Below are positions 1-53,037 of a DNA stretch of 53,037 nucleotides, piece after piece. How positions within the stretch are numbered: the first letter of the stretch is position 1; each line of letters starts with the position of its first letter. The translations under genes were made by a program, and so were the position numbers. The notes beneath the pieces were generated by a model that saw nothing but the letters and a program-made list of their open reading frames with translations, was not told where the DNA came from and made no database searches. The DNA is from Trichosphaerium sp. ATCC 40318 (Eukaryota; Protista; Tubulinea). The stretch is from the NCBI GenBank assembly GCA_038496445.1, contig JALMLS010000509.1, positions 1 to 53,037 on the forward strand, read 5' to 3'.

Positions 1-2181
1 GTCTTTTAACAAAACATCTAGGAATGTATGGATAACTGGCTAAACCAGATTGAAGCTACAGTAACTTTACAATGTCCTGCTGCTGTACAAACTGGATGCT
101 TTGTCCAGTAGAAGAAAGCCTGTACAAGTGTACCAAAACTGGTGAGACAACTAAAACTCTTTCCTTACAAAGTTGCTATTGACTTTATAAAAACAGGATT
201 AATTGTGAACCAAAACGATTTAGAGAGAGGATATCCAATAATTACAGATACTCGCATGAACTTATGGGGTTCTGTTTCTGGTCAGTCTTTTTACAACAAA
301 GGAGAATGGAACAAGAAAGGTTTATTGAAATTCACAACACTTTTGAACGATGAGACTATTCCTGTACGTTAAGAACCTCTATCAGAGCACGTGACATTTG
401 ATTTTTCTTACAAGCATTTTTTTAATCAATAGGAACGTCAAATAGAGTATATTAGAGCAAGAAATATGTTCTATAACTTTGTTGGCACAAACAAGAACTC
501 TTACTTTAATGTGTCTAAGATTGTATTTTTTGATAATCCGAAACTTGAAGGCAAATTCAAAGAGTCATACGATTCCTTTGTGGAAAAGACGATCAAAAGA
601 GATACTAAGGGAGACATAGAAAATGAAGGTATGTTTAGTATTGTTGTCAATTACTTACACTCTATGAAAGATATGACGCCACACAAACGGTGGTACGGTT
701 ATTAACAAATCATAAAAAACGCTGAAACGTGTCACCAAAGTGTTGTTCTTTTTGCGCCATGTTATTGTTGCTAATTATTTGAAGGGTAAAATCGCACCTT
801 AAGAATTATGTTATGCGTATATCCGGAAATGAAGGCATAAACCTCATAGCTGGTTTTCATGGAACATCTGAAGTACATTTTTATTAACCATTTTTGTTGC
901 TGCTAACTTGTATTTATCAAGGACGTGAGCTACGAGATTGCCACCCACAATTTTTTAGAGCCACATGAGCTCAAGCAACAAACTGATCCTGGTTATTTCG
1001 GTACTCATTGGTCACATGATTTGGAGTCCAACCGCTAACTTTTTACAAAAAGGCAAAGGCATTTATTTCACTCAGTACCCTTCTTATGGTATACCAGTTT
1101 ACGTGATTGATTGACGTCTTGCTAATCACGTGATTTTTTATAAAGGGTCCATATATGCTGAAATGGAAAAGTCACCAAAAGAGAAGTGTATGTTGATATC
1201 TTGGGTCATGATGGGAAAGCCTTATCCTGTCACTGAAGATCCAAATCCAGCAGATCCAAAAAGTCTTCTTGGTAAAGGATGCAAGGCATGTCAAACCTGT
1301 TCTAAAAATACATGTGATAACAGAATTGTTAGCCCGGGTATGATTCTCACTATGCTGTTGTGAAAAACAAAGCAAATGCTACAATATTCTTTCCTTGTCA
1401 GATGGACGAAAAACCAGATGCTGATGAGATTGTAGTATTCTCAAAGAACCAAGCATGTTCTTTTATTCAACTTTCTTTTTTGTTAGCCTAACTTGGTTTG
1501 ATCGTTTAGGTACTTCCTCGTTACCTTGTTTACTATACTCGCACCAGTAGCAATGCAGACATGTCATTTGATGTGAGTTGGCGTGAGGCAGCGTGTCTTA
1601 TTCTGTGGGTTGATGATAACATGTCAACAGAAAACCAGATACTGGCTGACAAAGTTGAAGAAAACGTCATTAAAACAAAGGTACTAGCACATAACTAAAT
1701 CCAATCTTCTTTCTCTCAGCGAATCATATTTGTAACCATTGCTTTCTGTAGGTCATTCAAATGACATCAACGAAGGAATTGATTGCTTGGTTAAACAAGT
1801 TTTCAGGTTTTTGCCCACCTAATAAGATACGTATTATCACAAATAGATATCGTAAAGATGACGGTGAAGATGAAGCTGCAGATATATTACTAAAATCATT
1901 AAGATCAAACGAAAAATGGGCGAACCTTTATACTTTTGTTTATTGTACTATCTTTTTATCCTTTTTTTTGGCTTTTGAGGTTGATTAACCGGTTTTAATT
2001 AGCTAGTACTATGGATGCCAGATACCTTGCGCGTAAATACAAAAGAACAACAGTGACGGATAAGGCTCAGGATATAGTTAATATACCCAATTTCGTTGAA
2101 CGCAAACAAAATTTGCACTGGGACCACTATCTCAGAACAGCGTTCCTTGTAGGAATCACATATATAGATTCTTTCAACTAA
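1..2181 (+). CDS. PARP-like (H-Y-E) ADP-ribosyltransferase with C-terminal receiver-like domain; multi-exon, 5' end outside window
   Basis: Spliced exons read GFHGTSE, TDPGYFGKGIYFTQYPSYG, CMLISWVMMGKPYPV, GYDSHY and DEIVVFSKNQVLPRYLVYY (PARP-fold motifs), then LILWVDDN...RIITNRYR. Stop TAA at 2179-2181. Confidence 0.75.
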
Positions 2182-2400
2182 CGAAACTTGAACATACAGA
2201 TGATAAAACTATGAAAAAGAAAGGGTGCAGACATGAAAAATGGCATTTTTAGGATAATTTGTCCAAAATAGTTTGTTGCTTGTTGGATTGATATTTGGTC
2301 GTGTATCGTAGTGGGAGAGGTTTTTTTTGTAATATTACTTTGTATGCCATGTATTTATTTAAATGAAAGGTTTATTTTTTTTATGTTGTATCACGTGTTC

Positions 2401-3888
2401 TTATTGTAGTGCAAACATACGAACAAGCAATAATTCTTTTGGAAAATCTGTTTGTAGCTTCTCTTTTACAAGCCTTAATCCAGCAGCCTCAAAAATTAGT
2501 TTTAAATGGCGATCGGAACGTGTTACAGAAGCATCTTGAGTATCAAGAATAAAATGGCTTCTATGGACGTTATCTTTGAGTATAATGATTCCTAGAAAAA
2601 AAATATAAACAAAAAGTTGTAAGAAAGCAGACTGTTTTTTCTTCGTACCAGTGTCAGAAAGAGCTGTTTTGCACATTTTTAAAAATGATATTAAATCTCT
2701 ATCTGTAAGGTATATAATAACCCATTGTATCCAAATAAGGTCGTAAGACTTTTCTTCTAATTTAGCTGTCTGGAGAAAAAAAAAAAGTAAGAAAGAAATA
2801 AGAAAAGTTGTGTAAAATCACAAAAAATGCCAACGTTCTCTATCAGTTGCATAGTAGTACTTCTACTTAGCAAGAACCCGAGTATATGCGCCGTGGTACT
2901 AACAAAGGATTCGAATTAAAAAAATTACCTGAAGAGGATCACAAATGAAGTTATCAATGCACTTAATTCCCTTTAAATGTGTGTTTTTAGCATAATCCAA
3001 GAACGTTTGGTTCTGTTCTAGTAGGTCCAGATGCTCAAATCCGAGTTTTGATAATACCAATTTTGCAACACGACCAATACCAGCACCACAATCTAGTAGA
3101 CAACCATTTTAATAAGCAACCAAAAAAAAAACCAAAAAACTTTGCTTCGCATGTTGTCTTACCAATTGTACGTCCTCTTTTAATCTTTGTGACTCCTTTA
3201 CCTTGTAAAAACAACCTAGCAAATGCAATAGATCCATTGGCATCCTATTTGCACTATCAGTGCATGTGTAAAATAGAGTTTTTGAACAGAAGAAAACGCA
3301 CAATTTCTGAAACGTTGTCATATCCTCCAAGCATACCATTGATGTCTGATGATTGATCCTTCATTTTGTTAGTATCCTACGCATGTGAATATGCGATAAC
3401 ATACCTCCCAGTGCTTTGTACTGAGTGAGTACCAATCTATGGCAGATGGTTGTTGAACTTCTTTAATTTCGCCTCCTTCGCCCTCTACGGTCGATTAAAA
3501 CGTATTCAGGAGCGTTTATACACGTTAAACACAGTTTTCAATCGTTTTCGGTTTTGTGAAAATACACTTGAGTAAAAGTATGCTAGTACCTGTTTCTTCA
3601 TCGTCTTCATGCCGTAGAACGCAATCTGCTGGGAAATTATCTGCCGGTAATGTTATACGAAGTGGATTCGTTTCATCGTCAACGCCTAGTAATTCACTGA
3701 GTATTTTAGTGCGTCTGTGGCGTAATGTAACCTTTCTCAGTTGTGTAGAATTTGGATAATTTCTGTTCGATTGTCAATTGGCGAGATGCGCTCCCCTTTG
3801 GGTTATTCCGCCCACCGCGGCCTTTTTTCTTGTTATTAGGTTTATTGCCTCCTCTCTTGTTTGGTTTCTTTCCACTCCTTCTAGACAT
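2401..3888 (-). CDS. NTMT1: Alpha-N-terminal protein methyltransferase (NTMT1/Tae1 family), multi-exon
   Basis: Motifs INGMLGGY, LDCGAGIGRV, YDLIWIQWVIIYLTD, LKDNV, DASVTRSD and FPKELLLVRMFAL. Basic N-terminal extension from ATG 3888. Confidence 0.9.
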
Positions 3889-4009
3889 GTCGTAGCGAGT
3901 ATAATTATACAGAAAAAACCCTCACAACAAGAATTTGGGCCAAACAGTGAAAACGTTTGAATAAACAAAAGTCTGCTACAGCGAAAAAAATCAGGTGTCA
4001 ATAGCGATA

Positions 4010-7000
4010 ATGAGTGAGCCGGTCAAGAACGCAGAGTAATTATGCTTTTAACGCTCGTTTATCTAATAAGCATAATAGACCGACAAATGAGCCAGTAGAA
4101 GCGGTTACTAATGAGGATAAACCAAAGGATACCAGTACAACAGTAGAGAAGAAACAGAAAGAAAAAAGGCCAGATCCAATATGGAGTGATGTAAAAAGCT
4201 TATTATGGGATGTAGCGGATGGTACGATAGAGTGTTAACTGTTTCTTAAACCAACAAGATAATTAGAAATGAAACCTGCACAAATGGTGTATGGTGATAG
4301 ATTTACGCTTGTAGAAGCTATGGGCGCTATAGAGGTATGAAACGCGAAGAAATTACCACCATTTCGTTGTGAAGGCGTTGTTTCTTATTCCAGAGTAGCT
4401 CATGGATAAAATGGATCCGTGCGTTGGTGCAGGAGAAGTAAAAACGCTGTACGAGCACATGCTAGATGGTACCCTCACAAAGCCTTGCGATCTCACTTAT
4501 AGCGAAACAATGGGCGTCATTGATCACTTGCTTACTCTGGAGGCACAAAAAATGAGACTACAAGCCATAATATACTCACTCTTTCCTAGCTCATGTGGTA
4601 CAGCGGTGCTCAGTTGATACAGACTCTATTTTCGTGCTATTACATGTTCGATCATAAAGTCATCAAGGATAACCCTATTCTCGAGGTTGTTATAAAATTC
4701 TACCTCGCAAGGTGTAAGACTATACGTGGTATGGCTAAAAACACAGATAACTATGAGGTAACAAAAGATATTAGCTAATTTTTAAACGGCAAAACTATAT
4801 TTTATTTTTTTCGAAGTTTCTTTCGGGTTTTTTTCCAATTGGTGAGGTTGACAAGAAATGTAGGTAGATGATTTTTCTGCTGTTATATCTGGTATTGCTA
4901 TTCCTGATATAGACATGAACGAAACGTTCGAGAAATGCGATGATTTGCTCACAAAGCTAAAAAATAAAGGTTTTCTAATTTTTTCATTGTTAATGCTTAT
5001 ATTTAATAGAAATGAAGCTGAAATGTGAAACAAACGAAGAGGAAAAAATCAGACAAGCACTGATAACGCGATTAATGTTTCACAAGGTGAGATTTTATTC
5101 AGTGAAGATTGACACATCCTTGAATAGCAACTGTCACATTTGATTTTCTTTTTGAGTTATGGTTTTTTTACACGTGTTTCTGTTATGCTTAATTTATTGA
5201 TAGTCTTACCAAAAAGCTTGGGTTCAACTAGAAGCTCGTGAATTCACTACAGCAAAAAGAACATTTTTGGGTTGTGTTGTTCAAATTAACAAGTTGAAAC
5301 AATCTCAAGAACTGCTAAAGGTACGTCTGCCCTACTCTAAAAATTGGTGTCAATACATTTAACACATATGTTTGGTAATGTGTTTACTTTGTGGACACAC
5401 AACGGACACAACATAGTAACAAGCTATTAATTGTGCTTGTAATATCACGTGTTATTAACAATTCTATGTTAGGTTCCAGATGTCTTTAGGAGTGATATGG
5501 GTAAACGCTATGCAAATTCTCCATTGAAGCCAATTACACCGTGGACATTTTTAGAAGCAGTGCCACACCTTACAAATGTTCTCCGTAATTTTATGAAGCT
5601 TTGTGATATAACAGCATATAACAATCTATTCACTTTACGATTTTTCATCTGGGAGCTTATGGATAATGCTTCTAGCGCTATTATTCGTATCACACTTGTG
5701 GTGCGTAGCAATAGTTACGCTAACAACAAAGAAAGAAAGAAAGACATGTTTAGCTTGCCACAAAGAACTTTTTCTTGCGCGGTGAAATTTCTTGACTTTT
5801 TTTTTTTTGATTTTGTCATGATAGTCTATCGCAATGTTTTATGCGTTTCTTACACTATTGTAGCACAGTATCTTTAAGAGAGTACCTGATAAAGAAGATT
5901 TATTGATATTTGGAAAAGAGTCACCAATGGAGCTTACAAGGGACATGGCTACTAAATTCTTTGCTGTACCAAGCCGTACATTTGGTCAAAAGAAAGATAT
6001 TGATACTAACTTATCAATTGAGACTGCTGGAAGGGTTCGTATTCAATTTTTTGCGACTATCTAAACTACATAAAAGGCTGACTTTTTTCTTTTTCAAAGG
6101 TTGTTCTTCGCCAGTATCAAGTATTTTCATTGAACAAAGCCCAACAAAGGCGTCGCTTAAGTAAGGAATTTGACTACTGGATGCACTGGATAACAGAGGT
6201 ACAAAAAAACCCAACAATCCAGAAAAGACACCAAATGCATACCCCTTTTTTTCTTGACATCATAAAACCCTGCGATGTATTGCCTCTCTGATTGTACGCG
6301 TCAGATTTTTATTTACTTTTTATTAGAGTGATCAAGTTGATACAGCACTATGTGGTCTTTCTAGCGCAGATTCGGTACAATATTTAAAAACATGGTTGTA
6401 ATCAAATAACTCATTTCGAAATCTTTTAGTTCCCTTATGATTACCCACGATACTTTCTTTCTCTTTACATGGATCTATTATACGTATCAATGATTCGTTA
6501 CCTTCAATTGGGATTTGAGTTACAACTCTACAGACCAGATGAATACTTTATGATCTACTGGTATGACTCTCTTTTAAGCGAGAAGAAAAACCTCAAACTT
6601 ATCAAAAATTAGGTACATGGATACTTTATATTTGAGAAGGTCAAACAGTTTTGAACATGTATTGAGGCATAACCTTTTGCGTACGTATTTGTGCTTTCGG
6701 AGAATGTTTTAGAAATTAAAACTGACTTTTGTAGGCAACACAAACGGTTGGGTGAAGCCACCAATGGGTGGTAAACAACCACCAAAAAGTCAACCTCAAA
6801 AAGGAAGAAAAAATCAAAAAGGAAAAAAAGGCAACAAAGGTACGTTGTCCGTCCATGACCTCCCTCTATCGGTCACCAGTAATTACACATATAATAAAAG
6901 CCTATTTTCGTGTTGACTCTATCAATAGGCAAGCGCAAGAAGACACTTACCATAAGACAAAAGGAACGCATTGTCAAGCAACCACTTCCTTTCAATTACC

Positions 7001-7773
7001 TTCATAAGTATATCCTCGCATACCAAAACCTCTGTAGAGGTGTACTAAGAGTAAGTTAACATATATTTCTTATTCTTTACCTTCTAAGCTTTCTTTTAAA
7101 GCATATTGCAGTACTCATGATGAACGATAAGATTTTCATTCCAGAGGTAACATCATTTTGAACCAAAAACTCAAGACTCACTTAGCTCCTTTAGTTTAAG
7201 TTTGGTTCTCCTCAAATGAATTTTTATCATCGCTTCTCAGCATTCTATACGCTTCCTCATCCTCCTTCTGAGGCTTGGCATAAGTTCAAGCAACAAGGGA
7301 CCAATTTTAAGTCATTTAAGGTAACTTTTTAAAACATTGCCCTAATCACTTTTTCTAACTTCTGCTTCAGCTTCAAGACGTCTTCAGAGGTTCATTGGAT
7401 TCTTACAAACTCGCTTTAGAGGGATTCAACGAGTTGAATTCGCATGCTGATACACCAGACGCACTCAAGAACACCATCAAGCGTGTCAAGTTGGTATGTG
7501 TTTAAGAGTGTTAAAGCGCCTTAAACTCTTTTTCTTTTAAGTTTCTGTCATTGTTCAACAGCTTACTGGTTATTTTAGGTCGCTCACACGAACTACACCG
7601 GATTGTCTAAGCTTCCACATAACAAGCAACTGAAGGATGATACATTGACTGCAAAATTTTCATTCGATGGTCACCCTCATTGGCCTGTAATTACACTTGT
7701 TAAAAAACAAGCCAAGCAACCAGTGTACGAGAAATTACGTGGTGAACCAACTGCTGAAGAAAAAAAAAAGTAA
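4010..7773 (+). CDS. NAA35: NatC N-acetyltransferase auxiliary subunit (NAA35/MAK10), multi-exon
   Basis: FTLVEAMGAIE..MDKMD, DHLLTLELMWYSGAQLIQTLFSCYY, LGFELQLYRPDEYFMIYWY and HRFSAFYTLPHPP are typical of Mak10/NAA35. Stop at 7771-7773. Confidence 0.85.
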
Positions 7774-9170
7774 CAAAATAAACAGAATTAGAATCGCAAC
7801 TAGTGGCGCCGCGTAAAATACATTTCTTTTTTTGAATATTTAAAAGAGTAGAACCCTCATAGCGCCTTTAAATTAATCACTATGACCTGCAACTATATAT
7901 TAAATGCATCTCGTGATAGTTTGGAGGCTTTTAGACATATTTTAAGAAACTATATCAAACTACGATAAAAACAGCTTTGTAACATACCACTACGCGCTTA
8001 GACTCTGAATCGACCGTTTAGCGGCTTTCATAATTATTCTTGGCTGAATTCGATATTTTGAATTCCAGTACCATTTATTTGTGTCTAATCGTGTTGATAC
8101 TACGACTGCAAGTATGTTGTGGTCAAGATATTATTTAACCGTTACAAATTTTCTACCAAGCTCTTGACCAAAGTAGTTTAAAGCGAGTGTGAACAAAACG
8201 ACACCTGCTAGCCTAAAAATGGAAGAAAAAACCAGCTCGTTTCACAAATTCGTATAAAGCAGTCTGCACATTTCACCTAATATTCACCGTACCCCTGTTA
8301 CATATTGTGGAACTAAGGCGCCAAGCGTTATTAGCACCAGTGTAACGTAGTGGAGCAACTAAAATTTTCTATCCAAATCGGATAGCGGGAAGTAGTACTC
8401 GTTTAGAAGCACATGTCTCGATCCAAAACATCGCCAAAACGGTTCCCATACCCTAAAGTAACAACCACAAGGGTTTACAAGCGTTTGTAAATGTGCATTA
8501 TCCATAATTGAGTAATTAAAATGGATATTTCTGTGAAGTGTATCCCACAATTTATTTCGATTGCTTTTTTAAGGGTTTATAAACAAATTTGGCAACATTT
8601 ATAGACATAATAAAAAACGTATTATGTATATGTTTGGTATAGTTCCAGTACTCTCCTTAGAGCAATCTTTCAATCTCTTCCTCTTCAGTGTACAACTGAT
8701 ATTAAGTCTTGTCTACCGCTTACTCCAGGCAATTGATGAGGGTTTAATGTCATTTGATGACTTAATGAAGAGAGCGTCAGGTGTGCTTCTAAGCCAGCTG
8801 ATAGTCTTCTTAGAATCTTTGGAGACTGCAGCGCCCGCGACTCACAAGAAAAACCCCAATATATACGCAAAAAGGAAGGCTCTTAGAAAGAGACTACGCT
8901 TGGAAGGCAAGCTAGCTCCGCCAAAGAAACCGTCCTTGTACCAAGTCAGACGTCGTAGCAAGCACCACACGCTACGCCGCCAGATCTGGTATCGTTCATT
9001 GTGGATGATTGAGTGATCATTCGATTAGTGTAGCGTACTAGTCCGAGTGGAAGAAACGGTAAAACCGCGTCTTTTTTGCCTTTTTTACCAATATTTAAAT
9101 TACCCACTACTAGTAGGCATGAACAACTCATCAAGAAAAATGTTCTTTTGGCCATTTTTTACAATCACCA
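7186..9170 (+). repeat. Left copy of a large inverted duplication (3' end of NAA35, downstream region and 130-aa ORF)
   Basis: Reverse complement matches 51144-53037. The ORF track gives near-identical 130-aa and 61-aa ORFs at both sites. Confidence 0.95.
8624..9016 (+). CDS. Hypothetical 130-aa protein with basic C-terminus (inside the inverted repeat)
   Basis: Open frame in both repeat copies with one amino-acid difference (V/L). No recognisable domain. Confidence 0.3.
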   Translation: MYMFGIVPVLSLEQSFNLFLFSVQLILSLVYRLLQAIDEGLMSFDDLMKRASGVLLSQLIVFLESLETAAPATHKKNPNIYAKRKALRKRLRLEGKLAPPKKPSLYQVRRRSKHHTLRRQIWYRSLWMIE

Positions 9171-10192
9171 CAAGCTGTCAGCAATCGACCAACAGTAGGT
9201 TCCATGTGGGCGTATACAAAGCTCTGTATTTCATACAGATAATCAATATACTGCCGTAGCCATTAACAAAGCTAAATAAAACTTAAACACAACCATAACT
9301 CTCCTTGCAACGATTATACCAGCTTTTTGACATACCAATTGAGATACCTGTTCAATTACTATCATATGTACAGCGTTCTCCACATCAACGTACCATTACT
9401 GGGGTTGTCTTTTCCAAATCTACGAGATTGGACTCATCCACTGGGTAGAGTGCATGCCATTTCCCTCAGAAGCTGTGAGGGTATCACTGAAACAATTTAC
9501 ATTTCACGTGCACAATAGATTTACATAAGCAAATGACGATTGCTTATTCCTCTTTGTAATGTCCGCGTCGTAGATAAAAGTATAACTCTTGTAACCATTT
9601 CATCAGTGACAATAACATAGCAGCACTATCCAGCTAACGTATTATTTCGCTTGAAAAACAAGGTCTGTTAAAAAGGAGTAACGCAGTAATTGGGTATGAA
9701 GTAAGTTCACTACTTCATAAGGTTACTTCAGAAAATGTTGTGACAATAATTTTGTATTCCCAAGCAGTACAAAATACGTCGGTGCTCTAATTTCTATAAA
9801 CTCGATGCAAAGTATGTTCACGTGTTGATCAATTTGTCAAGACACTTTACATTGAAACAGTAGTGGCTCCTTTTTGGACCCTTTTTGGTACTCGGTAGCT
9901 CTTGTTAAGCCGTTTTAAGATAGTTTGGTACTTGAATTTTAAAAAGCTATCTAACTACTACGAGACGCATTTAGACGCGTACAGGTACGCATATTGGCGT
10001 TTTGTAATTTTTTGCAGCTTGAAAGAAACGAGCTCTGTTTTTATTCGTAAGTTTACATATACTACGTGTGCTGTTAGGTAGAGCCCTTTTATCGAAACGT
10101 AGCGTTCTTGAAGTAAAATGTGCAACAACTGCAAGTACAGTACTTGACTTAACAATGCCAGATAAGATACTGCTTGTGTAGTAATACACAGC

Positions 10193-12479
10193 ATGAACGA
10201 CAGTTTGAAAGTAGAAATTACAGACAAGCCGGGCAAACGTTTTTGTAGCGCAAGAGGCTCAAGAGGATCCAGATCGTTTAGTCTTGACCTCTCAAGCGCT
10301 ACTCGCACTTTTGCCGAATTGAAGTCGCCTTCGCCTCGAAGTATTGCCCGCAGTACTACAGACCCGACGTGGGCTTGCCCTGGTAAGTTTTCGGTTCGTA
10401 CAACATTAAAACAATAACACTGAGCAGAAAAACGTGCTAAAATGAGACAAGAAGCGTCTAATATACATAACGTTCAAACTCGTACGTTTTATCGTAATTT
10501 AGGCATAATTTCACGTACCGTATTTAACAAGCTCTAACAACATTGACGTGTAGTGCAGCGATACTTAGATCTCTTTATTGAAGCTTTGGAAGATACCATA
10601 ATTGTAAAAGACAAAACAGACGAACCTACGTATGACGTACGAACTGTCATCGCGTATAGTACATAAAAAACGCTTTTACTTTAATTTCAGCCGAATTGTA
10701 GGCTTTTTCTTTTCAAAACGTGTCAAGTCTTCCTTTTCACTCACAAACGCACTGTATGACATGAAAAAGTGGTGCCTGGTACCTTTTTTTATTCCTTGAG
10801 TCCAAATAAAGAGTTTTTTTTCTCATTAATTGAAAAACCAAGAAATCACTAACTCTTTTTCGACAAAAACAGACGTCATTAGAGAATAAACACTCTTCTC
10901 CTCTTACACCAGATCTTACGCCTAAGAGAAGACGTATTGAAATCAATTCAAAGGATATGTATGGATTTGTTCTTGATGCTGTACAAGCGCCACTATGGAA
11001 TAATTTCTATATCCAATTCTTGGATAGTGTTCAGGTAAAAACTCAATACTACTTTCCTTTATTGTTTTTTAATTCGTACTGATATCATCCTATTCAGGGG
11101 CAAACTGCCGCTTTTTCTGCTTTACAGTTCGCTCAAAACAGTAGCGTTGATGTCATGTCATTAGTACAAAAAGGTGTACCACCTAACCAGCGAGACTATG
11201 TAAGAAAACGCGATTTATTTCTCATTTTTTTTTCTTTTTGCTTGCACGTTTTTGTCGTTTATTTTATTTGTTTTGGTCTCATAAAGTTCCTATAGTTTTG
11301 GGGTGTATTCCTTAACATACCTACAAATGTATCTTATTTTCCTGATGAATATAAGACATTCCATGAGCGTTCTCGTAATTTATCATCACCTACATTTACG
11401 CAGATAGAAAACGTACGTTTCTTGGTTTTTTATACTTTTTATGCTCCCATGACTTACCTGTCTTTGTAGGATATTTCCAGGGCATTTAATTCAGTTCATT
11501 GTTTGGATAATGAGTTTAAGGATAAATTGCGAAACGTTTTACGAGCGTATGCGCTAAGAAATCCTCGCGTTGGTATGTTCTATTTTTACCATATTTTTTT
11601 TCGTTTCATAATGGTTTTTCTGCAGGTTATTGTCAGTCTATGAATATGGTTGCTGGTGGTCTTCTGGTTCTTATGAAAAAGGAAGTAGAAGTTTATTGGG
11701 GACTCGTACATATAGTAGAGAAGATATGTAGTTTATACTATCTAGAAGCAGGGTTGATAGGAGGTACACTTGTAGTTTTTTTTTGAAAAGTTCGAAAACA
11801 AAACAAGTTTTCGGGCTACACTCTTCACTGTGAGTTCAATTTCCTACTTGCGAGCGTTTATTATGCAATTGCATTATTCAGTTGCATATTTCAAAGTCAC
11901 GTTAGAGCCATACTCAACACCTCATCGAAACCATCGATGTCTAGTTCTTTTTTTTTACTCGTTATTATTTACTTTATTTGACTGTTTGTAGTTATTGTAG
12001 ATAATGATGTTCTTACACATTATATCAAACAAAGGCTTCCTGTACTTGCAGATCATTTTGAGAGTGTTGAATTTAATATGATGCTATTGACGTCTGGATG
12101 GTTTCTATGCCTTTTTATGAACTATTTGCCTTCTGAATGTGCTTTTCGTATGTGGGATGTTTTATTTGCAAAAGGCCCTTGTGTTCTCTTTGAGACTGCA
12201 CTGGCGATACTATCAATGTTCCAAGAAGACCTATGTGGTTGTAAAGATGCAATAGCAATATACTCGTTGCTTAAAGTCAGGATGAAACTCATCTTTGACT
12301 ACAATGATATTTTGAAGGTAAACACAATTTTTATCCCTATTTGTGTTGATGTCTTACTCGATTTTTAGATGAATGTACCTTGTATAGACCCTATTGACCT
12401 TAAGATACGACGTGATGTATGTAGAAGGAATGTAATTAAAACAAAACGAGAAAGCAAGAGTCCTACTAGGGTACTGTAG
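10193..12479 (+). CDS. TBC-domain Rab GTPase-activating protein, multi-exon
   Basis: DMYGF, VQKGVP, QIENDISRAF (IxxDxxR), LRAYALRNPRVGYCQSMN (YxQ) and WFLCLFMNYLPSECAFRMWD. The start at 10193 is inferred. Confidence 0.9.
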
Positions 12480-12607
12480 GAAAAAAAAAAAAACTGTTGT
12501 AAAATAGCAAAAATACTATGTAAAATAAAACCTGTGAAATACCCAAACGTGGCTTTTCTTGTACACTACTTAATACCAAGCCCGTGTGACTTAATCAATA
12601 GCACGTG

Positions 12608-13069
12608 ATGTCAGCACGGACAGTGGTAGCTCAGCGTAACGATGAAGAAGGCTTCATTAAAGCCTTTTCTGATGGCACTTATTTTGATTCAAATCTAGAA
12701 GCCAAACAACACTTTGAAAGATATGTTGATACCAAGAAGCTATTTATCCTATTCATTGATAAAGATATTGTTGGTTTCTTCAACTACGCTCATCAATACT
12801 CCCATTTGGCTAATTATTTAGAAGATATTGCAATAAAGAAGACATACAGAGGTAAAGGACACGTGAAACATCTATTGAATAAATTCATTGAAATTTCGAA
12901 ATTGGAGCGGACAAGGAACACTGTTGCCTTAAGTTCAACTCATATAACGAATATATTATCTCAAAAGATGCACGAGAAGTATGGTTTCAAGGCGATAGGT
13001 ACACTCAAGGCTTTACACTACGGCGAGGATGAAATTTTTTATGCCTTTGATTTGGTTTCAACAAAATGA
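12608..13069 (+). CDS. GNAT-family acetyltransferase, intronless
   Basis: YLEDIAIKKTYRGKGHV (acetyl-CoA binding motif A) and NILSQKMHEKYGF (motif B). Single exon. Confidence 0.85.
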   Translation: MSARTVVAQRNDEEGFIKAFSDGTYFDSNLEAKQHFERYVDTKKLFILFIDKDIVGFFNYAHQYSHLANYLEDIAIKKTYRGKGHVKHLLNKFIEISKLERTRNTVALSSTHITNILSQKMHEKYGFKAIGTLKALHYGEDEIFYAFDLVSTK

Positions 13070-13463
13070 ACTATTTATGTATCCACTTGTCGTGGTAAGT
13101 GCAACTCTAGGAATACTTGAATCCATCTATAATTAGTAAGACAACATTCAACGAAAGCAACAGTGTAACTAAGTTGAGTTTTTTTAATTGTTTTTGCCGG
13201 TAAAACTCGACGATTTGTCAAATATAATATGTATCTAAAATCAACTGTCTTTAACGCCTCAATCCCGTAGTCTGTTACCCTCCTGTACTTGGCCAAGTTA
13301 ATAGAATGGAAACCCGACAACCTTTTACATTTCAAATTCTGTCAACTCCCTTTTTGCCGAGAATTAGTATAAAGCTATTGGGACAAAGTATCCAGCTCAA
13401 TTGTAATGACTTTTTTTTTTTGTTTAATTGTAATTTTTTATTATGCTTGTTGAGTTGAATTGC

Positions 13464-14925
13464 TTATTTTGGATCAAAAGAATAACATTCGAGCTTTTTC
13501 TCACAACCAGGAAGTGATGATTCATCAGAAGCACATACATCAAATCCAATTCCACCGTCTACATCATCATCAATCTCTTCATTAGAACATACAATAATTT
13601 CATCGTCATTTGCCCCACCATAAACACCTCCATCAACTTCTGAAGATGTCACAGTTATCTCATCATTACCTAAACATGTCAGCTGTAATAAGAAGTGTTT
13701 TGTAAAAACCATAGCTAATTAGAACGTACCCGTATCACCATTAACATCGCCGTCAATTGTAGAAAATAATACTGCGATGATATCATCACCATTAAACCCA
13801 TCAACTTTTCCATCGACATTAGAATTCTGAACGTATAATATATCATCTCCATTAAATCCTTCAATGTCACCGTCAATGCTAGAAGACATAACCTCAATAC
13901 AGTCGTCTTCAGTTTTTCCTACATACAAAAAAGAGCGTGAGCAAAAATTTCATGGTAGACACTGTGTGGCGTGGTTACAGCATTAAGTGAAGTAACTGCG
14001 TAGTATACAAAAATATTGTGGCTAAAAAAACGCGGTTTCAACTTGAGAAGGTAAAAAAAGATGTTTAACTATTTTTAGCATATCACGTGGCCATAAAAAA
14101 AAAAAAAAAGGGTTACGCCGTACCGTTTACATCACCTTCAACATCAGAATTCCAGATAATAATACAATCATCTTGTGCGTCTCCAGACACGGCAGTATGA
14201 GTACCATGGTCTCCAAGAATCGAATCAACTGCGACAAAACAATCGTTTGAAGACCCAAGAAGAGTATTTTTTACACGTCCTCTATTAACACGGACACAAT
14301 CTTCATCAGAAGCTTTTTAAAAATCAGTATACTGTACAAATAAAAACGCCTCTAGTTGTGAACTGTTTTTTGGGAAGAAACTACAAAATATTGTACCTCC
14401 ATTAACTTGGCCATTCACTTCAGAGTCAATTACTTCTACGCAATCGGCGCCATAGGAAGACTCTATGTCTCCATCTAATACAGCACCATTTATAAGACGT
14501 ACACAATCCGTTCCACCGCCTTGAATATTGCCAGAAACAGTCACACCATCGATAATTATACAATTTCTTGGGTCTGTCCCAATATTGAGTGTTGGTTCGA
14601 CTAAAACAAACACTCAGATAAAAAGACTTGTACATCTTCTGTTGGCTTACCTGATGCCATGCCAACGTTATGTATATTAGTGGCATTTATGACATTAGTA
14701 CAAGTTGAAAACACAGCCTCGCAGTCAATACATGTACCGCATGTAGGGAACGAAGTCTGGTTATCAACACAAACACAGTTTGGTCTGTTTAGACAAATAC
14801 AATTTTTTTTTGCAGCGATTTGAAGTACTATTACAGGTTTAGTTTAGTATTGTTGTACATATGAAGCAATAACCCGTACGTAGTAGAGCGCCTAGAACCA
14901 GAAAAGTAACAATCTGTTGCGACAT
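13464..14925 (-). CDS. Secreted acidic protein with RTX/hemolysin-like Ca-binding repeats, multi-exon
   Basis: Signal-like N-terminus MSQQIVTFLVLGALL. Repeats of about 19-20 aa: DGDIEGFNGDDILYV, DGKVDGFNGDDIIAV, DGGVYGGANDDEIIV, VDGGIGFDVC. Confidence 0.7.
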
Positions 14926-15316
14926 TTGGGATGATACAACAAGTTTTGGAAAAGTTTTTACACTGTGTATCTTCAGAATATCTGAAGGTAAACTATTCAG
15001 TATACACGCTCACATCGGTGCTTTGTTTATGATTATGTCCGAATATATTTCTTTTACTTTCATCTACCAATATTGCTTTAAACTGAAAGAGACATTGCCT
15101 TCAACAACAAAGAAAATATGTAACAACATCCTAAAAATAGTTTACTCCACGTGGCCTTTCGAGGCATGTAAGCGTTTGTTATTGAGCTCAACACTTGATA
15201 TCTTGACTATAAAAAATCTCATGAGTACATTAAATTATGTATACGACAACATGGGTATAGAGTTGCCGTAGAAGAGTCTCGGTTAAAATTAAAAGGCTTG
15301 TTGGTTTTTTTTTTTT

Positions 15317-18300
15317 CTACAAATCCTGTACAACTTCACCAAAGCTAGGTCTTTCTTTTACATCTTTTCTCCAACAGCTCTTCATCAAAGACACAAAATA
15401 CTCAGGTACCTAAACAACAAAGAATTAAAATGGGGCAAGAGTTTTCTATTTTTGCGGTTTTTTTCAATATCAGTACCTTATCTTCATTAATTTCTGGCAC
15501 AAGCCCTTCATCTCTTATCTGAGTTGCGAGTTCCTCTAAAGGAACTCCTGAGTGTGGTTTTTTACCTTTATTAAATAGTTGCCAGATAACCTAACATAGC
15601 TATTAGAAAATTAACGTGTTGTTGTGTTGTAAACTTACAATGCCATAAGACCATACATCACTTGAAAAGGACCAGTCGCAGCGAATAGCCTCAGGAGACT
15701 TGGAAAAAAATAAACGTGAGGTTCATTAAGTAGAATGAAAAGGGGTCGAGTACCATCCAAGGAATAGGTCCTGATTTTAAATTCTTGTCTGCCAGACTAC
15801 TAAAATCCGCAGACATACCAAAATCGGATATTTTAGGTGTATCACCATCCATGAGTATGTCTAAAGATAATTTTAACAAAACTGAAGCCTAATAAATTTA
15901 ACAAAGTGTTGTACTTCGACATGCCAAGTCCCTAAACAAAAATAAGTTTCCAAAAGAAAAAACTGGCATTCTGGGATGATTGTAAGGTATCTTACCTATG
16001 AATTATATTGTGCTCGTGTAAGTGTAACATGCCACAAGCAATACCGAGCGCAAGTTCACGTGCTATTTTAGGAGTGATCTTTGCACGTGAAGCGTACTCT
16101 TTAAGCGAACCACCACTTAATTATTGTCAGTAAAGAGAAGTTGAAGAAAAAAACTTACTTGACGAGTTCCATGACAATGTAGCTTTTAGAGTCTACCCAA
16201 AGTTAATATACATACATTGGTACACGCATTGATATCTACGAGAACACTAGATACATACACGTTGATGAGACATGCAAAAGGGGAAAAACAGAAAAAAAAA
16301 AAAGAGTAAAAAGTCTGGATTTAACCGCACCATCTATCGTAATTCCGAGCATTTGAACGACGTTGCTATGTCCAGGGATACTCCTAAAAGACAAATTACA
16401 AAGGTTTACTTCCAAGCAAACCTGACTGACGTACGTCATCAGTTTAGCTTCGTCTTGGCTCTCTTTCTTGCTTACACTTTGAGACATCTTTACAGCTACT
16501 TGGTCACCATTATACGTCCCTAAGTAAAGTTTTAGTAATTGATTCGTTGCCTTAATCAGTAAGCACCTTTGTATACATTTCCTTGTCTGCCAGAGCCAAT
16601 CTTCTGTCCTAGAGTCAATTCCGAAAAAGGAATATTCCACTCAGGCATATCAACAGGTAGCAAGCCATACTCGTCACTGTGTTCAGGAAGGTATTGTGGC
16701 GGTGCTGTATTTATACCAGTAGCAACTGATCCATTAAGTGACCCAGCGGGTGACGGTCTTGTTGCGTAACTAGCTCCAACACCTGCAGTCGGAGAAGCGT
16801 TGGCTTGACTTTTTGAAAAAAAGATTAATTATGAAAAACAGAACATATTCTCGTTACTCACAAAGTATGCATCTTCTTTGGTTTTAGAAGCCAAAAAGCG
16901 ACAAGGAGGATCAATATTCCCAGTATTGTTGCGCCTAATACTAATGGTAGAAATTCATACAGTCTATAAAGTTTAATACCAACAATGCTGAAAACTATTC
17001 CAAGAATCAACGGTAAGCTACTGTTTGAATCATCACGTGTTGCTTCATTTACAGGTTTAGAATCTAAGCATATTGAAGAGAGGATACGAATACTATCAAT
17101 GAATATCCTATAATGATAATCAGACTGTTAAATTGGATACGATGCTGGTAAGCGTACGTTATTGGCCGTTGTATATTCGATTTAAACCTAATCAAATAAA
17201 CAAAAAGATATAACGATGAGTAACCCAAGTACCACAAACCGTCCAGTAGAGAACCATTAATGTTTTTGGTTAATTCAGAAAACTCGATCACGTGCTGGGT
17301 AGATATTGTAAGTGGATTGTTTTTAAAAGAACAGTGGTACGTACTTTTGTCCAATACATATTTGATATAGGTCCAATAGCTACCAATTGTTCTAGAGGTT
17401 TTTCATACTGTACAAGTTGAAACTGGACTCTGGCTCCTGGCATAGATGCTGCAATCCAGAATTCAATAGCATGATGATGTGTCACGTTTATGCAGTTGTC
17501 ACCTTCATAGAATTAACAAAAAGAATGAAACCAAGGAAACTGTGCCACGTGAACGTACAATGAAAATAAACGGCCCAATCTTGCCTAAAAAGTTAAAAAA
17601 TAAACATCAAGAACCAACCAAATATAAGTAAAATTAGTTGGCGTACTCCATATTTCCTTCAAATGAAACCTAACGAGATAATTAACTAAATACAGAAAAA
17701 AAGAAGAATTCATTCATCATTAAAAAACAAGTCTTACAGCTGTGTCTCCTTCATAAACAACATCAACGTTAAAAAAATCATAATTAGTTCCAAACCAAGA
17801 CCAATCCGCCCACAAAGCAGTTGGCCCATCTAAATAGACTACAGCAACGTTACTACAGACAAAAGAATAAAAGAACATGTTAGTAATACCATCAAGGTCT
17901 TCTTCACATATCGCTCTAGATGCAGCAGGCTCCACCAGTAACGATACTGGTGATGCAGTCGGTGAGATAGTTGGCGCACTTTCATTTTGACAAGTTCCAA
18001 CAAGCCAAATCTTCAACAGAGTTAGTACACTGTCTATTGTTTGACGTAACTAACATCATCTATATGTATATGAGGTTGCATTTCACCGAGCGATTCCTGT
18101 ATTATAAATCCGCTTATAGCATTAAGAGGGAACATTTGGAAAGCTATTGTGATATTTGTCCACTCCGTACCAACAACGTTATAGTTAGCGTTGCCGACGC
18201 CAACCTAATATCGTTCAGTCAACTTAAATACAAAATAATCACGTGACTTTGGTCTTGTTATACACCCTCGTTTGAAGTCTTACTGTGGCATTACTGGCTG

Positions 18301-18819
18301 CTGGAGGCGCAACACGTGCTCTGAACCTAGATACAATATACATTTAGCCTTTCCATTCTAGTCATGTTGTAGTTTTATAATAATACCTGACGGCGATATA
18401 CTCTGTCGTATTAATGCAGTTTATACTGCTGTTCATGCATGAGATATATATGGCATCAAATTGTTCTGTCAATGGCATGAACACAAAAAACATTCGTACG
18501 AATAATGTCGGCGATGTACCTGGTTTATAATCTATGAAAATATTATCATTCACTCCAGTAGCTTCGAGGCTATAAGTAGACAATTAATTACCCCATTCGA
18601 ACCAAAAAAAAAGAAAAAACATTACGTGTAATTGTCTGCCCACGTGAAATCATTAAAACCAGGTGCCAGTGCATCATCATAAACCACTGAATCAGGAATG
18701 CATAGAGTATAACCTAATTCTATCACTTAGAACCAAGGAGAAAAGGGGTTTTATAAATACGTACAGCCAGATATACACGCCATAACAACCAAGACCAGTA
18801 CGCGTGTACTGCTCGACAT
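15317..18819 (-). CDS. Receptor-type tyrosine kinase (signal peptide, two CBM-like ectodomain modules, TM, kinase), multi-exon
   Basis: GSGRQGNVY, VAVK, HRDLACRN, KISDFGMS, GPIPWMSPE and SDVWSYG. N-terminal signal MSSSTRVLVLVVMACISG. TM segment near 16960-17020. Confidence 0.85.
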
Positions 18820-19274
18820 TATGCTTGGCCAACGTTTTTTGTCGTTTTTTTTTAACTTAAGTGTGCACTCTCACCCATTCCAAACGCACTATTTTACAAC
18901 AAATACGCTAGTTATTCCATATCTTGTTTGACCTGTAGGATACATGCGCAGCGTATTTGTAGACGAGCAGGCGTAAATTCGGAGCACGGGGTAACTGTCC
19001 CGAATCGTTGCAAATGTTACTATGACGCAAGTGCAATAAAAAGTAATGACTCTGTATGCACGTGTTGGTTATGTCAGCTGTTGTCGAAAAAAGTCGTGCA
19101 CACCTTTTTCTAGCGAACTTTGGCGGTTTTTGTACTGCCCTAGTCGTGACTTAGTACCCAGCAGTAAAACACGACGCTGGAGATACACAGCAACATTTTT
19201 AGAAGATAGGATTAAGTCAGACCAAAAACAGTTTAAGGTTTTTAAATCTTTTTAGCGTTAACGAATCAACAGTT

Positions 19275-20183
19275 ATGTACGGTCAAGGAAAACCTCCTCC
19301 ACTCAGTAAGCGTATTTTTAACAAATACGACAAGGTATGTTATCGATCTCTTTGTATTTTTCTTACTCTCCAACCAACTCCATATTGTAGGACGGCGGTG
19401 GCTCCATTGCTTGCTCTGAGTTTAACTCCATGTGCTACGAACTCGGTTATAAGTTGTCCAAGGAAGAGCTTGCTTTGGCCATCAAGAAGCTAGATGCGTA
19501 CGTAACCAGTTGATACCGACGGACTGCCACCTTGGCTGCCAGATTGTTTTATTTTCTAAAACCACAAGAAATGGTTCCGTTGGCACCGTGAGGTTATTTC
19601 TAACCACCTACTAGCGACGGAAGTGGCTCCGTTGAATACGGTGGTACGTTGAGATTTTCTGTACATTAGGTGCCGTTTCCTTCTAACACGTGCCTTCCTA
19701 GAGTTCAAAAAATGGTGGAGCTCTGATGATAGGTTCGGTAAACTTCAATTGGACGAGCAAGAGCTTGAAACGCTTAATACTGCCAGTAACTACTTCAAAT
19801 TCTTCGATAAAGATGGTACGTTATCGTATAACGCGATATCTTTTTTTTTTGTTTTGTTTTTAACACGTGATAAAAGGAACCGGTGTCCTAGAAAGAGACG
19901 AATTCAAAAACACCCATAAGGTAAGTTAAAACGTTAACTGTTTACCAATAGTTTAAATATTCTGTTAACGTGGTTTGACCCCTCTCTATAGAGCCTTGTT
20001 GAAAATAAACTGACTACCCTCGACTTTGAATCTTGCTTGAAAGATTTGGATACTGATAACTCAGGCAGTGTCTCCTTCAATGGTACTAATTATTAATTTC
20101 GTTCTTTGCAATACATAACCTTCATTGTAGAGTACGTTGACTGGCTCATCAAGCTTGGTTCACTCAAAGTTAAAGTCATGTAA
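19275..20183 (+). CDS. EF-hand (calmodulin-like) calcium-binding protein, multi-exon
   Basis: Four loops after splicing: DKDGGGSIACSE, DADGSGSVEYGE, DKDGTGVLERDE and DTDNSGSVSFNE. Confidence 0.9.
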
Positions 20184-20369
20184 GCGTCATTGTACAAGCA
20201 CCACATCCAATAAACCAAATCTACTCTATAAACACATTGAAGCCTTTCCAAGGCATCAAACCCCTTTCGCAGAACACGTGCGCGTGTGTTGCGATTAGTT
20301 TACGCACACAGAAAGACCAGTGGAAGCAATAACGGTCAACTGTTTTCACGAAGTTTTTTTTTGTTCATC

Positions 20370-20801
20370 ATGCTTGCTCGCATCTCAGTACGCTCAAAAG
20401 CGCTAAATACACGCGCTGTTCGCCCAAATATTGCTCAAAAGAGCTACTGCAACGAGGTGAAGAGACATGTGAGTACTGTAAAGCTACTTTCCACGATTGA
20501 AGCCCCACCTGGCTATAAAGTTGTAAAGACGCATGGTATTGTCACTGGAGCCGTTGTATGCACGCGACATGTTGGCCACGACATTTTTAACATGCTCAAA
20601 ACCCTGATTGGCGGAGAGCTGCATAGTTACACTACACTTCTTGCTGAAGCGCGAGAAACAGCAATGACACGCTTGGAGGAAAATGCTGAATCAAAAGGCG
20701 CCAATGCAGTCATTGGCATGCGTTTTCAGACGAACAACATTGCGCAAACAGCAGCAGAGGTCATGACATACGGAACTGCCGCTACAATAGAAGAAATCTA
20801 A
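20370..20801 (+). CDS. YbjQ/UPF0145-family protein with putative mitochondrial presequence, intronless
   Basis: HGIVTG, LKTLIGGELHSYTTLLAEARETAMTRL, GANAVIGMRF and EVMTYGTA. Arg-rich, acid-free N-terminus MLARISVRSKALNTRAVRP. Confidence 0.9.
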   Translation: MLARISVRSKALNTRAVRPNIAQKSYCNEVKRHVSTVKLLSTIEAPPGYKVVKTHGIVTGAVVCTRHVGHDIFNMLKTLIGGELHSYTTLLAEARETAMTRLEENAESKGANAVIGMRFQTNNIAQTAAEVMTYGTAATIEEI

Positions 20802-21142
20802 CCAAACAGCTTGTACGCCACCACACAAAGCGAAATACGCAAAAAAGGCTCTTTAAAATAAAATTAATACCGGCGCATTACATTCCCCTTAGACAAGCTT
20901 CTTTACACTTGGTTCGAGTCAGAAACGACAATATAGCACCTGACACGTCGAATGCCACTTTAGCTTGCTCCGTTAACAGTAATTTCCAAAAACTGAACTC
21001 ACGTTCAGTATTTATTGAGAGCGCAGCTGAAGGCTACTGACGCTTATGATGAAGCAAATTCATCCACAAAAAATTGTTGTACTAGCACAAACATTTGACA
21101 TGTGTGAAGGGCATAGTTAAAAGTTGTGTTCTTTATCAGTTA

Positions 21143-23646
21143 TCAGCTCTTAGTAGCACTAAATTCTATCAAGTATTTGATCTGTACTTGATTCGCATCA
21201 TAGACAACGTATTCCTTGTTACTAAAATCTTTGCCAACATCTCCAATAACACTATCATTTGAACCAGGTGGCCTAAAGAAAAAACTGATGAGCAAAAAAG
21301 TGCCCAAAACAAAAACAATCATGGCAATGTAATACCTTTGCAAGTCTTTCTTGATTTGTTTAGTTGTATATGATCTTCCCAAGGCAACATCAGCAAGTAG
21401 TACAAAAGATGAAAGACGCCTTGGTCGCTGTTGTTTCTTCTTACCTCTGTTTCGTTCTAAAAATGGAAAAAATTAGTATCTTGATATTCGTTTTAATCTT
21501 ATCACGTGCTTTGAGAGGAATTATTGCTATTTGATGCACTTTCAAGTCCAGTGTATTTTATACTAGCGTATATATTATCTGAAAAGTATATACCAGCACC
21601 TAAAAACCCGAAATCCGTTCGCTTTGCTATTCCTCGTGAAACAACGATTTTTGGCAAGAAAATACCTCTTGACAACAACCTAAATTCATTAGAACAATCT
21701 CGTCTTACCTTGAACTAGAAGTACTATGACTTAACATACCCAACGTAATTGGATGTTTTAGAGCCATGAACAAGACATTGTACATTACCCAAGTCCTTAA
21801 TGTAGGATTCTTGACGAGAAACAGAAAATATGTTTGTAATCTAAAAAGGTATTTTAGGAACTTTTTGCGAGTTATCTTCTTCAATGTACCTGTAGTCTAT
21901 ATGTGTTATCTTTGCTATCTTGTGCCTTGGAATTCTCCCATTTTGTTTTTATATCCTTATACCTTTGAGAATCTTTAGGGATGGCAGTGATGTCACAATT
22001 AAGAGACTCATAATCACGTTGCTCTTTTGTTTTGTTTGTATCCAATTCTTGACCTCTATTCTGTTGTACTGTTATTATATCCTTCATCAGTTGAAGTAAT
22101 GTTTGTTTATCTTCAAGTGCTTTTAAATTATCAATAACATTCTTCGCTACTTGCTCCTTGTTCTTCCCAAGGCGATGAGGAATCAAAGAGTAAAAAACAG
22201 AACTAAAAAACATTTGGGTTAGCTCACAAACCTTAAAACCAATACTAATTTACCTCAATTGCAGCGCTTTACGCTCGTTGTCACCACCTCCTTTAAACAA
22301 ACTACGGCTGCATTACTACTTTTAAATGGTTTGTTGTGGTGATACCTAAATAGAGCACCAAGAGCTTTCTCTCCAGCTTCAATTTGTTCCATTGAAAGAA
22401 TACCCAATGGAGTTTCTAACCCATCTTGAGTTACCTTGGCAAGTAATACTTTTTTAATCTCTTCACTAGCACTTGAAAACAGTGTCCTAGAGAATATATT
22501 AAAACAACGAAAATCCAAAAACAAAGCAAAACATGGCGGTGCGTCAACCACAACGAAGAACAACACGTGAACAAACAAAACCAAAATTGTTAAAGATTAC
22601 ATCTAATCCAACACGTACCTCATCAATCGTGTCACTTTTTCATCAATGGCTTTCTGTGATTTCGTTCGGCCACTTTCAACATTTTTTGTTTCCTTTCTGA
22701 CGTGTCCTAATTATAGATAGGTTAGTAACAATAGAATACACCACAGGAACAAGTTATTACCTGAGCCAAGCTTATTTGATACAGATAATAGTGATACTCT
22801 ATGATACCCTTTCTCTGATGATATTTTTTCACGGATGATATGATAATAAAGAATGGTAGCTTCTTCTAAACTCTTTAGATATCGACATTGTTTTTGTCCT
22901 ATTTTTTTCTTGGTGGACTCCAAAGCATCTGTACGTCCATGATGCGTGAATAGCCTAGAAATGAGATTATTAACATGAATATAAACATCATTAAGGGTGG
23001 ATATATTACCTGTAAGGATAGGTAGAAGCGTTTGCATTCGAAGATTTATGCATCTCAAGAACATAGAATTTGTTATTGTTTTGAACAAAGTCCATGGCAT
23101 GAAGCACAATATTCTTCTCTATTGTAAAATCTGTGCCAAATTCCGGTTCGTTTTTAGCACCATGAGTATATACTATAACATTAGGAATCTTTGTTGAATC
23201 AACATCTATCTTTGTCGCCTCGTCAAAAGACATAAAAGAACTTGCTGATTTCCCTGAACTACTTTCTTTTTTTGGAGCTGTTTTCGAGTTTGTATCGACT
23301 TCTCTACCTTCTTTGATGCTCATAGATATAAAATCAGGTGTAACGACACGTGGCCTATCATTTTCGGACCATGAGGCAACACGACGAAGCTTTGACGATG
23401 AGTTCAAGCTAATTTCTTGTTCAGTTGCCACAAGGAAAGATACGCGGTTATTAAGCATATAAGATACTGTCCCTCCTAATCATGATTATATGTTAATTTT
23501 TGTTTACAAAGTAATCTCATAATCACTGCTCAACGTACCATTCGCTTTTACTTGTTTGCTTAAAGCTGATTTTTCAGAAAATGAGATTTTATCAGAAAAG
23601 CAAAAGGATTTATCTTTAAACACTTTTTCGACTCCACCAGTTTTAA
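21143..23646 (-). CDS. PARP4/vault-PARP-like module: BRCT, WGR-like, regulatory and catalytic domains (probably the C-terminal part of an RNA ligase-PARP fusion)
   Basis: BRCT: VFKDKSFCF..VKANGGTVSYMLNNRVSFLV..VVTPDFI. WGR-like: NNNKFYVLE..FTHHGR. Regulatory: TPLGILSMEQIEAG, FYSLIPH. Catalytic: LVHGS, GLLSRGIFLPKIVVSRG..RTDFGFLGAGIYFSD, DVALG, KEYVVYD. Confidence 0.9.
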
Positions 23647-23772
23647 CTTGAATGAACATTAGAATGTAATAAAAACAGTAGCACGGATAAGATATAACAA
23701 TACATTTATTGACACTAGTGCAACAAAGAGGACAATTTTTAACACTTTTTTTTCATGTAAAGACACACGTGC

Positions 23773-25150
23773 CTTCTAATGTTAGCCAACGTGCTGCTTC
23801 TTTTCGAATTATTACCTAGAAACACAAATGTAAGTTATCGAATAAATAAGAATGTATTGCGTTAATATAATACAACGTACTTCTATTTCCGACCAAGACA
23901 ATTTGCTCGCTTGTAATTCTTGCTTACTTTCTTTTTTAATGTCATCAACAATCCATTGAACAAATATACTTTCACTACTCTTCTTCACATCACCTTCACA
24001 CGTTTCTGACAACCCTTGTCTATAGCAAAATATATGTTAGCATCACTTTAAAGCTAGTTCAAGCTGCAGCGTACGCAAGTCTGGGTTTTGTGAGAAACAT
24101 ATCGACGAACATTTGAGGACTCGTGGGTGTAACTATGCCAAGGGATGATGTCGATCCAGTTACTTTAGTATTTACCATCTGATGACTTTCTCCTTTTGTC
24201 TTGAATGACAGCGCCTCAAACACTTCTTCATCTACCATTTTGTCCTGTTCTAGACTTACAGGAAACCATACAAGACCCTTTATGAGAAGAATATTAAAAA
24301 TCACATGCATGCTCAAAAGAGCCTTACTTCACCATTTCCTTTCACGCCAAATTTATCGCGAACAAAAGGGTCTTCTCTATCAATCTCAGCGACAATAGTC
24401 TCCATAACCTTGCTCTGTCTTTCTAGTTGATTCTTGTCATTAAAGTTAATCCTCAAGGTTGTGTAGCTATCAAACTTGAAGTGCTTGAACCTAATCAAAA
24501 AAACAATTTAGAAAGTTTTTAAGTATTGTTTGGTTGTGGATTACCATGGCATCACATGAAGTTCTTTAGGTTTTGATGACGATACCATGACACTCATTAT
24601 CTTATCTGGATCAGACACTATGTTTTTGCCAAGTTTAATAGCGAAGACAACAAGGATTTTGTCTTTTAGGTCAGCTAGTGCTACATGTTTTTGTACTCCT
24701 GGACCACACCATTCACCAAAGATTGTCACCATTTCTTCTGTAGAGTTTGAGGAACCTTGAATGGTATTTTAATAACAAGATTACGCAACAAGGAGTACCA
24801 AAAAGGCTACGCAAGCCAGTTTCAAGCGATATGAAGTAAGATTTATTAGTCTTTCCCCAATTCGAAAAGCCAAACCCGGTTCCTTGTCCTTTACCTCCGA
24901 GCAATGCTTTACGACTCTGGTACCGTATTTGGCCATTTTTTAACGATACACCGACGTTAGCGCCATGAAGCTTTATTTTCGCCTTGTATAGTATATTACC
25001 ATCACCTATTTGATCATACGGATACTCTAATGGTTCTAGTGCAAATTTTCAGCAAAAACACTACAATAGACGTTACTCACTCGGTGCTTGTTCTAGCGCT
25101 CTACATACATTTGCTAGTTTTGTAATGGAAGGCCACAAAGAGTGTTTCAT
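23773..25150 (-). CDS. T4 Rnl2-family ATP-dependent RNA ligase (probably the N-terminal part of the fusion with the PARP module), multi-exon
   Basis: Motif I KLHGAN, Ia QSR, III IFGEWCGPGVQK, IIIa VFAI, IV GEGLVW, V FKTK, and C-domain FLTKPRL / DDIKKE. Confidence 0.85.
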
Positions 25151-25594
25151 GGCTGTGGTGACTTTGATACTATAAATAAAAAATAAATGAGTTTTACGAC
25201 TTTTGTATTTGAGAATTTTTTGCGAAATATTGAACACGTGTAGCAATAATTTTGTGGAGGAGACACGTAACAAACACAATTGTCTAGCAAGATGAGTTTC
25301 CCATTGGCAAAACGTACTCTCTCTACTGGTAAACTCGTTTGTTCAAAGTCTTTAGGTCATACATATGAAACATTTTGACATTCACAAATGTCAGAGATTT
25401 GTACGGTACAGTCTACATACAAACGCTCCCAGTACCATAAATGACTTGAATTGCAAATATATAGTGTATGTATGTGCCACAAGTGTTCTCTAGCAGCTCA
25501 GTGGCTGATACTATCAATTTCATTGAATGTAACTACCACACTCGTGAGTCATCAATTATACGATTATAGCCACCCACAGTACAGTAAGGGGTTC

Positions 25595-26866
25595 ATGAAA
25601 GTTGTAGTTAGAACCGCTAAGGGCAATACATCAGTTGTTAATCTAAATGGAGCATTACAACCTACTTTGGCGTTATCTGGTATAAGGGCATTGCCTACAG
25701 AACTTATTAAGTATATTGCTTCTGAATATCTTGAATTTCCTTCTATATGCATGTTGGGAGGTACCAATAAGCGCATTCGCTCTGCAACGGATATTCCCGC
25801 CCTGTGGGCTAAAGGATTCAGTCAAAAAGAGCTAGAGCGGATAAAAGCTGGCAAGACTACAGTACGTTGTAGCGCAATTCTATTCAAGGTTCTTAACCAC
25901 CATAGGCACCGCCAAACCAGTCTTTACGATTTATCTACTGTTACAGACGCAACTGCCGTTTAAAATGCTTAACGGTGCTAAATAGATGCTACACGTTCAT
26001 GCACAAGCGAAATTGGGCACCCCCAGCACAATGTACGTTGTTCTAGCGTCTTTTTTCTGATAAGTTGTTTTGCAGTACAATCTATTGAGGCACTAGAAGC
26101 CCGATTAGATAAAAGATTACCCGAGGAATACAGGAGTTTACTAATGGTTCGTATCGCAAATTGTAAGTTTAGTAATTTAAGAAAGAATAACGATGGTCAT
26201 TGTACAACGCGACATCAAAAAAGTTCTACGTGGTCATCAAGGAATAGATCTAACGGTAAGATGACGAAAAGGACAAGAATAGCACTTGACCTTATTAGTA
26301 TACAAAAAAAACTTGTGACGCTAATGTACATTTTATGCTGTAGTATTAATCATTTACGCTAGGAAACTTGTTTTTGTTGGGAATTGGTGAAGTATCATCT
26401 AATGTACTAAACAAAAACGATGCTAGTACGCTTGAAAAAATAGTAATAGCGTATACTAAAGGATCTAAAGGTACGCGTAGTCATAAAATAAGTAGAAGCG
26501 GAATTAGAAATTGGCCTAAAAATATTAGCAACCCGACAAAATACAAAAACTTTTAAAAGTGTCATAATTATTGGTTATATTACTTTCAGTGTACTTTTAA
26601 CTTCCTTTTGAAAACTGTCTTTTTTGGACGTCGCGTTTAGCGTTGTTTGTTGTTTCTCCGGCCATTTGGGTTTTTTTGATTTTTTTTTTTTTGCAATGGT
26701 TTTTATTTTGTTCCGAAACGTCAAAGTATCTAGTTAGTTTACTTATTACTGCGTAGAGTGGTGTTTAGAAGTTAAAACAGGGAGAATATTTATTAGAGAT
26801 GGTATTTATGATGAGTTTAAAATTTATGATAATACATTCCATCTACTTCTATCTATGACTTCTTAA
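25595..26866 (+). CDS. F-box + SMI1/KNR4 (SUKH)-like protein, multi-exon
   Basis: F-box-like ALPTELIKYIASEYL..LGGTNKRIR..LW. SMI1/KNR4-like IEALEARLDKRLPEEYRSLL. Last exon WCLEVKTGRIF..NTFHLLL. Internal exon structure is uncertain. Confidence 0.55.
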
Positions 26867-27437
26867 CGGATTCGCAAAGATGAGAAAAAACGATTTGTTT
26901 TTCGGGGTTTTAAATATATTCAATATTGTAAAAAGAGAATGAAAAGTACTTGATTCCAAATTGATAAGACTAACTTTTTGACTCTTTCCATCACGTGTGA
27001 AAAAATAGTCAAAATACTGCGCAAAAAGAATAACAAACAAAAATACCGCGGAGAGGTTTTTTAGGCGGTTTATAAGAACGAAAACAAAGTTTTTTTTATT
27101 TTACGAGTTTACGGGTTCGGGTTAATCTTAGAGTTTGGGAAATAACTCGGATAGAATTGATATTATACTCCGAAACAGCGGACAAGAGATTGAATCTAAA
27201 TCACTTTAGAACGAACAACACTTTCCGTTTTAGGAACTATCGTTAATGTTACTCTAAAGGATTGTGGTGGCGTCTGGTACAAATAAATATCGTTTTCTTT
27301 ACCGTGTTCACTAAAATGACAGAAATAGATTACATGCTCTTTTTTGGTTTAAAAAACGAATCTAAAAATTGTGGAATTTCTACCATTATCTCAAATCTTA
27401 ACGAAGCGTACAACTCTACAAAAAAAAAACGGCAAAA

Positions 27438-27794
27438 ATGCAAGAATATAAACATGTTAACCCTGCCGCTACATACCTTCAAAATAAATTCGCTACTGCG
27501 CAACTAGCCCAAGGCGCCAAACCATTTATCATTGATGCTGGGAATTGTTTCGTAGTCCACTTCACAACCGAGGAGACGCCTGACTACTCACAAGTAAAAG
27601 CTGCGGTTTGCGACTACTTATCAAACAAAAGAACCTACAGACGCCAGCTACGAGATATGGAACCAAAACTGCGAGCATCTAAGCGCGTAAGCGCTAGCAA
27701 CAATTTTCGTGTACCTTGCGCGCCTGGAAGTTTACCAGGGGCCATCAGAAAACCAAGAGCAATACGACCAAAGCGTGCTAAGAAGATGATCTAA
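27438..27794 (+). CDS. Hypothetical 118-aa basic protein, intronless
   Basis: ATG-initiated ORF with higher GC than its flanks and a K/R-rich C-terminus. No recognised domain. Confidence 0.5.
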   Translation: MQEYKHVNPAATYLQNKFATAQLAQGAKPFIIDAGNCFVVHFTTEETPDYSQVKAAVCDYLSNKRTYRRQLRDMEPKLRASKRVSASNNFRVPCAPGSLPGAIRKPRAIRPKRAKKMI

Positions 27795-28362
27795 AAACCG
27801 AGCACCTAACGTCTCGAAATTCAACAAAACCGACTTCCCCTTAAAAATTTTTGGAAGTTTGTGTACATAAACCAAAACACTTGTAAATAACCTGTATAAA
27901 ACAAAAATCTACATAAAAATACCTATTGGAAGAACTATTTCTCGACTTGAGTTTTGTTTTATGAGAATCCAAATTTAGACGTTAATACCGCGGTAAAAAA
28001 AAAAACCGAGAACTGTAACCCCCAAACCACCTAAACCAGCGCGATCTTGAGAAGTTAAAGATGTTTTCATCTTGTTCTTTGTTTAACAACACAGTATCTC
28101 CACGGAGCGCCGAATATAGATCGCGAATCTAAGTTCCGAATTTGCTACTTGATGTCGTCACGCAGTATTTTTTCGATACTCCAGTCTATTTTAGCTTATA
28201 GTCGTAACTACGTTACTATTTTAAACACATACGCTAGGATAATGATTTGGATGCGTTCTTTTTTTGGTTTGAAAGAGTTGACGCGATAAAAAAAACCAGT
28301 ATGTTTTGGTTCGACTTTGGTTTGAACTTTTTTCTTCTTTGTTGGTTATTCATTGGTTTGGC

Positions 28363-31300
28363 ATGGGAGACAAGCGTTTATTGTATCAGTTGATACTGAG
28401 GTACGCGCGTTTTGCTTTTTAAACCGTCTATGAGCAAGCTGTTAAAGTTAGATAGCCAACTGACCGATGATGGGTTCGCTAGCGTTGCTGCGGCAGTGTC
28501 AGAAGCAACTATGACGCCAAACCCAAATAATTTCGAGAGGTAACGTTATAACGTGTATATTACTTTGCTAAATGCGCTCTGTAGAGATAGATTGGATTCA
28601 CTTGTAAAACTAGCATTAAATACAGAGAAAGAGAAAGGATTATTCACAACAGGTACCAGCCCATGTTACATGTAACACGCGTCGTTAATTACAAATAATA
28701 AGCTGGTGGAAAAGAAGAATCCCTTGGAACAGGACCAATTGGCTCACGCATAACTATGGGCCTTGATTTTGAACGCGAACAACAAAGTAATATCACCAAC
28801 CAACAACAAAAGTCATTTATTGCAAAATGTCACTTTCCAACTCATCCTACGCCACAAAATGACTGTTTATACCCTTAAATTTGATTAATTCATCAATGAA
28901 ATGACCTAACGTTTAAAAATCCCAGCTGGCCCTAGAATACCTCCATACCCAGAATACAACACGCGATTCGTAACCTCACACCAACAGCCTTGTCGTACAG
29001 CAAAATTTAGTCCTGACGGTGCGTTTTTTATCGAAAAAGAAACGAAAACTTTTTTCATTTGTCGGAAGGTCAATTTTCGGCTTACGCGTTTCACAAGGTA
29101 AAATGGTAGCGACTGGATCATTAGATACATCGATTAAATTACTTGACGTATCAAAAATGCTCGCTTTTTCTCGTGTACGAGAAGCAGATGATAATACACA
29201 GGCTAAACCTGTGATACGCACGTTTTATGATCACGTTGATGTAAGTTTACGACATTTTTACACAAAAAAACCGCCACGTCAGATCGTTTGATCTAATTTT
29301 AACGAAAACGTTATTTCTCGCTAGCGAGAACACATGATGCATGTTTTCGAATAAAACCGGTTTGCAAGAAACGAACTGGTGGCGAGCGATTACACGTATT
29401 TTTTTGTTTGGAGTTTTTTTTTTTCGATTCCGAAACGATTTTTTTTGTTTTGTGGCCAAGAAAATACTTTGTATTGCATTTTTAGGGTATCTGATACTCA
29501 CTGCTTTATTTAGCGTATCAATGACGTCGATTTTCATCCTACACTTCCGGTTCTAGTGTCTTGCTCAACGGATACTACCATCAAATTTTATGATTACAGC
29601 ACAACTGTTAAACGAAGTTTTAAATTCTTACAGGTAATAATTAATTTACTTTGCATTCACATTCACAAACAAACAAATCCGAACTTATGTCATTTTGTGT
29701 GACAAAAAAAAACTACTACCAAACGTTTACCCCTAAATACCAAAAAAGTTGAAATGTATTTTTGTCACCTATTTGTGACAAAAAAAAAAAGGCGCTAAAT
29801 TGTTCCAAACAAAGCATTTTACGCCTTTATTACCAACTAAAAAACTAACGGTATGCCCTTTACAGTTAATTTTTATCATACGTTGAAAATAGACACAAAT
29901 TTTTTTTTGTCACTTTTTTTAGCTCCTCTTTGTCTCATCTCCAATATTTTTCTATTTAAAATAACTGCAAGGAGTTAGATAGTGTTGTAACGGATTTTCT
30001 TTAGGATACTCATAACATCCGTTCAGTTCAAGTACATCCTTCCGGAGAGTTCATCTTGGCGGGAACACAACACCCTATGCTACGCATATATGACATAAAC
30101 AAGGAGGTACTACTATCTATCTATTGATAGAGGCGGGTTTTTTGAAATTCCGTCCAGGGTTAAGACTTGTTCTAATCTTGCAAGTTTTTTTTTTCTCTCT
30201 TCTTAAAGTGTTAACTTTGATTTTAAAGCGTGCATATGTTACAGGTGATCCAAAGGATAACCACATGGGTCCTATAAACCAGGTATGGAGATAATTTTTT
30301 TTTTTTCCTTTGTAATTATTACGACAAGAACAATTTTCGGAAGATACACGTGTTTTTAAGCTATTAGTTTCGATTACGCTTGTTGTGTTGTAAGCGGTAT
30401 TTCTCAAGTTTTCTTCTAGGCCAGGTATTCCTCTGATGGTAAAATGTATGCTAGCGCATCTAAGGATGGTTCAAGTACGTTCAAGACACCAAAGGGAGTC
30501 AAAGAAAACGAGTGTTCTTCCTTGATACCAAATTTAGTGAAATTCTTTTCTTACATTCTTATACTCAAGTCATACGAAAATCGGGTTTTTTTTAGGAGAA
30601 AATTTTCTTTAAGTTTTCTCTTTCTTCTCTTCTCTCGTTTGAATTAGCGCTATATTTATTAACAAACGCTATTTAACTAGTTAAACTATGGGATGGTGTT
30701 ACCAATAAGTGTATTGATACGATAGCAAAGGCACATGAAAATTTGGAGGTACAAACTTGTATTTTTAGCGTTTTGGAATTTCACTATTTTTCGCTCTTTG
30801 TTGTATTCTTGTGTTTGTTTTCTATTGTTTACTTGTGGTTTTTTTCTTCTTCTGATGTTTTGTTTAGGTGTCTTCAGTTCAATTCTCTAGAAATCGTAGG
30901 TATCTCTTGACAGGTGGTAGAGATGGTAGTGCAAGGTTATGGGATGTAGCTACGCGTATGTGACAACCTTATAGAAGTTTGGCAATTTAAACGAAACGTT
31001 TAAATATAATCTTTTTTTTTTGTAGTTTCGAAGTATTGAATGTTTTGTGTTTAGGTAAACAGCTATCCAAAATTTTATTCGGTCAGTATGGTCAACCGTT
31101 ACATAATAGGCTACAGGCATGTTTTTTTGCTTTTTGTGTTTTGTTAAAACGTTGTAACATTTATTTAAAAAGGTTTGTTTCAATTGGAACGAAGATTTTA
31201 TTTTGGCTGCTGATGAGATGTCTAATTGTGCTGTTGCTTGGAATACGCGAACAAGTGAACATGTACAACGTCTTCAAGGACATACACAACTTGTCAGGTA

Positions 31301-31531
31301 TTTAATTTGGCATAATGTCCTGTATTCCTAGGACTGTAGCCTAATCCTAATCGGGATTTTTATTTTTTATTTTATATTCATTTTTACCAAAAAAGAGCAT
31401 GTTGAAGGTTTTGTGTTTGTTAACATTCGTTATTTAGATGGATTTGTGCGTCTCCTGTAGACCCTTATTGTATTACATGTAGTGACGATAACAGAGCACG
31501 ATTTTGGGTTGAAGAAGCTAATGCGCTTTAA
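28363..31531 (+). CDS. CSTF1: Cleavage stimulation factor 50 kDa subunit (WD40), multi-exon
   Basis: N-terminal LYQLILSQLTDDG, then [45 protein letters not shown] and [11 protein letters not shown]. Confidence 0.92.
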
Positions 31532-31935
31532 AACCAGAGCAGTGCTATCCATACATTGTAACAAAACACAAAAAAAAAAAGATGAAACAGATCGAGATGA
31601 GGGTTAAAAAAAACAAACCAAAACTGAATCAATCATGAGGGATTGGTGTAAGGAAAACAACCCCACAGGTTTCGGCGGAATCCCGAGTGTATTAACAAAA
31701 CCCCAAAACTGTTTTTTTCATGAAGTTCGTTGCAAAAGTCACAGTTTCTGAAAAAAATAATAAAAAAAACCTTTATTCCAATACCCTACTTTGATAAGAG
31801 TCTGCAGCACGCTGACGCCATTCAACGCAAACAAGAAAGTACACAGTGAGTCTTAGGTACTGAAAGCTCAAATCTATGTGGTTTTAACTGGCGCTTGTGG
31901 CTGTCAGTTTTGGAAGAGTCTACAATAATTGGCTT

Positions 31936-32487
31936 CTACAGTTCATTTTTTATTTCCGCTGGCGCTTGCCATACCATTTTATAGTACAGCGAATTGAAAT
32001 TAATCTTTTCTTCCGGAAGATTTACAAACTCAAACCCAAGACGCTCATAAAAACGAATTGCATAAGTGTTACTTTTTGCAACAGATAATGTTATCGCATT
32101 CCTTCCCTTCAAGTGATATTGAACAAACCCCATAATCTTTGAACCAAGACCTTGACCTCTAAAGTCAGGTAGTAGACTTATATCAACAATATGCAAAGAT
32201 TCATCACGTGATGAAACAAAAAGTCTTCCAATTGGCGCTTGATTAATAGTGACAATCCATTTTTTTACGTTTTTCATATTATCATGTTGAGTGTTTTGTG
32301 ACTTGTATTGTACTTCTAGAATTTGGTTTCTTGCAATCTCTGGTAAGGTGTCAAACTCGTTTCTTGTTGAATAGAATAGTTTTCGAACAAAATCATGGTC
32401 CTTGGTTGTATATGGTCTTAAATGCATTTCTTTATTGTTTTTAGCGTAGTCAAGGAATATTGGAGCGCTATCTGCTTTGTTGTCCAT
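31936..32487 (-). CDS. GNAT-family acetyltransferase, bacterial-like, intronless
   Basis: LRPYTTKDHDFVRKLFYSTR, IGRLFV, HIVDISLLPDFRGQGLGS and AIRFYERLGF. Confidence 0.88.
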   Translation of the reverse strand: MDNKADSAPIFLDYAKNNKEMHLRPYTTKDHDFVRKLFYSTRNEFDTLPEIARNQILEVQYKSQNTQHDNMKNVKKWIVTINQAPIGRLFVSSRDESLHIVDISLLPDFRGQGLGSKIMGFVQYHLKGRNAITLSVAKSNTYAIRFYERLGFEFVNLPEEKINFNSLYYKMVWQAPAEIKNEL

Positions 32488-32917
32488 TAATAGGTTATAA
32501 GAATCCTTTTCTGGTGCCGAATAGGCGATAGCGATGCCTATGGCAAAGAATAAATACTATTGAACAAATATAGTCTAAAACGCTTTCACTGCGTTGTCAG
32601 TACCTATTAATGCAATTACAATGTAAAAGAAGGTGGCTTGCATGGTGCAGTCCAAAAGTAGTTGAGCTCTAAATAAAGGAGCAATAGTGACTTAAACTCA
32701 TGCTCTGATAAGTCAACCCAGGCAGACACTTCGTAACATGCTAGAATTATATTATTGTACAGTATAGTATAACTGTATGGAAAGTCAGTTGATCTTGTTT
32801 TACACAAGGCTTGTACATTGCTGACAAATAAGATTGGGCAACGAACTCTATGAACTTAATTTTTCTTTTTGATTTTCGACTACATTTTCGACTTTTTATA
32901 CAAAATATGCTCATTTG

Positions 32918-35900
32918 TTATGTTATGAACCCTGATATAATACCACCCAAAACGAAGAATCCTACTAAAACACCCAGTACTAGATTTTACAAAAAATAAG
33001 ATAATGATAGAAACAAAAAAAAAAAAAAAAAAAAAAAAAGAAATGAGGTGATGATGCCGTACCTATCCAAACAACTTTACTAGTTCCTGTGGATTTACTA
33101 CTGTCATCATCATCATCTATTTCTCCCACTTTACGCGGTATGCATCCAATCATCTTGTCAGCAGCTATCTAAAACAAAAAAAAATTGGTGAGTGTTTCAT
33201 ATCAAATTAAGCTCAACATTGTACACCATTTTCACGTGTTTCAAAGTCAGCTTTTATATTTTTTTTGAAAATCAACTTACACGTTCGTATCTGTACGCTC
33301 CTGTACGCCTGTCTGATGTCGAAGCGATCAACGCAGTGTATTGGTAATCAGGTTTAAGAAAGACAGCAAAAGGAGATTGAGAAGCAACGAAATAATTGAC
33401 ACAAATATCGTCGCCGTTTGTGTTGTCTTCACTATTACCCAATGTTAAAATAACCAGTATAAACATTTGTCTAATTAACTTACTCATATAGGGTGATACC
33501 AATACTAGTTAGAGAACTTGTTTGAACACCTGTACATCCAGAAGAAGCAATGAACAAAAACGGCCAAACATCTTTGTTTGAGAATTCATGACTTGTCATG
33601 AATAGGTCGCTATCAAAGTAGTTTATTTTGCTATTGCGAACTCTGCAAAGGAATTCATTTGTATATGAATCAGTTGGGTTCTCCCAAATATCATTTGTCT
33701 ATAAAAGAAGAGTAAGATAAGTTGAAGAAGAAAAGAAGAAAAAAAGAGGAAAAAAGTAAGACCAGTATTTCTTTCAGCTTTTATAACTGGATAATAAGGT
33801 CGTACCACCGTGACTTCTTTACATGTCTCTTCAATTGGTTTTATTATAACGAATATACGAACTAATAAAAAGTTAGTTGTTTTGACAAAACTGTAGACGA
33901 ACAAAAATAAAATACAAGTAACTTTTTTTAGTTGAAAGAAAAACAAAACACAAAAAACTTACTATTTCTTTCAGACCAAAAGGTAGGGTCCAAGTGAATA
34001 TACGTTGTATACACTTCCCCAACATTTGCAATAAAACTTGTTATTGATGGTACACCACCAACAAAATCCCCTCTCGTAAAGCGAGTAGGCTCTTGACACT
34101 CACTAGCTGTGACTATTTAATGTTTATTAGATTTGCGGAATACTTCTTCTTTGTGTTACGCACAAGTTTGCTTGAAGCAATCTGCATCATGAGAGCCCCT
34201 GACGAACTTATAGGAACCACGAAGTGGTCTAAAATAGGATAAGAGGTATGTTCGTATTATTCCAAATAGAGAAAATAGAAGGATATCTCAATGTTGGTTT
34301 GCCGGGCAATCAAAAAAAAAAAAAAAAAGAAGCTAGTTGGTACTGATTTATTTTTTGGAAAAGCTTATCTGGTATGTTTGACGTACTTGCTTTTACCGTC
34401 TCCATCTTGTGTATGTATTGAGAACTCATATTGTATTGACTTGGAAGGTTCCCAAGAGTGGAAGTAATACCCGAAATTATTATTGCTGTTTGGATAAGCA
34501 CTTTGACAATCATTACAACGTTCATAAAACCTATGTGGTAAAATCTATGTTAAAAAAAGTGATATAAATATATGTAATGGTATATGTAGTACACTGGAGT
34601 GACGGAGCTTGGGAAAACGTTGAATATTGGAGTGATTTCCTCTACCTTAAAGAAAACGTTGCCTAAAAGTTTATGTCAAAAAAATCATTGAATGTTTCAT
34701 GCAAAAACTGACCTTGCCCACGTGATCTTCTTGGTACGATCAATGTGTAGTCATCAGTTGTTACCCCATTATAAAATATAGGTACTAACGCTGTTCTGCC
34801 ACTTATTGAATTGGATATCGAGACTCTACAACAAGCAACAGTTAGACAAAAAACTATTGAACCTAATTGTAATTTGTGGATTTTTTTGGGTATAGATTTT
34901 CATAGTACCCTGTACACGTGCAATGGTTATTGAAAGATATCTGCCTGACATGAAAACTGGCGGAATAAATCCCCCAACCATTAGATCTGTATACTACAAA
35001 GCATTAATACACAGAATCGTTTTTGTATTTTTTTTTAACTTCACTTTCTTGTCTTTTTTTTGCTAAGAGTCAGAGGCGTACCTGTTATTTGTACAGCATT
35101 TGTTGACGATTTTTTCGTATGTGAGAACGTAATGTAATCAGTTTGACCGGACCTGTAATATAGAGTTAAAAAAAAGCATACCAAGTCGATGTATTGACTA
35201 TGTTTTTTTTCTTGTCCCGAAGGAAAACTTGAGTTGCTTACGAAGATGTACAGCTTTGGCCTGCCGAAGCCTCGTACTCAAGAGAGCAAGTACCAGTGTT
35301 TAAGGGAGTACAACTAGAATGTATCATCCTTCCACCGTAGTAGGTAACTTTTCCGTTATCTACTAGCGGTTCTGATGGTGCTAGAGTTGTAGGGCTTAGT
35401 GTCGGTGTAGGTAGCTCTGTGCATTGTGATCCAGTCCATCCATCATTACAACGACACTCAGATTCACTAATAAAAGAGCAGTTACCATTACCACAGTCTC
35501 CAGTACAGATTCCTAAACCAAGTGTTAATCGGCAATAAGCTGAACTCTCTTTTGTTTCAAAAAAAGTACTCACGTTGAAGCATGTATAACGCATTCTTAG
35601 AGTCAACGAATATAATGTGATCCTTGAATGTTGAAAGGGATATTATAGGTGCATTATGTCGATATACTAAGCGGTAAGGTGAGTTCAAAGAGGTGTTGTC
35701 AATTTGTTGAGAAAAAAAAACCCAATAACCTTCATCTGTTGTTGTTGTACTAACTATACGAATCCTGCGTCCACTATACTCACAAAACGCGAATTGTCTT
35801 TCGTGTAAATGTACAATAACACGTGGACCATTTAGAGAAGGAAGTGAAGAATCTTCCGATTCAGCAATACCTGTACCATAGTGCTTGTATGAAGAAGATG

Positions 35901-36990
35901 CCACTAATCTGTTTTAAAAAAAACCGGAAAGAAAAAACTGCTTGCAAAAAACTAACGCACCTTCTAATGTCTGTAGGCTGTATGTTATTCTTTGTCCGGG
36001 TGTGTCGATCCACTAATAAAGCAAAAAATCAGTGTCTTCTACATTGTGGTTGTACTGAATACTTACAGCGAAGTAACCTTCCGGTGATACAGCTACAGAA
36101 GAAGGACGTTGTATTAAACTAGTAGTTATGGGCAAGCTTGGTGGTGTGCATTGATTCTTTGTACCACCCAAAACTTTAGATATATTAAGTTTGTTTATGT
36201 TCGCAACAACACAACCAAAAGCCTCAGCCACAGTGATACCTTCAATTGGTTTTGTTAAAAATTAAATCACACTTTTTCTTCAATGAACAGGCCGGTACCT
36301 TTCTCATCCACGTGAACACTTACAGGTCCAGAAACATCATAAATGATGACTCCATTGCCATCATATGTTTTTCCTATTGCTATTTCCCAAATACCTGGCA
36401 AACGTTGTAAAATAGAAGCTCAACGATGACTTGTTGACGAAACAGTTCTAAATATGAAAAAAATTTAGAAAAACTAACCTGTAGTCAAGCTGTAAGAGGA
36501 TATTCTATCTCCATCTCTTTCTGCGACATACAGCACTCCATTATACAACGACATTCCGGCTGTTGAGTTTCATTTAACAACAAGTTCATACTTTCCTGTT
36601 CAAACACGTGTACCTGCGCCATTAAGTCCTCCAGAAGGATGTGAAGCCGTTAGATCAATTACTGTTACATTGCTTGAATCAGTAATGTTGGAGCCTTGTC
36701 TTTTGGGTGTTAGACTCATACAATTGTTGTGACGTACTCTAAAAACGAGTTTTCAAGTTCTAGTAGAACATCTAGGCCGTTTACATTATTGCTCTTTGCT
36801 GTTACAAATAATCTGCCTTCGTTTGTTGCTAAGACACCACTACGTATGTATTTAGATACATTAAACGTATTTATTACTTTATGGTTGTCCCATGGGTATA
36901 AACTCGGGTAGCGTTGCTGATGAATGCTCCATGCGATACAGAGATTGCTATCAATACAAGAAGCGTATAAATAACGGGCGTTGCGCCCAT
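32918..36990 (-). CDS. Large surface protein: signal peptide, NHL/beta-propeller-like repeats, EGF-like domain, PT-rich linker, C-terminal hydrophobic anchor; multi-exon
   Basis: Signal MGATPVIYTLLVLIAISVSHG, propeller-like RPSSVAVSPEG, EGF CGNGNC..CRCNDGWTGSQC, PTPTLSPT linker and C-terminal VVWIVLGVLVGFFVLGGII. Confidence 0.7.
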
Positions 36991-37462
36991 AGTATTACTT
37001 CGTACCACTGCATGCCTTAAACGTCATTAATTGAATTGTACGCTTAAGGTTTCATTGCCAAAGATTGTTCAATGCAAACTTCCTTCACGTTCTCATCGTT
37101 ATTTATGTTACACGTTCCTAGCAGACAAGGTAAAAACATAACACAACAACAAAATGTTGCTCGCAGGCAACTGAGGCCAAGACAAGACTTAATTCGGCGT
37201 CTGTGGTATAAAGATAGTGCGTAGGCTTATTACCTTAGTTTTTGCAGTACCACTTGATTTTTCGTGTGACACCTCCAACACATTTGACACTTTACACTTT
37301 TGCATACGAGAGGTACATTCTTTAGTGTACGTTATCTGCAGATGCCATTTTTACATTTTTTTTAATGAACTATCCAAAAATGTTCCACAAATCCTTTTTG
37401 ACCAAAGCGTCAGCGATTCCCGGGGACCTCATAACAGTATAGCACAACTCGAGCGTTAGTAA

Positions 37463-39094
37463 ATGCTCTGGTTTCTTTTCAGCTGCATTCTGCTCTCGTA
37501 TTCCACAATACACCTCGTACGCGCAGAAACGACTTTATATGGCAACTACACAACGGATTTAACTCTTACAAGCGAAAACAGTCCCTATATCATTAAAACC
37601 CATGTAGTCTTCTTTAATGCGACTCTTTTTATTCGTCCTGGCGTCACATTAAAGATTCAAACAAATACCTGCGATACGAGCGGCACAAACGCAACAACAA
37701 TTACGTTTATGCGGAATGCGAGAATGGAGATTGCTGGCAATCATACACACCCTGTGACCATTAAAAAGGATGGTGGCACGAATTGCAAGCTTCCCATTTG
37801 GTTTAGTGATTTGGCTCCGTCTTCCTTTGAAAAACCACCAGTATGGCGTCACGTCAGCTTCGAGAACATTGCTCTTTCAAATCTGAACGAAACAATAATG
37901 AAAAATGTCAACTTCAACAATACGCGTCTATCTCTACTACCTACATCAGGGAGTGGCCAACAGGAGCTCGTGTATCACATGGATAGTATTGTTGGTACAG
38001 ATGTTCAACTAGAAGCGAGGCAGGAGCATAAAGTATACATTTCATCGAGCTCTTTTACAAACATCGAAATGGTAGATGTTGGTGTTCAGTACACAGGTTG
38101 TAATGTACAAATCTCTTCTTCAAATATCACATTGAATGCTCCTGTGGATATATGTGGTATCTATATAGACAGTCAAGTGGTAGCGGAAGAGCAATTCTCA
38201 AATATAATAGTAAATGGTGCTGATAACTCAGTATTTCGCTCTTTTGCTCATAACCGCGGATTCTCAATACTTATTGTTCCTTTATTCCAAGATGTAATAA
38301 ACAGTGAGTTTGAGGGTAAGAACTATGGAGATATAGGTATTTTAGGAGGCTCATTTTACAATAATTCAGTGGATACTGTTGGCAATATTATATTCGAAAA
38401 GAGATCAGATAGCCTCAATGGCTCAATACACAATAACACCTTAATGTCAGGTGCTGTAATTTATATATATGAATCACCTTATACTACGTATAATAACGAG
38501 TATACTTCAAGATATAGTGTTCACCTACAAAAAAAGAATTTTGAGTACAACAAGTTTAAAACGGGAAAAGTTGTTGTACAGAAAATTACAGAAATACGAA
38601 AGACTGCATTCTTGGATTCTACCCGCCTTCAACTTGGCAATCAAAATGTGGACGCTAGTGGTAATTATTGGGGTCATGAAGCAACTGTGGATATTGCGTT
38701 GAATCGCACTTGTGATTTCTATTGTAGCGGTGAGATGGGGAACGTTACTATAACAAATGTACTGTCATACATTCCAACTTGGAGTAGCACTCCCACTCAA
38801 GAACCTACATTGTCACCTACAACATCTCCACCTATACAATCACCAACAAAGCCACCGAGTCCGTACATGACGCCCTCATTGCCACCTGAATCACCAACCG
38901 GTTTACCTGTAATTGTTCCAAGTAATTCGCCAATGACACCAACTGAAGCTAATGTTAGTGATACTGAACACAAAGTGTTGGTAATATTTACCTTTGTAGT
39001 TGTGGCAGTTGCAATATTAATAGCTGGTAGTATATCAATGGCAGCATTCTACTATGTAGTTGTAAAAAGGCGTAATGAGTATCAAGAACTATAA
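37463..39094 (+). CDS. Intronless type I membrane protein with parallel beta-helix-like ectodomain
   Basis: 543-aa ORF with signal peptide, DLTLTSENSPYII..TLFIRPGV, VDASGNYWG, a P/S/T-rich stalk, a TM segment and cytosolic tail RRNEYQEL. Confidence 0.85.
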   Translation: MLWFLFSCILLSYSTIHLVRAETTLYGNYTTDLTLTSENSPYIIKTHVVFFNATLFIRPGVTLKIQTNTCDTSGTNATTITFMRNARMEIAGNHTHPVTIKKDGGTNCKLPIWFSDLAPSSFEKPPVWRHVSFENIALSNLNETIMKNVNFNNTRLSLLPTSGSGQQELVYHMDSIVGTDVQLEARQEHKVYISSSSFTNIEMVDVGVQYTGCNVQISSSNITLNAPVDICGIYIDSQVVAEEQFSNIIVNGADNSVFRSFAHNRGFSILIVPLFQDVINSEFEGKNYGDIGILGGSFYNNSVDTVGNIIFEKRSDSLNGSIHNNTLMSGAVIYIYESPYTTYNNEYTSRYSVHLQKKNFEYNKFKTGKVVVQKITEIRKTAFLDSTRLQLGNQNVDASGNYWGHEATVDIALNRTCDFYCSGEMGNVTITNVLSYIPTWSSTPTQEPTLSPTTSPPIQSPTKPPSPYMTPSLPPESPTGLPVIVPSNSPMTPTEANVSDTEHKVLVIFTFVVVAVAILIAGSISMAAFYYVVVKRRNEYQEL

Positions 39095-39155
39095 CAATAG
39101 AAATCATATAAATGCTTTATTGATTTTTTGCATTTTGTTTTCATCTTTTGTGGTT

Positions 39156-39939
39156 TTACTTTTTTACCTTACCATCAACATACATGCATTGTTTACTAAG
39201 TACTCCATTTGGTGTCCACGCTTTGAATTCACCATTTATCTTACCATCAACGCAGTTGTACATAACTTGTAGTTGTCCATTACTAAACCACTCTTTGCAC
39301 TCACCGTTTGCTTTGTTGTCAACATAAGTTTTCTGCAGTTTAAGCTCTCCAGTCTCAAACCACATCTTGTAATCACCATTAAGCTTGCCATCAATCAACC
39401 AATTATGCATTTGAAGTTGTCCACTTTCATACCACAGTTTGTACTCACCACTTTGTTTGCCTTCAACCCAGAAAGATTGCATTTCAAGTTGTGCATTCTC
39501 ATGCCACATTTTTTGCTCACCATGTTGTTTGTCATCAACATACCAACAATGCATCTCAAGCTGTCCGTTCTCAAACCAATCCTTATACTCACCGGTTTTT
39601 TTACCATTTAACATTGTGTATTGGGACTTTAACTTACCACTATCGTGCCACTCCATCCAAATACCATTTTTTTCAAGATTTTTATTGTAGTGCGTATTCA
39701 TCGCTGCCAGTTTTGATAGGGTATGAAACTTGTTGAATATTTCTGAATCTAATGTGCACATAAACCGTTGAACATCACTTGGGATATCCAATAAAGAAGT
39801 AAGGTTGGGACCCTGGAGACTGAGTTCAACCGTTTGTGATTCATCTAAATGTTATCAGAAAAAAAGAACAAAATCAAAATCAAACTCAGAGAACGAGATG
39901 AGAAACGCCTGGCTGAAAAACGGGTGGCACAGCCACCAT
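39156..39939 (-). CDS. MORN-variant (YwqK-like) repeat protein with F-box-like N-terminus
   Basis: About six 24-aa repeats of the type GEYKxWxExGQL. N-terminal LLDIPSDVQRFMC. A short first exon from ATG 39939 joins through a GC-AG intron. Confidence 0.8.
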
Positions 39940-40370
39940 GTTATTAAATAGCTTATTAAGTTTAAACTACCCCTGATAATAAGACTTAAAACGTGCCTTT
40001 AGACATTGTTAGCAAGAAATTAGCAAATCGAATAGCTGATGGTAAATCGTGACCGCAAAAATGAAATACAAAATTTTTTATTTTAAGTCAAGCATCTTCT
40101 GCAAAAGAGTGCAGTTAACACCCCAAAACAAGTGTATATGTCAGAAACCACTTTAATATGTTTCTATGGATAAAACCTGACTACCTGCTGCTTTGGTGGC
40201 TATTTCTTGTGGTGGCGTATGTAGCATTTTAATTATTTTACTAAAACGACCGCATTAGCTTTATATTTGAGTTTATTATACGTGACCCGAACAATACAAG
40301 ACGACCATGGTTTTGGCGTAAAGAACGTGTCATTATTTCAAAACCACCATGCAACGCGCTAATACACAGT

Positions 40371-42302
40371 ATGCCAACGGTACGACGTGTTTTCAAGCGG
40401 AAAATCCCTTATTCCGTCAATCAGGAGGTACATGCGTCTATCGTGTCTCTATTAGACCCTAAAGATATATGCAACGTTGCTCGCGTCAGTAGTTACTGGT
40501 AAGCTCAAAATAATACAAGTTCAAAAAAACCCGTTTAAAGCGAATCTAAAATCATCCTAGGTACACAGTGAGCGAAACAAACGTTATATGGAAACAGGTG
40601 TACGCCCGTTTACGTTCTGAAAAAGAAAGCCCTGTTTCTACTACAGATATACACTTTTTCAACACTTTAATGGCTGACAAATGGCTGGAGTATGACGTAC
40701 GGGGTTTTTTGTTATTTTTATCCTCAAACACCTAGAAATCATTTGATTTACCTCTACTTACCGATTCAACGCGTTTGCGCTTACAACCACCGAAAAAATT
40801 TCTGAAGTGTCAAAAGACCAAAAAAACTGTGTTTTTAGATGACTTGAGGAACTAAGTTATTGTGTAGGCTACATATAAATATAAATGGCGTGTTCAAGAC
40901 GAAATTATAATGAAAGGGAATAAAATGGTTGATATCAAACTATCTAAAATGTCCTCTGTCTCTTCTATCTATTCCAATAGAGGATGGAAAGTAAGGTAAC
41001 TCTTCTTCTTCTGCCAGCTTCCTATTTGACTATTATTAAAATAAGAATTGAACGAATCTTCTTTGTCTCTTCTTATCACGTTTCTTATCACGTGACGATT
41101 GATTGAAATAATTTTTATTGTAGAGGTGTTGTAGTTGAAAGTATAAAAAACTCATCTACAATGATTCGTGCCTTGTCTGGTTCAGCTACATTGTTTTTCC
41201 TTACTTCCGCACTACCTAAGATGCACCCACCTCTATATCCAGGCGATATAGTAGAAATAGTTTATATTGGTAGCGCGTTTTTTCCCAGACATATCAAAGT
41301 GATAAGGAAGCTTAAACAAGTTCATTTCTTTCTTGGTATGAACAATTTTTCTTTCATTTTGGACTTGTCCTAATCTGTTACTTTTAGGTCTCGTACCTTA
41401 CTCTTATGCTGTCGCATTGGCTTTTGTATATTGTTGCCCGGCTATTTATTTTCACGTGCGTGATTTACTTAGGGCGTAAACACTTTTTTTTTACTCTAAC
41501 TAGGCTTGCGATTATTTGTCGCTTGCACGGTTTGCCAAGTATGCCAGTGCGTTGCTACCAATGTTAATGAGTAAGAATGACCATAGCATATGTTATTTCT
41601 AAATTGCATTTTAGTATGTCTTGCAATGGCTGAAAGACGTCGAATGGTCAATCAAATTGGTACCTCTAAAAGTTGTTGATTGACCTACTAAATTAATTTT
41701 TTAGCACGTTGGTTACACTTACCTTACACGGTCGCTTTTGTTGCATTGGTAGCTTTAAATCTTCTACCTGTTTTTATATTCTCTAGTCATTTTATGCACC
41801 TCAGTTACTCGTGCTGCGTTGGTACACCAGATTAGATTTTAGAAAATATTTGTAACTAGCTGACTTTTGTTTAAGCAATTTGTTCAATTTTGTACATGAA
41901 CTTCATTCGAGATGTAAGGAATATGCTTGGATCGAATATTCTTCTCCCTCTTCTGCCTTTATGGATATATGCTAATAATTGGCTCCTCATATATGAAAGA
42001 GGTAATCTACCAGAGCACCGGAAGACAACCAACAGAACTTCTTTTTTGGAAAAACAAAAAAAAAAAAAAGTACTTATTCGTTTGTTTTAGGATTGACATA
42101 TCTCATTGTGAAAATGTTTTGGAATCTTGTAGCATTTGGAGAGGTCGTTGTATATGCTCAATATATTGATAGCTTCTTGATGCAGGACTTAAACTTTCGT
42201 GTGATTATTGGTTTGCTTAGACAACCAAGATTATTCAGTTACATCACATGGATTGGCTTGTTTATGACTCTATGGAGTGACATCGATACTCCTTGTAAAT
42301 AA
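40371..42302 (+). CDS. F-box protein with several C-terminal hydrophobic (TM-like) segments, multi-exon
   Basis: QEVHASIVSLLDPKDICNVARVSSYWYTVSETNVIWK is an F-box. Later exons are hydrophobic. Confidence 0.7.
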
Positions 42303-42642
42303 AAGAAAAAAAAAACATGTCATTTGTACAAAGAACAGGTTGGATTTCTTCAACAAACCAAAACATAACACAACATCAACAAGCCTGGCTTTTGGATTGA
42401 TAAAGTTTTTTTTCTGTATGTTTCACCATCAAAAAGAAAAAACCAGTTGAAGGTGTTTCCAGTAGTTAACAAATCAGAGAATCAAGAAAAGGGAGCATCA
42501 GGTGCTTGGATTTTCCTCAACAGACAAGAAGGTTTAAACGCCAGTAACAATTTTTTTAATGTTTGTACAATAAATCCACGTCAAAAAAAAAGCTATCACG
42601 TGGAATAATAATAATAAGAATGTTCCTTACGGTTTTTTTTGT

Positions 42643-44314
<1,672 letters not shown>

Positions 44315-44586
44315 GTTCACGCTCTAATACGCTTTTTGGTCAATTCGAGTTTTTCCGTGTGCTGAGTCAACAAAACTTCCCGAAAGCATCCAGTAATACG
44401 CCGCTTTCCAACGCCCGAACCCCATTTTTCGGGCGCACATAAATTAGGTTGTATTTTTTTTACAAGGTGGAGAGCCTCTACTTAGGTGGTTGTGCTTCAC
44501 TTAGGTGGGAACCGGATTTTCTTTGATGAATTTCAAATAAAATGGCGAGAAATTATACTTCAAACAAAACCCCATAACGTAACAAC

Positions 44587-45269
44587 ATGGCATCTACAAG
44601 AACTTGGGGAAGACAATACGAAGAAAATACCAGCAACCTTTACAATCCATGGTACGTTCCTGGCTTTTGCCTACTACTCTTTTTTGCCGTTTATTAGCCG
44701 GCTTACGCGTTGAAAAGGGAAGGGAGGCAAGTACAAACTCTAAAGAAACGAAAACAAGCTGTTTCTCAACGAAATCTACCAGAAGGGTTTTTAGAGGTTA
44801 AATCATGGGATGACGCATCCTACATGTCTGATATTATTGATACAAGAGATAAAGACGTTACACGCATCACAAGGTACCCCAAAAAATAAGGTTTTTCTGA
44901 TCGTTTATTGACTACTTAAAGGGACATGGCTGACATCAATGAAGTCATGAGGGATCTTGCAGAAATGGTTGAGGCTGATGGTTATCTCATTGGTGCGTAC
45001 TCTTCATATCTTTGCCGAGCATGTCTCATTATGTAAATTAGATAACATTGAAACACATATTGATGATGTAGGAGAAAATACCAAGATTGCTTTGAAAGAA
45101 ATTCAAAAAGCTGACAAAAGTCAGCGAGCAAAACGCAAACGGTACCAACTTTCTTAATACTTTCTATCAATATTACTTACACATTAAAAGGAATTGGTGC
45201 CTAGGACTTACTGGAGTTGGTGTAACGGCTGCAGTGATTGCAACACTCGCCATTTTTCGACCAAGATAA
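44587..45269 (+). CDS. Short syntaxin-like (Qa-type) SNARE with C-terminal TM, multi-exon
   Basis: RDKDVTRITRDMADINEVMRDLAEMVEADGYLIDNIETHI..ALKEIQKADKSQR followed by a hydrophobic tail. Confidence 0.85.
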
Positions 45270-45654
45270 AAAAACAACAATCTCAAACTTTTCGCAACAC
45301 AACAATGACATGTCCATAAATCTGATACTGTATAATAAACCTTGTAAATATTACACCATGAAAACAAGTTTGAGTGTTCTTAATTGTTAACATCGTCATG
45401 AAGTACTGGTTGGTTATATAAATGAAGTACCTTCTGAAGTTTAAAAATAAGAGTAACATTATTTCAAAATGCGTGACTTCTTCTCAACTAGTTTGTTAGT
45501 AAATTTTGCAGGAATGTACTTTCAGAATAAAAAAACGGTAGAGTTAGATTGTGCGTTATTCATTGTACATAGCTTCCTTATCTATCATTAATGTTCATTA
45601 GAGGCAATTCAATCTTTAATGTGAATCAACAACGCGTTGCATAGAACCTGAAAC

Positions 45655-46425
45655 TCATCCATAGGAGCAATTTGAAGAATACAATTTGTGACCAGAATGT
45701 TTAGAATATTTCCCTACCTCTACCACTCCATCGCTTATTTTGTAATTGAGGCATCTTGTATTTTTAGAAACAAAGATACGGTCAGTTTTCTTTTGAAGAC
45801 AGCTTGCTGTCTCATCTAAAACCAAGCGATTCAAACAAACAGCGCCTTTTGTTTCATCAACAGTAAATGTTCCTATCTCTACTGTTGTACCGTAATAGCT
45901 AGAACCACTTTCAATCCTCAAAGTAGCGAACATTGAGCAAGAACCATCAATATCTTTCTGAGAAACAAGTCTTTGATCGATCAGATATTCCCAAATATGT
46001 GGTGATGGGTATTGCGGTCCTCTCCATCTGATGCAGACATAAATACTCTCAAAAAACTCGTGTATTTTACCCTTATTTCTTCCACGCTTCCACACTCCTT
46101 CTCTTGGGAATAGGTGTTGTTGAGGTTGAACAAAAAAGTTCACAAGCCAGAGATATCCAAAATCACTTGTGTAGATTCCGTTAATACAGCGAAGAAGTGA
46201 CAAACTCCTTAGAGCGGTTTTGTCTTCTATGAGCTGGATAATAGATCTCAAACGCCATGTAGGAGACTTCAAGGATAACAATTGTTGCCAGAAAGCACTG
46301 TTGTTTTTGTGCTTGGTGTAAAGTTGTTTTGTAGTCATGAGCAAATACTTGACATCATTGAAGTCACATTTTGTACAAATCATACAAAACACATCTGAGA
46401 CTAATGTACTTATTATGTCACTCAT
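45655..46425 (-). CDS. Intronless protein with F-box-like N-terminus
   Basis: 256-aa ORF beginning ISTLVSDVFCMICTKCDFNDVKYLLMTTKQL..FWQQL. Confidence 0.65.
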   Translation of the reverse strand: MSDIISTLVSDVFCMICTKCDFNDVKYLLMTTKQLYTKHKNNSAFWQQLLSLKSPTWRLRSIIQLIEDKTALRSLSLLRCINGIYTSDFGYLWLVNFFVQPQQHLFPREGVWKRGRNKGKIHEFFESIYVCIRWRGPQYPSPHIWEYLIDQRLVSQKDIDGSCSMFATLRIESGSSYYGTTVEIGTFTVDETKGAVCLNRLVLDETASCLQKKTDRIFVSKNTRCLNYKISDGVVEVGKYSKHSGHKLYSSNCSYG

Positions 46426-47476
46426 ACTTTGTTTAACTATTAATAACTTGAAGTTTCTTTATTTCGTTTGAGAGGATTTTGATAAATATAAAAGCTTCAC
46501 TGGCACTTGATACAACTGCTGTTGTGCTTGTACAAAACTAATAATGAACCTTCAAAGAATGTAAGAGAATTTCATTTAATGCTTTTTAACAACGTATCAT
46601 TATTAATCAAGAATCACAGAATATGACAATACACTCCACCGTACTTTTGGGGTAATAGCTAGCAGCTTTCGTACTTTCGTGTTTTATAATTGTTGAAATA
46701 AAAGGGACCTCCCTTTGAGGTTGCAATAAAATACAAAGTCATGGCAACGAACCTTAACAGCACATCAACAAGTTACATTAAAAAATATCTGTACAACCAG
46801 TTACCTTTGTCCGAGAAAAAATGAGCAACCTAGTGTGGTATTTGGTAAAAGTACTAAACATCTAGTACCCCTTGTTAAAGCTCGGGAAGTGGTAAAAACA
46901 GCATCTCAAATTCAGATTCTTACTTTTTGCTGTTTAGAAAATTCGCTTCATATTCAACCACGTTTTTTTGGTTAGCCAAGCTGGAGTTGTATTTATTCAT
47001 CATACTATTGTTTTATTAGTAGAGATGCACAGTGAACGTGTCCCACGTCATCATACTTGAAATCCCGCAAATACTTCGTGTGAAATCATTCATGGGGTTT
47101 CTGTTCAGCCGCATTACTTCGTTGAACTGAAGGCTGAAAATGTGTGACGACAACTTTCTTCGTTCCAATGGGATGGAGGATTTCTCCAGGGAGTTCCTTC
47201 GTATTTAGAGCGCTCATATCTGCATTGCAAATGCAAGCAGTATAGCGCAAAAAAACACTTTGGGGCACGCCACGCTATCACCTCTTTTGCTTTTGCTGCC
47301 AGATTATGGTGTTTGCTTCGCGTGTGAACAAAACTGAGCTAACATTGCTCTAGAATTACTGCCTTCGCCATCAAAGGAAGGAATTATGATGCATATTTTT
47401 ATAGTTAGAAGACACTCCTACGAGCACACTTTCAATGAAGCAGTTTAAAAACAAGGTTGCAACAAGTTATTTATTA

Positions 47477-48737
47477 TTAAGCGATATGTTTTATGGTCTC
47501 AGCAATGCTTTGAGCCGAGCTCTTATCACTATACGCTTCCACCACAAGTAGTAACTCATTTATGTTTGTTTTACCTTTGCGAAGTTTAATATCTGCTTTT
47601 TTTCTGGAAATAATCATGTATGTCACTTTACATCGCATTTTCTCCAAGTCTACGATAACTACCCAACCTTTTGCATACTCCACTTTTTTAGAAACAATAA
47701 ATCTACCCATATTAGATCCAAAATGCCAATCTGGAGGTATAACAAATCCTAATATTTTTGAAGAGTCAGCGACACAAAAGAAACCGCAAAGAAAAGAATG
47801 AAGTTTGCCTTACCATCAATTTCAGCAACAATTGGTTCTACAAGATGCACGTGTTTATCTGCTGGTCTTAGAGAATCAAAGCCTATCTATACCGTATTAA
47901 TAAACAAACAACAATGATAGGCTTGTAGTTGGTAACAGAATAAACGCTGATATGATTGTTCTGACTTGAGGAACTTTAAGAGTTTGTGGAATAACAACCG
48001 TCGCAGCAATCACATCAGCGCTAATTTAATTACCCACGTCAGGCCCTACCAACTACCAAAAGAGTATCGCACAGTGCCGGGATCTGCTAAATCGCCTAAC
48101 TTGCAATTGGTCGCATTATATAAACCTAAACATTAATAAGAAAATTGAACTTGTAATATCACTCACGTGCCAATAAGAGGATAACGTGAAATGCCAAGGC
48201 GTTCTGTGCCATCTGAAACATCGTCTTCGAATAACCATCCTAGTTTGACGTCAAAAAAAGGCAACCAACTTCATGAACAGTGCATGACTATTTTTTTTTT
48301 CAATAAGTGTCTAATTGGCACCTTGACATAGTATGTGGTGGAATTCGCGATCATCTAAGGCTGTTGACACCACTAGATCCAAAGACCACTCCAAATCGTC
48401 CATATCTCTTGGTGGCTTCTTTATATTCGCAATTCTATCGTTTTGAGGTATTTTGGACTCCAAGTTGTACGCTTGGTTAATTTTCTCCATTACCCACTGT
48501 TTCCATTCCCAGTCGCCAATGAGTGATGTTTTACGCGCATCAGACGGATTTAGTAGTGTTGTAGCGTATACCGATTTACAAACTCTAAACGCATCGCCAG
48601 ATCCAGAACCTGACGCTCGTGTTACGAAAAACGTCTAAAAAATTAATGGAAACGAAGTTGGTACCAATAAACACTGAATTAGACACTTCAAGAGTTGGAC
48701 ATCGCTCTATTCTATCAAACGCGAGTGAAACTTGCAT
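47477..48737 (-). CDS. Hypothetical multi-exon protein
   Basis: Open exons joined by plausible splice sites (MQVSLAFDRIERCPTLE|TFFVTR..GDWEWKQWVMEKI..; last exon ends IKHIA). No domain recognised. Confidence 0.55.
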
Positions 48738-48986
48738 CTCTACTCTGCATTTATCGGCGGCACTTAACTTAACATTCAACTACCACGCTGATTACGTGAA
48801 GTGTGCTTGAATTTACTAGATTTGCCTTTTGCATTTTTATTCTGCAATCACAGCAACTCCTCTTCACAAAAAAAGTACGTAAATCACCACTCGTCGTTTT
48901 ATTAGTTAGTTTCTTTCACAAACCCTAAAACAAGCTTTTATGCTTCCAGTTTTGATTCACAATCTTATAATTTGCTTAGTACCATC

Positions 48987-49608
48987 ATGGCAACTTGGTC
49001 AACAGGTCTATTTCACGTTTTCGCTGATTTGGAAGTCTTGTACGTACCCCAAAGAGTCTCATTTAGTTGTTTTAAACACTCGTATGGTTTGTTGCACGAG
49101 AGTGTGAGTTCTGTGCGCTTTCTCAAAACGACGAAGTTCTCTGTTTGTTTATTTGCATTTTCCGTCGCTTATATAGTTTTTTCTAGCCTATACGGTGCTC
49201 TAGCCCCACAATGCTTGGCAGTTGAAAACAAAATGAAAATCGAAAAACCGGAACATGGTGAGGGAAATGGTCCCCTAGGTGCGTAGATCAACGGTATTAT
49301 CAGTAAACAACGCTAACGATGTAAAACTAGGAACTGGTATGGTACAAGACGATATGTCCCGTCTTATCTCTTTTGTCCTTTGCTACTGCATCCCTTGCGT
49401 TCGTGTATGCTGGAGAGGATCTGTTCGCGAAAAATACGGTATTGGCGGAAGTTTTGTTGGTGATCTTGTTTCAGCGCTTGTTTGCTGGCAAATGAGCATC
49501 TGCCAAGAGGCTCGTGAGATCAAGGCACGCAACGGTGGACTTAAAGCTGCCCGCGCTTCAAACCTACCTGAATTGACACAACCTTTAATGATGACTGATG
49601 ACAACTAA
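48987..49608 (+). CDS. PLAC8-family cysteine-rich protein, multi-exon
   Basis: MATWSTGLFHVFAD and RGSVREKYGIGGSFVGDLVSALVCWQMSICQEAREIK. Confidence 0.88.
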
Positions 49609-50115
49609 ACGTTCACATTTTTTTTTATCATTACGGATACTGTATAATTTATTACCCATCGGTCTTAATAAAACCATATTAAACCAACTTCTCCCTTTCT
49701 TCGAATAGCGAATAAAATAACCTCACACGGCGCACGATGTAGAATACAAAAATAAGTTGCAGAGAAACTCATTATAGTCAAGTGTTGGATGTTACCAGCG
49801 TAGGAGCTATCATTATTTGTACAAAGGGCTCCTATGTCAGATTGACGTGCAATAACGCAATGTTGTTTTAGTGCTCCACTCAACATACTTCTCCGTTACA
49901 AGCCCTTGTCTTCTACATTTGTTGTCATTGGTGGATGCATTAACTCGTCTATCGAAATCGCGTATGTAAGACAGTGTCACAATCTAATATGAGGTTTATT
50001 GCAATAATCACTGTTTTCACAACAAAATACATTGTACTACCCGTACTATCTATTGGCACGTGGCTTTGCGCACTTACTGTAGTTTTCTCAACAAGAAAAT
50101 GATGTGCACGTGACG

Positions 50116-50898
50116 TTATTGTTCTGATTTTCTCCAAAAAGACAAGGAAGCAAGATGTGATGATCGGTCTGGAAATATTGTTAAGCTTCTAAGCACGTGT
50201 TCGTAACCGTTCACAACGGTTATATAGTCATCTTCTGCTTTTATCAAAGCAATACCCGCTCTATTAGCTGCTTTGACTTCCAACAAATAGCATCTAGGTC
50301 CCAGTTGAGGCCGTTCAACGAATGTCGTCACATAACCGTTTGTGTTAGGGTATATACTGTGTCCATCTTCGTAATACTTGTGAACTTCACCAGCCATACT
50401 CTCAGGACCAAATGTGTCATATGTACACTTCCATGTCCCAACGAGAATATCCAATAGCCTGATTACCTTAAATCTAAACTGTTCAGATGTCCCATACTCG
50501 TTGTACAATCGTGACAAGTCTGTAGGATCGATTGGTACACAAAGTGCCGTTAGTAATTGTAAAGATTTGAGGGATTGCAGTAGATCTAGTTGTATGGGCT
50601 CGTAGAAGTCGCAGTATGATATATCAAGAGATGTCACGCTTGTTTTCCACAGATAAGTGCAAAGTACTTTAAAATCTATTGGTTCAGGTTCAGGAGCTAT
50701 GTACACGCGTTCTACATGTTTACATTGCTTAAGAAGTATCAATGCACTGTGACTGACGATAATCTCGTTTAGAGTTTCTAAGACACGCATTGAAGCTTTT
50801 TTAAGCGCTTTACATGTAACTTGAATTGCCAGGTTCATTTCTACGTCTAAAGCTTTGACAATCTCATATTGAACATCGAAGGGCATCATAGAGAGCAT
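50116..50898 (-). CDS. Intronless protein with F-box-like N-terminus and LRR-like segment
   Basis: 260-aa ORF with MPFDVQYEIVKAL..VTCKAL and VTSLDISYC..LQSLKSLQLL. Confidence 0.65.
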   Translation of the reverse strand: MLSMMPFDVQYEIVKALDVEMNLAIQVTCKALKKASMRVLETLNEIIVSHSALILLKQCKHVERVYIAPEPEPIDFKVLCTYLWKTSVTSLDISYCDFYEPIQLDLLQSLKSLQLLTALCVPIDPTDLSRLYNEYGTSEQFRFKVIRLLDILVGTWKCTYDTFGPESMAGEVHKYYEDGHSIYPNTNGYVTTFVERPQLGPRCYLLEVKAANRAGIALIKAEDDYITVVNGYEHVLRSLTIFPDRSSHLASLSFWRKSEQ

Positions 50899-51223
50899 GT
50901 TGAGCGTTAGTCGTTACTTCACGTTAAAATGACTTGTTGTGACTTACCTGTTGGCGTTTTTACAATCCTGCAGAACCACGCCCGCACATAACTCCATCAA
51001 TAACTTGAGATACATAATCTTGCTCTTCATCTCGTATGGGTCAACACGTGATATCGAGACATACTCGGTTTCAAAAACTAAAAACAGTCACAATGCAAAG
51101 GCCTAACTGGTTGATATGACGCTGTATGCTTGATCGATTAGATTGGTGATTGCAAAAAATGGCAAAAAGACGCGGTTTTACCGTTTCTTCCACTCGGACT
51201 AGTACGCTACACTAATCGAATGA

Positions 51224-51616
51224 TCACTCAATCATCCACAACGAACGATACCAGATCTGGCGGCGTAGCGTGTGGTGCTTGCTACGACGTCTGACTTGGT
51301 ACAAGGACGGTTTCTTTGGCGGAGCTAGCTTGCCTTCCAAGCGTAGTCTCTTTCTAAGAGCCTTCCTTTTTGCGTATATATTGGGGTTTTTCTTGTGAGT
51401 CGCGGGCGCTGCAGTCTCCAAAGATTCTAAGAAGACTATCAGCTGGCTTAGAAGCACACCTGACGCTCTCTTCATTAAGTCATCAAATGACATTAAACCC
51501 TCATCAATTGCCTGGAGTAAGCGGTAGAGAAGACTTAATATCAGTTGTACACTGAAGAGGAAGAGATTGAAAGATTGCTCTAAGGAGAGTACTGGAACTA
51601 TACCAAACATATACAT
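51224..51616 (-). CDS. Second copy of the hypothetical 130-aa ORF
   Basis: Nearly identical to 8624-9016. Confidence 0.3.
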   Translation of the reverse strand: MYMFGIVPVLSLEQSFNLFLFSVQLILSLLYRLLQAIDEGLMSFDDLMKRASGVLLSQLIVFLESLETAAPATHKKNPNIYAKRKALRKRLRLEGKLAPPKKPSLYQVRRRSKHHTLRRQIWYRSLWMIE

Positions 51617-52469
51617 AATACGTTTTTATTGTGTCTATAAATGTTGCCAAATTTGTTTATAAACCCTTAAAAAGCAATCGAAATAAATTGTGGGATACAC
51701 TTCACAGAAATATCCATTTTAATTACTCAATTATGGATAATGCACATTTACAAACGCTTGTAAACCCTTGTGGTTGTTACTTTAGGGTGTGAGAACCGTT
51801 TTGACGATTTTTTGGATCGCAACATGTGCTTCTAAACGAGTACTACGTCCGATTTTATATCGAATGTAATTTTAGTTGCTCCACCGCGTTACACCGGTGC
51901 TAGCAAACATTTGGTGCCTTCGTTCTACAATACGAAAAGAAGCTATGGTGGATATTCGGTGAAATGAGTTGCAAAAAAAAGTAGAACGACTATACAAATT
52001 TGTGAAACGAACTGGTTTTTTCTTCCATTTTTAGGTTAGCAGGTGTCGTTTCGTTCACAGTCGCTTTAAAACTGCTTTTGTCAAGATCTCTTGGTAGATA
52101 ATTTGTAACGGTTAAATAATATCTTGACCACAACATACTTGGTCGTAGTATCAACACGAGTAGACACAAATAAATGGTACTAGAATTCAAAATGTCGAAT
52201 TCAGCCAAGAATAATTATGAAAGCCGCTAAAAGGTCGATTCAGAGTCTCCGCGTAGTTGTATGGAATAAAGCATTTTATCGTAGTTTGATAGAGTTTCTT
52301 AAAATATGTCTAAAAGCCTCCTAACTATCACGAGATGCATTTAATATATAGTTGCAGGTCATAGTGATTACTTTAAAGGCGCTATGAGGGTTCTACTCTT
52401 TTAAATATTCAAAAAAGTAATGTATTTTACGCGGCGCCACTAGTTGCGATTCTAATTCTGTTTATTTTG

Positions 52470-53037
52470 TTACTTTTTTTTTCTTCAGCAGTTGGTTCCC
52501 ACGTAATTTCTCGTACACTGGTTGCTTGGCTTGTTTTTAACAAGTGTAATTACAGGCCAATGAGGGTGACCATCGAATGAAAATTTTGCAGTCATGTATC
52601 ATCCTTCAGTTGCTTGTTATGTGGAAGCTTAGACAATCCGGTGTAGTTCGTGTGAGCGACCTAAAGCAACCAGTAAGCTGTTGAACAATGACAGAAACTC
52701 AAAAGAAAAAGAGTTTAACACTCTTAAAGACATACCAACTTGACACGCTTGATGGTGTTCTTGAGTGCGTCTGGTGTATCAGCATGTGAATTCAACTCGT
52801 TGAATCCCTCTAAAGCGAGTTTGTAAGAATCCAATGAACCTCTGAAGACGTCTTGAAGCTGAAGCAGAAGTTAGAAAAAGTGAATAGAGCAATGTTTTAA
52901 AAAGTTACCTTAAATGACTTAAAATTGGTCCCTTGTTGCTTGAACCCAAGCCTCAGAAGGAGGATGAGGAAGCGTATAGAATGCTGAAAGCGATGATAAA
53001 AATTCATTTGAGGAGAACCAAACTTAAACTAAAGGAG
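52470..53037 (-). pseudogene. Frameshifted duplicate of the NAA35 3' exons
   Basis: Matches 7186-7773 but lacks CATAA (5 bp, original about 7279) and has single-base deletions corresponding to about 7647 and 7743. Confidence 0.8.

Follow-up and report, generated by a model that had tools for sequence, protein, structure and literature searches.

A predicted Rnl2-type RNA ligase that can be spliced in frame to a PARP4-like module in the amoeba Trichosphaerium

A nucleic-acid ligase is paired with an NAD+-using enzyme of the ADP-ribosyltransferase fold in tRNA splicing (Trl1 ligase and Tpt1), and with a break-sensing PARP in DNA nick repair (PARP1-XRCC1-DNA ligase III). These systems are functional analogies to the gene described here: their partners are separate proteins from other families, whereas in Trichosphaerium both predicted activities can share one chain. 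For the ligase half, the closest described proteins are phage T4 Rnl2 (PDB 2HVQ, 1S68) and its phage and bacterial relatives, which are ~350 aa long and have motifs I (KxHGxN), III, IIIa, IV and V and a helical C-terminal part in common with it. Unlike T4 Rnl2, the Trichosphaerium gene is nuclear, has six introns in the ligase part and continues optionally into a PARP. For the PARP half, the closest counterpart is human PARP4, whose N-terminal 575 aa consist of BRCT, WGR, helical (HD) and catalytic (ART) domains (PMC10450202). The domain order predicted for the Trichosphaerium protein agrees with this, with weak matches for BRCT and WGR; the protein has the H-Y-E triad and the PARP4-type catalytic motifs LPKxVVxRGxxRTDxGxLGxGIYFSD and EYVVYxxNQVxxKYxIxFS, but its gene ends at 21143 without VIT, vWA or MVP-interacting domains, it carries an Rnl2 ligase at the N-terminus, and its HD exon sequence is nearer to PARP1 than to PARP4. 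Amoebozoan clade-5 PARPs (Dictyostelium Q54HY5 and Q55GU8, and an expanded set in Acanthamoeba) carry lineage-specific appended domains (PMC2964712, PMC4245714); like the Trichosphaerium PARP half, in which BRCT is weakly predicted, they are PARP4-like, with BRCT and without VIT or vWA, but what has been reported as appended are 14-3-3, ubiquitin-related and actin-related domains, with no RNA ligase among them. Fungal clade-1E PARPs have the architecture BRCT-WGR-PRD-PARP (PMC2964712), the same four-domain order as predicted for Trichosphaerium; they differ in having no ligase, and the Trichosphaerium catalytic exons match PARP4 rather than PARP1/2. No description of an Rnl2-PARP architecture was found in the literature searched, in keeping with the original prediction, whose author knew of none; database checks for other fusions were limited.

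The window, that is, the whole stretch of DNA analysed, comprises 53,037 nt of Trichosphaerium sp. ATCC 40318 (contig JALMLS010000509.1), and RNA evidence was taken from RNA-derived contigs of the public runs X1, X2 and X3. The ligase-PARP gene lies on the minus strand (25150-21143) and has 18 coding exons with a predicted product of 981 aa and ~112 kDa; an Rnl2-type RNA ligase makes up aa 1-355, and the rest is a PARP half with a BRCT-like domain, a WGR-like domain, a helical regulatory domain and a catalytic domain with the H-Y-E triad. Twelve of its 17 coding introns are present at their predicted places in the RNA contigs. Four others (23538-23476, 23009-22955, 22760-22707 and 22618-22487) lack RNA evidence among the contigs shown and are based on canonical GT-AG sites, the reading frame and homology to paralogues. 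The supported introns include one of GC-AG type (21509-21457, 53 nt): a gcacgt donor had been thought necessary at 21509, and the donor there reads GCACGTG, with the joint 21456/21510 (ends CT..GC) present in both X1 and X2. Upstream of the coding region, an X3 contig carries 216 loose letters behind 25169, the first 30 of which equal plus-strand 25318-25347. This stretch is the 3′ end of a non-coding 5′UTR exon on the minus strand (25347-25318), which runs on upstream for at least another ~216 nt and is separated from the first coding exon by a 148-nt 5′UTR intron (25317-25170, GTACGT..AG). The leader sequence contains an in-frame stop ahead of the ATG. At the distal end, the stop codon of the fusion reading frame (21145-21143) is followed by a 3′UTR (21142-20999) with AATAAA at 21016-21011; record 1 of the X1 contigs continues 101 nt past 21100 and covers this region, ending near 20999.

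The ligase module is formed by coding exons 1-7 (25150-23773, minus strand; exons 25150-25081, 25035-24799, 24755-24545, 24490-24328, 24277-24075, 24019-23881 and 23815-23773), and all six of its introns are found in RNA contigs. As originally proposed, it bears the full set of Rnl2 motifs: KLHGAN (aa 45-50), QSR (63-65), FGEWCGPGVQK (115-125), VFAI (139-142), GEGLV (226-230) and FKTKG (252-256), followed by the C-terminal helical part. The lysine of motif I (KxHGxN) is present, as are motifs III, IIIa, IV and V. In a column-by-column comparison with 11 family members (alignment A1), KLHGAN, FGEWCG, VFAI, GEGLV and FKTKG all find their counterparts, and the profile of this family, including the ligase exons, matches T4 Rnl2 (2HVQ) over residues 3-301 with an E-value of 4e-17. 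Single exons scored below the PF09414 cut-off of 27 bits (20 and 12.7 bits), exons 2 and 3 matching weakly, and a PDB search with exon 2 alone gave nothing significant; the spliced model scored 172 bits against PF09414-bearing proteins. The Rnl2-specific C-terminal domain PF18043 was not detected in exons 5 and 6; the profile alignment to 2HVQ does extend into the C-domain, to residue 301 of 335. Stand-alone RNA_ligase proteins of 320-340 aa can be aligned over their whole length with aa 1/29-352, and they end only a few residues from the fusion point. Identity to stand-alone relatives is 27-43%, and the nearest database relatives are located on a phage-like and a jumbo-phage-like contig. The Trichosphaerium genome also has a paralogue of the ligase half alone, at C31:128861-129767. 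Together, the motifs and profile matches support the classification of this half as an Rnl2-type RNA ligase.

The PARP half begins with a BRCT-like domain (23646-23250, approximately aa 356-440), encoded by exon 8 (23646-23539) and the start of exon 9, and continues with a WGR-like domain (23140-22761, approximately aa 505-611; ..FYVLEMH..YRLFTHHGRTD..), encoded by the end of exon 9 and by exon 10 (22954-22761). The original prediction of BRCT and WGR domains agrees with the order of the published PARP4 N-terminus (PMC10450202), but the matches, on exon pieces, are weak for BRCT and weak to moderate for WGR (E 0.11 for exon 8 against PF00533, E 0.06 for the WGR-like piece against PF05406). Atlas feature matches of exon 9 were to fungal BRCT+WGR clusters and were likewise weak (score 0.86), a PDB search with the same exon returned nothing significant, and the WGR-like region aligns with paralogues on contigs C138 and C17. 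The helical regulatory domain (HD/PRD; 22706-21890) spans exons 11-14 (22706-22619, 22486-22346, 22301-22254 and 22202-21890), and introns 12 and 13 are present in spliced form in RNA contigs. Its exon 14 reaches 27.2 bits with PF02877 (cut-off 26.8), and the HD exon matches PARP1 catalytic fragments in the PDB (E 4e-5). The catalytic domain (21840-21143) is encoded by exons 15-18 (21840-21740, 21679-21510, 21456-21336 and 21272-21143), and the four introns of this stretch (21889-21841, 21739-21680, 21509-21457 and 21335-21273) are all seen in RNA (X1, X2). The H-Y-E triad consists of His in LVHGS (aa 831-835), Tyr in GIYFSD (871-876) and Glu in KEYVVYD (958-964). Among solved structures, exon 16 matches only PARP4 chains at E ≤ 0.01 (human PARP4, E 9e-10), and exon 18 matches human PARP4 at E 2e-4 versus 0.03 for PARP2. 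The best matches of these two exons thus point to a clade-5, PARP4-like catalytic domain, in agreement with the first reading of the sequence. The basic insert KRNRGKKKQQRPRR at aa 899-912 looks like a nuclear localisation signal.

The two halves meet at an alternatively processed GC-AG intron of 126 nt (23772-23647, minus strand, phase 1), with the donor G/GCACGTG and an acceptor ending in ttctaatgttcattcaag. Its removal joins ..RWLTLE to VKTGGVEKVF in frame, with the predicted junction peptide ..RWLTLEVKTGGVEK... An RNA test across this junction had been proposed together with the intron itself, and the splice is present in RNA: ahead of 23773, an X1 contig has a loose end of 15 letters that is the exact reverse complement of 23646-23632, the start of the predicted next exon. 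The joined 23773/23646 sequence is absent from the 70-Mb genome DNA. Support for the fused junction comes from one contig of one run (X1), with 15 nt on the far side, and none of the RNA contigs shown links the ligase part to exon 9. Retention of the intron instead leads to ..LTLEGTCVFT and the predicted stop (TGA, 23755-23753), giving a 361-aa ligase-only product. Between 23812 and 23690 an X3 contig is unspliced and reads through the GC donor, yet it is spliced at each of the seven other introns within its span. It ends after the in-frame stop, 15 nt past an AATAAA (23710-23705), which marks a probable intronic poly(A) signal and short-mRNA end at about 23690 (the contig holds no poly(A) tail); the distal 3′ end has a similar geometry. 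Because the X1 contig is spliced at 23772-23647 and the X3 contig reads through to the intronic end, this is one gene with two outputs: the ligase alone or, via splicing, the ligase-PARP fusion. The caveat of the original prediction that alternative isoforms might exist has therefore been borne out, with a ligase-only mRNA that ends inside the intron and the fusion as one of at least two outputs. In X1 and X2, contigs of the PARP half and of the ligase half have similar depths, and contigs give no isoform ratios.

A further Rnl2 gene is found in the same genome on contig C284, 88 nt upstream of a zinc-finger PARP1-like gene. As judged by tblastn and a reading of the locus, this pair is not a second copy of the fusion: its ligase belongs to a different Rnl2 subfamily, the PARP gene is of the zinc-finger PARP1-like type, and an in-frame stop lies between the two, with no convincing linking in-frame intron at the locus. 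The nearest relatives of the C284 ligase are canonical Rnl2 proteins of ~336 aa with about 30% identity, which gave no cross-species test of the pair. With some 8 Rnl2-type loci, some 25 PARP loci and some 20,000 genes assumed, a rough estimate gives 0.01 expected Rnl2/PARP adjacencies, compared with 2 seen. With this second pair in the same genome, a chance juxtaposition of Rnl2 and PARP is unlikely.

Taken together, we favour the reading (probability about 0.6) that one nuclear gene of an intron-rich amoeba gives both a ligase-only protein and a 981-aa fusion in which break sensing, ADP-ribosylation and sealing would be coupled. The catalytic motifs are intact in both halves. Retention of the intron, with an RNA end inside it, would yield the 361-aa stand-alone Rnl2-type ligase, and its splicing would let the ligase run in frame into the PARP4-like module as a bifunctional protein. 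In the fusion, a break in structured RNA or in an RNA:DNA hybrid may be bound on its 5′-phosphate side by the WGR/BRCT part, and binding may free the NAD+ site from the block imposed by the helical domain, as happens in PARP1-3. ADP-ribose would then be added by the catalytic domain to the protein itself, with the Ser/Lys/Glu-rich linker (aa ~440-480) as the probable site, or to a target or nucleic-acid end close by, and the Rnl2 module, adenylylated on Lys45, would seal the 3′-OH/5′-P nick. Sealing would be linked to ADP-ribose signalling or not, depending on whether the intron is spliced or the RNA is polyadenylated within it. Such a protein could combine the sensing of RNA breaks with ADP-ribosylation and ligation, or act in anti-ribotoxin defence. 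Two points count against the favoured reading: Rnl2 requires 3′-OH/5′-P ends and no end-healing enzyme is linked to the ligase-PARP gene, and we know of no proven activation of PARP4 by nucleic acids. A further proposal, tentative and rather doubtful, is that the fused isoform by itself suffices for repair and signalling at RNA nicks: a 5′-phosphorylated RNA break would trigger the PARP4-type WGR/HD switch, ADP-ribose would be placed on the break site or on the enzyme as the attached Rnl2 seals the nick, and regulated intronic polyadenylation would toggle between the plain and the signalling ligase.

PARP4 is, to our knowledge, the least understood PARP of the break-sensor type, with WGR and helical domains that were recognised only in 2023 and no known ligand. 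The fusion of a PARP of this type to an enzyme specific for 3′-OH/5′-P RNA nicks offers a testable guess at what such PARPs sense, and would be a eukaryotic case of RNA sealing physically coupled to ADP-ribosylation. Through competition between a GC-AG intron and an internal poly(A) site, one gene would provide a single- or a dual-function enzyme. If the tentative proposal on nick repair and signalling is true, the C284 pair would suggest a wider, undescribed partnership of Rnl2 ligases and break-sensing PARPs in amoebae, and would give a clue to the nucleic-acid ligand of vault-type PARPs, which has long been unknown.

The same RNA contigs can be read differently, as reflecting two separate functional proteins: a ligase from the short mRNA and a PARP4-like enzyme that starts at the ATG within the intron (23659-23657, a possible PARP-only start predicted from sequence and in frame, as first noted), from its own transcript or by reinitiation, with the fusion mRNA as a minor read-through by-product of a very compact genome. 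The in-frame position of this ATG, the X3 contig that ends 15 nt past AATAAA, and the C284 tandem, which is apparently unfused with 88 nt from the Rnl2 stop to the PARP1-like ATG, are consistent with this view. However, X1 assembled the spliced and not the unspliced form at the donor, at a depth of 6.8 that resembles the rest of the gene, the splice preserves the reading frame, and the gap between stop and ATG leaves only 94 nt for a terminator and a promoter; we regard two separate proteins as unlikely, if worth serious consideration. Less probable still is a genuine fusion that acts on DNA, its BRCT/WGR part sensing DNA nicks and its ligase sealing those with a ribonucleotide-ended 3′-OH side, such as those that follow ribonucleotide incorporation or RNA-primed repair. 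The ribonucleotide requirement of T4 Rnl2 is confined to the 3′-OH side of a nick, the BRCT-WGR-HD-ART modules of PARP1-3 are responsive to DNA breaks, and the possible nuclear localisation signal would fit such a role, but the catalytic domain resembles that of a mainly cytoplasmic vault PARP and not those of PARP1-3. Finally, an assembly artefact or chance match in the public X1 contig, suggested by a single contig with 15 letters past the junction, is very improbable, since these letters begin exactly at the predicted donor, are the exact first bases after the predicted acceptor and unique in the window (expected number of matches 0.01 when one mismatch is allowed), and lie on the same contig as the neighbouring confirmed splice 23812/23878.

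We also looked for ligase-PARP architectures elsewhere. A library search with ligase exon 2, a short query of 78 aa with low sensitivity, gave 21 matches, none of them a PARP fusion: the long ones were spurious Gly-rich or Ig-repeat proteins, and the others were stand-alone ligases of 320-550 aa. A metagenome scan using the ART exon was blank, and no PARP was found near the Balamuthia tRNA_bind-Rnl2 gene or near the relatives on one phage-like, one jumbo-phage-like and one bacterial contig.

The VIT and vWA domains of PARP4 had been described as missing from the gene, and the stop codon is indeed followed directly by the RNA-covered 3′UTR. The genome contains 36 VIT matches, none at the ligase-PARP locus or at the two PARP4-like paralogues examined, on C138 and C17, which argues against a canonical vault PARP at these loci; on contigs with both PARP and VIT matches, the two are tens of kb apart. 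The major vault protein, for which a check of the genome had been suggested, is encoded at several loci, and two TROVE-domain loci are present as well.

The gene lies on the minus strand of an AT-rich window (G+C ~36%) of eukaryotic character, in which introns are short (43–148 nt), with GTAAGT or GTACGT donors and, as read from the sequence, CTAAY branch sites near the AG. Its model comprises 18 coding exons, which run from the ATG at 25150 to the stop codon at 21145-21143 and give a CDS of 2,946 nt and a protein of 981 aa. This ATG is the first in-frame one downstream of a stop in the spliced leader, and RNA contigs place a 148-nt intron (25317-25170) in the 5′UTR. The leader carries a short upstream ORF, MFHMYDLKTLNKRVYQ. 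The 5′UTR exon, at least 216 nt long in a contig of public run X3, would span 25318-25533 if contiguous, and thus overlap the start of an opposite-strand ORF of 170 aa (25451-25963, plus strand).

Parts of the window are present in three (X1, X2, and X3) of the five public runs listed, and the contigs from these runs are spliced and therefore RNA-derived. Of the 17 coding introns, 12 are spliced in these contigs at exactly the modelled sites; four internal introns have no RNA support in the contigs shown. The original prediction held that a 126-nt intron (23772-23647) joins an Rnl2-type ligase to a PARP half, and one X1 contig bears this out with a 15-nt overhang; in the model this is a GC-AG intron between exons 1–7 (ligase) and exons 8–18 (PARP). 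This contig covers 23773-23812, is spliced over 23816-23880, and has 15 extra letters preceding 23773, CTCCACCAGTTTTAA. Reverse-complemented, these equal 23646-23632, where the predicted next exon begins. The 15-mer occurs once in the window (0.01 expected), and the 70-Mb genome assembly does not contain a 30-mer spanning the join, so the join was made in RNA and not copied from a processed gene.

In X3, a 1,384-nt contig lacks the seven other introns that fall within its span, but reads through the donor of the fusion intron, continues past the TGA at 23755-23753, and ends at 23690, 15 nt after an AATAAA (23710-23705). The distal end of the gene has a like geometry, a contig there ending near 20999, downstream of an AATAAA (21016-21011). 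Taken together, the spliced X1 junction, the unspliced X3 contig, and the matching geometry of the distal end read as a locus that yields two mRNAs, a short ligase-only form and a long fused form, as the alternative isoforms considered in the original prediction would require. The short form is probably made by polyadenylation inside the fusion intron. The contigs give the path assembled at the donor (spliced in X1, unspliced in X3) and not an isoform ratio; the spliced path in X1 is similar in depth to the remainder of the gene, and contigs of the PARP and ligase halves have similar depths in X1 and X2.

Both GC-AG introns of the gene open with GCACGTG, and one of the two is directly confirmed by RNA: the intron at 21509-21457, whose gcacgt donor had been predicted to be needed, is spliced in X1 and X2 contigs (joint ends CT..GC on the plus strand). 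The fusion intron therefore belongs to an ordinary, working intron class of this organism. Across the window, CACGTG, the palindrome within both of these donors, has 47 sites against 8.6 expected, a 5.5-fold excess; the sites include 21503-21508, 23766-23771, 22564-22569, 23347-23352, and 25235-25240.

The ligase half matches PF09414 weakly when single exons are searched (E 8e-4 and 0.14), and exon 2 retrieves stand-alone RNA_ligase proteins of 320–430 aa. In the spliced model, aa 29-352 align end to end with residues 23-331 of a 338-aa stand-alone protein (172 bits). The full Rnl2 motif set originally proposed is present in our family alignment, where the exon pieces carry KLHGAN, QSR, FGEWCGPGVQK, VFAI, DPFV..FGVKGNGEGLVW, and FKTKGESH, followed by the C-terminal pattern F..W...DIKKES..EL..S.L.W..........RW. 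The alignment profile matches T4 Rnl2 (2HVQ, residues 3-301) at E 4e-17 and the Naegleria ligase at only E 0.05. Stand-alone relatives terminate a few residues past the position of the exon 7 end, and the fusion point therefore follows a complete ligase. One phage-like and one jumbo-phage-like contig carry the nearest relatives. Two relatives, P0007 (Pfam tRNA_bind and RNA_ligase) and the 550-aa KAL6051413.1 of Balamuthia mandrillaris (by its NCBI name alone), have an N-terminal tRNA-binding domain, which hints that the subfamily may act on tRNA in some lineages. In the genome itself, a paralogue from this Rnl2 subfamily encodes the ligase alone (C31:128861-129767, minus strand; ..NDIKKEGKDELEASNLTWG..RKWFLKK..stop). 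Nothing like the PARP half follows it over ~6 kb of downstream sequence, and it is a useful unfused comparator. At least five more PF09414 loci are present in the genome (C21:449129, C132:26544, C30:276961, C4:199534, and C55:222615).

The PARP half was predicted to be PARP4-like, and among solved structures human PARP4 is the sole match of exon 16 (E 9e-10) and the best match of exon 18 (2e-4; PARP2 0.03, PARP1 0.15). Of the proposed BRCT, WGR, regulatory, and catalytic domains, the catalytic one has an intact H-Y-E triad (LVHGS, GIYFSD, KEYVVYD), and exon 14, in the regulatory part, reaches the PF02877 cut-off and also matches PARP1 catalytic fragments. BRCT on exon 8 (E 0.11) and WGR on exon 9 (E 0.06) are weak matches that stand in the expected order; as no more than a lead, exon 9 also resembles BRCT+WGR clusters in its language-model features (score 0.86). 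The same order, BRCT-WGR-HD-ART with divergent WGR and helical regulatory (HD) domains, forms residues 1-575 of human PARP4 (Suskiewicz et al, PMC10450202). The protein ends directly after the catalytic (ART) domain and, as anticipated, lacks VIT and vWA, like Dictyostelium clade-5B proteins (PMC2964712). A strongly basic insert in a catalytic-domain loop, KRNRGKKKQQRPRR (aa 899-912; 21456-21415 and 21513-21510, the coding sequence spanning the GC-AG intron at 21509-21457), may direct the protein to the nucleus or touch nucleic acid.

The genome contains at least 29 PARP-domain matches. Two paralogues with WGR-HD-ART, on C138 and C17, lack the basic insert, any ligase similarity in the 7–8 kb upstream of the match, and any VIT match at their loci. 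The suggested search for vault components found several major vault protein loci and two TROVE loci, so vaults are probably present in this organism.

A second Rnl2-PARP pair lies on the plus strand of contig C284 (~2090-7283 of locus L019, C284:15500-24500), identified by domain matches and sequence reading. Its Rnl2 gene is canonical (PF18043 1.3e-7; PF09414 3e-5 in the last exon) and stops at a TGA (L019:3356-3358), 88 nt before the ATG (L019:3446) of a PARP1-like gene with zf-PARP, BRCT, WGR, PARP_reg, and ART domains (zinc-finger-like N-terminus MSKPKLKVEYAKSNRSK, canonical WGR motif, PARP_reg E 7e-31). Both halves belong to different subfamilies from those of the fusion gene, neither being close to its counterpart, and no convincing in-frame intron linking the two C284 genes was found. 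This viable tandem, unfused arrangement keeps alive the alternative that ligase and PARP act as two separate proteins. By our rough estimate (~8 Rnl2-type and ~25 PARP loci from the searches, ~20,000 genes assumed), chance alone would give ~0.01 such adjacencies, whereas the genome has two, which supports a functional or regulatory link between Rnl2 and PARP.

The fused form appears, provisionally, to be a new combination of known domain kinds. Full-text literature searches that paired RNA ligases, Rnl2 included, with PARPs, WGR or BRCT domains, vaults, or amoebae returned no description of an Rnl2 or RNA ligase fused to a PARP, and two family-wide PARP surveys do not contain one (PMC2964712, PMC4245714), in keeping with the original prediction; the novelty is judged from this literature. 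In Amoebozoa, clade-5 PARPs are expanded and carry varied appended domains, RNA ligase not among them (PMC4245714).

The locus has two intact catalytic motif sets, two RNA forms, and the domain order described here. By family resemblance, Lys45 would be adenylylated with ATP and the ligase would seal 3′-OH/5′-P nicks in duplex RNA, like T4 Rnl2. Binding of a 5′-phosphorylated break by the WGR domain may lift HD autoinhibition, as in PARP1-3, and the ART domain may then modify the Ser/Lys/Glu-rich BRCT-WGR linker or some target. The lesion common to both modules would be a ligatable nick, and this shared target most economically explains their presence on one chain; candidate substrates are RNA, hybrid, or ribonucleotide-ended DNA. 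Beyond the 3′ end of the gene, a convergent ORF (20286-20801, plus strand) looks YbjQ/UPF0145-like by eye.
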